NCBI RefSeq assembly: GCF_030028105.1 | Contig: NC_092381.1 | Location: 81,184,505 to 81,248,504, forward strand | From: Mobula birostris | Taxonomy: Eukaryota | DNA: 64,000 bases | Direction: 5' to 3' | Shown: positions 1 through 64,000 of the stretch, in pieces | Position numbering within the stretch: position 1 is the first letter of the stretch | Layout: the number at the start of each line of letters is the position of its first letter | Notes under the pieces: generated by a model | The model's input: only the letters and a program-made list of their open reading frames with translations | What the model was told of the DNA's origin: nothing | Databases searched by the model: none | Translations under genes and position numbers: made by a program

Positions 1-446
1 ACAATACTAGAATGCACTCTATCAGAGAATATATGTGTGCACACAGCACAGTATCAATCTGGAAACTCAGAGCATAATTACAAAATGTAAGGTCTTTATA
101 TTTGAATAACCATTAACTATGTATGAAAGTTCCTTTTTCTTTGAGTAATCTATTTACCAGTAATTTGGCTTCCAGGCAATGAAAAAAATGCAAAGAAACT
201 ATGAGTGCCCCCAATAAAGAATAGTTCTATAGGTTGTGGTAAATAATTAACACAAATCAAGGGTGCATCTTTAGTATAACTCATTTAAAGAAAAACGCAT
301 GAGTTGAGTCTTCTTAAAAATAGAGAAAAATAGAAACTTTAATAAGGAATGGTGGGAAATGGATTATCTACAGAATGTCCCATTTAGCTGACATGCCACG
401 ATCAGGAACTGCCAAGAGCATTTGTCTCTTCTTTCAGAGTCCTACC

Positions 447-845
447 CCTTCAGATGGGTGGTGGGGTGGGGATACATCTCTATCAAAGGAGGTGTAAGGT
501 GCTGACTCCATCCCTTAGCCTGGAGGTCACCCTTGGCCAAGGTGTAGCCCCTGCTTAGCCCCCACTCAGGGTCACGTGGAGCCATGGGACCAGGTGGTGG
601 ATGGTCGTATGAGCAGCTGGTGCACATCACAAGTTCTGGTTATGCGACCACTGACGCCAGGCAGACGATCTCTGAAGAGTATTGATGATGGCTGAGCTCA
701 CCCGTCTTGTAAAGACACTGCCCAGAAGAAGGCAATGGCAAACTATTTCTGTTGAAAAAGTTGCCTAGAATAATCATGGTCACAGAGACCATGATCGCCC
801 ATGTCATACAACACAACACATAGTGATGATAATGATGACGACGAC
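447..845 (+). mobile_element. RTE-related non-autonomous retroposon/SINE, copy 1 of 3
   Basis: About 400 bp, similar to 5113-5503 and 59840-60243. Contains the BovA/RTE-type motif gaagaaggcaatggcaaac and ends in a (TGA)n-like tail. Confidence 0.7.
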
Positions 846-1114
846 CCCTTCAGAAATCCTGTTGCCAGCTATTGAGGCTCGTCTAGTGCTTTCAACCTTC
901 TTTCTCCTTCCTTCTGTCACTTTCCAAGCCCTCAATGGTGCAGTGAGCTACCTTTCCAAGCTGGATGTGCCTTCTCATGGCTCTCCTCGTGATCCTGATT
1001 CTCCCCACAACAGCATCACCAGGGACGCAAACCCTACAGAATGCTCCTCAAGTCTCCACAACTCAAAGGACAACCTGCTGCATGCTGCTGCAAGCATTTC
1101 AAGCCAGCGGATCT

Positions 1115-1350
1115 GTTTATTTTATTTAGAGATACAGTGGGGAACAGGACCTTCCGGTCCAATGAGCACACTGCCCTGCAAGCCACCTGTTTAACCCTAG
1201 CCTAATCACAAGATGATTTACAATGACCAATTAACCTACTATCCAGGACCGTGGAGAGCCTGGAGAAAACCCACGTGTAACAGCGTACAAACTCCTTAGA
1301 GACGGCGTCACAGTTGAACTCTGAACTCCGATACACAGAGCTAACCATTA
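1115..1350 (-). mobile_element. HE1-like V-SINE (degenerate)
   Basis: V-domain-like taggttaattggtcattgtaaa followed by a CR1-type 3' tail (gaaggtcctgttccccactgtatctctaaat). Confidence 0.65.
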
Positions 1351-1409
1351 TGCATGTTTCTTTTTTGCTTGCTTTGAACTCAATTATAAGAATAATGCAG
1401 GTGTGAAAG

Positions 1410-1720
1410 GAGCCCCAGTAGCACGGTGATCCGGGCACCAGGGTTCGATCCTAACCCCAGAGGGTTGCCTGGTTGGTTTCCATGTTCTTCCTTCAAACTG
1501 CATGGGTCTTACTCTGGTTTACTCCTACTTCACAAAGGCATGCTGGTTGTTTAATTAGCGGCTATAATTTAACTCATTGTTGAGGTAAGTGGCATAAAAG
1601 CACAAAGGGAAGTTGATAGGCATGTGAGAGAGTTTTAAAGAGAAAAAAATTCTCGAAACGTCTCTGCTGAAAACCAGTAGGGCCTTCGTGGTTGAATACC
1701 CTCTCTCTGTGTTGAAATAA
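1410..1720 (+). mobile_element. HE1-like V-SINE (old)
   Basis: B-box-like gggttcgatcct, decayed V-domain and CR1-like tail. Confidence 0.5.
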
Positions 1721-2520
1721 GAAGGGGTGTTTGACTGACCTATTTGAGACAGAATGGACTGCAAATTAATTTGCACTCTCCCAAAATAATCAGCGCAATG
1801 ATGTTCAAACTCATATTGGCATGGAGTGAAGCAATTTTCAGCAAATTTTGAGCTAGCTTGGCGCTGGTTAGTGGCATCAACTGTTCACGGCGGACAAGAT
1901 TTTCATGTTTACAAGTGTTGTTTGTCCAGCGTAAAGTGTCCGAGTAGTACAAGGCCCGGAATTTTTCAAGCACATTCAATAAATACTGACTGTCGTAACT
2001 CATGCAACACAAGTACATTTTGCAAAGGAAGCCTTAAAATAGAGGGAAAGGGTCATTCACATTCAAACCACTTTTATCATCTGACTGCTGCATTCTATAT
2101 ATGACAGCACATTCTTGCATGGTGGCACAGATGGCTGAGCTGCTGTTTTAGAGCTCCAGAGACCGGGATTCAATCCTGACCTCTGGCGTTATCAGCATGC
2201 CCTTCATCAGGACTCAGAGGGGCCTCAACTCAAACATTGACTGTCCAATTCTCACCATTAACAGTGCCTGACCTGCTGAATTCCTCCAGCATTTTTTGTG
2301 TTGCTTCAAAAAAATATACACACTGGTCACATTGAAGACTGACCCTTTTTCACACCATCAAATCCTTCTATTCTAATGTCCATCTACCTCAACCCGATCC
2401 TCTTCTACCTGAATGATGTGGATCAGCAAAAGATGTCTCCATAGGGACAACATCACAGGATGTGTAAAAAGGGCTCAGAACACAACACCCCATGGACCAA
2501 GGGAGGCAGACTCAGACTCA

Positions 2521-2719
2521 GAAGAAGAAGAAAGCCCTTAACTCCGAGTGGAGTCATCAGGACGCCGTCATGACGGCTTTTTTTTTTAAGCAGGCTTTCT
2601 TATTTTTACAAGACTGAACCCAGCACGGATGGAAAGCGTGCAAGGGAGCCAGCTGGATTTGAACTCGGGAGCCTTCGCTCCTAAGTCCAGGGCTGATGCC
2701 ACTATGCCACTAGCTGGCC
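2521..2719 (-). mobile_element. tRNA-derived SINE with (TTC)n tail and 13-bp TSD
   Basis: Minus strand has A box tggcatagtgg, B box gagttcaaatcc and a ttcttcttc tail. Flanked by aggcagactcaga at 2504-2516 and 2720-2732. Confidence 0.85.
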
Positions 2720-2859
2720 AGGCAGACTCAGAGGTGCATTGTTTACCTGGGCTGCACGCCCATAACTGCAACCTTCATACAGACTTGCACAGACACCTGT
2801 GTGAGTTTCACAGTCAAAGTCAAAGACACCCTCACTCACAGCCTCAGGCTCTGATCTGT

Positions 2860-3690
2860 TATTCTGCCTTATTCCATTGACCCACACCTGGACCACAGCC
2901 CTCCATATCCCTCCCATCCATGTATCTATCAAATTTCTCTTAAACGCTGCAATCAAACCCACATCCACCACCTCTGCTGGCACATCATCCCACTCTTGTT
3001 CCACCTGGTGACTGAAGACGCTCCCCCTCAGGTTCCCCTCAAATATTTCACCTTTCACCCTTAACCTATAAACTCTAGTTTTAGTCTCACCCAACATCAG
3101 TGGAAAACGCCTGCTGGCATTTACCGTATCTATACCCCTCATAATTTTGTATACCTCTATCAAGTCTCCCATCATTCTCCTATACTCCAGGGAATTCTCC
3201 TGACTTATTCAGCCCTTCTCTATAACTCAGGTCCTCTTGTCCCAGCAACATCCTTATAAATTTTCTCTGGACTCTTTCAATCTTTTTGATAGCTGTCCTG
3301 TAGGTACAGTAGATGACCAGAACTGCCTTCTAAATTTGACCTCACCAACATCTTACTCAACTTCAACATAACATCCCAACTCCTGTACTCAATACTTTGA
3401 TTTATGAAGGCCAATGAGTCATCAGCTCTCTTAATTACCGTATCTATCAGTGATGGCACTTTCAAAGAATTACAGATCTGCATTCACAGATCCCTTTGTT
3501 CTACTGCACTCCTCAATACCCTACTGTTCACTGTGCAGGTTCTACCCTGGTTTGGCCTTCCAATGCAACACCTTGCACTTGTCTGTATTAAATTCATTTT
3601 GCCATTTTTTAGCCAGTCCAAATCTCACTGTAAGCTTTGTTATCTTTTTTTTGCTGTTTACGCCTCCAATCTTGGTGTCATCCGCTAAAT
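2860..3690 (-). mobile_element. CR1 (HER1-like) LINE 3' fragment
   Basis: ORF remnants GDLIEVYKIMRGID...GNLRGSVF and AFINQSIEYRSWDVMLKL are typical of the CR1 ORF2 C-terminus. Confidence 0.9.
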
Positions 3691-3759
3691 AACCTCCAGC
3701 GTAAGACCTCCACCATTATGGCAGCCCAAAGGCATTTTCTACTGGAGATGTTATCACAC

Positions 3760-4130
3760 AAAGTGCAGATACAAGTCACTGCTGATGCTGGGATCTACAC
3801 CTACAAACTGCTGCAGGAACACAGCATCTATGGAGGAAAACAGACTCTCGATGCTCAGGCCCAGGCCCAGACCCTGCGTCAGGACTGAGAGTATAAAGGG
3901 GAGAGTGGCAGCATAAAGAGGTGAGGAGGAGGGGTGAGGCAGGAGCTGGCAATATAATGGACAGATTCTGGTGGGGGGCGCAGAGGTAGTTACAGCAGTG
4001 GAGGGAAGGTGATTGGTAGAGACAACAAAGAGATTATGTAACCCGGTAAGAAAGGAAGGTGGTGAATAGACCACGTCAGGGGGGATGATGGGCAGATGGA
4101 AACAGAGGAAGGAGGGAAGTGATAGGAGAC
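3760..4130 (-). mobile_element. Penelope-like element 3'/pLTR fragment
   Basis: Same terminal sequence as 28490-28700 (gatgctgg...ggaac..cagcatctatggagg), with a decayed cagtcctgacgcagggtc motif. Confidence 0.65.
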
Positions 4131-4389
4131 CTATGTCCCTAAACTGCAGCTGCCCAGCAACTACACGAAGCCAATTTTAACTCCCATTGTGATGCACAAA
4201 TATTAATTGCAGGATAATCCATTTTTCCACCCTCCAATTGGACAGCAGATGACTGTTCCGATGATCCATTTCCACTACACTGGCTACTTTCACAGCTCCT
4301 TCATTTTTAAGCCAGAACACAGCTTACCACTCATCGTCCTGGAGAAGGGCCATCACTTGCTCAGACGGTTCATCACTGCCCATACCAGT

Positions 4390-4620
4390 GGTGGCAAAGC
4401 AGCCCAGCTAAAAGTGGCTGTCTCACAGCTCCAGCGACTCAGGTTCAATCCTGACCTCGGGTAGAGTCTGTGTGCAGTCTGCACAATCTCCCTGCGACCA
4501 CGTGAACATCACCTGGGTACCTTAGTTTCCGCCCAAATCCCAAAGGCGTGCGCATTAGTAGGTTAATTGGCCATTTGTAATCTCTCCCTGATGTTGGCAG
4601 GTTATGAATGGAAGTGAGGG
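4390..4620 (+). mobile_element. HE1-like V-SINE
   Basis: tRNA-like head (ggttcaatcctgacctc) followed by V-domain ggttaattggccatttgtaa. Confidence 0.7.
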
Positions 4621-5112
4621 CAAGGATGGAGTTATAAAATAAAATAATTTGGGAAGGACCCACCTTGAATGATTTAGCAAGTTCATTACACGTTCTACCA
4701 CTGGCCACTGGTTTGAGCTAATGTTCTCCTGAAAATAACCAGTCAGTGCTATCTATGAGAGCTCAAGCATTACCATGGCCCCTTTGGACATCCGTCTTGC
4801 AAAGTGATGTGGTCCGATGGACAGCCTCTCCAGACCCCTCTCAGTAAACCTGGGAGCTCACTCCTTATCCTTACGAATCACAAGCCATGGCCATCTATAA
4901 GAAAGCAGCACTCCTCAACAGCTACAAAACGTACTGGTGGTGTGGTGTGAGTGTACCTTTAATGACTGGCAGACAACTGTCAGCACAGTTAACTCAGGGC
5001 AGCTGCGAGAAGTTCATCCACAGGCTTTCACTGCTCTGAAACATTGTGGTAAGTGATGGACACCAACAATGCTGATTTTAATTAGTGTCAATTAATACTG
5101 CCATCCTTGTAG

Positions 5113-5503
5113 GATCATCATTATCATCATCCTTATGAGCCTTGTCGTATGACGTGGGTGATCATGGCCTATGACCATGATTGTTCTTGGCAAACTCTTG
5201 AACATCAGTGATTTGCCATTGCCTTCCTCCAGGCAGTGTCTTAACGAGATGGGTGACCCCAGCCATCATCAATACTCTTCAGCGATTGTCTGCCTGGTGT
5301 CAGCGGTCGCATAACCAGGACTTGTGATCTGCACCGGCTGCTCATACGACCATCCAGCACCTGCTCCCATGGCTTCCTGTGACCCTGACTGGGGGAGGGG
5401 GAGTAAGCAGGTGCTACACCTCGCCCAAGGGTGACCTGCAGGCTAGTGGAGGGACAGAGCGCCTCACATCCCTTTTGATAGAGACATGTCACCACCTGCC
5501 ACC
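5113..5503 (-). mobile_element. RTE-related non-autonomous retroposon/SINE, copy 2
   Basis: Reverse-complement match to 447-845. Confidence 0.75.
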
Positions 5504-5609
5504 TCAGGATATTTTGTCTTAAATCAACGTCAATGTCATACTCCCAGCTTTGCTGATGAAGAAGCTGGCAGAATTGTGAACAGTGAAGAGGCTTCAATAG
5601 GACACATAT

Positions 5610-6030
5610 TAAAGATTAAAAGAGCTTTATTTCCCACACGTACATCAGAACATACATACATAAAATGCTGGAGGAAGTCAGCAGGGTGACAGCATCTATG
5701 CAAACCAGCTCTTCCAGCATTATGTGTGCGTTGCTTTGGACTTCCAGCATCTGTAGGTTTTCTTGTGTTTGTAAAACCTACAGTGAAATGCCTCATCTGT
5801 GGCAAGTCAATCCAGTGAGGATTGTACTTGGGGCAGCCTGCAAATGTTGCCATGCATCTGGCACTGATACAGCATGCCCACGACTCACTAACCCGAATTC
5901 GTACGTCTTTGGAGCCAGTTGGTGACCAGGAGAACATACAGACTGTCTCCAGACAGTGGCAGGAATCAAACCCTCATTAGTTATCAATGGCACCGTGAAG
6001 TGACTGCACTAACGGCTAACTACTGTGCTG
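5610..6030 (-). mobile_element. SINE with a Rex1-type tail, interrupted by a fold-back Penelope fragment (~5650-5772)
   Basis: Tail shared with 32050-32190 and 39300-39420. The internal inverted arms are aaaatgctggagg and ccagcatt. Confidence 0.55.
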
Positions 6031-6235
6031 CCCACCAAAATAGATAAACTCAAAGAAACAAATGCTGAGTACTTTTTTTTAAGTTGTGAAAGATAAGAAG
6101 ATAATGCTGATATTGGAAGGAATCTCAGAGAATGGACACAAGGTGATAATGGAACACACACAGACTGAGGCTCAAAAGTGAAGAGACCTCTATGAGAATG
6201 TTTGGCCTGCGAGCGTTCTGTGGACTCTGGGATGA

Positions 6236-6990
6236 GTTCAAAGTTCAAAGTGCATTTATTATCAAAGCATGTTTAGAGTATACAACCCTGAGATTCATCT
6301 TTCCACAGACAGCCATGAAATAAAGAAAGCCATCAAACACCTCCCCCCAGCATGCAGAACAAAATTAAATCATGTAAACAGCAAAAACACAAGCGAAAAA
6401 CACAGAATATCAAACACAAAAAAGAAACAGTCCAGGCATATTCAATTCAGTCCTACCTAACACTATATCACTCACCATCTGCAGGTCGCTCCCATCAAAA
6501 TTGCCCAAAATAGCAACTAAAAGAAGACCGACCAGCAGCCAGAAACACACCTCAACATGAACTATAGACTACAATCCACAAACCTTGTCGATTAAACCTT
6601 GCCTAAGACCCAGGACTCCAGCACAATCCTCCAGCAGAGACCATTCGAATGCAGGGACTTTCCACTGGAGGCAGCAAGCGAGAGGCGAGTGAGACTGTCA
6701 CCTTCAGACACCTTCTTCTGGCAGCAGCGAGCGAGAGGTAGTAGACAGTGCTAAGCACCTGCTTGCTTTCTGCTCACTCCTTGAAGATTTCAATCTTCCT
6801 CGATGCTTGGCAAGATTGGTGAAAAATGGAGTCAATCGTGGACTCGCGCCTGATCTCCAGGTTTCTTGGCCCCGAGGCCGCACCCTTTGCCCAAAAGCTC
6901 ATGAAACCCTTTTGGAGACAGCAAAGCGCCAGATCGTTCAAATGGCCTGAAAACACAGCACCAAAATGCAGATTATAGGCCCCTACAGTA
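6236..6990 (-). mobile_element. Non-autonomous retroposon with a Rex1/Babar-type 3' tail
   Basis: Tail atctcagggttgtat...tttgataataaatgcactttgaactttgaac is shared with 20750-20815 and the LINE end at 49190-49260. Confidence 0.6.
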
Positions 6991-7689
6991 GCAGAAGTTC
7001 AGAGGCTCTCCCTCAAACAGTCACGTTTTGTGAAAGGGAGTCAACAGAGCCCATGGTTTATTTCCACACTGGAAATAAACATTCATTCAAATGCTATTAT
7101 TTTCATACCAACAGCCTGCGGAAAGCTTCTGATTACCGGTAAACATAGTTGATGTAAAAAGATTTCCTTTGTTGGTGATGTGCCAATAAACATCTCAAAA
7201 AGACACTTCCTTAAAAATACGAGTGTCATCACCCAAGGGGCTTCTCCACAGGAAAATCTCAGCGATAAATCGATGTATATAATAAACCAGCTATCAACTT
7301 CTGGTTGACGCAAGAACACCTCAATCAAAAAGCCAAAAGATGGCATATTTTGGAAATTTTCAATAGAAACTATAAAATATGCTAGAAATAGAAACTCAGA
7401 CAGCATCTGTACAGAGAAAATTTAGAAATTAGCAGCATTAGGCCACTTGATCCCTCGAGCCAGATCTTTATTTTAATAAGATTATTTGCTGATCAAATTC
7501 AACATTATTTTCCACCCTGGTCCAAGATTCCTTTCTCCAGTAATCTAGTAAAGCAGTCAATGATTGAGACACCTCAGAGGTAAAAATGCTGTCGTGTCTC
7601 AGTCATCCAAACACTTCTTATTTCAGTCCTAAATGGCTCCTTGACCGCATGAAACACCTTTACCACATCCAATCAAGCCCTCGAAGAAG

Positions 7690-7930
7690 ATTTTTTGAGA
7701 TACAACACATTAACAGGCGCTTCCGGCCTAATGAGCCTGCGCTTTCCAATTACATCCATGTGACCAATCAACTTATTAACACATACACCTTGGGAATGCC
7801 GGAGGAAACTGAAGCACCAGGAGGGAAGCCAGGTGATCACCGAGTGAACAAACTCCTTACGGACGGTGGGTGAATTGAATCCGGGTTGCTAGCACTGAAA
7901 TAGTCTAACGCTAACTCTCTTTCCGTGCTG
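7690..7930 (-). mobile_element. HE1-like V-SINE
   Basis: CR1-type tail, V-domain and tRNA-like head on the minus strand. Confidence 0.6.
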
Positions 7931-8149
7931 TCTCCACTCTGCCATGCCATCCTGGTTTTGGATGCTTCAATAAGGTCATCGCTCTGTTTTCTGGAGAATC
8001 AAGGTCCAACCTTCCCAACTGAGTTATATACAGCCTGGTGCACTCACCCTACCATCAGTATATCCTCTTTTTTTAGGTAATGAGAAGAAGAATATATACA
8101 ATACTGGAGGTGTGATCACACCAAGGCCCTATGTAATTGTCCTGATGAA

Positions 8150-8540
8150 AGCACCCTGACTAATAACATTGTGGTCTGCTACAGCAATATGAATGGCCAG
8201 GAATGTAAGAAGCTGTAGAGAGTGGTAGACTCAACCCAATGTCTCACCTGCACATCCCTCTCCAACACTGGTAGCATCTACATTCCTCTCCAACATTAGT
8301 AGCATCTACATCCCTCAAGAAGACAACATCCTTCAACGATTCCCACCATCTTTTCACAGCTATCATTGGGTAGGAAGTACAGAAGCCTGAAGTCCCACAC
8401 AGCCAGGCTCAAGAACAACAATTTATCTTCAGCCATTCAATTCTTAAACCAACCTGCACAATTCTAATCATTACCTCAGTATAGCAATAATATGACCTTT
8501 TTTTTTTGACCTTTTAAAATGATTTTTTTTTGTTCCTTTG
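8150..8540 (+). mobile_element. Rex1/Babar-like LINE 3' fragment (old), with a 28-bp internal tandem duplication at 8252-8316
   Basis: gaatgtaagaagctgtagagagtggtagactca corresponds to the C-terminal KKLQRVV motif. Resembles 12350-12630. Confidence 0.65.
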
Positions 8541-8793
8541 TATCAGGGACTCTCCATTGGGTTGAAATACAAATCAAGGCCTTATGTGCCCCTTAAGGTC
8601 GATGAGAGAAAAACCCTCTCCATAGATGCTACCCGATCTGCTGAGCCCCTCCAGCATTTTGTGTGTATTGCTCTGGATTTTCAGCATCTGCAGAATCCCT
8701 TGTGAGAAAAATGTCACAAGACAAATGTTCCAAGAAGAGCAGGTATATTCTCCCTATTGACCAGGCCACTCTTCATCCTACAACCAACATTAA

Positions 8794-9563
8794 TGAAACC
8801 CCTTTTTACTGGGTGTTTCTAGAAACACTGGTGGTTAGCCCCTCGCTAACAAGCCAATGGACTCAGCGGTGAAAAAAAACAACCTTTCTCGAACTCCGTA
8901 CATTTAGGGTTGATTTGACTTGGGAGAGCTGGGATGTTTCAACCACCCGCACCCTGAATCTGAGTGAATACTGCATAAGTGCTGCCACTTGCAATTACCC
9001 GTCGGCAAGAAATGACAGAGCATACACTGCATACAATTATAAGGGTGTATTTATGAATATCACTTAATCAAACAGTTATCAAAGAAGAAAGGGAAAAAGG
9101 GGGGAAAATAAAAGGGTTCATTATAATTAAAATAGTCAAATGTGCACAAAGTTGGAGCTCAGAACTTCCAAAAGTTGGAGGTGTCCATGTACTCACAGCA
9201 CCAACTCCTATTCACCGATCACTGATAGAACTTTCCATCTTGGACTCCATCGAGTCGCGCATTCTGGTTGAATTGAATCGCACTGCTGGTTCTCTTGATC
9301 TTCTTCTCTCTCCATCTTCTGCCAAGAAAAGACCTCGATCCCTTTTGCATCTGTCACAAAAGCTCTCCGCCCAGCTTTCTCTGGAACCTGCTCTCAACTC
9401 CACCATCGTGATTGGCTGACCTGACATTCCTAAGCTGACCATCACAAACCCTTATCTTTAACAGTAACCCAAACACTACCAGCAGAACCCACTGCTTCAG
9501 CAGAAATCTATTAAATGAAATACCCTACAGCACTAGCAGTAAAAGCTTAACCAGGACGTTACA
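8794..9563 (-). mobile_element. Probable solo LTR
   Basis: Ends are tgaaacccc ... gacgttaca (TG..CA with an imperfect tgtaac/gttaca inverted terminus). Flanks ttaa/ttat may be a decayed 4-bp TSD. No ORF. Confidence 0.5.
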
Positions 9564-9749
9564 TTATCAAATCAGAATATTTAGTTATAATCACACTGCT
9601 CTTTAAAGGATCTTGCCATACATTCATTTGCTGCCATGTTCCCCCTTTACAACAATGACCAGGCCACTTGATTGGCCTACAACAAGTTTTGCGATATTTT
9701 GATGGGCAAGATATAAATTTAAACTTCTCTTTCATCTGCATGCCCAAAT

Positions 9750-12632
9750 CTTTTTATACACACTTTGAAAGGGAGAATAAAATTATAGCTACGAGGATCC
9801 CAGTGACCCTGTGATCTCTGTCTCAAAGGCCAAGGTCAGATTGTCTATCAAGAGAGTGAACCTTCACAAGGTGACAGGCTCCGATGGTGTGCCTGGTAGG
9901 GCTCTGAAAACCTGTGCCAACCAACTGGCAGGAGTGTGTGTTCAAAGACGTTTTCAATCTCTCACTGCCACAGTCATAAGTTCTACCTGCTTCAAGTGGG
10001 CACCAATCATACCAGTGCCCAATATGAGCAAGGTGAGTCTCCAGAGGGTTCTCGTGCTGTGGAAGACGTCCTGCCTTGTCCCTGTGCCGAAGACGCCGCG
10101 CCCAAGTGGCTTCAATGACTATAGACCGGTGGCTCTGACCTCCCACATCATGAAGACCCGGGAGAGACTTGTTCTGGAGCTGCTCCGGCCTATGGTCAGG
10201 CCACACTTAGATCCCCTCCAGTTCGCCTACCAGCCCCGACTAGGAGTTGAGGATGCCATCGTCTACCTGCTGAACCGTGTTTACACCCACCTGGACAAGC
10301 CAGCGAGCACTGTGAGGGTCATGTTTTTTGACTTCTCCAGTGCATTCACCACCATTCACCCTGCTCTGCTGGGGGAGAAGCTGACAGCGATGCAGGTGGA
10401 TGCTTTCCTGGAGTCATGGATTCTTGATTACCTGACTGGCAGACCACAGTACGTGTGCTTGCAACACTGTGTGTCCGACAGAGTGATCAGCAGCACTGGG
10501 GCTCCACAGGGGGCTGTCTTGTCTCCCTTTCTCTTCACCATCTACACCCTGGACTTCAACTACCGCACAGAATCTTGCCATCTTCAGAAGTTTTCGGATG
10601 ACTCTGCCATAGTTGGATGCATCAGCAAGGGAGATGAGGCTGAGTACAGGGCTACTGTGGGAAACTTTGTCACATGGTGTGAGCAGAATTATCTGCAGCT
10701 TAATGTGAAAAAGACTAAGGAGCTGGTGGTGGACTTGAGGAGGGCTAAGGCACCGGTGACCCCTGTTTCCATCCAGGAGGTCAGTGTGGATGTGGTGGAG
10801 TATTACAACTACCTGGGGATACGAATCGACAATAGACTGGACTGGTCAAAGAACACTGAGGCTGTCTACAAGAAGGGTCAGAGCCGACTCTATTTCCTGA
10901 GGAGACTGAGGTCCTTTAACATCTGTCGGACGATGCTGAGGATGTCCTACGAGTCCGTGGTGGCCAGTGCTATCATGTTTGCTGTTGTGTGCTGGGGCAG
11001 CAGACACCAACAGAATCAACAAACTCATTTATAATGCCAGTGATGCTGTGGGGATGGAACTGGACTCTCTGACGGTGGTGGCTGAAAAGAGGATGCTGTC
11101 CAAGTTGCATGCCATCTTGGGCAATGTCTCCCAACCATTACATAATGTACTTGTTGGGGACAGGAGTACATTCAGCCAGAGACTCATTCCACCGAGATGC
11201 AACACTGAGCGCCATAGGGAGTCATTCCTGTCTGTGGCCATCAAACTTTACAACTCCTCCCTTGGAGGGTCAGACACTCTGAGCCAACAGGCTGGTCCTG
11301 GACTTATTTCCATCTGGCATAATTTACATATTATTATTTAATTATTTATGGTTTTATATTGCTATATTTATACTCTATTCTTGGTTGGTGCAATTGTAAC
11401 GATACCCAATTTCCCTCGGGATCAATAATGTATGTCTATCTATCTATCTTAACAACTATTATCCAGTACTACTCACACCTACAGTGATGAAGAGCTTTAA
11501 GAGGTTGGTTATGGCCAGAACCAACTCTTTCCTCTAAAAGGAGCTGGACCCACTGCAATTTGCTTACCATCACAATAGTTCTACAGCAGACGTGATCTCA
11601 TTGGCTCTTCATGTGGCCTTGCATCACCTGGAAAATACTAATACTTATGTTGCTGTTTATCGACCGGAGCTCAGGAGTTAATATAGTCATTTCCATAGGT
11701 CTGATCAAAAAGCTCCAAACCCTGGGCTTCTGTACCTCCCTCTGCAACTGGATCCTCAACTTCCTCACTGGAACACGACAGTCTGTGTGAATCAGTAATA
11801 ACATCTCCACCTCGCTGACAATTAACACTGCACACCTCAAGGATATGTGCTTAGTCCACTGCTCTGCTCTCTCTACACCCAAAACTGCGTGGCTAGGCAC
11901 GGCTCAAATGCCACCTATAAACTTGCAGATGACACAACAATTGCTGGAAGAATTTCAGGTGGTAATGAGAAGGCATACAGAAACAAGACAGATCAGCTGG
12001 TTGAGTGGTATCGCAGCAACAACCTTGCACTCAACGTCAGTAAGGCCAAAGAACTGATTGCGGTCTTCAGAAAAGATAAGATGAGGGAGCACACACCAGT
12101 CCTCATTGAGGGATCAGAAGTGGAAAGAGTGAGTAACTTCAAATTACTGGGTGTCAACATCTCTGAGGACTTATCCTGGGCCCAACTGTTCGATGCAGTT
12201 GTAAGTAAAGCACAAGAGCAGCTATATTTCATTTGCAGTTTCAGGAGATTCGGTACGTCACCAAAGACACGCAGGTTTCTGCAGGTGGACTGTGAAGAGC
12301 ACTCTAACTGGCTGCATCACTGTCTGGTACAGAAGGCGGGGGGCATTGCAAAGGACCAAAATAGGCTGTAGAGAGTTGTTAACTCAGTCAGCGCCATCAT
12401 CCAGCCCAGCCTCCCCAGCATCCTGGATATCTTCAAGGAGAGGTGCCTCAAAAAGGCGGCATTAAGCACCTCTATTACCAGGGAGATGCTTTTTTCTCAT
12501 TTCTACCATCAAACAGGAGGTACGGGAGCCCGAAGGCACACACTCAATGATTCAGGAACAGCTTCATCCTTCTGCCATCTGATTTCTGAATAGACTTTGA
12601 ACCCATGAACACTACCTCCCTACTTTTTTTTG
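9750..12632 (+). mobile_element. Rex1/Babar-like LINE (family A, decayed RT), interrupted by a younger LINE at ~10034-11448
   Basis: KVTGSDGVPGRALKTCANQLAGV...IIPVP resumes after the insert as LNNYYPVLLT...LDPLQFAY...KLADDTT, followed by a 3'UTR. Confidence 0.85.
10034..11448 (+). mobile_element. 5'-truncated, younger RT-encoding LINE (family B, Rex1/L2-group) with a (TATC)n tail
   Basis: Intact RT motifs [41 protein letters not shown] and YLGI. Near-identical to 34162-34850. Confidence 0.9.
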
Positions 12633-12636
12633 CACT

Positions 12637-12860
12637 GGAACTCAGCAGGCCAGACAGCATCCATGGAAAAGAGTATAGTCATTTTGGGCCGAAACCCTTC
12701 TAACTCTGACCCCTCATCTTCTTTTCTCCAGTCCTGATGAAGGTCTCAGCCTGAAGCTTGGACTGGACTCTTTTTCCATAGATGCTGCCTGGCCTGCTGA
12801 GTTCCTCCAGCACTTTGTGTGTGTTGCTTCGATTTTCAACATCTGCAGATTTTCTCTTTG
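12637..12860 (+). mobile_element. Fold-back Penelope-derived element with a decayed hammerhead motif at 12728-12766
   Basis: Inverted arms ggaactcagcaggccag / ctggcctgctgagttcc. Motif reads ccagtc-ctgatga-agg..cct-gaag-cttg-gactgg. Confidence 0.75.
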
Positions 12861-14139
12861 CCCCGTGTACTGCCAAGCCAAACCATCAGGGATAGCACAA
12901 GGCCAAGTATTTCAGAGAGACTCTTCCGTCACAGGTTTAAGTGCCACTTTCCAATGCCAACTGACTTCCGGTTCATCCTCAGCTCTGCTAAATTCAATTG
13001 AATGTTTTGAAACCTTTAAGTCCCCTGTATGGAAATGCAGACTCTGAACATTGCTTCTCATCATGCCAGGGAAACACCCCAATGCTCAGGAGCATAGAAT
13101 CTCTCTGCTGGCAAAATGATCAAGATCATCAATTATTCGTTCTAATCCTGAAAGTTGAAAGCATTGCACTGAATCCCAGTACCCTTCCCAAGAATGCAGA
13201 GCTTAACTATCCACAGGCCTTGCATTTTAACCCTTAGATGATCATTGGTCAACTAATATCCACAGGAACACATGGTAACTTTCTGCATCTATTACAGTGA
13301 ATGGAGTTTAAGAAATCTGAACTGTTACTTCTCATCCGCATTTTAATTTTATGTTCACTGAAGGCTTTCAAACGATTTCACATCACACTTGCAGACATTA
13401 ACTGCCACAGTGGATGCATGTTACTATAAGATTACTGCTCTTGTGAAATGCAAATCAGAATCATACACTTATAAGCTAGTCTTTTGCTGAAAAAGAGAAT
13501 ACTTTGATTTCTCTTCCTACTCACTTAATGTAACATAATCGCCTTTTCAATTTTAAGCTGGCATTACACTGAGAGAATGCCTGTGTCTACCCACTGTGGT
13601 ACTCTGAGATTTCTGCATTTGTGATGCAATTTTCAGAAAGGGACTCCATATCTTCATGTGGTTACTGCACTGTACAATTCCTTCCTTCTGGAGTACACAT
13701 GGTCGCCTCGTAAATCAGGTTATAATGGGGAATCCCTAAGTCTTCAGCCACATCAGGTTGGAGTCAGAAAATTGCTCTGAGCCCAAGAGCGGAAACTTGC
13801 TGGCAGCTTCCAAACCTTCCTCCCCCTTTTTGAAAATTTCCTGTGTGCATCTGTAGTGGCACAACTCTAAAACCTGCTCTGAGACACATGGTCCTGTGAT
13901 AACCCTCTTTAACCGTTTGTATCCCCCGGTTCAATTTGGTCCGTTTGTATCAAGATCTTGAGAGACACGTAACGAAACTCTAACCTACCCTAATGCTATA
14001 ACATCCTGTCAATGCCTCCAACATTAGCGACCATTCACCACCGACTTGAAGCTTTACTGAAGCAGCCAAATGTGCTTACAAGAGCAGCCCAGAAGCAGGC
14101 TGAAGTGAATGACTCCTTTCCTGACGTTTCAAAGCCTCT

Positions 14140-14700
14140 CCATTATCTGCAATGTAAGAACCTGATAGAATACCACTATTTGCCTGGATGAGTGTAGCTT
14201 CACCAATGTTAAAGAAACATGACTTCAGGAAACAAAGCATTCTTCTCGACTGACAGCACATAAATCACACGAACAGGTTTCTGAAAGAACAATGAACCAA
14301 CCCATGAACACCACCTCACTATTTTACCCTCTCTTTGCACTGCTTGTTTAATTTTTAAAATATACTTTGTATTGTAATTTATAGTACGTTGTACATATTG
14401 CACTGTACTGCTTCCACAAGACAACAAATTTCATGACACAAGTCAGTGGTTATGACGTGATTCTGATTTCCTCCACCACTACCACTCAGTGTCTGCAGAG
14501 CGTGGCATCAACGAGATACATTCCAGTCGTTGCCCAGGCCACTTTGAGAGCTCTAAACCTGTGACATCTACCATGAAGAAAGACAAGGACAACAAGGACA
14601 TGGGGCACCACCGAGTCCCCTCCAACTCATGCATCAGTCTGTCTTTCGTGAAGTTCCCACACATGTCCAGAGCAGACGTTGAAAATGCAGCCAGTTTCCA
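14140..14700 (+). mobile_element. Old CR1-group fragment with a nested Rex1-like 3'UTR (~14220-14468)
   Basis: Remnants resembling EY.PLAWMSAAPT and SLHH...IYKMHCS flank a 3'UTR like that at 36610-36820. Confidence 0.5.
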
Positions 14701-14729
14701 GTGGGAGTATTTGATTAGACAGTGGTACA

Positions 14730-17700
14730 GACACAGTAGAAGAGTTCCCGCGCAGGTCCGGAGTGGAGCTTGAATAACCCACTCTCCCGAAAAGAGAGGT
14801 ACCATCTAGCGGAACAGTCATCATCAGAGCGGTTTGAGTCAGAGTGATAAAGCCTTGGCTCGGCAGGCTTTGGTGAGAACTGGCGGAGTTGAGGTAAGTA
14901 GTTAAGTTGCTTCCTTATTTCTGTTTCTTATTAAATTCTTGCAAGAATAGGGGGTATGTCTGCAGGGCCAGTGTTCTGTTCTGGGTGTCAGATGTGGGAT
15001 TTTGAGGAGACTTCCAGCCTCCCTGACGACCACATCTGCACCAGGTGTATCGAGATGCAGCTCCTTAGAGACCATGGTAGGGAACTGAAGCTGCAGCTCA
15101 ATGACCTTCGGCTTGTTAGAGTAAGTGAGGCAGTGATAGACAGGAGCTACAGGGAGGTAGTCACCCCCAAGGCTACAGGAGACAGATAAATGGGAGACTG
15201 TCAAGAGAGGAAAAATTGAACATCAAATAGTGGAGAGGAGCCCTATGGCTGTCCCCCTCAACAATAAGTACCCCATCTTAAGTACTGTTGGGGGGGGGGG
15301 GGGCAACCTGGTGGGAAGCAACAGCGGCCATGCCTCTGGCACTGAGTCTGGCACTGTGGCTCAGAAGGGTAGGGAACTAAAGAGGAAGGCAGCAGTAACA
15401 GGGAATGCTATAGTTAAGGGGACAGAAAGGCCATTCTGTGGATGTGAAAAAGAAACACAGATGTTAGTTTGCCCCACAGGTGCCAAGGTCCACGATGTTT
15501 CTGAACGCGTCCACAATATCCTGAAAAGGGAGGGTGAGCAGCCAAAAGTCCTGGTACATATTGGTACCAATGGCATAGGTAGAAAAAGGGAGGAGGTCCT
15601 GAAAACAGAATACAGGGAGTTAGGAAGGAAGTTGAGAAGCAGGACCTCAAGGGTAGTAAACTCAGGATTGCTGCCTGTGCCCCATGACAGTGAGGATAGC
15701 AATAGAAACATAGAAAACCTACAGAACATACAGGCCCTTTGGCCCACAATGCTGTGCCAAACATGTACTTACTTTAGAAATTACTAGGGCTACCCATAGC
15801 CCTCTATTTTTCTAAGCTCCATGTACCTATCCAGGAGACTCTTAAAAGACCCTATCATATCCGCCTCCACCACCGTTGCCGGCAGCCCATTCCACGCACT
15901 CACCACTCTCTGCGTAAAAAACTTACCCCTGACATCTCCTCTGTATCTAATTCCAGGCACCTTAAAACTGTGCCCTCTCGTGTTACCCATTTCAGCCCTG
16001 GGAAAAAGACTCTGACTATTCACACGATCAATGCCTCTCATCATCTTACACACATCTATCAGTTCACCACTCATCCTCCGTCGCTCCAAGGAGAAAAGGC
16101 CGAGTTCACTCAACCTATTCTCATACGGCAGGCTCCCCAATCCAGGCAACATCCTTGTAAATCTCCTCTGCACCCTTTCTATGGTTTCCACATCCTTCCT
16201 GTAGTGAGGTGACCAGAACTGAGCACAGTACTCCAAGTGGTGTCTGACCAGGGTCCTATATAGTTGAAATATTACCTCTCGGCTCCTAAACTCAATCCAT
16301 ATACACAACATCTACTGCTCTACCTTCATCAATGTGTTTAGTCACATCCTCAAAAAATTCAATCAGGCTCGTAAGGCATGACCTGCCTTTGACAAAGCTA
16401 TACTGACTATTCCTAATCATGTTATGCTCCTCCAAATGTTCATAAATTCTGCCTCTCAGGATCTTACCAACCACTGAAGTAAGACTCACTGGTCTATAAT
16501 TTCCTGGGCTATCTCCACTCCCCTTCTTGAATAAGGGAACAAAATTTGCAACCCTCCAATCCTCTGGAACCTCTCCCATCCTCATTGACAGAGGGTCAGT
16601 AATCTCCTCCCTCGCCTCCCACAGTAGCCAGGGCTACATCTCGTCCAGCCCCGGTGACTTATCCAACTTGATCCTTTCCAAAAGCTCCAGCATATCCTCC
16701 TTCTTAATATCTATATGCTCAAACTTTTTAGTCCGCTGTATGTCATCCCTACAATCACCAAGGTCCTTTTCTGTAGTGAATACAGAAGCAAAGTATTCGT
16801 TAAGTACCTCTGCTATCTCCTCTGGTTCCATACACATTTTTCCACTGTCGCACTTGATTGGTCCTATTCTCTCACATCTTATCCTCTTGCTCTTCAGATA
16901 CTTGTAGAATGCCTTGAGGTTTTCCTTAATCCTATCTGCCAAGGCCTTCTCATGGCCCCTTCCGTCTCTCCTAATTTTATCCTTAAGCTCCTTCCTGCTA
17001 GTTTTATAATCTTCTAGATCTCTATTAGTACCTAGTTTTTTGAACCTTTCGAAAGCTTTTCTTTTCTTCTTGACTAGATTTACAAAGGCCTTTGCACACT
17101 ATGGTTCCTGTACCCTACCATCCTTTCTCTGTCTCACTGGAACATACCAATGCAGAATGCCACGCAAATACCCCCTGAACATTTGCCACATTTCTGTCGT
17201 ACATTTCCCTGAAAACACCTGTTCCTAATTTACGCTTCCAAATTCCTGCCTGATAGCCTCATATTTCCCCTTACTACATTTAAACACTTTCCTAACTCGT
17301 CTATCCCTATCCCTCTCCAATACAGGAACAGGTAAAGGAGATAGAATTGTGATCACTATCTCCAAAATGCTCTCCCACTGAGAGATCTGACACCTTACCA
17401 GCTTCATTTCCCAACACCAGATCAAGTACAGCCTCTCCTCTTGTAGGTTTATCTATATATTACGTCAAGAAACCTTCCTGAACACACCTAACAAACTCCA
17501 CCCCATCTTAACCCCTTGCTCTAGGGAAATGCCAATCAATATTTGAGAAATTAAAATCTCTGACCACGACAACCCTGTTATTATTACACCTTTCCAGAAT
17601 CTGTCTCCCTATCTGCTCCTCGTGGTCTATAAAAAACACCCAGTAGAGATTTTGACCCCTTCCTGTTCCTAACTTGCACCCACAAAGACTCAGTAGACAA

Positions 17701-19400
17701 TCCCTCCATGACTTCCTCCTTTTCTGCAGCTGTGACACTATCTCTGATCAGCAGGGCCACGCCCCCACCTCTTTCGCCTCCCTCCTTGTACTTTCTGAAA
17801 TATCAATAGCCTGGTACTCTAAGTAGCCATTCCTGCCCCTGAGCCATCCAAGTCTTTGTAATGGCCACAATATCATAGTTCCAAGTACTGATCAACATTC
17901 TAAGCTCATCCACTTTGTTCATAATACCCCTTGCATTAAAATTGACACATCTCAAACCATCGGTCTGAGCGTATCCTTCTCTATCACTTGCCTACCCTCC
18001 CTCTTGCACTGTCTATAAGCTTTCTCTATTTGTGAGCAAACCGCCCCTTCCTCTGTCTCTTCAGCTCGGTTCCCACTCCCCAGCAATTCTGGTTTAAACT
18101 CTCCCCAATAGCCTTAGCAAACCTTCCTATTAAGGGGGACAGCCCTGGGGTACTCTCTAGTATCTGACTCTTGCCCTTCCCTCTCCTGTTATCCACTTAT
18201 CTGTCTCCCAAGGCCCTGGTGTGACTACTTACCTATAACTCCTCTCTATCACCTCCTCACTCTCCCTGACCAGACGAAGGTCATCGAGTTGCATCTCCAG
18301 TTCTCTAAGCTGGTCCCTAAGGAGCTGGAGCTCAATGCACCAAGCGTAGTTGTGACCGTCTGGGAGGCTGCGATTCTCCCAGACTTCCCACATCTGACAC
18401 TCAGTACAGAACACCAGTCTCGCAGACATACTTCCTGTTTCTATTCTTCACAAGTAACTGACCTCGCTTCGGCCTGTTATCACCAAAGCCCTGTTGAGCC
18501 AAAGCCCTCCTACTCTGTCTCCCTTGACTCTGTCACTCAGTCCTCTGACTCCTGCTCTATAAAGCTACATCCTTTTAAACTCTTCTTGCTGTTCTAACTC
18601 GCTGACGTCCATGCACTTGAGGAGTCAGATAAATGCACGGCTGAAGAATTGGAGTAGGGGGCAGTGATTCAGATTTCTGGACAATTGGGACCTCTTCTGG
18701 GGCAGGTGAGACCAGTACAAAAGAGATGTGTTGCACCTGAATCTGAGGGGGACCAATACCTTTGCAAGCAGGTTTACCAGACATGTTGGGACTGGTTTAA
18801 ACTAATATGGCAGGGGGATGGGAACAAGTATGACAGAGCTGAGAATGAACCAGCAGGTTTACAAGTAGATGGTGGGTGTAACATGAATGTAAGGAAGGAC
18901 AAGCCAATGATTGGGTACAAATGCAGACAGTGCCAAGAGTTAAATTGTACCACAGAGGCAAAATTCAAAAAGGCAAAGGATGCAGGACTGAGGGTGCTGT
19001 ATTTAAATGCACGTAGTATTTGGAATATGGTGGATGAACTCGTGGCGCAATTAAAGATTGGTTGAAATGATGTTGTGGGCATCACTGACTCGTGGATGAA
19101 AGAGGATCATAGTTGGGAGCTTAATATCAAAGGATATACATTGCATCGAAAGGAAGGCAGAGGCAGTAGTGTGGCTCTGTGGTTAAGAGATGAAATTGCA
19201 TCTTTAGAAAGAGGTGACATAGGGTTGGACAATGTTGAATCTTTGTGGGTGGAGTTAAGAAAATGTGAGGGTGAAAAAAAAACATTATGTGAATCATATA
19301 CAGGCCTCCAAATAGTAGTCTAGATGTAGGGTTGAGATTGCAAAGGGAGCTGGAAAGGGCATGTAATAAATGTAATGTCACAATTGTAATGGGGGACTTC
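14730..19400 (+). mobile_element. CR1 (HER1-like) LINE 5' part: ORF1 (Cys/His finger, coiled coil, SGNH esterase) and start of the APE endonuclease; interrupted by an inverted CR1
   Basis: MSAGPVFCSGCQMW...HICTRC and VLVHIGTNGIGR, resuming at ~18625 as INA.LKNWSRGQ.FRFLDNWDLFWG, then VLYLNARSI...IVMGDF. Confidence 0.88.
15702..18620 (-). mobile_element. Near full-length but internally deleted CR1 (HER1-like) LINE nested in the plus-strand CR1
   Basis: ORF1 MSARLVFCTECQMW (18229-18429), APE remnants, PEDWRVANFVPLFKKG..NYRPVSLTS, C-terminal LEYCAQFWSPHY, and a (tttctatg)-type tail at ~15702. Confidence 0.92.
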
Positions 19401-20043
19401 TCATCTACTGTCCTAGTACTGAACTTAGTTCCCTTTCCACTGGAAAGAGGGTTGATCAAGACAGAAAGTTAAAGTAATGATAACAAGATTAGAATCAAAG
19501 CGATGCAACTGGTTGCTTTGACCTAAAACTCATCACCTGATAAGATAGTGGAAGCAGATTCAACTGTAACTTCCACAAGAGAATTGGGTACATACGAAAC
19601 AGAAGAAATTGACAAGGAAGAGGGAAAGAGCAGGCAGCCAGTCTCACTGAGCTGTCTTTCAAAGGGCCAGCTTAGAAATGATGGCCCAAATGGCATTCCT
19701 TACACCATATGACACTAAAAGTAACGAGCAGCCCAGGACTTTAGCTATCACTGCCTTAAACAAGTTGCTGCCATTGTCCTTACACCTTCTGAAGTTAACG
19801 TGGTTGTATACACACAACCAGGTTGTCACTCTATAGTCAAGAAATATGTAGAAATTACCAAACAAACCTTACCATAAAAATATTCAACATAATTTGAAAT
19901 CTTTTATATGCAAAGCAGTCAAAGTGGATATTAATGTCTAAATTAATTATCTGCTGTCTACTGCTATTGTTAAACAAATTGGCCATTACTGCAAACACCC
20001 TCCACAGAAGTGTTAACTAAAACAGCTAGAGCGTACGGTCAGT

Positions 20044-20091
20044 GGTCACATCCTTGGAAACCATGATCAACGGTCACATCCTTGGAAACCA
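20044..20091. repeat. Local 20-bp direct repeat (period 28)
   Basis: ggtcacatccttggaaacca occurs at 20044-20063 and 20072-20091. Confidence 0.9.
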
Positions 20092-20379
20092 GAGCAGAAT
20101 TGTGAAAGAATGTTACCTCTGAAAGAGAGGGTAAGAGGGAGATAACAAAGAGGGCAACAGAAGGGGCTATAAAGAAGTAAAACAAGTAAAGTGGATGAAT
20201 GAATGGTGGTGAGTGGAAGGGAAAACAGCAGAATGAGGGAGAGGGTGAAGGGAGAGTGGTCACAAGTGTAGCTTAGAAATACAGAGATTTTACTCTTCAA
20301 TAGAATCACAAAGGGAATTTTGGCAAAGGATAGTTAAACCAACCAATGGACAATGCTACTAGGTTCAAATGATAGCTAT

Positions 20380-20815
20380 GCACTGTGTTATGCACTCGAA
20401 GCTAATGCGAAGTTCGGACTACTTAAACGCCAGCCTGGATAGTCTGGCCGCTTCTCTCTTCATGACGCTAAGGCTATAAGACTGCCCCCGGCTGCTGTGC
20501 TTCGTGTCTGCACACTTTGCAGCGATTTACCCTGCTAATATGATGAACTGAATACCGAGGCTTTGGGCCTACTCCAGGGATTTGGGTTTAAGGACTCTGT
20601 TTAGTTCAGAATGCTGTTGCTGTTGCTTCTATTATTTATATGATTTGATTCGTGTTTTTTTTCCCTCGTTCTCAGTGGGCACTGTTGGAATGGTCTTATT
20701 TTTTAAAATTGGGTTCCCTTGGGTTCCTTGCTTTGCGACTGCCCATAAACAAACAAATCTCAAGGTTGTATAATTTATACATTCTTTGATAATAAATGTA
20801 CTTTGAAACTTTGAA
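20380..20815 (+). mobile_element. Non-autonomous retroposon with a Rex1/Babar-type tail
   Basis: Ends aatctcaaggttgtata...tttgataataaatgtactttgaaactttga. Confidence 0.6.
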
Positions 20816-21746
20816 ACACTGTGCTTTGTTTCACCTTGAATATATAAATCAGACTTCAAATATGCATGTATAAACAGTAACTAGTAATCCACCAACTAAA
20901 GAAACATTTTGACAACAAATTCAAGTTAACGGAGAATAAATAACATAGCATTTTTTTAACATTACTTTCCCTTTCAGCCCGAGATTACAGAAAACCTCTT
21001 ACAAACAAGAAGGTGAACTATCCCCCAAGTAAAGTCTCAGACCACACCTCTCTGTCTCAAGATTGGGGATTGAAAGAGAGAACTGTAAGCAAAAACAAAG
21101 ATAAGACTTTGCAGCTCTATGAAGCATCAGAGAAAGTCCTTGGGAGAGGCAACTTTAGAAAAACATCTAGTTACCTATTAGAGCCTGAAGTAATCCTGAT
21201 AATAGTCCAGGAGAGCAGTGTTTTGAGAAGGCAAATTTGATCTAATTTAAATAATTGCCTGCTACTGGGCTTCATCAGGGAGATGAATGCTTGTTAAGAC
21301 AGTATCATCACTCAACAGCAATAGTAACATGACTAATGCCTAGGTATCAACACTTATTGTTATATAACTAAGTAAATACTAAACAAATCATCATATGCAT
21401 AATTTATGATCAGAACATGAATTACACTAGTATTAAACAAATGGTCTGTAATGCAATAGCTAAAATAACAGTGATGTCATTAATAAATTCCAGTATTGAA
21501 TTTGAGTTTACAATTATAGCTTTGAAATGTACATCAACAAATCACTTTTCCACTACTACAATTGCAGGCACATACCTAATATGGTAGGTAAACCCAGAAT
21601 TATTTTAGGTTAGTGATATTCAAAAGGTCAGACCTCTAAGTATCTCCAGCATTTATTGGAGGGCCTTCAACCCAAAATATTACCCTGCTTCTCTTCTCAC
21701 AGACATCACCTAATCTGCTGAGTGCTTCTGGCAGTTTCTGCTATTA

Positions 21747-21870
21747 CACACAAAATGTTGGAGGAAAGCAGGTCAGGCAGAAGGGTCCTGGTCCAAAACA
21801 TCGACTGTTTATTCATTTCAATAGTGTTGCTTTGGATTTCCAGCATCTGTAGGCTTTCACGTGTTTATAT
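21747..21870 (+). mobile_element. Short fold-back Penelope-derived insertion with a 12-bp TSD
   Basis: TSD tttctgctatta (21735-21746) / tttccgctatta (21871-21882). Confidence 0.65.
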
Positions 21871-22171
21871 TTTCCGCTATTATTTTAGGTTTTCCGTGCA
21901 AAACATTCAGACAAGATGGCCAACATAGAAGAATCACTCCACATTAGTCATACATTGAGCCAACTAAACCAAATTTGATCAGCCGTGGTAATTAAGGTCA
22001 TCAAAAGGTTCTGTACAGCAGAAAATCAGTTTTTCCTTATGTGACTGCCACTTTGCTTATGTGAACGGAATGCTAGTGCTGCTAGGAACTGCAATGATTA
22101 ATTCCCCAATGCAGTGGGCAGATTTATTCAAAAGGAGAATAATCAGAGAACTTGCCATTAAAAACCTCGTA

Positions 22172-22859
22172 CAGGTTGGGCAGCCCTTATCCAAAAAGCT
22201 TCGGGCTGGAAGTGATTTGGATTTTGGATTTTGGATTTTTCTGATTTTTGAATATATGAGATAGCTTGGGATCGCTATGATCTCAGACTCTGAATTTATG
22301 TGCTATGGTAAGCAGTCTTTGTCTGACACTTGTTCATCCCACATATTCACTTGACAGTAAAAATTATCACAGACCATTAATATAATGAAAATATAATGTG
22401 TGCAGAGTAACAAAAACAGCATCGGGAGAATACCTGAATGAGCTGTTGAATACAACAAACAATGTCAGGCTCTCAGTCTCCACCTACAATGGATGTTTCG
22501 ATTAAAAGGTTACAGTGCACTGTTTCTGTATTTTACTTTTTTTAAGGCTTTATGTAAGGTATAAGAACAATGAGCTTTGTAGACTTGTTGTGGTGTTAAA
22601 TTTTCATCAGTGACACTTAAAAGGTTGATGTCGTTATGTAAAGCATAAAATCAATCAGCATCGTAGACTTGTTCATGTCATACAGTATGTGCGGTCACTT
22701 CTCAGAACTGTCCATGATGTGCCGAAACCCACACATTGCCTGGGAACCTTCCCAGTATCTTGTGGAATTTTCCATTTATGACATCATGTCAATGCTAACA
22801 AAAATTTCAGATTTTGAGATTTTTGGCTTTGGAATTTTGGATAAGGTGTACTCAACCTG
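22172..22859 (+). mobile_element. Tigger4/MER46-like non-autonomous DNA transposon (TcMar-Tigger)
   Basis: TA|caggttgggcagcccttatccaaaa ... ttttggataaggtgtactcaacctg|TA, with subterminal ggatttt repeats. Confidence 0.85.
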
Positions 22860-23014
22860 TACTTTCATAGTATTAACTGAACACATGGGAGTTAACATAA
22901 TGTAGCAATAATGCTGCAAGGCCCCTCTTTCCTGAGCTTCTGCTACCTGGTGGGAAGACACCTTGGCAGTGGGAATTAAAAGCAGTCACACTGTAGGTAG
23001 TCAAAGTGTTAGTC

Positions 23015-23515
23015 CATAGTATAGGATAGAAACAGGTCCTTTAGCCCAACTAGTCCATGTCAACCACACCATTCTCCCTGCTGGTCTCAGTTGTCCATCT
23101 TCAACGTATAACTCTCCAAACACCTTTTCTCTATATAGCAGTATCAATGCCTCTTAAATCTTGAAATTGTCCCTGCGTCAACCACTTTGTCTGCAGCCCA
23201 TTAGCCTCTGTGTAAAGAAGTTACGCCTCAGGTCTCTTTTAAATCTCTCCCCTCTTGTATCTGTGACCTCTTGTTTTGGACGCCCCAATCCTGGGGAAAA
23301 GGCAACAACTGTCCACCTTATCCATACCCCTCATGAATTTTATAACTTTTGATGAGGTCACCCTCATTCTCCTGAATTCTAAGGAATAAAGGTCTAGTGT
23401 GATCAACCTCTCCCTATAACTTAAGCCCTCTAATCCAGGCAGTATCGTTGTCAACATCTTGTACACCCAGCCCACCTTTCCTAATAACAGGATGACCAAA
23501 ACTGTATACAATGTC
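23015..23515 (-). mobile_element. CR1 LINE 3' fragment
   Basis: LPGLEGLSYRERL..LDLYSLE.RRMR remnant and CR1 tail. Confidence 0.8.
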
Positions 23516-24705
23516 CTGTGACTGGTGGTATGCCACAGGAAATGGTGCTGAGTATGTTGTTGTTATGCATCTATATTAACAATCTGGATGATAGTGTGGT
23601 AAACTGGACCAACAAGTTTCTGGATGACCAAGATTGGGGATCTTATGGACAGTGAGGAAGATTATCAAAGCTTGTAGCAGGATCTGGGCCAGTTGGAAAA
23701 GTGGGCTGAAAAATGACAGATGGAATTTAATTCAGACAAGCCTGAGGTGTTTCACTTTTGGGAGGACCAACCAAGGTAGGTCTTATATAAGTGAGTGTTT
23801 GGACATTGAGGTGTAAAGTAGAACAGAGGGATCTGGGAATATAGATCAATAATTCCTTGAAAGTGGTGGAGAGAGATGGGCTTATAAAGAAAGCTTTTGG
23901 CATATTGGCCTTCATAAATAAAATGTATTGAGTACAGGAGTTGGGATGTTATATTGAAGTTGTATAGGACATTGGTGAGGCCTAATTTGAAATATAGTGA
24001 GCAGTTTTGGTTACCTTCCTACAGTAAAGATATAAATAAGATTGATAGAGAACAGAGACTTGAGGACCTCAGTTATAGAGAAAGTTTGACTAGGTTACGA
24101 CTTTATTCCCTGGAATGCAGAAGATTGAGGTGAGACTTGACAGGGGTATACAAAATGATGAGGGTATAGATACGGCAAATGCAAACAAGCTTCTTCCACT
24201 GAGCAACAAACACAAGATGCTGGAGCAGCTCAGCAGGTCAGGCAGTGTCTCTGAAAAAGAATAAACAGTCAATGTTTCAAGCCGAGACCCTTCATCAGTT
24301 TACTCTTTTCCATAGATGCCGCCTGACTTGCTGAGTTCCTCCGGCATTACGTTTGGGTCGCTTGCATTTCCAGCATCCGCAGATTTTCTCGTCTTTTTCC
24401 ACCGAGGTTTGGTGAGGCTACAACTAAATGTCGTGGGTTAAGGGTGAAAGGTGAAATATTTGAGGGAAACATGAGTTGGAACATCTTCACTCAGAGGTGG
24501 TGAGTGTGTAGAATGAGCTGCTGGTTCAAGTGGTGGATCCATGGTCGATTTCAACATCGAAGTGAAATTCAGATTGGTACATGGATGGCAGGGATATGGA
24601 GGGTGAAGGTCTGGTTGCAGATCAATGGGACTAGGCAGATTAATAGTTCAGCGTGGACTAGATTGGCTGAGGTTTCTGTGTTGTAGTGTTCTATGACTCT
24701 ATGAC
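23515..24705 (+). mobile_element. CR1 LINE RT to 3' end (decayed), with a Penelope fold-back insert
   Basis: Remnants VTGGMPQ..YINNLD..KFLDDQ, ending in the CR1 tail ttctatgactctatg. Confidence 0.85.
24204..24392 (+). mobile_element. Fold-back Penelope-derived element with a 14-bp TSD; hammerhead-like core on the minus strand at 24266-24298
   Basis: TSD cttcttccactgag (24190-24203) / ctttttccaccgag (24393-24406). Minus strand reads ctgatga-agggtctcggctt-gaaacattgactg. Confidence 0.8.
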
Positions 24706-24714
24706 AAAAAATAC

Positions 24715-25590
24715 ACTATTACCATCAGCAAACTTACAAATCGTGCCATGTATAGTCAAATCCAAATCATTTACATACATAATGAATAACGGAGGTCCCA
24801 GCCCTGGCCCCTTGGGCACAGGTCTTCAGAGAATTGACATTCAACCGTCACATATTGCTTCCTGTCATTGAACTAATTCTTAACCCACCTTGTTAGCTCC
24901 CTGAGTACCATGCAACTTAACCTTCCACATCAACCTGTCATGCGTGACCTTGTCGATATAAACATCAGCTGCCCTGCCTTCATCTATCCCATAAATTATC
25001 TCTTGGCAGAACTACAAAAAGCTCATCAGACATGACCTCGCATGCATAAAGCATGCTGACTATCTCTGATCAGACCAGGACTATCCAAACTGATGGTAGA
25101 TCTTGTCCCTGTAATTCCATAGAGTAACCTGTAGTTCCCTGGCTCGTCCTTGCTACCCTTCTTGAACAATGGAATAACTCCTGTCATCCTCCAGTCTTCT
25201 GGAACTTTGCCAATGGGTAATAATGGAACAAATATCACTATGAAGGTCTCAGTGATTCCTTCCCTGGCCTTCCATAAGGTCTGGTGGTGCACCTGGTTAG
25301 GTACCAAGTCATTGGGTACATTTAATGTGGAGGTTGCTAGGTTCTTGATTAGTCAGGGCATCAAAGGTTATGGGGAGAAGTCAGAAGAATGGGGTTGAGA
25401 GGGATAATAGATCAGGCATGATGAAATGGTGCAGCAGACTCAAAAGGCTGACTGGCCTAATACTGCTCCTACGTCTTATGGTATTACAGTACCAAGGATT
25501 CATCCACCTTAATGTGCTTCAAGGCTGCAAATACCCCCTTTCTTGTAACATGCATATAATCCAAGACTTCACTTCTTATTACCCTCATTT
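24715..25590 (-). mobile_element. Decayed CR1 fragments, with a plus-strand CR1 3' end nested at ~25295-25480
   Basis: VPEDWRMTGVIPLFKKGSKDEPGNYR in ORF 25026-25307. Confidence 0.75.
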
Positions 25591-26220
25591 ATTGTATTCG
25601 TGAAGTAGGATTCCGTGCACAATCCTGATTTGATGGAGACAGCCGTGAGAAGCACGGAGGAACATCTGGAGAAACTTCTGAAATGCCCACTTCGCTGCCG
25701 CTGCTACTGTGTGATCGAGAATCTCTGGAGAGGAAGGCCCCAAATCCTTGGCTTTGCCTATTGTCTGTTACCGGGGCCGGGGTCGAAGTGTGTGGCAGAG
25801 ATGGTGCTCGGTGCTCGGTGTCGGAGGGCTGGTTGGAGGCTCGAAGTTTCTGGATGGACTCAAGAGTCAGCTGTGGTCGGGTGCTTCCAGGGTGCTGCAT
25901 CGGCAAGTTTGCGGCGCTGGAAGCTCATGGCAGGAACAGAGTTTCTCTTCCTTCTACCATCTGCGTGAGATGATGGGACTTTCAAGAGACTTCGAGACTT
26001 TTTTTTACCGTGCCCATGGTCTATTCTTTATCAAATTACGGTATTGCTTTGCAGTGTTGTAACTATATGTTATAATTATGTGGGTTTCTGCCAGTTTTTC
26101 AGTCTTGGTTTGTCTTGTGTTTCTGTGATATCATTCTGGAGGAACATTGTATCATTTCTTAATGCATGCATTACTAAATGACAATAAAAGAGGACTGCGT
26201 GTCCTCATAATCTAATCTAA
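25590..26220 (+). mobile_element. CpG-rich (young) non-autonomous retroposon with an (AATCT)n tail
   Basis: Interrupts a CR1, retains many CpGs, and ends acaataaaagaggactgcgtgtcctcataatctaatctaa. Confidence 0.65.
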
Positions 26221-27189
26221 TTTCTTTGGAATCCATGATATTCACTTCAATAAATAACAAAGAGAAACATACATTAAAGATCTTGGCCATCTCCTATGGC
26301 TCCACACACAGGTGGCCGAAATGGTCTTTCAGAGGATTAAGTCTCTCACTAGTCTTTTATTGTTAATATTACCTGGGGGGTGCCCTGTAAGCCAGCCTTG
26401 TAGTATATGCAATATAGATCTATAATAATCTCCAGGAGGGACGCCAAGAGACTTGGAACAAGAACTGACATTTTATAGTGAACTGACAACTTAATATACA
26501 TGTCTGTGCAGTGAATGCATACATGCTTCACACACATGACTTTTGCACTGCATTACAAAATTGCATAACTTACATACAGATCTGTCAGGTGTACAGTGGA
26601 GGGCATTCAGACTGATTCCATCACACCAGGTATTAAGGCTCCAATGCACAGGATCAAAATAGGCTGCTAAGGGACTTTGACTCAACCAGCTTCATCACAG
26701 GCCAAGCCTCTGTTCTCGTCCATGCAGTATTTGACCTGGAGCACAGGATCTGTGTGATCACTCTTCCATTACTTACAGTTGCACTGAGTGCATGGCATAG
26801 AAACAGTGCGATATCCAGTCAAAGCTATTTCCACATTTAAAAAGAATCATTCTCTTGGCACTTAAAAAGAAATAATTAATTCTTACCGACAATAAAAAAA
26901 CCTAATAATTTCAGTCCTCATAACTAGCTGTAAATGAAATTAATCATGAAATGTAATCACCAGGGAGGCTCTTCAGAAACACTCACTAACCAAAGGCAAC
27001 CCCAGAGTATACATTTTCTTAATTTTGTAACTCTAAGGAAAGGCCAAATTGAAACTTGATTGGAAAAGGCTTTCTGCTTATTCAATTGTCATCTTTGGAA
27101 TTATGAAAGGATTCTGTCTGCAGTTTTCTTTCTAAGTCACACTCCATCCTGATGGAACTATCTCATAATTTCCTCATTCTTGCTGGGTC

Positions 27190-27320
27190 TAAATGCTAGA
27201 ATTCCCATGAAAGGGACTGCAGTGGTTCAAGACAAGAACTCCCCACCTTCTCAAGGGCCACTAGGGATGGGAGATAAACACTGCCTTTGCTAGTGTGCCC
27301 ATAATCTAGAAATGAATGGG
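27190..27320 (+). mobile_element. CR1/DeuSINE-type 3' tail remnant
   Basis: ccaccttctcaagggccactagggatgggagataaa resembles the recalled tail of AmnSINE/SacSINE and their partner CR1. Confidence 0.5.
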
Positions 27321-28484
27321 AAAAAGGACATATACTGTATCTTCATTTGCGTGGCAAGTCAAGACCAAGAGCAGAGAAAATCATTAAGAATTCAGAGCAA
27401 ACTTGTTTACTAAGAGAGTGGATAGAATGTGAAACTTAGCATTACGTCTAGTTGAGAAAACACCAGATTAGAAAAAGTGAGAGGAAAATATGATGAAGGA
27501 ACAACAAGTTGAAGAGCTGAGTGTGGAGTATGAACATTAGAATGGAACTTCTAGCTGACTGTTCTCTACATTGGCTGTACTATTTATGCAACCATGTCTT
27601 CTCCAATCACTCATCCCCAATGCAAAATAGGGCTGTATGAAATATCTGACCACTTCGGTGCAGAACATTCACTACATCCAAGCAACTACCACAGTCACCT
27701 TGAAATGAAGAGAGATATGCAATGAAGAATTTGTTTGGAATTGAACTGGCACTGTTAATGATGGTAATAACTTGGTGCTCTTGACTGATTAATCAGTACC
27801 ATAGCAAAAGCACGCAGCTAGAAAGTCTCTGGACCTGCTAGACACCAATTAAGGCCACGCACACAATGCTGAGGTTAACATTATTGTCCACGAGAAAGGT
27901 CACTTCACTTGGCTCAGATCTCTATAGGCATTGCCAGTGTGATATATTCATAGAACCTATCAACCGTGGCTCAAAAACAGCCAGCTTTATCTATGGTGAA
28001 GGAAAATAAAATCATGAAACATTCCCTGAACAATTTAGCAATGCACATTTGCTACCTTTCAGTTAGATTTTTCCCCCAACTAAATTCAATGTTTCTTTTG
28101 CATCTCAGACCTCATACTTCTGTGTGTTTCTGTTATGTCAGTTTGTGCTCCCAACGTGTTCTGGGACTTAAGAGAATTTATTAGAAGCTGCCGAGTACTG
28201 GCCAGCAACGTTCTTTGATCTTACTAGACCGTGCATTGATCTGGTGGTAATGGCCATTCCAATGTGTTTTATTTTAACACAGTGCAGATTAATATGTGGT
28301 GCACAGCTCAGTGTTTCGATCAACCAGAGGTCCGCAACTCAATCACAAATCTCAGTGAAATGTGTTGCACCATTTGTGCATAATCCTGGTTTCAGAAAGC
28401 CAAACAGTTTACATTAACTCTTCCCCTTCCAGCCTAATACAAGGGATGCTTAAAGCAACCTACACATTAATGTTCGAAGGATAA

Positions 28485-29290
28485 ACACAGGAGATTCCGC
28501 AGGTGTTGAAAATCGTGAACAACACACACAAAATGCTGGAGGAGATCAGCAGGTCAGGTGACATCTATGGCGGGGAATAAACAGTTGATATTTCAGGTTG
28601 AGATCCTTCATGAAGTCTAGAAAGCAAGGAAGCAGAAGGCAGGGTAAGGAAGTGACGGAAGGGGAAGGAGAACAAACCAGCAGATGATAGGTTGGACTAA
28701 GCGAAGGGTAAGGTAGGTGGGAGCTGGGTGGGGGAATCGGAAGGAAATGAGAAGCTGGGAGGGGATAGGTGGAAGAGATAAAGGGCTGGAGAAGAAAGAA
28801 TCTGATAGGAGAGGACAATGGACCATGGAAGGAAGGGAATGAAGGGGGGAACCAGAAAGAGGTATGAGGCAGGTAAGAAGGGGTAAGAGGGTAAGCAGAA
28901 TAGGGAATGGACAAAGAGAAAAAGTGTGAGGGAGAAAAAATTATCGTAAGTTGGAAAAAAACAATGTTTATGCCATCAGGTTGGAGGCTACCCAGACGGA
29001 ATATGATGTGTTGCTCCTTCAACCTGAGTGTGGCCTCATCACGGCAGTAGAGGTGGCTGTAGACATGTCAGAATGGGAGTACAAAGTCAAACTGAAATGG
29101 GTAGCTACCGAGAGAACCTGCCTTTTGTGGCGGACGAAGCAAAGGTGCTCAACAAAGCAATCCCCTCATCTGCATTGGGTGTCCCATGGAGGAGGCCGCA
29201 CTACAAGCACGAGATACGAGGTGAAGTGTTGGCTCAAGTGCAAGGACTGTTTAGGGCCCTGAATGGTGGTAAGTGAGGAGGGTCAGGGGC
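28485..29290 (-). mobile_element. Penelope-like element 3' part (GIY-YIG endonuclease C-terminus plus pLTR)
   Basis: Minus-strand remnants GDCFVEHLCFVRHKRQVLSVATHFSLTLYSHSDMS and EQHIIFRLGSLQPDGINI. The terminus matches the fold-back minis. Confidence 0.85.
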
Positions 29291-30296
29291 AGCAAGCCTA
29301 GCAATACAAGATTTAGAGCATTTTTGATCAAGTGGAATATTATGGTCTAACTTTAAAGTGCTAATTTCCAGAATGATTCATGTGTGTCGTACAGCGTTTG
29401 AAAAATTGTGCCCAGAAGGTTTCCGAGTCACACATATGCCAACAAAGATACAGATATGGTGCCTAAGTTTGAAATATATACCCTGCTCTGTTTTTTACTT
29501 CATTATGAAACAGGTCGCTCTTGGTCTGCAATAATATATCGTCCATACCTCCACACTTCGGTGCAGTAAACATTGACAATGGTGTTGCAATGGAAAGTCT
29601 GAACCAACAGTAAAGGTGATATGGATGAAAAACTAATACAGGAGGATTCTTTATATACCTTGTATATAAATATACACACACCACAGAAAGTATTGTACAT
29701 CCAGGCAGAATTGGCCATTTCCAGTTTGGATCTTAAAACTATAACATGGTACTGTACCATCGGTTGAAAGCGATACCCCCCCCCCCCCCACCGTACCATG
29801 ATGCATTGATGTGATGCTGACTAGGAAGGACAAAACACCGCCACCTCTCACCCAACTTTACTGATACAACCAATGACAAATAGCACTTGGTGAACTAAGG
29901 TCATCCTCATGTAATCAAGCACCAGTAAGTACAGCTTTCAGCAGATGACCTCCTCCCATTCTGTCTTGGAAGCTGCATTGTAAATCAGACATCTAAATTA
30001 ACAGCAATCACGTTAAATGAAGCTACAGGAGGAGCTAACAATCTATTCACAATGGAACTGATATTTCCTTAGATTAACAGCTGAGATAGTAATAAACCAA
30101 CCTTCTCAGTCACACATCTGACAGCAAAGCAACAGACAAGTCTGAAAAATAACCAGAATTCTCCTATTCTGTTCTCTGTTTCACCATAAAACAGGCTGTC
30201 CTTGGTCTGCAATAATATAACATCCTTGCTTCAGTACCCAACAATATTGCAATGGAAAGGAAGCATCAATGGGGAATGATTAGTGACCGAGGATGA

Positions 30297-30301
<5 letters not shown>

Positions 30302-30336
<35 letters not shown>

Positions 30337-30337
30337 C
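30302..30337. repeat. (CA)n microsatellite
   Basis: Direct reading. Confidence 0.95.
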
Positions 30338-30429
30338 GAAAATTGTGTGTGTCCAGGCAAGGGAAGATAGTTGGGTACTCTGTTGCCCCAAGCCAGTGCA
30401 CCTTCCTAGCTATGAGCAGGCTAACTAAC

Positions 30430-30740
30430 TTGTGGAGTGATAAAGACAGCCTGGAAAGAGGCTCTTCGGACCACCAGGCCCACACTGACCATTACCCACT
30501 AATCCCACAATGATTCCATTTTCACCTCCCCACATTACCTCCAACACCCCCCCTCCCCACCCCTGATTCAAAGCACTGTGGGCAATTTACAGATATCATC
30601 TAACTAGCAGCCTGCACTTCTTCAGGATGTGGGAGGAAGCCATACGGCCACAGGACGAAACCTCCACACAGACAGCACCAGAGGTCAGGCTTGAACCCAT
30701 GTGAAGCAGCAACTCAATCGGTCGTGCCACTCTGCCACCC
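30430..30740 (-). mobile_element. HE1-like V-SINE (old)
   Basis: CR1-type tail, V-domain (ggatgtgggaggaagcc) and tRNA-like head. Confidence 0.6.
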
Positions 30741-31259
30741 AGACGTTTAGACTTCATGGTTTCCCAGGCCTCTGTAGGTATTTCACTCGTACAGCCGCAG
30801 GCTGTGGCATTGATCTATTTGACATGGGACAGTTGGCAGGGCACTGAGCACATTAGATGGTGTTTCATGGGACTCTGCATTATCTTAAAATCAGGAGCAA
30901 CATGTATCCTGCACGTTCTGCCAGGAGAGGAAGCTGATTTTTCGCCTGGAATGGCACCATCAGTATATGAATGTCCTGATCTGACTGACAGCATACACTC
31001 ACTTCACAGAGCACAGTGTCGGCCTGAGAGCAACACAGCACTCAAACCAAAAGCTGCTGGTGCAAACCTTATCACATGAACTTTGTGTATTATCCAGTCA
31101 CTCATTCTGATGGCTGTACATCAGCCTCCTCTTTGAGGTTAGACACTGCACCTTGACCTGACGGGTAAGACTCTATGCGCTATTGGTCAGTGACCTATGC
31201 TGGTTCCAAAACAGCACTGATCTGTAGCCTCCATCAAACTGCAGCTCAGCTTCAGTTTC

Positions 31260-32190
31260 ACTTTTAGTTGTTTAATTTTTAATTGTTTTATTTTAGCTTT
31301 GTCAGGGTGGTTTAGGGGATTGAGAGGGGTGTTAGGGTTTAGGAACAAGGGTGTGAGGGAATTAAAGGACAGACCGGAATCTAAGTCTCCACATTTGAAG
31401 GATAGTGACGCGATTGTTGGACATCCGTGACCAGACGTCGAACGGGCAGAGGGTGTCCGAGGGCTCCCCAGGTCACTGCATTGTTGGTGGGTTCCCGAGT
31501 TGGAGTTCTGTGTGGGCAGTGGGAACAGGTTCTTTTGACCCCTTGGTTCCTGAATCGGTGAGAACAGGTTTCAAGGCCTAATATTCAGCATTCCCTCATT
31601 GGCGATTCTGAAGTCTAAGGGCTAGTATCCGGTGACTGGAGTGTCCTGGGGTTAGGGTTCTGTGTGGGCAGTGGGAACAGGTTCTTTTGACCCCTTGGTT
31701 CCTGAATCGGTGAGAACAGGTTTCGAGGCCTAATATTCAGCATTCCCTCATTGGCGATTCTGAAGTCTAAGGGCTAGTATCCGGTGACTGGAGTGTCCTG
31801 GGGTTGATACAAAGCATCGAGACTCAGGGGTCAAATCGGCCGTCTGAAAGTTGAGGCCTGTTCACCAGGGCTGAGTCTGTGAGTCTATGTGAGTCCACTG
31901 GGGAGGATAAAGCCCGAGTCTGTGGCCACTGGAGACTGGAGACCTTTCCAGGGCTAAAGGTCTGTATATGTGTGTGGGTGAGATAGAAGAACAAGACCTG
32001 TTTTTGATGTTGTTGTTTGTTGCTTCTTATTTTTCCTGTATTGTTCTGCCAAGCATTGAGCCCATGCTACGTTGGCACCAGAGTGTGTGGCAACCCTTGC
32101 AGGCTGCCCCTAGCACACCCTCAGGTGTGTTGCCTGTTGACATAAATGACACATTTCACTACATGACAAATAAATCTGAATTTTGAATCT
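31260..32190 (+). mobile_element. Non-autonomous retroposon with a Rex1-type tail
   Basis: 3' end (gtggcaacccttgcaggctgccc...acatgacaaataaatctga) is shared with 5610-5880 and 39300-39420. Confidence 0.55.
31505..31805. repeat. 149-bp tandem duplication (period 152, 1 mismatch)
   Basis: 31505-31653 versus 31657-31805. Confidence 0.95.
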
Positions 32191-32348
32191 TGCTGGGAGT
32201 GAACCTTGCCCAAGTCCATGGGACTGAAAGGTCAGAGTCAGGCAACAGGACAGTTCCCTCCACTGAACTGTGAGTGTGATTCAGAGTGTCAGTCTGACTA
32301 AAGAACTGCTGCATGCATATATTTCTTTGCAATAACCCTAAGTACTTA

Positions 32349-32875
32349 TTGCACCATGCAAAAGACTTAGGCACATATACAGTATATAGATAGCTAAGTG
32401 CCTAAGAATTTGCACAGTACAGTAGAAACTTTATGAATTACATTGTACTGCTGCGGCAAAAAAACAAATTTCGCAGCATAGCTGAGTGATGATAAACCTG
32501 ATTCTGAAATGGGTCTCCATTGTGGACTGAGAGTGGGAAGGGGGCAGGGAGAGGGGGAATCAAGGTTGGGAAAAGGGGAAGGGAGTGAGAAGCATCAGAG
32601 AGGCAGCCTGTAATGAACAATAAACCAACTGTTGGAATCAAATAACCTTGCCTGGTGTTTCAGATCTGGGTGTGTCTGCACCCACGCCAACCCCGCCCCT
32701 GGCACTCCATCTCTGCCACCTGTCCCACACCCCTCCTGCAGTGCTCCAAACAACATCCTTTGCTTCTACCAGATTTACAAACTTGCTCTCACTCCACATT
32801 GACAAATACAGGACCGTGCAAAGGTCTTAGGCTCTCCAGCTATATACATGTGCCTAAGACTTTTTCATAGTACTG
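32349..32875. mobile_element. Composite Tc1/mariner-type MITE: two inverted ~70-bp palindromic minis flanking cargo
   Basis: tgcaaaagacttaggcac..gtgcctaagaatttgcacagta at 32349-32424 and an inverted copy at ~32808-32875. TA flanks. Confidence 0.7.
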
Positions 32876-33354
32876 TATGTTTTGAAATAATCAGTATGAA
32901 TGGCTTGCAAATTTCTCTGCTCTTGATATACTTGACAATAGTAAAACCTAACCAATACAAGGAGAGAATCTGGACACAAGAGAATGCTGTAATGAGATTT
33001 ATCTTGCTGGAGTCAGACAGAAATGGTTTGCCCAAGTAACAGAAGGTACAGGGTAATGTGCCAACTACTACACCGTGAGAACCTGCAGTGTTCTCTAGAG
33101 AATAAAACCGCTAATTTTAATAATAAATGGTGTGAGGCTGTGAGGAAGGTTTGCTCCCTCAAGTCAAAGCAATGCAGCTGGATATAGCGATCTCCTGTTG
33201 CATTTTTATAAACCAGGTATCTGATTTATCTGATATGTTTTATCACTGCGACCAATGATAAAACATTTTTGGTGCTTTATTAGAAAAATGTACAGTAAAG
33301 TTTTCAAATTAAAATACAATTAATTTCTACTCATTAACTGTAATCATTATAAGT

Positions 33355-34125
33355 ATTGCAGTGACACCCTCTTGGCCTTATTTCTAGCAGTAATGAGACA
33401 GCCTACAGAGGAGAGGTTGACACCCTGACACAGTGGTGCCAAGATAATAATCTCTCCCTCAATGTCCAAAAAAGACAAAAGAGCTGATTGTGGATTACAG
33501 GAGGTACGGAGACAGGTTCGGCCCCCAATCAACATCAATGGGTCTGCAGTTGAGAGGGTGAGTAGTTTCAAGTTTCTCAGTATACACATCACTGACAATC
33601 TCAACTGCTCTGTACACACCGGCTTCGTGGCAAAAAAAGCACAACAGCCTCTCTTCCACCTCAGGTGACTGAAAAAGTTTGGCATGGGCTGCCAAATCCT
33701 CAAGACCTTCTACAGGGGCACATTGAGAGCACACTGACTGGCTGTATCACTGCCTGGTATGGGAACTGCACCAACCTTAATCGCTGGGCACTGCAGACAG
33801 TGGTACAGACAGCCCAGCACATCTGTGCCCATGAACTTCCCTCCATTAAAGACATTTATAGCAGCAGGTGCAGAAAGAAGGCCTGGAAGATCATTGGGGA
33901 CACCAGTCACCCCAGACATAAACTGTTTCAGCTGCTTCCGTTTGGAAAACGGACCCACAGCATTAAAGCCAGGACCAACAGGCTATGGGACAGTTTCTTT
34001 CTACAAGCTATTAGACTTTTAATTTCACATAAGTGTACATTGCGACAGAGTCAAATCGTAAAGATTTTTACTCCCTCACGTTGTGGGATGGATGTAAGAT
34101 TTAAATAAATTTAATTCAATTCAAT
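33355..34125 (+). mobile_element. Rex1/Babar-like LINE 3' fragment
   Basis: ININGSAVERVSSFKFLSIHITD and IESTLTGCITAWYGNC, with an (aattc)n tail. Confidence 0.85.
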
Positions 34126-34161
34126 GCTTTTCAACTTTCATTATCTTCCATTGTAAATAAG

Positions 34162-34850
34162 CATAGTCATAGTCATACTTTACTGATCCCGGGGGAAATT
34201 TGGTTTTGTTACAGTTGCACCAACCAAGAACAGAGTATAAATATAGCCATATAAAACCATAAATAATTAAATAGTAATATGTAAATTATGCCAGTAAATT
34301 ATGAAATCAGTCCAGGACCAGCCTATTGGCTCAGGGTGTCCGACCCTCCAAGGGAGGAGTTGTAAAGTTTGATGGCCACAGGCAGGAATGACTTCCTATG
34401 ACGCTCTGTGCTGCATCTCAGTGGAATGAGTCTCTGGCTGAATGTACTCCTGTGCCCACCCAGTACATTATGTGGTGGATGGGAGACATTGTCCAAGATG
34501 GCATGCAATTTGGACAGCATCCTCTTTTCAGCCACCACCGTCAGAGAGTCCAGTTCCATCCCCACAACATCACTGGCCTTACGAATGAGTTTGTTGATTC
34601 TGTTGGTGTCTGCTACCCTCAGCCTGCTGCCCCAGCACACAACAGCAAACATGATAGCACTGGCCACCACAGACTCGTAGAACATCCTCAGCATCGTCTG
34701 ACAGATGTTAAAGGACCTCAGTCTCCTCAGGAAATAGAGACGGCTCTGACCCTTCTTGTAGACAGCCTCAGTGTTCATAGACCAGTCCAGTTTACTGTCA
34801 ATTCGTATCCCCAGGTATTTGTAGTCCTCCACCATGTCCACACTGACACA
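34162..34850 (-). mobile_element. LINE family B 3' fragment with a (GACTAT)n tail
   Basis: ORF 34323-34895 (YKYLGIRID...YESVVASAIMFAVVCWG) is near-identical to 10780-11448. Confidence 0.9.
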
Positions 34851-34934
34851 CTGTAAAACTGATGGGGTTAGATTATCCAGTCCATACTGGCACATTCAGA
34901 TCCATCAATAGCAGCTTCCATTCACAGGATGTAT

Positions 34935-36820
34935 TTAGCACAGTAACAGCCGAAGATGCTTCACTGTACATTACTACACAACATACCAGACATACCCAAA
35001 ACAAAAGGCGTCGATGAACCAGGGGATTTGTAGTCTGCTGAAGGCTAGATCTGTGGCATTTAAGACCTGCGATCCAGAACTATACAAGAATCTGGGTATG
35101 ACCTACGGAAGGCTATTTTAAAAGCAAAAAAAGCAACTGTGATTGAGGATAGAGACAGGATCAGATGCATGTCAACGCTGGCAGGCTTTGCAGGCCATTC
35201 CTTTCTACAAAGAGAAACCTAACATCATGAATGGTGTTGATGCTTCACTACCAGATGAGCTCAACACCTTTTATGCACGCTTTGAAAGGGAAAATGAAAC
35301 TACGCCTGTGCAAATCCCTGCAGCATCCTGTGACCCCGTGATCTCTGTCTCGGAAGATGACGTCAGAATATCTTTCAAGAGGGTGAACCTTCACAAGGCG
35401 TCAGGGAGTGTTCAAGGGCATCTTCGTTCTCTCACTACTGCAGTTGGAGGTTTCCACCTGCTTCAAAAGAGCAACACTCATACCGGTGCCCAAAAAGAGC
35501 AGGATGAGCTTCCTCAATGACTTTTTGCAGTGGTACTCACATCTACTATGATGAAGTGCTTTGAGAGGTTGATGATTTCCTGCCTAAGCGAGGAACCGGA
35601 CCCACTGCAATTTGCCTGTTGACACAGTAAGTCTACAGCAGATGCAATCTTACCAGCTCTCCACTCGGCCTTGGATCAGCTGGACAATAGTAATACCTAC
35701 ATCAGGCTGCTGTTTATTGATTACAGCTCAGTGTTTGACACAATCATACCCTCAGTTCCAATCAACAAGCTGCAAAACCTGGGTCTCTATGCCTCCCTCT
35801 GCCAGTGGATCCTTGGCATCCTCACCAGGAGAGCACAGTCTGTACGGATCAGAGATAACATCTCCCCCTCCTTGGCAATCAACACTGGCACACTTCAACG
35901 ATGTGCGTTTAGACCACTGCTCTACAGTCACAGCTGTGTAGCTGGGCAAAGCTCAAACGGAACCTATAGATTTGCCAACGACACAACTATTGGTGGCAGA
36001 ATTTCAGATGGTGACAAGGAGGTGTACAGCGGCAAGACAGATCAGCTGGTTGTGTGGTGTCGCAACAACAACCTAGCACTCAACATGACTGCGACCAAGT
36101 ATGGACTTCAGGAAGGGGAAGTTGAGAGAACACACACCAGTCCTTATCGAGGGATCAGACGTGGAAAGGGTAAGCGTTTTCAAATTCCTGGGTGTCAACA
36201 TCTCTGAAGATCTGTCCTTGGCCCAACATATTGATGCGATTACAAAGAAGGCACAACAGCGGCAGGATTTCATTAGGAGTTTGAGGAAACCTGGGGTATG
36301 TACTAAAGATTCTTGCAAATTTCTACAGATGCACCGTGGAGAGCAATCTAACCTGTTACATCACTGTCTGGTTTGGCGGGGCCATTGCACAGGATTGCAA
36401 ACAGCTGCAGGAAGTTGTGAACTCTGCTACCTCCATCATGGGCACTATCCTCCCCAGCACTGAGAAAAGCTTCAAAAGGCAATGCCTCAAAAAGACGACA
36501 TCCATCATTAAGGATCTCATCATCCAGGGAATGCCCTCTTCTCACTGCTACCATCAAGAAGGAGGTACAGGAGCCCGAACAGGAACCACTTCTTCCCCTC
36601 TGCCATCAAATTTCTGAATGGACAGTGAACCCATGAACACCACCTCACTATTCTTTTCTCTCTCTTTTTTATATAACACTACTTATTTAATTTAATTTTT
36701 AATATATACTTTTTGTCATTTATAGTTTATTATTATTATGTTTTGCAACGTACTGCTGCTACACAACAACACATTTCGCGACATGTGCCCAAGATATTAA
36801 ACTGACTGTAATTCTGATGT
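34935..36820 (+). mobile_element. Rex1/Babar-like LINE family A (decayed)
   Basis: LPDELNTFYARFE, YIRLLFIDYSSVFDTI, RFANDTT and FKFLGVNISEDL, then a 3'UTR. Confidence 0.88.
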
Positions 36821-36829
36821 GACATAAGG

Positions 36830-37110
36830 AGATTGTAGGTAACCTAGCCAAAAGAATTAGATTTTAAGGAGTATCTTGCAGAGGCACAGTGGGTTAAGAC
36901 TGGCAGAGGTACGGTATGCAATTATTGAGTCCAAGCCCAGACCGTTGAAAGCATACCCAAATCTGGCAGAGCAAAGAAAACTGGGATGTCCATGAGGGTA
37001 AACATCTTGTTGGGCTAATGGAGGAGATTACAGAGCTGGAGATGGGTGTAAGTACGTACAGCTTTGAAACAAGCTAAGGGTTTAAAATTCAAAGCACAGC
37101 TAGATCGTGG
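36830..37110 (-). mobile_element. Ancient L2-like 3' remnant
   Basis: ttttaaggagtatctt...gttgaaagcatacc...ggagattacagag resembles L2 3' ends read on the opposite strand. Confidence 0.4.
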
Positions 37111-38823
37111 CATGTTACTGAAGATCAAACAGATTTGTGATGTAATAAGCAAATTGGTTTTAGCTTGAAAATGTTCTTCCCACCTCTCAGAGAAACATGC
37201 AAGTTTCCTCTTGAAGGCAAGGCCATGGTATTTTAAGATACAAACAAAGAATTCTAGAAACAGCAGGAAATATACTCAGATGCCCTCATTAATGACAACA
37301 CCATAAAATTCAAATTTAATTGAGAGGTGAAGCAATCCAAGGTTAGCAGATTATAATAGATTTCATCCATGCTGGGTTCTGCTCATGGCTTTGCAAATAA
37401 ACCAAATAATGATTTTGCCTTTAAACCTACATTGCTAATGGAAAAATAGCTCACTGAATTTGAATGTTAGACTTAAGAGTGAGCCTAAGAGTTCCTTGTT
37501 TACACAAGCACATGCAGTGACTCTAAAATCCATTTAGAAACTTTACCTATCTGGGGCAAAATTTCCACATCTAAGCATCAAAAACAGGTCAGCTATGTTA
37601 TAACTTTTTTAAATAATGCATTGCACTTTAAGCTTTTTAGGACTCCTGCTGGAAGTGATAAGATATTACTACTTGGAGTTTTTCCATGTATTGTTTAGCT
37701 TGTGCCTAATAAGAACTAAATTAACCACACATAAACTGTGGAGAGGACAGGGACTAAACAATTTAATCTCCAGGAATGGTAAGGATGATGTAATGTGTAA
37801 CTACCCAACACCAATTCATAGCAATGCAAGCAGATACCTTCCCTGTACTGCCTTCTCATTTCCAAGAGGTTTTTTTGGTTGTGTTCAGCACTGCATTGAT
37901 CCATAATCTGATCACAGCTGAAGACAACCTGATTTCATGGGAGACCACTGCCATCCGAAGTGGGTCTGCACATTGGAGCATGGAAGCTGGAGTAGGTACA
38001 CATGCATAATCTGATCTTTAGCCTCTCACAAAGTCATGCTTCTGCTCACTAATTAGCCAAAAATCAGATAATTAAGCACACCTACACTCCTTGCTAGTTT
38101 CCTGTGCTCCAATCCTCCCTTTGCCACCAGTAAAACTCTAGGCCCCAGTGACTGCTGATAAACTAGTAACAAATAGGTCTCTCAAAAAAAGAGATTCAGA
38201 AGACTTGATGGTGGGGTTGTGGAATGGAAGAGTTGTGGTGAAATTTAAAAACCAAGAGGGAACTGAGATGACAAAAGGCTTCTTATTTGGTACGCTTAAC
38301 TACCTCACACCAACATACCTAAACCTTACAGTCCGTGCTTTCAGGACTTTGAAGGATTTGTTTTCTGAAGATGTTAATATCATCAGAAAAGTCAAGTTCT
38401 GATACACAATAACATTTTTCTTTAAATGGTACTCTTCTCAACATCCAACCGCTTAGGAATGTTTGTCATTTTTACGCGCCCCACTGAAACATTTTGTGCA
38501 TTTCCATGGCAACCATAGCACATTAAAGGGAACTAATCTGATAAATCTAAACTCATTGAGCTGCAGAGTCACTGAACAGACAATCCTACGAGTGTGCACT
38601 TCAGATATTTGCTTGCATGTGCTTACTGCTTGACAGAGGTATTGTAGGTGTGGTGACATGCCAACCATTGTCTGATCACACAACAGTGTACTGCCTTCGA
38701 TATGAGTGCTTGCTTTGCCACTCATGAACTTTGACCTTTCCGGGAACAGGTGGAGTCTCTATGACTTTTTTAGCCTGACATTCATGTTCACAACACCTCT
38801 GCCCACTGTGGCCTTCCACTCAC

Positions 38824-38882
38824 CTGTAGATAGGATCCTGCATTATCAGCATCTTGCTCTCATCCCAGGTCCATTCCTTTTT
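38824..38882 (-). CDS. NOS1AP: NOS1AP/CAPON internal coding exon (59 nt, equivalent to short form of human exon 4): [19 protein letters not shown](R)
   Basis: Minus strand reads ttttccttttcccttcag|AAAAAGGAATGGACCTGGGATGAGAGCAAGATGCTGATAATGCAGGATCCTATCTACAG|gtgagt. It is in frame with the upstream exon and matches CAPON [20 protein letters not shown]. Confidence 0.95.
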
Positions 38883-39069
38883 CTGAAGGGAAAAGGAAAA
38901 TAAAAGTTAAAAATTGGTTTAAAAATAAAAGGTAAAAACAACACTCTAGAAATAAATTATTAATTGATCTCTGGGAAATAGCGTGAATTGTATCAAATAA
39001 CCTGAGCAATGTCTGTGCTAAATCCTGAATTTTTATTTAATCTTGCTCCTATAAAAGTGAAAAATGAGA

Positions 39070-39680
39070 CCATTTGGCCCATTAGTTCTATGCCAGCCCC
39101 TGGGGAGCAAACACATTAGGGCCCATTCTCCCTCTCCTTATTTTCCCTGCACCCCTACAACTCATTCTCCCTTACAACTGCCCATCAACTTCTCTTTTGT
39201 TCTTACCTACACCGGCACATTAGAGGAACATGTCAAATAACCAGCATGGTTTGATACGTGACAGGAAACCAGTGCACCCAAGGGATACATACACGGATTA
39301 GGTTAGATTAGAATTATTAGTCACATGTAAAATCAGCTCAATCTGAGGATGTGCTGGGGGCAGCCCGCAAGTGTCGCCATACCTCTGGCACCAACATAGC
39401 ACACCCACAATGTTCAGCAGAACAGACAGAACTCGGGTCTCTGGAGCTGCCCTGCACAGACCTCTGAACCTGGGACTCACCGACCCTCATCCTTGGGGCC
39501 CGTCGGCCTCCGTCCTTGACCATGAAGATCGCTGGCCTTTGTTCTCTGCACCTACTGAGCCGATCACACAGTGACAGGTGGGAAAATGCAAACTCAACGC
39601 AACTCATCAGATCAGGATGGAACATGAGACGTGGAGTAGCAATGGCACTTGCTGCCCTTGGCTCAAGATGGGTCAAGGTC
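39070..39680 (-). mobile_element. V-SINE with a nested Rex1-tailed retroposon fragment
   Basis: CR1-type tail at ~39070, V-domain, and a shared tail at 39300-39420. Confidence 0.5.
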
Positions 39681-40534
39681 TTGCACCAGAATTACTGAAT
39701 TTAAAAATATGGCCACCACTAAAGGAAAGTAAATGGACACTAAAGTGTCTAACAGCAGCCATAAGATCAAGATGGGTCATATTAACCTGGTTTGCATTCC
39801 CTCAGGTACTGGAGACAGGAGATAGATCGGACTGAGATGTTTAAATATCACACCAACATGGTGGGATAGAAGAGGAGATAACAGAGTTGGTAGGCAAGAG
39901 ACTTACATTGCAGTGGCTGTTCATGAACAATTGAATATGCTGACAGAATTTGCCATCAAATAGAGGTGGACGAATATTGCAAGTCATAACTGAAGCCTGT
40001 TCATCCTACTCACAACCATTTAAATGCACTAAGCAACTTGTTATTTCCGTACTTGGAAAGTAAATTACCCAAAGAAAGTTAAATCAAGTCACTTCAAGTG
40101 CCTTTTTAATTACGTGATGTGTTAATTATTGCTATTCAGCCGAGCTGCTACTGAAATTAACTGTCTCAAGGATAAGATCTCATTTCTTCAGGTTTTAACT
40201 GTTGATTAGAATCTTCTTGAGTTTTTTCCCTTGCCTCTTTTACTGTTTATCTTAATCTGATATATGGTCCCTTTTTTATTCTGTACTTGATGTGACCTTG
40301 AACTTGCCACACTTACTTGACCTTTTCTAGCACTGCAAAACTCTCCACTCTAGTTAGAGAGGTGCACAGTTACTCTGCAACAGATTGGCACTGGTGAGTG
40401 AACAATAACAAGGTCAGGTCTAACGGAGGGTACCTCAGAACTTTGAGAAAAACGCAGATTATAGTAAAACTTTCGATACAACACTCAGTCATGTCATCTA
40501 CAGAAATTCTCAGATGACTCAGCAATAGCTGGGT

Positions 40535-41323
40535 GTATAAAGGGAGAATGGAAGGATGAATACAGGGCCCTGGTGGAGGATTTTGTCAAACGGTGCAAGC
40601 TGAATCATCTGCAGCTCAACATCAGTAAGACAAACAGATGGTGATGGACTTTAAGAAGACTAAACGTGTATTGTTCCCTGTTACTATTGATGGTGAGAAT
40701 GTGGATGTGTTGAGGACCTACAAGTACTTGGGGAGTGCACTTGGATGACAGACTTGAATGGAGCAGCAATGCAGAGGCTGTGTACAAGAAGGGCCAGAGC
40801 TGCCGCTACTTTCTGAGGAGACTGAGGTCCTTTGGAGTATGCAGGCCTCTCCTTCACATGTTCAAGTACAATCTTCTATGCAGTGGAGTGCTGGGGCAAT
40901 GGCATTAACATGGGTAATGCCAACAGGCTCAATAAACTGATTAGAAAGGCTGGCTCTGCTACAGGAGTCAAACTGAACACACAGGAGACTGTGGTGGAAC
41001 AAAGGACCCTACGAAAATCCTGGCAATTCTGGACAATGTTTCTCACCTTCTGCATGCTACCTTGGCTGAACAGAGGAGCACTTTTAGTAATAGACTAAGA
41101 CAACTGCACTGCATAAAGAGCACTATTTAAGGTCATTCTTACCCTTGACCATTAGATTCTATAGCCGGGGAAGTGATAGCCCCCTCCTGTTAGACTGTTT
41201 GAGATAACTTATGTTTTATTCTTTCTTACTTCTCTTCTAATATTTGTATATCTGCGCACTTGTAATGCTACTGTGACAGTGTAATTTCCTTTGGGATCAA
41301 TAAAGTATCTATCTACCTATCTA
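40535..41323 (+). mobile_element. LINE family B-related 3' fragment with a (TATC)n tail
   Basis: LQLNISKT, YKYLG and TIFYAVECWG..NRLNKLIRKA, ending gggatcaataaagtatctatct. Confidence 0.85.
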
Positions 41324-42409
41324 AATCAAGAAACCTTTCCCCCACAAAATAAGGTGACACAGATCTGTAATACACTCCCCAAAAAAGGTGGGGTGTAGGG
41401 AGTTTAGAGGTTCAAGAATTTGGTGAGGCAGATAACTAGGCTACAGATAAGACAGCAAGCCACATCATAATGGAGTTGTCAACGGAATTAACCTGGGGTC
41501 CACAGAACCTCTTGCTTAATGGTACAGTACTGATTTATGGCATAAAAAAGTTTGGGAATCCTCCAGTCTACACCATCTTCTATAGTCCTTGTGTTAATAT
41601 GCCAGCGTTCCATATAGGTGAGCGTAAATGTACAAAGTTGCAGACTTGGGGTGGACAGATGCGAAGGGAGCAAAACAAATGACACCGACGGAGGAACAGC
41701 AGATAATGGAACAATCTTGTCTCTTCACAGACATCAGGACCTCAAATTCCCTTTGCATCACACCTGCTACTTCTGCCATGGGCATGAACACCCATTAATG
41801 TACTTGTGCCATTTGTAAAATGGGAGAAGCATCATCACTCCCAACCCTTTTTTGGGCAAATTTTAATTAGTGGTAATAGACAATCCAAAAAATTGTCTCA
41901 CATTGCCACTCTGTGTTGATCTGGGTAATGCAGCCAACCTTCATGAAATAAAGGCAACTGAATGAATTTTTGCCACACACTTTCAATTTGGAAGCAACAT
42001 TTGGAAACTATGGATGGGTAACTGCTACGCAGCATTTAAGTAATAGCAAGTATGGAGTCACTGCTTCAAAGCTATTTGGATTTTCAATGTTTAACTGTGT
42101 TTGGGTTTGGTCATCAATAGTGAACACTTACGTTTTCAGTCACCATTTAAGTGATTTCAACTTTAGACCTCAAAGGGAAAACATGTACCGTTGGAGGAGT
42201 GGCACAGTAAATCGATGCACAACATTTGCTGAGGGATCTTGCCAATCATTTCTTTGATAGGGATTCATTGGTGGATTTGCTACTCCTCTGGTCTGCCTCA
42301 CGGCTTCCACCTTCAGTTCTAAAGCACTGCCAAGCCTGTAGCTGACTTCCACCATTATGCTCACCGGCACCTTCTCGGATTCCCACTGGCTTCCAGTCTA
42401 GCGCAGCGA

Positions 42410-43040
42410 TGCAGGTAGCAGCATTGCTGCCTGATAGCTACAGTGACCCAGGTTCAGTCCTGACCTTGGGAGTGACCCCTGCGGGGATTGCACATTCTCT
42501 CTGTGATGGTCTGGATTTTCTCCAACACCCCCAAGAGATGTAGGTTGGTAGGTGAATTATCCGCTGTAAATTGCCCCCAAGTGTATTGGTGAGTAGCAGA
42601 ATCTGGAGAGCAGCTGATGGAAAGTGAGCATATTATTTCGACTTTAACCTGTTGTTTATCAGTTACAGTATCAAGCTTCGAAAGGACTAGAATATATATA
42701 TAAAAAAAGATGTGATGTTGAGACTTTATAAAGGCCTCACTTGGAGTATTCTGAGCAGTTCTGGGCCTGTGATCAAGCAGGGATGTGCTGACATTGGAGA
42801 GGCTTCAAAGGAGGTTCACAAAAATGATTCTGGGATGGAAAGGCTTATCGTATGAGGTGTGTTTGATGGCTCTGGGCCTCTGCTTAGTGGAATTCAGAAG
42901 AATGAGGGTACCCTCATCGAAATGTTAGAAAAGCCACGAAAGAGTGGATATGGAGAGGCTGTTTCCTACGTTGGGAGACCTTAGGATGCAATCTCAGAGT
43001 AGAGGGTTGTCCTTTTAGAATGGAGATGAGGGGGAATGAG
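42410..43040 (+). mobile_element. V-SINE followed by a CR1 3' fragment
   Basis: ggttcagtcctgacc head and V-domain, then cacttggagtattctgagcagttctgg. Confidence 0.65.
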
Positions 43041-44384
43041 TGGTACATCTGTACATGAGCAACAAGTCTCACCGCTTCAATAACATTGCTTTGAATGTCC
43101 TCAAGTTCTTAACATACATGAGACCTTCCCCCGACTCTGCTCTCTCTGCTTGTTTTCCAGTCAGTCTTACAGGATATTGATACAGATTTGAGAGATGATT
43201 TCTGCTGTAAGTGTCAGTCTAGGTTTCTTTCCAACAGATCTCCTGTTCCAAATGCTTTGCAGCAAAATTCTACCTTTATCCTATTGTTTTGTTTAGCACC
43301 AATATCATAACAACGGAAAGGTGTCTCAGGGAGCCCCAGGAAAGAATATCAACTGCCTAAACACACTTTAGTATCAGTCATGTGTAAGTTGTCAACAGTC
43401 CTTGGGATTGCGACACTGGAGTTTCATGAGCTTGCTGCCCCCAAGGCTCTTTAATTCAAAGTTGTTTAGTGGTCAGTCATGTTCAGTTTTAGACCACTTT
43501 ACTCCGCATTAAAATTGGAGCTACAATAATAAGCTCCACATTTCCAGTGCCCCACCACACTATGTCTCTCCTGTCAGACCAGAACCATCACAAAGGTCAG
43601 CCTTCAGCTTTAAGTCACAATGCCTGAAGCAACTGACAAAGATAAAAGCTGTGTGATTCTTAAACTGAGAATGTCTATTCTTTCCTAAAATCATGTCATT
43701 TCAAAAAAGTACAAAGTATTCTGCTTTAGAAAACTGGGTAATGTTTATCCGTAAAGCAATATGCTTGAATTAGAAAGGCCTCTAACGATCAACTCACAAG
43801 AAAGTAAAGAGGCATTGCCCTGTTGCAAAACAACTCAATATGGAGTGAAGTAAAGATTCATCTATTTCTGTCTCTGCTTCTATCAAGAATGTGAACTTCC
43901 AGCTTTCCAACGGGATCTTTGCACCTTTGTTCTGATGTATGGTCCCACCCCGCCACACCCAATCCAAATGCGGATCCAGCTTGCCCTTCAACCTCACCGG
44001 TCTGAAACAAAACAATGACTAGTTGCTCACTGAACAAGATTTATGAACCACATTTATCCTGAAACAGTGTTATTTAAATGGCCAACACTCAAATGGGATG
44101 ATTTATTATCACCTCACACAGAAACCTAGACTACTTTGTTTGCAAAGGTCAAGGTCACAGGGACTTCTGGCCTCCAAGTTTCAAAATCATTACGGCCTGT
44201 TGCAGCTGACGACCTCACCGTTCGCTGCTCATTCCTGCGTTAGAGAGGTCACCCAAACTCCACACTCAAGGAGAAGGACTTCGTCCGTATTTCTTTCAGC
44301 CAATGGGAGCAGGCAGACTGACTGCAGGGAAAGCTAAAACACGTGCAGGAATTCATAGACTACACTCAGGCCAGTCCGTGTTGC

Positions 44385-44670
44385 AGATGATTCAGCTGCT
44401 GAGCCACAGCTCTGGTAGCTTGTGTGGAATTTGCCATGTTCTCCCTGTGATCATATTGGTTTCTTCCCAATCCTCCCCTTATATCCCCAAATTCCAAAGA
44501 CTTGGTAGTTTAAATGGCCACCGTGACCTACCTCTGGTGTAGGTGTGTGACAAGATCTGGATACAGTTGATGGAAATGTGGGAAGAATAGTTTACAGGGA
44601 AATAAATAGGAAAATGGGATAATAGTGAGCTGGCATAGACTTGATGGATTGAATGGTCTCAATCTACACC
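44385..44670 (+). mobile_element. HE1-like V-SINE (old)
   Basis: V-domain and CR1-like tail. Confidence 0.5.
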
Positions 44671-46559
44671 ATAATAAAATGTGGAAATATTATTAGCTCT
44701 GAAGGATCTTCATAGCTAATCCTGCAAAAGGAGTATGCCTTCAGTGGGCACTGCTCTGCACCAGCCTATCCAGGTCTCACTGACGTCCTGCGAGCATTCT
44801 CTCCCACACCCATCCATCAATGCCGCACTCAACCATAAGTAACCGCACGCTCCTGTGGCTGAAGGAGTGCTGACTGCTTTGTGATATATTCTTCAAGAAG
44901 CCTACTGCTGAGATCTCAGTCTGTAAGCTAAGAACTGATAGGTTTAAGTCTGTCATATTGGAACTGAAACCACATGACTTTACATAAATGTCTATAAAAC
45001 ATCACAAGTACGCATTATGATTTCAATGGGACATCTATAAAAATCCATTAAATAGACCAACAATTTTGTTTTAACAATATTAAACAGTCAGAAGGTGATG
45101 TCTCAACCCATTTGTCATTGTTAGCTCACTGTTATGTGTAGCTTCTTTTGGAAAAGTTGCAACTTGGAACATGCATAACTTAAAATAAATATATTTGCGA
45201 GTAATGTAATGACACAGAGATTTAATATTCCAAAACAACTTACAAGGAGAGTCATCCAGAACGAAGTCGGGGTCACTCTCCTGTCCTCGTCTTTTGCTTC
45301 TAGACTCTTGATCATCTAAAGTATGTAACAACACAATTAATAACCCAAAATAGCAAAACACCAACAAATCACTACAACAAAAAGTTGTCCTTCCTATTGC
45401 AACCTGCTAACGCACTACAGGAAAGGAGTGCAAAAAGTGCTTGCAATAAAATACGCCAAAACCGCCACAAATTACGAGCCACAATGCTCCCACATAATGA
45501 AATCAATTTGTTAAAAACGACTAAATAATTTCCCTTCATATGGTGAAGAGAATGATGATTTTCAATTTACTTTTCTTTGCCATTTATGAAATCAATCAAC
45601 TGCACTCCAAATTGTTGTCATTATTAAAACAACAGGATCCAAAATCTCCCAAAAAAAATCACTCAAAAGAATTTGATCAGGAAATGCTAAAATAGAAATT
45701 AAGCCTTGGTTTAACTTGTTATCTGCTAAACCAATAAAGAGCACCAGTCCAACGCCGCCAACATTGTTTTGCAATTGGGTGATGTAATGTGTGTCCCAGT
45801 ATCTTTCACTTAGCTGCTCATCGTAATTCTAAGATCATGTTAAATCAGAACTAATAATACTCTCCAGGAATTACTTATTCCTGTTTATGCCAGTCAAAGA
45901 GGCATTGTTAATTCTGCAGTATCCTACACCACAGTCTTAATTTTTCTTAAGCTTGAGAAGTAAACATGGTTACTAAAATTTAATGGAGAGTACAAACCCT
46001 TAAACAGGAGGCACTGCTAAAGCAGAGTGAATGAGGGAACCGTGAAATAAATGTTTGCTCCAAAAATGTTTAAAAATAGCCCTCAAAGTTGGTACCATTT
46101 TTGATTTACTAATGGACAAGGTGCGAATGTAGAATGGAAAATTCCAAGTGCATTCAGTTTAGAGTCCTCGAGCGTTTTGCTGTCAGTAATTAAAAAGAAA
46201 AGAAAGTTCAGATGCTGGAAAAGATACCTGGAGGCAATCAGAAACTAATGCTTCAGGTCAATGACCATTAAGATGAACTGGAAAAGTGAGAAAACTTCCG
46301 TTGCAGAGAAGGGTTAAAGTAGAGAAAATTAAAGAATTGGATGTGATACAGAGCGTGATTCACAAGAGTGACCCTGAACTTCCTGTTTTCTGTCACTTTA
46401 ATTTTCCCCTTTATCTTTCTGTCCAGATGAAGGTTCTCCAACAAAAAAATCCACAGATGCTGCTTAACCTGGTGAATTACACTGGCAGTTTGTTTTTTGC
46501 TCCAGCACTTAGCATCTGTAGTCTCTTATAACTCTATTTATCCAACTTTATTTCATAAG

Positions 46560-47215
46560 ACACCACTGATTTCAAGGACTAGCCTTACAGATCATGTCCA
46601 AATTGCTTCCAACACGTTAACAGATAGCCTTAAATAAGGAGACCAGAGCTGTACATAAAAGAGCATAAGACATAGGAGCAGAATTAGGCCATTCAGTCCA
46701 TCAAGTCTGCTTTGCCATTTGATCATGGCTGATTTATTTTTCCTCACAACTCCATTTTCCTGATTTCTCCCATAACCACTGACATCCTTACTAATCAAAA
46801 CCCAATCAACCTCCACTTCAAATATAACCGAAGTCTTGGCTCCACAGCCAAGCATAGCAATGAATTCCACAGATTCACCTTGCTCTGGTGAAAGAAATTC
46901 CTCCTCATCTCTGTTCTAAAGGGACCCCTTCTAGTCTGAGGCTGTGCACTCTGGTCCAAGACTATCCCACTATCAGAAACATCCTCTCCATTCCGCTCCA
47001 TCTAGATCTTTCAATATTAGGTAGGATCGATAAAATCCCCCTTCATTCTTCTTAAGACAAGTGAGTACAGGGCCAGAGCCATCAAACATTAACCCTTTCA
47101 TTTACATGGTAATTTTTGTTAACACTTTCATTCCCGGGATAATATTCATTTACACTTTCATTCCTGCAATCATTCTTGGAAAAACTGCCTGTGGATTCTC
47201 TCCAAAGCCAGCACA
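46560..47215 (-). mobile_element. CR1 3' fragments
   Basis: RRGPFRTEMRRNFF..VNLWNSL and the tail ctcctatgtcttatg. Confidence 0.8.
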
Positions 47216-47229
47216 AAACACAGAACAAG

Positions 47230-49262
47230 ACACTTGTGGATGACTGTGTCCACATAAAATCATTCAAGGTATTCCCAGTCAGAAACCCTGGATGAACCAG
47301 GAGATCCATTATCTGTTGAGGGCTACATCAGTGGCATTCTCATATGGTGACTGAGGAAAGTACAAGAGGTGCAGGTACGACCTCCAGAAATCCATCTCAC
47401 ACTCAAAGTGCCAATTCTGGGCCAAACCTTGAATCAGAGAAGGATGCTCGACAGTTGTGGCATGGCTTGAAAGCTATCAACTCCTACAAAGTAAAACCAA
47501 GCAACATATGTGACAATAAGGTTTTGCTCCCAGATGAGTTCAATGCCTTTTATACTCGCTTTGATAGACAGAACATGGAGGCACCTTCACGAACTCTCAC
47601 AGGCACCTACGACACTGATCGCAAGTCTCTGAGGCTAACCTCAGAGCATCCTTCAGGATGGTGCACCCACAGAAATCAGCTGGCCCTGACGGAGCACCTG
47701 GCCAGTACCAAGGACCTGTGCTAATCAACTGGCTAATTTACTGAGATTTTTAACCTCTCACTTTAACAGTCTCAGGTACCCACCTGCTTCAATCAAGCTT
47801 CAATCATAATGGTGCCCAAGAAGAACGTGGTAATCTGCCTCAATAACTATCATCCAGTATCGCTTACATCCACTATGAAGGGCTTTGAGGTTAGTGATGA
47901 AACATATCAACTCTTACCTGTGGAGGGCCTTGAATTCACTCCAGTTTGCCTACTGTCACATCAAGTCAACAGCAGATGCCATTTCATTGGCTCTTCATTC
48001 AACCCCAGAACACATGGACAGTAAAGATGTATACACCAGGAAGTTTCTATTTAACCACAGCTCTGCATCAATGCTATAATCCCTTCAAAACTAATCAATA
48101 AGATCCAAGATCTTGGCTTCAATAACTCCTTGAGCAACCGGATGCTTGATTTCCTCACTTGCGGACCATCATCAGTTCAGACTGGCAACAACATCTCCTC
48201 AACAATCTCCATCAGCACAGTTACACCACTAGGCCGTGGGCTAAGCCCTCTGCTCTACTCACCTTATCATTATGACTGTGAGGGTAATTATAGCTCCAAT
48301 GCCATATTTAAGTTTGTTGTTGGCTGAACGAAAGGTGGTGACAAGTCAGCACAAAGGAGAGAGAATGAAAATCTGGCTGAATGGTGCCACAACAACAACC
48401 TCTCACTCAATGTCAGCTGAACCAAAGAGCTGATTATTGAGTTCAGGAGGAGGAGACTGGAGATTCATGAGCCAGTCCTCATTTGTGGATCAGAGGTCGA
48501 GAGGGTCAGCGTTTCAGAGGATTTGTCCTGGTCCAGTATGTAAGTGCCATTACGAAGAGGGAATGGCAGCAGATCTACCTTCTTAAGTGTTTGAGAAGAT
48601 TCGGCATGTCATCTAAAACTTTGACAAACTTCTATAGATTCCTGATGGAGAGTATCCTGACCAATTGCATCACAGCCTGCTGAAAACAGAAATGCTCTTG
48701 GATAAAATAGCCTACAAAATGCGATGGTCACAGCCCAGTTCAACATAGAAAAAGCCCTCGCCACCTTTGAGCACATCTATAAAGAGCACTACCTCAAGAA
48801 AGAACGTCGATCAAGGACACCAGCATCCACACAATGCTCTGTTCTCACTGCTGTCATCAGGAAGCAGGTACAGGAGCCTTAGGTCCCACATCACTAGGTT
48901 CAGCAACAGTTATCACTCCTCAACCATCAGGCTCCTGAACCAGAGGGCTTAACTTCACTCACCCCAACACTGAATTAATTCCGCAACCTATGGACTCACT
49001 TTCAAGGATTCAAAAACTTGTTTTTGCAATATTTATTACTTATTTATGTACTTATTATTATTTTGTTTATTTTCTTTTTGTATTGACACAATTTGTTGTC
49101 TTTTGTACATTGGTTACTTCTCCATCTTTGTGCGTACTTTTTCATTGATTCTATTTTTTTATCTTTGTATTTACGGTGAACGCCCTCAAGAAAATTAACC
49201 TCAGGGTAATAAATAAAATATATGTCCTTTGATAATAAATTTACCTTGTACTTTGTATTTGC
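47230..49262 (+). mobile_element. Rex1/Babar-like LINE (decayed) with 3'UTR
   Basis: LLPDEFNAFYTRFD, LNNYHPVSLTS, LQFAY and LSPLLYS..AIFKF, ending tttgataataaatttaccttgtactttg. Confidence 0.88.
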
Positions 49263-49269
49263 TACCTTG

Positions 49270-50200
49270 GATTTGGAGCCCAAACTGCTCACAATACTCC
49301 AAGTGTGGTCTGACTGATGCATTATAAAGCCTCAGCATTACATCTTAGCTTTTATATTCTAGTCCTCTCAAAATGAATGCTAAAATTGCATTAGTCTTCC
49401 TTACCACTAACGCATCCTTCAAGTTAACCATTAGGGAATCCTGCATTAAGTCACATTGCACATCTGATTTTTGAATTCTCTCCCCGTTTAGAAAATAGTT
49501 TGTTACTTCCTGTTATGTCACTGGCGTTTAGGGCAGCAATGAAGGTCCTCCATCTCTGTCTGTCCTTGGCAAAGACTCAGGAATATCAGTCAAGGTTGTT
49601 AGCCCTGAACTTGACCCCCGAACCTGGTGGACTTCTCTCAGTCTGACATCTACCCTTTGACCTCTTTGGCAAGAGTGACGCTACCAAGAGTCAAAGCACA
49701 AGGCCCCGACTCCAGCCAATATAACTCTCTGGGTTATTGAGGCACGCAAGTCTCCAAGCCCCTTCAAAAGTGTTGTGGTCCTCTTGGAGGTCCAGAAAAC
49801 AGTCTATGCCTTTATTCCTTCTACCAAAGTGCATGACCATACACTTCCTTACATTGTACTCTATCTGCCACTTTTTTTTGCCCATTCCCCTAATCTGCCC
49901 AAGTCCTCTGCAGACACTACCTGCCCGTCCACCTATCTTTGTATCACTGACCACGAAGTCATCAATTCTATCATCCGCATCATTAGCATACAACATGAAA
50001 AACAGTGGACCTAACACCCGCCCCCGCAAAACAGCACTGGTCACTAGCAGCCAACTGGAAAAGGCTCCCTTTATTCCCACTCTTTGCCTCCTGCCAGTAT
50101 GCCAATCTTCTGTCCATGCTAGTATCTCTCCTATTTCCATCCTGTTTAGCAGCAACACCTTGTCAAAGGTCTTCTGAAAATCCAGTTAAATAACACTCAC
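49270..50200 (-). mobile_element. CR1 RT fragment interrupted by an RTE-derived insert
   Basis: RRQRVGIKGAFSSW..VLGPLFF..DTKIGG. Confidence 0.85.
49504..49793 (-). mobile_element. Bipartite non-autonomous RTE element (5' end fused to 3' end) with a 14-bp degenerate TSD
   Basis: 3' end encodes AKDRQRWRTFIAAL, an RTE-type C-terminus. TSD agaaaatagtttgt (49490-49503) / agaaaacagtctat (49794-49807). Confidence 0.7.
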
Positions 50201-53200
50201 TGATGATCTCACTAATGTAGCTGAAGCATTACCTCTCTACCTTTGCATTCAGTTAGCCCAGCAATAAACTGCAATAGTCTGTCAGCTTTGCCAACTACGT
50301 GTAGTGCCTGCTACTATTCTTCCACGACTAGTGCACTGATATACCCAGATCCCTCTCTCTATCTTGGAGCACAGTGGTTGCAGTTGCTCAATGAGTCTCC
50401 AAAAACCTGCTCTTTTCATTTTAAAGCAGGCACAGCATAGCAGGTCATTCAGCAACCGTGGCAATTTACTGGTTCCACTCTTGGACCCTTCTCTGTGTTT
50501 ATCCTCACCATATATCTATCCATTTGCTTCTTAAAGGACTCAATGAAACCTGCAAGCAATGAAGGTATTCCAAACACACACTCACTGCACAATAATGTTT
50601 TTCCTCATATCACGTGGACTTACTCTTCTCTTTTATTTCACACTTATGACCTCTAGTTCTCGGCCTCGTCTCACCATGGGAACAGTCTCCCACCATTCAC
50701 TCTGTGCAACCCCTTTATCATTGATAAACTCCTATTATGTCTTCCCTCTGCTTTCCCTGAGGAAATCAATTTCAGCATGTTCAACCTATCTCAGTCACTG
50801 CAGCCCCTCATCCCAGGAATCACTCCGGTGAATTGTCTCTGGGTCCTCTCCAGTGCCCCCACAGCCTTTCTATTTGTGATGACCAAAAATGCTTCAGCAG
50901 AATTTGGAACAGGGCTTTATAAAAGTTCAATATGACTTCCTTGCTTTATATACTGTATACGTCAACCCATAAAACATAACTAACCATTTTCTCAAAATGA
51001 CCTGAACTTCCACCAACTTGTGCACCCATTTTCCTGGCTCCTTCCATTCCTGCGCCCCTTTCAGAACTGCACCCTTTGTTCAATATTGCTTCTCTTTATT
51101 CTTCCTATCAGAAAGCATCACCTCACATTTCTCTGGATTAATCCTCATCTGCAACTCACCTTCCTATTGCATCAGCCTGTTTATACCCTGTTGTAATTTA
51201 TCACCAGCATCGCAGTTCAAAGCACTGCCAAATTTTGTTTCATCCAATTGTGGCTTGCACCCCAAATGTACAAACGTTTGTAGGTCATTAGTATAGACAG
51301 AGAAAAATGATCCAAACACCAACCCCAGGGGATTGCCACTATTCACCTTCCTCTGGTCTGAAAAACAACCATTCGTCACAGTCCTCTGCTGCCTGCTAAT
51401 AGCTATCTTGCATTCTTAATTACCTGCAAAATCTGCATACCACTCTGCATTTGAAACCATGTCATAACAGCTGAGGATTTAAATCAGAGCAAAAGCTACA
51501 TATGGAATGAATAGGTATATCCATAAAACTGCTATATTGCCATAAAATCCTGCCTAGTTCACTAATTCATCTCCAAGAGAGAGAATTTACCACTTTTACA
51601 AGGTCTGGCTCTGCTTCTCCCTCCAATTTCATGACTGTTGTATTCAATTCTCCCAGTAATAAATAATATATATCTTTTAAATTTCTCTAATTATTTAACA
51701 CAAAACATAGAACAGTACAGCATAGGACCAGGACTTTTGGCTCATGATGTTGTTAAACTGATGACACCTAATAAATCTAATCCTTCCTGCCTGCACAAGG
51801 CAAGACCCCTCCGGTCTCTGCATATTCATATGCCTAAGAGCCTCTTAAATGCCTCTGTTGTATCTGCCTCCAACTCATTTCAGGCACCCACCACTCTCTG
51901 TGTAAAATAAAAACTTGCCCTGCACACCTTTAAACTTTTGAGCAACACACACAAAATGTTGGAGAAACTCAGCAAGTCAGGCAACACCTATAGAGGGAAA
52001 TTTAGTCGACACTTTGGGCCGAAATTATTCATCAGGACTGCTCCAGAGGAAAACCTCTTAATTATTTGCTATCTCTACATACCAAGCATTTGCAAATTGT
52101 ACACGGTGACCCAGATCCCTCTGCAGATCAAAGCTCTCACATCTCAATATAATAAGCTTCTTTATTATTCATCATCATTAAAATGGTCAATTTCATACTT
52201 TCTACGTAACGATCTCTTTGCTGAATCATTGCCTGCTCAGTTAACGGATCAGTATCCCTTCTCACCTTCTACTGGTCTCCTCACAAATCACGTTACCATC
52301 TTTCTTTGCATCATCAGCAAGATTTAAGCAACCACACCACTGGCACCATAATCTAAATTATTCATACAAATTAGAAATAGTTGAGGCCCAGCACCAATTC
52401 CTGAAGATCAGTACTTGTTAGTGATTGCTAACTAGAAAATATTAATTTATGCCAAACTTCTATCCACACCAATATATTACATCGAAATATAGAGATCTAC
52501 AGCACATTACAGGCCCTTCGGCCCACAATGTTGTGCTGACCACGTAACCTACTCTAGAAACTGCCTAGGATTACCTTACCACATAGCCCTCTATTTTACT
52601 AAGCCCCAAGTACCTGTCTGAGAGTCGCTTAAGTGTCCCGATTGTATTCACCTCTACCACTGTCACTGGCAATGCATGCCACACACCCACCACTCTCTGT
52701 GTGAAAAACTTACCTCTGACATCCCCCTTGTACCTACTTCCAAGCATCTTAAAACTATGCCCCTCATAGTAGTCATTTCAGCCCTGGGAAAAAGCCTCTG
52801 GCTATCCACATGATCAATGCCTCTCATCATCTTATACACCCCTATCAGGTCACCTCTCATCCTCCATCGCTCCAAGGAGAAAAGGCCAAGTTCACTCAAC
52901 CTATTCTCATAAGGCATGCTCTCCAATCCAGGCAACATCCAGAGAATCAGCTTCATTACTCTCTAAAACAAAATTTGAAACAGCACTTTATTAAATGTCT
53001 TCTGAAAATATACATATATACATCAACTGGTCAAGTTTTGTCTATAGCAAATATTACTTCTTCAACGAACAACCGCAGATGACATCCTTCTGCCTTTATT
53101 AGTCAAGGCATCATGAATCAGGAAGTTACTATATGTTGTAGCTTTATGACACTCTGGTAAGGCAACTTCTGGAGTATTGTATTCATTTCTGCTCACCCCA

Positions 53201-53290
53201 ATGTAGTTCAATGTCGAAACACTAGTTAATTATTTTGGCACAACGTGGTGGACTGAAGGGCCTTCTCCTATACCATACTGTACTATGTGC
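50200..53290 (-). mobile_element. Cluster of CR1 fragments of several ages (youngest 52485-52940) plus a Penelope arm at 51941-52040
   Basis: ORF 52663-52956 ([22 protein letters not shown]) is near-identical to 15790-16150. The last piece, 53090-53290, is on the plus strand. Confidence 0.75.
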
Positions 53291-53508
53291 TAACAATAAA
53301 CCACTCAGGCCAGTTCAGTGGCGCTAGGGTGTGGAACAGCATCACATACTGAGACAGCGCTGACAGACTAATCTCTGCACCAGCTCCACTTGTCAGGCTC
53401 TGTGGGAACTGTACACTCCTCTGCTGGGAAAAGGGTTAAAAAAAAACTAAATGATGAATATGTCAGCAAGTCCACCAGCAACCAACTCTCTGCACTTGAC
53501 TATGAGAA

Positions 53509-53512
<4 letters not shown>

Positions 53513-53545
<33 letters not shown>
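53513..53545. repeat. (CA)n microsatellite
   Basis: Direct reading. Confidence 0.95.
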
Positions 53546-53547
<2 letters not shown>

Positions 53548-53654
53548 CGCGCACATACACTTCTTTTACAAGGAACATGGCTTTACTTCATTATAAATCA
53601 TAAATAACTGGATATTGCTTCAGTCAAACATTGTTAATGGAATCATAAGAGATA

Positions 53655-53945
53655 TACATATCATGGACACAGGCTCTTCGACCCACTGAGTCTGTGAGGA
53701 TGATCAGACACCCATTTACCTTCATCACATTTGATTCTCTCAACATCGCTGCTAACTCTCCCCAGATTCTACCATTCAAGTGGCCAAATAACGTACCAAC
53801 TCACAGGTCTCTGAGATGTGGAAGGAAGCCAGAGTACCCGGAGGAAACCCACAAGGTCACAGGGAGAACACACAAACTCCTTTCAGATCACACCCTACCT
53901 ACATCAGGACAGACACTGGTTGGCTGGAACTAGCTGCTCCACTAT
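53655..53945 (-). mobile_element. HE1-like V-SINE
   Basis: V-domain tgtggaaggaagccagagtacccggaggaaacccac and a CR1-type tail. Confidence 0.7.
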
Positions 53946-54313
53946 GCAAGGGTTATTGCTGCACGCGATAGCAATTATTCATTTCCACAGAAATAAACTG
54001 ATCTGAAAACACCTGTTGAAAGTGAGATTTTTTTTTAAAAAAATACGTGAACTGCACAAGGAATTGTGCATGTTTTACAGTTTTTTTGTATTCCTTACTT
54101 TTCATATAACATGTTGCATTTAGATATTAGTAGGCGAGGGGAAGTATGAATCCAATCAGAGTAAATTGAGTTATCACCTCCATGAAGATAACTGAGCATA
54201 CTGAGGTGATTAAAGCACTTCCTGAAAGGATGTAATGGCTGTGCTGGGTGGCATCAGAGTGAAACAACAGAATTTGCAGAACAGAATTCAAAAGCTGGGG
54301 CTTCCGCTTTCAG

Positions 54314-54393
54314 CAGGGTTTCACTATTTGGGGTCCAAAGACACCTCGGTTAATGGTAAAGGTCCTTGGCATAAATAAGGTTGCGAACCCCTG
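54314..54393. mobile_element. Tiny hAT/Charlie-type MITE
   Basis: Imperfect TIRs cagggtttcac ... gcgaacccctg. TSD not clear. Confidence 0.45.
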
Positions 54394-54421
54394 CTTTGGA
54401 ATGAAGGAGGATGAGAGGACA

Positions 54422-55505
54422 TTTCAAGTCAATTCAAGTTTAATTGTCATTTAACCGTACATGAATACAACCAAACGAGTCAGCGTTACTACAGGGTCAA
54501 GGTGCAAAGATACATTACCTACAGTCACACACAGTAAGCACATACAAGATTACAATCACGTAATAAGAGTCCCGATGCCTACCTTGCCCCCACCCTCCCC
54601 ATCCCCCTGCAATGCCATGGCTTGATGAAAGCAAGTCAACAAACCAGTATAGAATAGCAGCATAAAATATGATGCAGAATATGTGTGTATACTGTATATA
54701 TAGTCAAGACCCTCCCCACAGCCCACCAATATCATTGGTTGACTGGCTCCCGACGCCCACTAGGTGACATCATGGCTTTGAGTCCCAGCCTTTGCCCCAA
54801 CATCTGCTAGGCGACACCAAGGCGTTGAGGCCCAGTCCTCGCACATATAGAATATTAGTAAGAACACAACCAGACAAATATATATGTATATGGTCCAGAC
54901 CCCTCAATCCATTTGAAATCTGCTGTCACCACAACTGCGCTACACTGCTCCCGGTAGAGCACAAAGGCTCGGCCGCCTCTCCTCCAGTAGCTGAAAAGCC
55001 AGAGTCCCCACAGCTTGAGGCCTGAGTCCATTGAGTGCTGCTAAAAATCTGCAGTCTGCCACAAGAGAGCTCGCCTTCTGCCAAACGAAACTCTGTGGGG
55101 GAGGGGGCATCTCTGACTCTGTTCTGGACATCGAGCCACACCGGAGACCCGATGAAGTGCAGTGGCTTCGTCCCCTCACTTCAGGCAGCTGCAAATGGTG
55201 GCACTGTGACTTCAGGCCTAGTCCTTGCTACGACCAGGAAATAGGCCCCCTCCATCCGCTCCTGCTCGCATCCAATAAATTAGCAAATCCAACTTCGGCG
55301 TACCAGGTTAACAATGTCCAAAGGGGTCTTACGATCACAAGAAAAGCAGCCATGACGGCCACTTGCTATTTGACTGCAAGTCTCCATCGATTCAACTCAG
55401 GCAGTAGCATGTTGCACAGCTCTTTCATTATCTCCACCAGCGAGCAACACGTTGATGGTGTAGACCTGCAGTCCCTTGAGTTCTTACTGTATAACACGAT
55501 CTTGT
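54422..55505 (-). mobile_element. Non-autonomous retroposon with a LINE-type (ttgaa/cttga) tail
   Basis: Minus-strand end gacaattaaacttgaattgacttgaa. Body is non-coding and relatively CpG-rich. Confidence 0.5.
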
Positions 55506-55529
55506 GACCATTACATACACGTTTAAATA

Positions 55530-55972
55530 CAAGGGGTGATTGATAAGTTTATGGCCTAAGGTAGAGGGAGTCAATTTTAGAAAACCTAGCACATTTACTT
55601 TTCCACATAGTCCCCTCCTACATTTACACACCTAGTCCAGCGGTTGTGGAGTATACGGATCCCTTCTTTGAAGAAGTCAGCATCTTGGACCTCCAGAAAG
55701 TGGTCCACAGCAGGGGTGATTGATAAGTCAGTGGCCTAAGTTAGAAGGGGATGAGTTATACAGCTCTCGTTACATGCATGTGCAGTTCAACTCTTTGAGT
55801 GATTATGCAGAAAGTTTGAAGTTAATAACTCATCTCCTTCTACCTTAGGCCATGCTCCATGCTGGACTAAGTGTGTAAATGTAGGAGGGGACTATGTTGA
55901 AAAATAAATGTGCTAGGTTTTCTAAAGTTGACTCCTTCTACCTTAGGCTACGAACTTATCAATCACCCCTCG
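55530..55972. mobile_element. Mariner-derived MITE with ~110-bp inverted ends
   Basis: TA|caaggggtgattgataagttt...aacttatcaatcacccctcg|TA. Each arm carries the mariner C-terminal remnant WTKCVNVGGDYVEK. Confidence 0.88.
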
Positions 55973-56049
55973 TATAACGGTAGCACCTTTTGTTGATCCC
56001 GTAGAAGCCGTTGCGACCACTCGTGCCACCATCTTGCCAGAGTGATTTG

Positions 56050-56415
56050 ACAGAGAGGTAGAAGATTATAAAGACACAGATAGAGTGGACAGCCAGCATC
56101 TTTTTCCCTGGGGTGGCAATGGCTAGTACTAGAGTACATTATTTTCAATGAGTGGAGAAAAGTTTAGGGGAAGTGTCAGAGGTAGTACGTTTTTCCTGAC
56201 ACAGGGAGTGGTAAGTGCCTGCGTGCACACTGCCAGGATTGGTGGTAGAGCCTAATACATTAGAGACATTTGACAGACTATTAGATAGGAGGCACATGGA
56301 TGAAAGAAAAATGGAGGGTTATGGGCTATGTAGCGGGAAGGGGTTAGATAGATAATGGAGTATGCTAAAAGGTCGGAACAACATTGTGGGCTGAAGGGCT
56401 CCCACTGTTCTATAT
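56050..56415 (+). mobile_element. CR1 3' fragment
   Basis: Ends gggctgaagggctcccactgttctat. Confidence 0.75.
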
Positions 56416-58044
56416 AGAAAGTTTGAAGTTGACCATTTGTTCCAGCAAGGAAAGGTGCATACTAAGGACATTAATGTTCTGCTTCTACATACTATAAATT
56501 CGTACCGATGAGGTGAGAATGAAAGCAGATATGATTAGCCAAGAAACTGGATTTAATCAGTACTGCCATTGTACTCCCTGTAGTAGCTCCTGGCTGTTGT
56601 GTCCGTGGCTGCTCGTGTAATGAGTAATTCTGAAAGGCACCAGGATGACAAATAATTACAGACCTTAATTTATTACTGAGCACCCATCACTGCTCCTTAC
56701 ACAGAAAGCAACAGGCCTGCAGTCCTTGTGCAGAAACTATTACACTGCCACAGCTTTGCAAGTCTAAAATAAATCAGCGCCCATTCACTTCAAAACAATT
56801 GGAGCCCCACTGTTCATAACGACTAAGCAATATCAGCAACGTGCCCACCAGTCACAAAACATCACTCCTGTTAAGGAGGATTATGATATAAACTAGACAC
56901 AAATAGTTCTGTTTAGATGCTGGAATCCCATTCACTGCAAGATTTGGCATGGCACCTGTTGTGTGGATTTCCAATGACACTGACAGTGTACCTTTTGAAA
57001 TCTAAATTCTCATAGCACAATCATTAAAAGGTCTAAGTGTCAGTGATAAACAAACAGGGTGAATTTTCAAACCCTTACCTTCAATAGCTTATTCAGATAA
57101 ATGTGGACCAGACATGCTTAACTCTGTCCCATGAAATCCATCTCCTCTCTCGTGGGCACATGGCAGGTTTGGATTGCAGCCATAAACGAGCAGCCTTCTC
57201 TTTGGCAGTGGGAAAGGGACATGCTTGATTTTCTCCGATTATTGTAAAGAGAATCATTAGGTAATAGGAAGGTCACCTCAGGAAGATGTTGAAAAGCTTG
57301 CACTGGGTCCCTTCTTTGATCAGATGGTCCCCAGGCATCTGGCAAAAAACACATCCCTGTGCTCCTATCCCCATCCTTTACCCAGAAGGATTACTCTTTA
57401 AGATCATTCTGCACAATAATTAGTAGACTGTACATTTGTGCACTGTTGTTATGAGAATTAATTTAAGTGAATTCAACAAAGGTTAATTTGCATATAATGC
57501 CACTCATGTGTAGGAGCGTTATAATCTAAATCTAATTCCAAAACTGGGAAACTGCAACTGTTCTTAATGCCCATTCACCCAGTTTGTTGTTTACCTTGTT
57601 GCACCAATGTAGAAGAATATTTTATGGAGATTTTTTTTTAATCAGCCTTGTTGCAGATTGCCTGAAGCCTCCTGTTTCTGAGCACCTCCTGTAAATGTTA
57701 ATAGCTGTACCTGACCATCAGTAATAATCTCACCATCTCACACAGTACGGCATTCAGTATGAGTCACATTCAATTACTACCGTGGCCCAGGGCACAGACC
57801 TTTACATGCTCCATCAGTGACCAAATCAGAGGTTTATAAAAGCACTGGGCTCAAAGTCCTACAGTAATCTACACCAGCTGTAAATGAATACATTCCACAC
57901 AAATTGCTTCTGGCTGCAAACAACGAATCAAGGGAATTGTAAATCATCAACCTTCATTAGTGGATGACGATTGAATGGTCACCAAGAAGGCCTGTGGGCT
58001 TTGTTGTTGATCACAATTTCAAATGCTGGCCAAGGGCAACCCAC

Positions 58045-58137
58045 CTTCTTCTTCTTCCTGAGGAGAACTTTGACCCCATCCACTGACACCATTATATTCA
58101 CCTTCTTCTTCTTAATGTTCTTGGCCTTGAATTCATA
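58045..58137 (-). CDS. NOS1AP: NOS1AP/CAPON internal coding exon (93 nt, equivalent to human exon 3), PTB domain: [31 protein letters not shown]
   Basis: Peptide is nearly identical to the recalled vertebrate CAPON PTB sequence [31 protein letters not shown]. Acceptor is ctttttatttcag|TAT and donor is AAG|gtgggt. 31 codons, phase 0-0. Confidence 0.95.
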
Positions 58138-58429
58138 CTGAAATAAAAAAGATGGAAGAGTTCTGTAAAACATTTGCAAGTTGATGCTTTTCTTAGACAA
58201 AAAGAAGAAAGTAAAAGATTTGAAGAAAGTTATCATCTTTTCCCTTGGTTTAAAGAAACCTGTGAAGTCTACCTTCCACCCTATCACACCTCCCTCTCTT
58301 TGCAAAGGATAACAAGCAGATTAATTTGTAATAAATCATGTGCAAGTTTGGCAGGCCTGACTCCTCTGGGGACATTGGGTGAAGACATCTGCCCCACTGT
58401 TAGACTGAGAAAGGCAATATCACACTACA

Positions 58430-59003
58430 TGACCATCACTTGCTTAGCAACAGCCACTTCAGAGACTTAGGGAGATTCGGCATGTCACCAAATACTCCAA
58501 CCAACTTGTACAGATGCAGTGTAGAAGGCATCCTGATGGCTTGCATCATGGCGTAGTATGGCAGTTCCAACACTCAAGAACACAAGAGGTTGTGGAGAGT
58601 AGTGGAGCAGTGGACCCACCTTACTACTGAAAGCAGCCACATGAAGCCGAGCCACAAGAAGCCAGCATCAATCATCAAGCACCCCCACTATTCAGGTCAT
58701 GTTCTCTTACACTGTTACCATCAGACAGGAGGTCCCGTACCAGCAAGTTGAAGAACAGCCACATTCTTATAACCATCAGGATTATGCACCTCCCTGCACA
58801 ATCCTATTCCCCCCTCAGCAATGGAACACTACAGACCACCTTGTACACCAGCATGGACTTGCTTTTAATGATGTTCTTGCACTAATGTCTTATTTTTCAT
58901 GGTCTTTCCCATCAATGTCTTGTAAAATTTATGTACACAAATGTCCGTTATGTGTTTTGATGCAACTGCAAGAAAGTTGAACTTGAATAAACTTGACTTG
59001 AAC
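58430..59003 (+). mobile_element. Rex1/Babar-like LINE 3' fragment
   Basis: RFGMSPNTPTNLYRCSVEGIL..CI.A.YG, with tail aataaacttgacttgaac. Confidence 0.75.
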
Positions 59004-59272
59004 CAAGCACATACTAAGAGGCCATTCAAATCTGACCGCATAATAATGGCCCATCCAATGCTGTACTATTCATTGTTCTGAATCTGAAACTTGCTGCCAG
59101 ACGTGGTGTTGGAATCAAATACATTTAAGAAGCATTTAGACAGACACAAATGCAATACTGTGCAAAAGCCTTTGGTGAAAAAATACATAGCTAGGGTGCC
59201 TGAGGCTTTTGCACAGTACTTTATATAGGTTAAAGTAGGAAGGTGGTTGGGAAACAGAAATAAGACTACTTA

Positions 59273-59495
59273 AAATCACAAACAAGAGAAAACCTGCAGA
59301 TGCTGGAAATCCAAGCAACACACACAAAACGCTGGAGGAACTTAGCAGGCCAGCCAGCATCTATGGAAAAGAGTTCAGTTGATGTTTCGGGCCAAGACCC
59401 TTCCTGATGAGGGTTTTCGGCCTGAAACGTCAACTGCACTCTTTACCATAGGTGCAGCCTGGCCTGCTGAGTTCTTCAGCATTTTGTGTGTGTTG
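59273..59495 (-). mobile_element. Fold-back Penelope-derived element with a 13-bp TSD
   Basis: TSD ataagactactta (59260-59272) / ataagagtactta (59496-59508). Inverted arms of ~85 bp at 59316-59400 and 59411-59495. Confidence 0.85.
59404..59431 (+). ncRNA. Minimal type-I hammerhead ribozyme core (Penelope-type); 5' strand of stem I lost
   Basis: CTGATGA-ggg ttttcgg cct-GAAAC-GTC keeps the conserved core, a 3-bp stem II and a palindromic ACGT stem III. Confidence 0.6.
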
Positions 59496-59839
59496 ATAAG
59501 AGTACTTAGCTTTGTATTAGCTCAGTAGTATTCCAGTAACTGGAAAGACATAATATACAATACTGTGCAAAAGTCTTAGGCACCCTAGCAATATGTGCCT
59601 GAGGATAAAAGGACAAGGCATGAAAGGGTATGGTCCCAATTGCAGGCAAATGAGATTAGTGCAGGTGGGCATAAAGGGGGTTGAAGGGCCCACTTCTGTG
59701 TGATTGAACTCTATGAGTGACGGAGTTACCCAGCAAATTGCTGATTGATCCAGATTAGAAACGTTCCCAGTTCTATCATGATTTTCATTGCAGTAGTATA
59801 GTACAGTATATAGTATAGAATAGTAGTATAGTAACTACA

Positions 59840-60243
59840 GTTGTTCGTTCGTTCTGTATATGCCATGTCTACAATGTGGGCGATCACAGACGTTCTACGA
59901 CCATGATTGTTCTTGACAAATGTTTCTACAGAAGAGGTTTGCCATTGCCTTCTTCTGGGCAGTGTCTTCACAAGACAGGTAACCCTAGCCATCATCAATA
60001 CTCTTCAGAGATTGTCTGCCTGGCATCAGCGGTCGCATGACCAGGACTTGTGATATGCTCCGGCTGCTCGTAAGAGCATCCAGCACCTGCTCCCATGGCT
60101 TCACATGACCCTGATCTGGGGTTAGCGGGGTGTGGCTAAGCCAGTAATACACCTCGCCCAAGGGTGTCCTGCAGGCTAGCAGAGAGAAGGAGCGCCTTAC
60201 ACCTCCTTTGGTAGAGATATACAGTATCTTCACCCTACCACCA
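59840..60243 (-). mobile_element. RTE-related non-autonomous retroposon/SINE, copy 3
   Basis: Reverse-complement match to 447-845, with a (GAAC)n-like tail. Confidence 0.75.
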
Positions 60244-60879
60244 TGGAAGTTGTACTGACTGAATCGTAAAGGAAAGACTCAGCACCTTTTGTATTTCTAT
60301 CCAGTAGACCCTGTTGGAAATACCAATAAGAGAATACAAAGTCGGTAGTAATAAAATGTGAAAAGTGTTGTAGAGACCATGAGTTCCATTACTCCAACAT
60401 ACAAACGTTTGTAGATTGACTAATGGAGACACAGTCATTCAATGACTGAGTAGCAGAACCATAGTTAGAATGGCAGAGGTAACTGTCATTGCCTATAATT
60501 TCTTTAGTTTATTAGAAAAGAGGCGATCTCATTGAAAGACTTAAATTGTCATTTGACTTGACAGCGCACATAGAGAGCTGATGCTTCCCTTAATGTTTAC
60601 AACCAGGCATCACTAACTCAAAGTAATAAGTTATCATCATGGAGTGAGATAAGAAGATTTAATTTTCATTAGTAAATCAATGGGAAATTTCCACCTAAGA
60701 GACTTAGTCACCTGAGTATGTTCAAGGCAGATTGATATATTTTTAAATATTAGGGAATAAAGAGGTAGTACAGGAAAGTGCCTTATGATAAAAGATCAGC
60801 CAGGAACATAGTGAGTAGCAGAGGGGCGGGATGGCCAACTGTAGATTACAGATCAGAGCTCCCACGTCCTTACTGCTAT

Positions 60880-61520
60880 GCGTCAAACAGAATGCATACA
60901 ATACTCCCGATGCAGCCTGACCAAAGTTTTATACAGCTGCAACATGACTTACTAGTTTTTATACTCGATGCCCTGGCCAATGAAGACAAGAATGCAGGAT
61001 GCCTTCTTTAACCCCCTACCAAGAGCACCTCAACATCTTTTTGTACTTCCGTGCACTTAGGCACTTTGGGACCAGACCATTTACTGTATTCTCTCCCCCT
61101 TCCTTTGTGCAACTTGTCCAGATTAAACTTCATTTTTGTTTATCCACCTGCATTTCCAACCAGTCTTTAGCAACCAGCATCCTTTGATGATCTTCTTCAT
61201 TGCACACAGCTCTGCCAATTTTTGTGTCATCTGCAAATTTGCTTATCAGCCTACCACACTTTTGTCCAAATCATTAACACACATCACAAACAAGTCCCAA
61301 CACACAGCCCTGTGAACCATCACTGGTCACAGACCTCCAGTCAGAAGAACACCCTTCCACCATTGTCCTCTGCCTTCGATTGCCTCGATAATTTTGAATC
61401 CAATCTACCAAATCTCCTTGGATCAATTTACTTTAATATTCTAGATCTGCCCACTATGAGAGAGCTTGTTAAATGCTTTACTGAAGTTCATCTGTTCAAT
61501 GTCCACTGCCCTGCCCTTAG
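60880..61520 (-). mobile_element. CR1 RT fragment (decayed)
   Basis: aatttttgtgtcatctgcaaattt reads KFADDTK on the minus strand. Confidence 0.75.
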
Positions 61521-62655
61521 TTCAAGTTCAAGTTTATTGCCATGCAATCATACACATATATACCGTCAAGCACTCCTCCAAAAGTACACAACACAGTACA
61601 TATAACTCATACACATAATACATACAATGATACGAGACAACAGGGTGATCCGTTGGGGCACCCATTGAGAGAAGGGTAGTGCAGTCCGATGTGACCAGAA
61701 TGAACATTAAATTTTGCTGAATGCTATTGGTATCACTTTGCTTTGGAAACTGAAGTAGAAAACCTCAGTTTATTAAAGAAGAACGATGTGTAGCAAAGCA
61801 AATTTGTTTAACGAAGGACACTTTTGATGGCATCATTTCTGGTTTATCTTCCACCCTTGTGCCTCTCGTTGCCCTTTCAGCCCCGTCTCTTCATCTCTTC
61901 TGCTGTTTGTTCTTTGTGTCTGATCCTGGAGATGTGCATTTCTCAGCTCCTTTGTCTCTTCCTCTCTCCTCCTTCTGTGCCTGTTTTTGTCATTCTGGAG
62001 ACATGCAGCCCTTTCATCCCCCTGTCTCTTCATCTCTTCTGCTGTTTGTTGTTTGTCAATGCTACTGGCGTTCCATGGGTGATGAGACCTGGGTGGTGGC
62101 AGGGAATTCAGTAGTGTTATGGCCTGGGGAAAGAAACTGTTTCCCATCCTATCAGATCCTGTGCTAATGCTGCAGTTCCTCCTGCCTGATATTAGGGGTC
62201 ATAGAGATTGTTGGATGAATGAGAGGAATCATTGACAATGCTAATGGGCCTGCATATGCAGCACTCCTGATATCTTTGATAGGTGGAAGAGACACTCTGA
62301 TGACCCTCCCAGCAGTCCCCGCAATTGTTTGTAGGGACTTGCAGTCAGATGTCTAAATTCCCGTGCCAGGCGGTGACGCGGCTGGTCGGGACGCTCTCAA
62401 CAGTGCTCCTGTAAAAGTCCGTTAGAATGTGGGTAGGGGGAGAGCCTCACTCACCTCAATCTCGTCAGGAAGTGGAGATGCTGCTGTGTTTTCTTGGTTA
62501 AAATGGTTATGTTGAGGGGCCAGGTAAGATCATTTGTTATGTCAACTCCCAGAAACTTGGTATTTCTAACTCTCTCCACTGATGAGCTTTGTGTATAGTG
62601 AGGAGTGGTCAGCCTGCCCTTTCCTAAAGTCCATACTCATCTCTTTGGTCTTCAG
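61518..62655 (-). mobile_element. Rex1/Babar-like LINE 3' part with a Helitron-like insert (~61633-62060)
   Basis: NSFFPQAITLLN remnant and a (ttgaac)n tail. The insert encodes charged repeats and ends in a hairpin plus gtctcg. Confidence 0.6.
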
Positions 62656-62824
62656 CAATAAACTTTGTTTCCTCCTCAAAAACACAGACAAGACCTTCCC
62701 CACACAACTGTGTCTAGTACATAGAACATACTAACACTATAACTGTAGAGACACAATAATACAAAGAATGTATACACCGGACGACATTATGAATGTAAAG
62801 AAAGCCACATACTGTTTTTGTAGA

Positions 62825-63364
62825 CATTCAGAGGCCACTTTATTAATTACCTCCTGTACCTAATAAAATGGTCACTGCATCTACGTACATGGTCTACTGC
62901 TGCCGTAGCCCATCCGCTTAGAAGTTAAACATGTTGTGCATTCAGAGATGCTGTTCTGCACACCACAGCTGTAATGAAGGGTTATTTGATTTCTGTCAGT
63001 TTGAACCAGTGTGGCCATTCTCTTCTGACCTCTCTCATTAACAAGGCATTTTCACCCACAGAACTGCCACTCACTGAATGTTATTTTTTTGTTTTTCACA
63101 CCATTCTCCGTAAACTCTAGAGACTGCTGTGTGGGAAAATCCCAGGAGATCAGCGGTTTCTGAGGTACTCATACCACCCCATCTGGCACCAATAATTATT
63201 CCACGGTCAAAGTTACTTAGATCACATTTCTTTCCATTCTGATACTTGGTCTAAACAGCAACTAAACCTTTTGACCTTTTTGGCATTCCTTGATTGCTGC
63301 CACATGATTGGCCGATTAGATATTTGCATTAATGAGATGTACCTAATAAAGTGGCCACTGGGAG
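62825..63364. mobile_element. Tc1-type MITE
   Basis: TIRs cattcagaggccactttatta / taataaagtggccactgggag|TA, plus an extra internal TIR copy at ~62853-62878. Confidence 0.8.
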
Positions 63365-64000
63365 TATACATGATTAAGGTTTACTTTTGTAATTAAAAAG
63401 AAAGCCCCTGCACATAGGTCAGTGTTAGTTCATCAGACCCCAAAACTAATTCTTTTAGGTAACCAACCCAAATAAGTTTTCTCCTTTTGAATTCTTTTCC
63501 TACCACTTTCAGTGCCCAAGTCCTCTTTGCCAATGAGTGCTGTAGCACTTTTAAACAAGTCCTTTTAATCAGTTTGAAATGCCTGCACAGAGAGGACCCT
63601 ACAACCATCATTAGCAATGAATTGGGAAAGTCTGTCTCATGCAGCTAAAGTGTAACCTTTAAATGAAAGTCAATTTACGTCCTTCATTGCTACGGATCAA
63701 TGCACAGACATTTGGGAAATCTCAACTTCTCAGCACATTTTTGCCCTTTAAGCCTGTTCTGTTTATGGTGCGAATGTTTCTAGGAGGCACTTGAAAGAGT
63801 TTGATTTAAGTAAAAACTTTTACATGGACAAGTCACACAGATTATTTACTCCAAAGATTTAGAACTCCTTCGTTATTATTATTGACGATTTTTCAATTCT
63901 GCACAAATTACCCATAACCTTATAGAGAAACATCTGTTATACTGTGGTTTGCTAGTTAATTGTTTATATGTCCTCATCTGGCCTCAAGCTTGGCTCATCA

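What the first reader, a model, noticed from the sequence alone, without database searches (positions are those of the whole stretch)
59260..59508. Family of hammerhead-bearing, fold-back Penelope mini-elements with 12-14 bp TSDs (retrozyme-like)
Seen: 120-225 bp non-coding inserts made of a Penelope terminus plus an inverted copy, at 5650-5772, 12637-12860, 21747-21870, 24204-24392 and 59273-59495. Three have TSDs (12, 14 and 13 bp), and single arms occur at ~2200-2310, 8610-8700 and 51941-52040. Combining copies gives cagtc-CTGATGA-agggtctcggcc(c/t)-GAAAC-GTC-gactg: stem I cagtc/gactg, a short stem II, and a loopless palindromic ACGT stem III. In several copies the inversion point lies at or beside this motif. 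A GIY-YIG-coding parent relic is at 28485-29290. Known: Penelope-like elements carry minimal type-I hammerheads thought to act as dimers. Inference: ribozyme-processed short RNAs are copied by the Penelope RT/EN into hairpin insertions, in which the antisense arm would sequester the ribozyme. No single copy here is fully intact.
Basis: partly seen in the sequence, partly recalled or inferred. Interest (0 to 1): 0.7.

Follow-up and report, generated by a model that had tools for sequence, protein, structure and literature searches.

The report
Penelope fold-back stubs at ribozyme edge
This 223-base hairpin is two back-to-back tail ends of a very abundant Penelope-type jumping gene, a layout already known for this class; its short copies stop at the front edge of a hammerhead ribozyme motif rather than at its predicted cut site, which likely means that uncut RNA beginning there is copied from both nicked DNA strands.

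Summary
Observation confirmed: 59273-59495 is a head-to-head fold-back with a 13-bp TSD; the family majority carries a minimal hammerhead (19,720 exact intact copies of one variant genome-wide); 28481-29292 is a GIY-YIG parent relic. The reading 'ribozyme-processed, retrozyme-like' fails. The units are extremely 5'-truncated insertions of a Neptune/Nematis-type Penelope element in the published layout (inverted pLTR, one-sided tail, TSD). Breakpoints are strongly non-random but sit at the 5' base of stem I (-32..-25; 22 of 50 and 33 of 85 short arms), not at the cut site (2 of 50, 3 of 85). 84 of 87 fold-backs pair one tailed with one untailed arm; arms are both short or both long (47 of 50); short pairs mostly share a haplotype; identical junctions recur independently; short and long copies share allele frequencies. 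Best reading: twin-primed, abortive copies of uncut RNA whose 5' end lies at -31 (inferred; no RNA data). Rare -31..0 stutters hint at occasional cleavage. The scan reported these patterns before at other places in this genome.

The parts
59260..59272 (.). left target-site duplication (13 bp)
   Evidence: 1 mismatch to 59496-59508
59273..59403 (-). tailed arm of the fold-back: element positions about -22..+107; 59273-59315 is the ~40-base tail
59402..59495 (+). untailed arm, element positions -29..+67; shares 2 bases (59402-59403) with the other arm
   Evidence: sequence
59404..59436 (+). degenerate minimal hammerhead: CTGATGA 59404-59410, stem II 59411-59423, GAAAC 59424-59428, GTC 59429-59431 (predicted cut after 59431); extra A lost, 5' strand of stem I missing, G+1 changed to A
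59496..59508 (.). right target-site duplication
24190..24406 (.). fold-back copy (arms -27..+70 minus, +5..+104 plus) with 14-bp TSD (24190-24203 / 24393-24406), inserted in another repeat
21733..21882 (.). three-piece fold-back copy with 14-bp TSD (21733-21746 / 21869-21882)
12637..12860 (.). fold-back copy (arms -22..+46 minus, -65..+97 plus), no convincing TSD
5646..5772 (.). short fold-back copy (arms +18..+72 minus, +41..+104 plus), no hammerhead, no convincing TSD
2200..2310 (+). decayed copy: 15-base inverted remnant ending at -31 (2200-2214) followed by a sense arm
   Evidence: sequence
8615..8704 (+). single tailed arm (+12..+101), possible 11-bp TSD
51940..52040 (-). single untailed arm starting at -32
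28481..29292 (-). 5'-truncated parent relic: broken GIY-YIG endonuclease region (29291-28957), 3' UTR, hammerhead remnant, tail

Best explanation
The hairpins are very short, dead head-to-head insertions of the end of a Neptune/Nematis-type Penelope-like retrotransposon, likely made when both nicked target strands prime reverse transcription at two fixed internal RNA sites (about +67 and +103) on an uncut RNA that likely begins at the 5' base of hammerhead stem I (-31). Shown: the layout (TSD mostly 13-15 bp, one tailed and one untailed arm), the pile-up of 5' ends at -32..-25 with a sharp upstream edge at A-31 in both single-arm and fold-back copies, the both-short/both-long pairing, shared haplotype of short arm pairs, independent recurrence of junctions. 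Inferred: staggered nicks by the GIY-YIG domain; two primings by one complex; run-off at a physical RNA 5' end (transcription start or an end trimmed back to the hairpin); joining of the two cDNA ends by 0-8 shared bases or short filler; if only one strand primes, a ~100- or ~135-base single arm results; read-through RNAs with long upstream sequence give the long fold-backs. The ribozyme is a passenger of the parent's pLTR; cleavage is not needed for these inserts.
For: Same layout in young copies of all sizes, e.g. a 2.8-kb fold-back with RT (YIDD) and endonuclease, arms 97.7% alike; full-length partial tandems at 95-99% identity. 5' ends: 22 of 50 young arms within -60..+30 lie in -32..-25 (P 4e-11 vs uniform), 2 in -2..+5, 3 in -40..-33; 33 of 85 and 3 of 85 in a 624-kb position-chosen sample, none of the 33 with a pyrimidine tract upstream. 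7 of the 22 are single arms. Genome-wide junction counts: 809 at -31, 321 at +1, 156 at control -12. Base at -32 in -31 junctions is the element's T in 30 of 100, about chance. 84 of 87 fold-backs tailed on one side only; 32 both short, 15 both long, 3 mixed of 50 (Fisher 9e-10). Short pairs differ at 11 of 117 polymorphic sites vs 34% on re-pairing. Two loci repeat blocks that restart bluntly at -31/-30 three times (L331, L287). Best-supported upstream loose ends in one other organism's contigs also fall at -31/-30 (X1; weak). Literature: two internal RT starts bound the tail, both strands are cut and extended, ribozyme mutants do not impair insertion (PMC11167929).
Against: No RNA data: no listed holder is on record as RNA and only contigs were laid. 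No excess of a cap-derived G at -32 (G 39, A 34, C 27 of 100; 19 of the G explained by shared bases with the partner arm). In D. virilis the start site lies 46+75 bases upstream of helix I, not at it (PMC2377424, PMC4209133). +1 junctions are twice the -12 control, although that pattern has no CpG in its fixed part and 45 of 100 listed are three microhomology joins; a modest excess at the cut site is not excluded. Long pairs are only partly concordant (22% and 14% discordant vs 45% and 42%), so 'one template' is not general. Old-subfamily edge (-32 or -31) is unresolved. The 99 young copies come from the first 7.5 Mb of one contig.
Confidence: 0.65

Rival explanations
1. Same double priming, but -31 is a barrier on a longer RNA, not its end: RT is halted by protein bound just upstream of the hairpin, e.g. 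on the polypyrimidine tract plus AG that looks like a splice acceptor at -31/-30, or by the element's own protein.
For: A pyrimidine tract and AG precede the motif in all main subfamilies; in D. virilis an intron ends at helix I (PMC4209133); no cap-G signal; half of young arms do run far past -31 (49 of 99).
Against: A stochastic barrier should give many short/long pairs; 3 of 50 seen. Blunt restarts at -31 in L331 and L287 fit a free end. No copy joined to an upstream exon at -29 or -33 among the 99 and 30 junctions read.
Confidence: 0.2
2. One priming only; the cDNA snaps back on itself at the hammerhead's self-complementary bases and copies itself, giving the inverted arm (self-priming as proposed for rotifer Penelope, PMC3846280).
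For: Short pairs mostly share a haplotype; many junctions use stem-I or palindrome microhomology.
Against: Arms differ at family-polymorphic sites far above mutation background: C/G at +18 in 10 of 75 pairs vs 2 of 80 and 0 of 56 at control sites; 14 of 19 long pairs differ at 2 or more such sites; about half of two-piece short junctions have filler or no overlap (17 of 29); single arms end at either +67 or +103.
Confidence: 0.07
3. One reading: hammerhead-cut short or circular RNAs form a self-propagating retrozyme-like family copied by the Penelope protein.
For: Intact motif in at least 19,720 copies; changes between subfamilies fall at tolerant positions (N7, loop II, wobble pairs); pieces spanning exactly -31/-30..0 in 2 loci (3 of 18 departures among 311 cores; one locus came from a selecting search); +1 junctions 2-fold over control.
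Against: 0 of 99 arms start at +1; not tandem; short and long copies share allele frequencies (+6 T 31/44 vs 30/49; +18 G 33/44 vs 36/49); five copies with one junction have the tail on different sides and different TSDs (L268, L269, L288, L293, L294); monomer and dimer are predicted to prefer inactive folds (dimer -19.9 vs -33.7 kcal/mol).
Confidence: 0.05
4. Ordinary random 5' truncation; the peak is an alignment artefact of subfamily-specific upstream sequence.
For: Upstream 3' UTR differs between subfamilies; one other-organism loose-end pile at -31 is of this kind (X4).
Against: The peak is sharpest in the young subfamily aligned to its own reference at 95-99% identity, with TSDs abutting -31/-30.
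Confidence: 0.03

Closest known systems
Canonical endonuclease-bearing Penelope-like element insertion: inverted 5'-truncated copy, 30-40 bp tail on one end, TSD (Pen2a_Av, PMC3846280; Fig. 2 legend of PMC8557442; passages read)
   Same: Head-to-head inverted pLTR, one-sided ~36-40 base tail, TSD, partial tandems, pLTR overlapping the ORF start region
   Different: Here both arms are cut down to 90-140 bases in a large share of events, with a fixed 5' edge; the passages read give no breakpoint peak and explain inversions by self-priming
Minimal hammerheads (min-HHR) of metazoan PLE pLTRs, incl. fish Neptune (PMC4209133, parts 1-2 of 4 read)
   Same: Type I core, extra base between 9 and 10.1, short helix I, loopless palindromic helix III; that paper already notes pairs 100-700 bp apart on opposite strands and widespread single motifs from truncated PLEs
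   Different: Helix II is 4 bp (3-4 with a G-U or shifted A-U base pair in the young subfamily), shorter than the 7-8 bp given for Schistosoma; copy number of one variant (19,720) exceeds the ~9,000 motifs given for Xenopus
Poseidon of Anolis (PAc) in vitro (PMC11167929, parts 1-2 of 4 read)
   Same: Two internal RT starts bounding the tail, both strands extended, AT-rich targets (63% AT in TSDs), uncut RNA as substrate
   Different: Different clade; the parts read do not report a fixed 5' edge or the one-tail pairing in genomic copies
Non-LTR retrozymes (PMC7229834 passages; bioRxiv 10.64898/2026.07.22.740005 part 1 of 5 and passages)
   Same: Non-coding, type I hammerhead, derived from or related to PLE pLTRs, long TSDs
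   Different: Retrozymes are head-to-tail tandems of 150-450 bp with usually canonical ribozymes and circular RNAs; these units are head-to-head, minimal-ribozyme, and form no lineage of their own
Retroviral minus-strand strong-stop DNA and L1 twin priming (recalled, no call)
   Same: Short cDNA from priming near an RNA 5' end; two target strands both used as primers
   Different: No tRNA primer or RNase H; L1 twin priming inverts non-overlapping parts, here both arms copy the same segment

Membership tests
EN+ Penelope-like element (Neptune/Nematis type) | Single ORF with RT followed by C-terminal GIY-YIG endonuclease | tested here: met
   Young copies: YIDD motif and endonuclease in one unit of 3,515 nt; Pfam GIY-YIG E 4e-4, slightly under cut-off; no Pfam hit for the partial RT; window relic matches at E 3e-27
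EN+ Penelope-like element (Neptune/Nematis type) | [quoted passage not shown] | tested here: met
   C-x4-C-x2-C motif before the GIY-YIG region
EN+ Penelope-like element (Neptune/Nematis type) | Partial tandems forming pLTRs, inverted 5' copy, one-sided tail, TSD | tested here: met
EN+ Penelope-like element (Neptune/Nematis type) | Phylogenetic placement in Neptune rather than Nematis | not tested
   no reference PLE proteins were fetched
Minimal PLE hammerhead | Core CUGANGA / GAAA / UH, extra base after A9, palindromic 15.2-16.2 without loop, helices I and II | tested here: met
   majority lines of the four largest subfamily clusters; stems I and II in predicted folds; window copies themselves are degenerate
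Minimal PLE hammerhead | Two-sided compensatory changes in the stems | tested here: inconclusive
   only one-sided or loop changes between subfamilies
Minimal PLE hammerhead | Self-cleavage as dimer or with protein | not testable with these tools
   only indirect: -31..0 pieces in 2 loci; the genome-wide test was mis-registered and is void
Non-LTR retrozyme | Head-to-tail tandem units each with a hammerhead | tested here: not met
   head-to-head pairs and single arms; short tandem stutters only in L331, L287, L232
Non-LTR retrozyme | Own non-autonomous lineage amplified from a unit | tested here: not met
   shared allele frequencies with long copies; independent recurrence of junctions
Non-LTR retrozyme | Abundant circular RNA | not testable with these tools
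   only contigs of runs not on record as RNA

The most novel reading that the evidence does not exclude
These stubs are Penelope's 'strong-stop' products: the element's RNA begins at the first base pair of the hammerhead, a lopsided protein dimer primes both target strands 100 and 135 bases downstream of that end on the same leader, and copies that fail to jump to a longer template are sealed as hairpins. The rare blocks spanning exactly -31..0 are then the 5' cleavage product of that RNA, a fossil record that the minimal ribozyme does cut in the germ line. Some 10^5 genomic events would map start, priming sites and cut site of a Penelope RNA at base resolution.
Probability: 0.3. Interest if true: 0.7.

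Novelty: new member of a known kind. Interest (0 to 1): 0.42.

Why it matters
The Penelope transposition cycle and the job of its hammerhead are open questions; the cited papers call the origin of tandem/inverted structures undefined and found no RNA ends at the cut site. This genome holds roughly 8 x 10^5 arms and 10^5 mini fold-backs (rough, from 87 arms and 14 pairs in 450 kb), with young full-length tandems. Their ends give three exact, testable coordinates (-31, +67, +103) and argue that uncut RNA is the main template in vivo. Practically, such hairpins can be mistaken for MITEs, microRNA precursors (Rfam miRNA models score them) or retrozymes.

Tried and rejected
Rfam: no hammerhead family in window or three loci with intact motifs; uninformative for a motif without loop III. 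Cap-derived G at -32: not seen (TSD-resolved single arms show added G in 3 and added C in 4 cases). Spliced templates: no upstream exon joined at -29/-33 in the junctions read; no GT..AG joint among the 15 best joints shown (100 more not shown). Clean strand-transfer signature in long pairs (shared below -31, independent above): not found, both regions partly shared. Stem-I-defined versus fixed-base edge in old subfamilies: too few cases (14 hits; 9). Genome-wide test of pieces ending at the cut site: one search was shifted by one base, returned mostly point mutants, void; no own-genome search was left to repeat it. Energies were mis-registered and redone. Expression: no RNA holder listed; contigs cannot show starts, circles or editing. 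Literature searches showed no paper describing a breakpoint peak at the hammerhead's 5' edge; subscription papers (Arkhipova 2006, Evgen'ev and Arkhipova 2005, Pyatkov 2004), Repbase entries and all supplements were not seen and may bear on this.

Full report
Numbering throughout: 0 is C17, the last base before the predicted hammerhead cut; +1 is the first base after it; C3 is -27; the 5' strand of stem I is -32..-28.

1. Observation. The focal unit 59273-59495 is a head-to-head pair of arms, 82% alike, between 13-bp TSDs with one mismatch. The minus arm covers about -22..+107 and carries a ~40-base extension that the plus arm (-29..+67) lacks. The relic at 28481-29292 matches the endonuclease of a young copy (tblastn E 3e-27). 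The hammerhead is the majority line of 29 look-alike loci (30 fetched, one duplicate left out) and of the four largest clusters among 377 arms; no window copy is intact. One variant of the 37-base motif occurs 19,720 times exactly in the 4.0-Gb genome, and a 36-base marker of the youngest subfamily 33,988 times.

2. The parent. Searches from the relic and from a young copy gave a 3,515-nt unit with one long ORF (RT with YIDD, a C-x4-C-x2-C linker, GIY-YIG domain), then a pyrimidine-rich 3' UTR, the hammerhead, and two 3' end points near +67 and +103. Of 30 loci holding the 5' part of the ORF, 16 have a same-strand pLTR directly upstream, from -21 to beyond -879: the partial tandems typical of Penelope-like elements. 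The linker motif places it with Neptune/Nematis by the definition in PMC8557442 (passages); no tree was built. PMC3846280 and PMC8557442 (passages) describe exactly this insertion layout: inverted 5'-truncated copy, 30-40 bp tail at one end, TSD. PMC4209133 (parts 1-2 of 4) describes the minimal hammerhead and already notes opposite-strand pairs 100-700 bp apart. The fold-back and the ribozyme are therefore known in kind.

3. Breakpoints. Two samples not chosen by breakpoint were used. (a) The window plus 56 stretches of 10 kb (one all N): 128 arms reaching +20 after dropping low-identity satellite hits, 125 with flank; of 85 with 5' ends in -60..+30, 33 lie in -32..-25 and 3 in -2..+5. (b) The first 99 of the 100 listed places of the young marker, all on contig C1: 49 arms run past -60; of the other 50, 22 end in -32..-25 (7 at -31), 3 in -40..-33, 2 in -2..+5, none at +1. 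Seven of the 22 are single arms, most with TSDs, so the edge does not depend on arm-arm joining. Genome-wide patterns demanding mismatches upstream gave 809 junctions at -31, 321 at +1 and 156 at -12; the fixed parts hold 3, 0 and 2 CpG, so the counts are only roughly comparable, and 45 of the 100 listed +1 hits are three recurrent joins or deletions through GAC(T) microhomology. With the base at -32 left free, the element's T appears in 30 of 100, about chance: the edge is at A-31. A cut RNA would give +1; the bulk of templates was uncut, in line with the in vitro result that ribozyme mutants insert normally (PMC11167929, parts 1-2 of 4).

4. How the hairpin forms. Among 87 young fold-backs, 84 have one tailed and one untailed arm, matching the two RT starts and two-strand extension reported for PAc. 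TSDs of 9 or more bases flank 66 of 85, mode 13-15, against 2 of 85 controls. In the 50 not selected by junction, 32 have two short arms, 15 two long, 3 mixed (Fisher 9e-10; arms longer than the fetched flank are missed). Short pairs differ at 11 of 117 polymorphic sites (34% on re-pairing), long pairs at 42 of 187 upstream and 8 of 56 downstream (45%, 42%), mixed pairs at 7 of 13. So short pairs mostly come from one template or source, long pairs often from two; pure snap-back cannot explain C/G differences at +18 in 10 of 75 pairs. Of 29 two-piece short junctions, 12 share 1-8 bases, 3 are blunt, 14 have filler or unaligned bases.

5. Not a family of its own. Short and long copies have the same variants at +6, +18 and in the tail. 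Five copies with one and the same junction carry the tail on either side and have different TSDs. The minis are thus made afresh each time; the retrozyme features (tandem units, own lineage; PMC7229834 passages; bioRxiv 2026.07.22.740005 part 1 and passages) are not met.

6. What -31 is. Options: transcription start (the context fits an initiator-like YYANWYY with A at -31 in both main subfamilies; consensus recalled), an end trimmed to the base of the hairpin that the motif is predicted to form, or a barrier such as a splice-acceptor complex. For a physical end: the both-short pairing and two loci whose blocks restart at -31/-30 three times (L331, unit -31..0; L287, unit -31..+41). Against a capped start: no G excess, and the D. 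virilis start lies about 120 bases further upstream (PMC2377424 passages). Unresolved without RNA.

7. Does it cut? Earlier notes of this scan pointed to rare pieces ending at the cut site. In stored loci, 18 of 311 cores lack the normal downstream sequence; 3 of these break at 0 or +1, in two loci (L232, L331; the latter from a selecting search), the rest are spread from -9 to +30. That fits the 5' cleavage product of a -31 RNA but is too few, and L287 shows the same stutter at a non-ribozyme site. My genome-wide test was void.

8. Verdict. Real, abundant, and a new member of a known kind. The fixed edge at the ribozyme's first base pair, the one-tail rule and the both-short/both-long pairing were not found in the searches run and make the Penelope cycle testable. 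The scan has reported the edge and the one-tail rule at other places of this genome; my numbers were obtained before reading those notes, except section 7.

Noticed in passing
window 59157-59226 and 59553-59592; also 32344-32379, 32806-32880: Short palindromic repeats with ends like ACTGTGCAAAAG flank the focal element on both sides and recur at 32 kb; resemble a miniature Tc1/mariner-type DNA transposon (label recalled).
   Followed up: no
window 55527-55975: Another inverted-repeat element, arms 115 nt and 92% complementary, with internal partial repeats; looks like a rearranged mariner-type MITE (label recalled).
   Followed up: partly
window 2851-3614 vs 23704-24651: The 24204 fold-back interrupts another dispersed repeat whose uninterrupted relative lies at 2851-3614, which could serve as an empty-site check.
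   Followed up: no
window 10780-11439 vs 34169-34847: A 680-base repeat pair at 90% identity in opposite orientation.
   Followed up: no
L032:8158-10000 and L033:1-6716 (about 19 kb downstream of the window): A pyrimidine/purine-rich tandem array of about 8.5 kb sits inside a Penelope copy's 3' UTR, between its -341..+107 and -739..-177 parts.
   Followed up: no
L298, L302, L310 and similar: 13 of 100 listed hits are the same precise deletion of the hammerhead core through a 3-base repeat, as expected if RT skips the predicted hairpin.
   Followed up: partly
L255 and L256: Two neighbouring insertions share the same internal deletion (-154 joined to -119), pointing to one source copy.
   Followed up: no
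one search list: Two recurrent junction types appear mostly on the minus strand in the listed rows although totals are balanced (401 vs 408); unexplained, possibly a search artefact.
   Followed up: no
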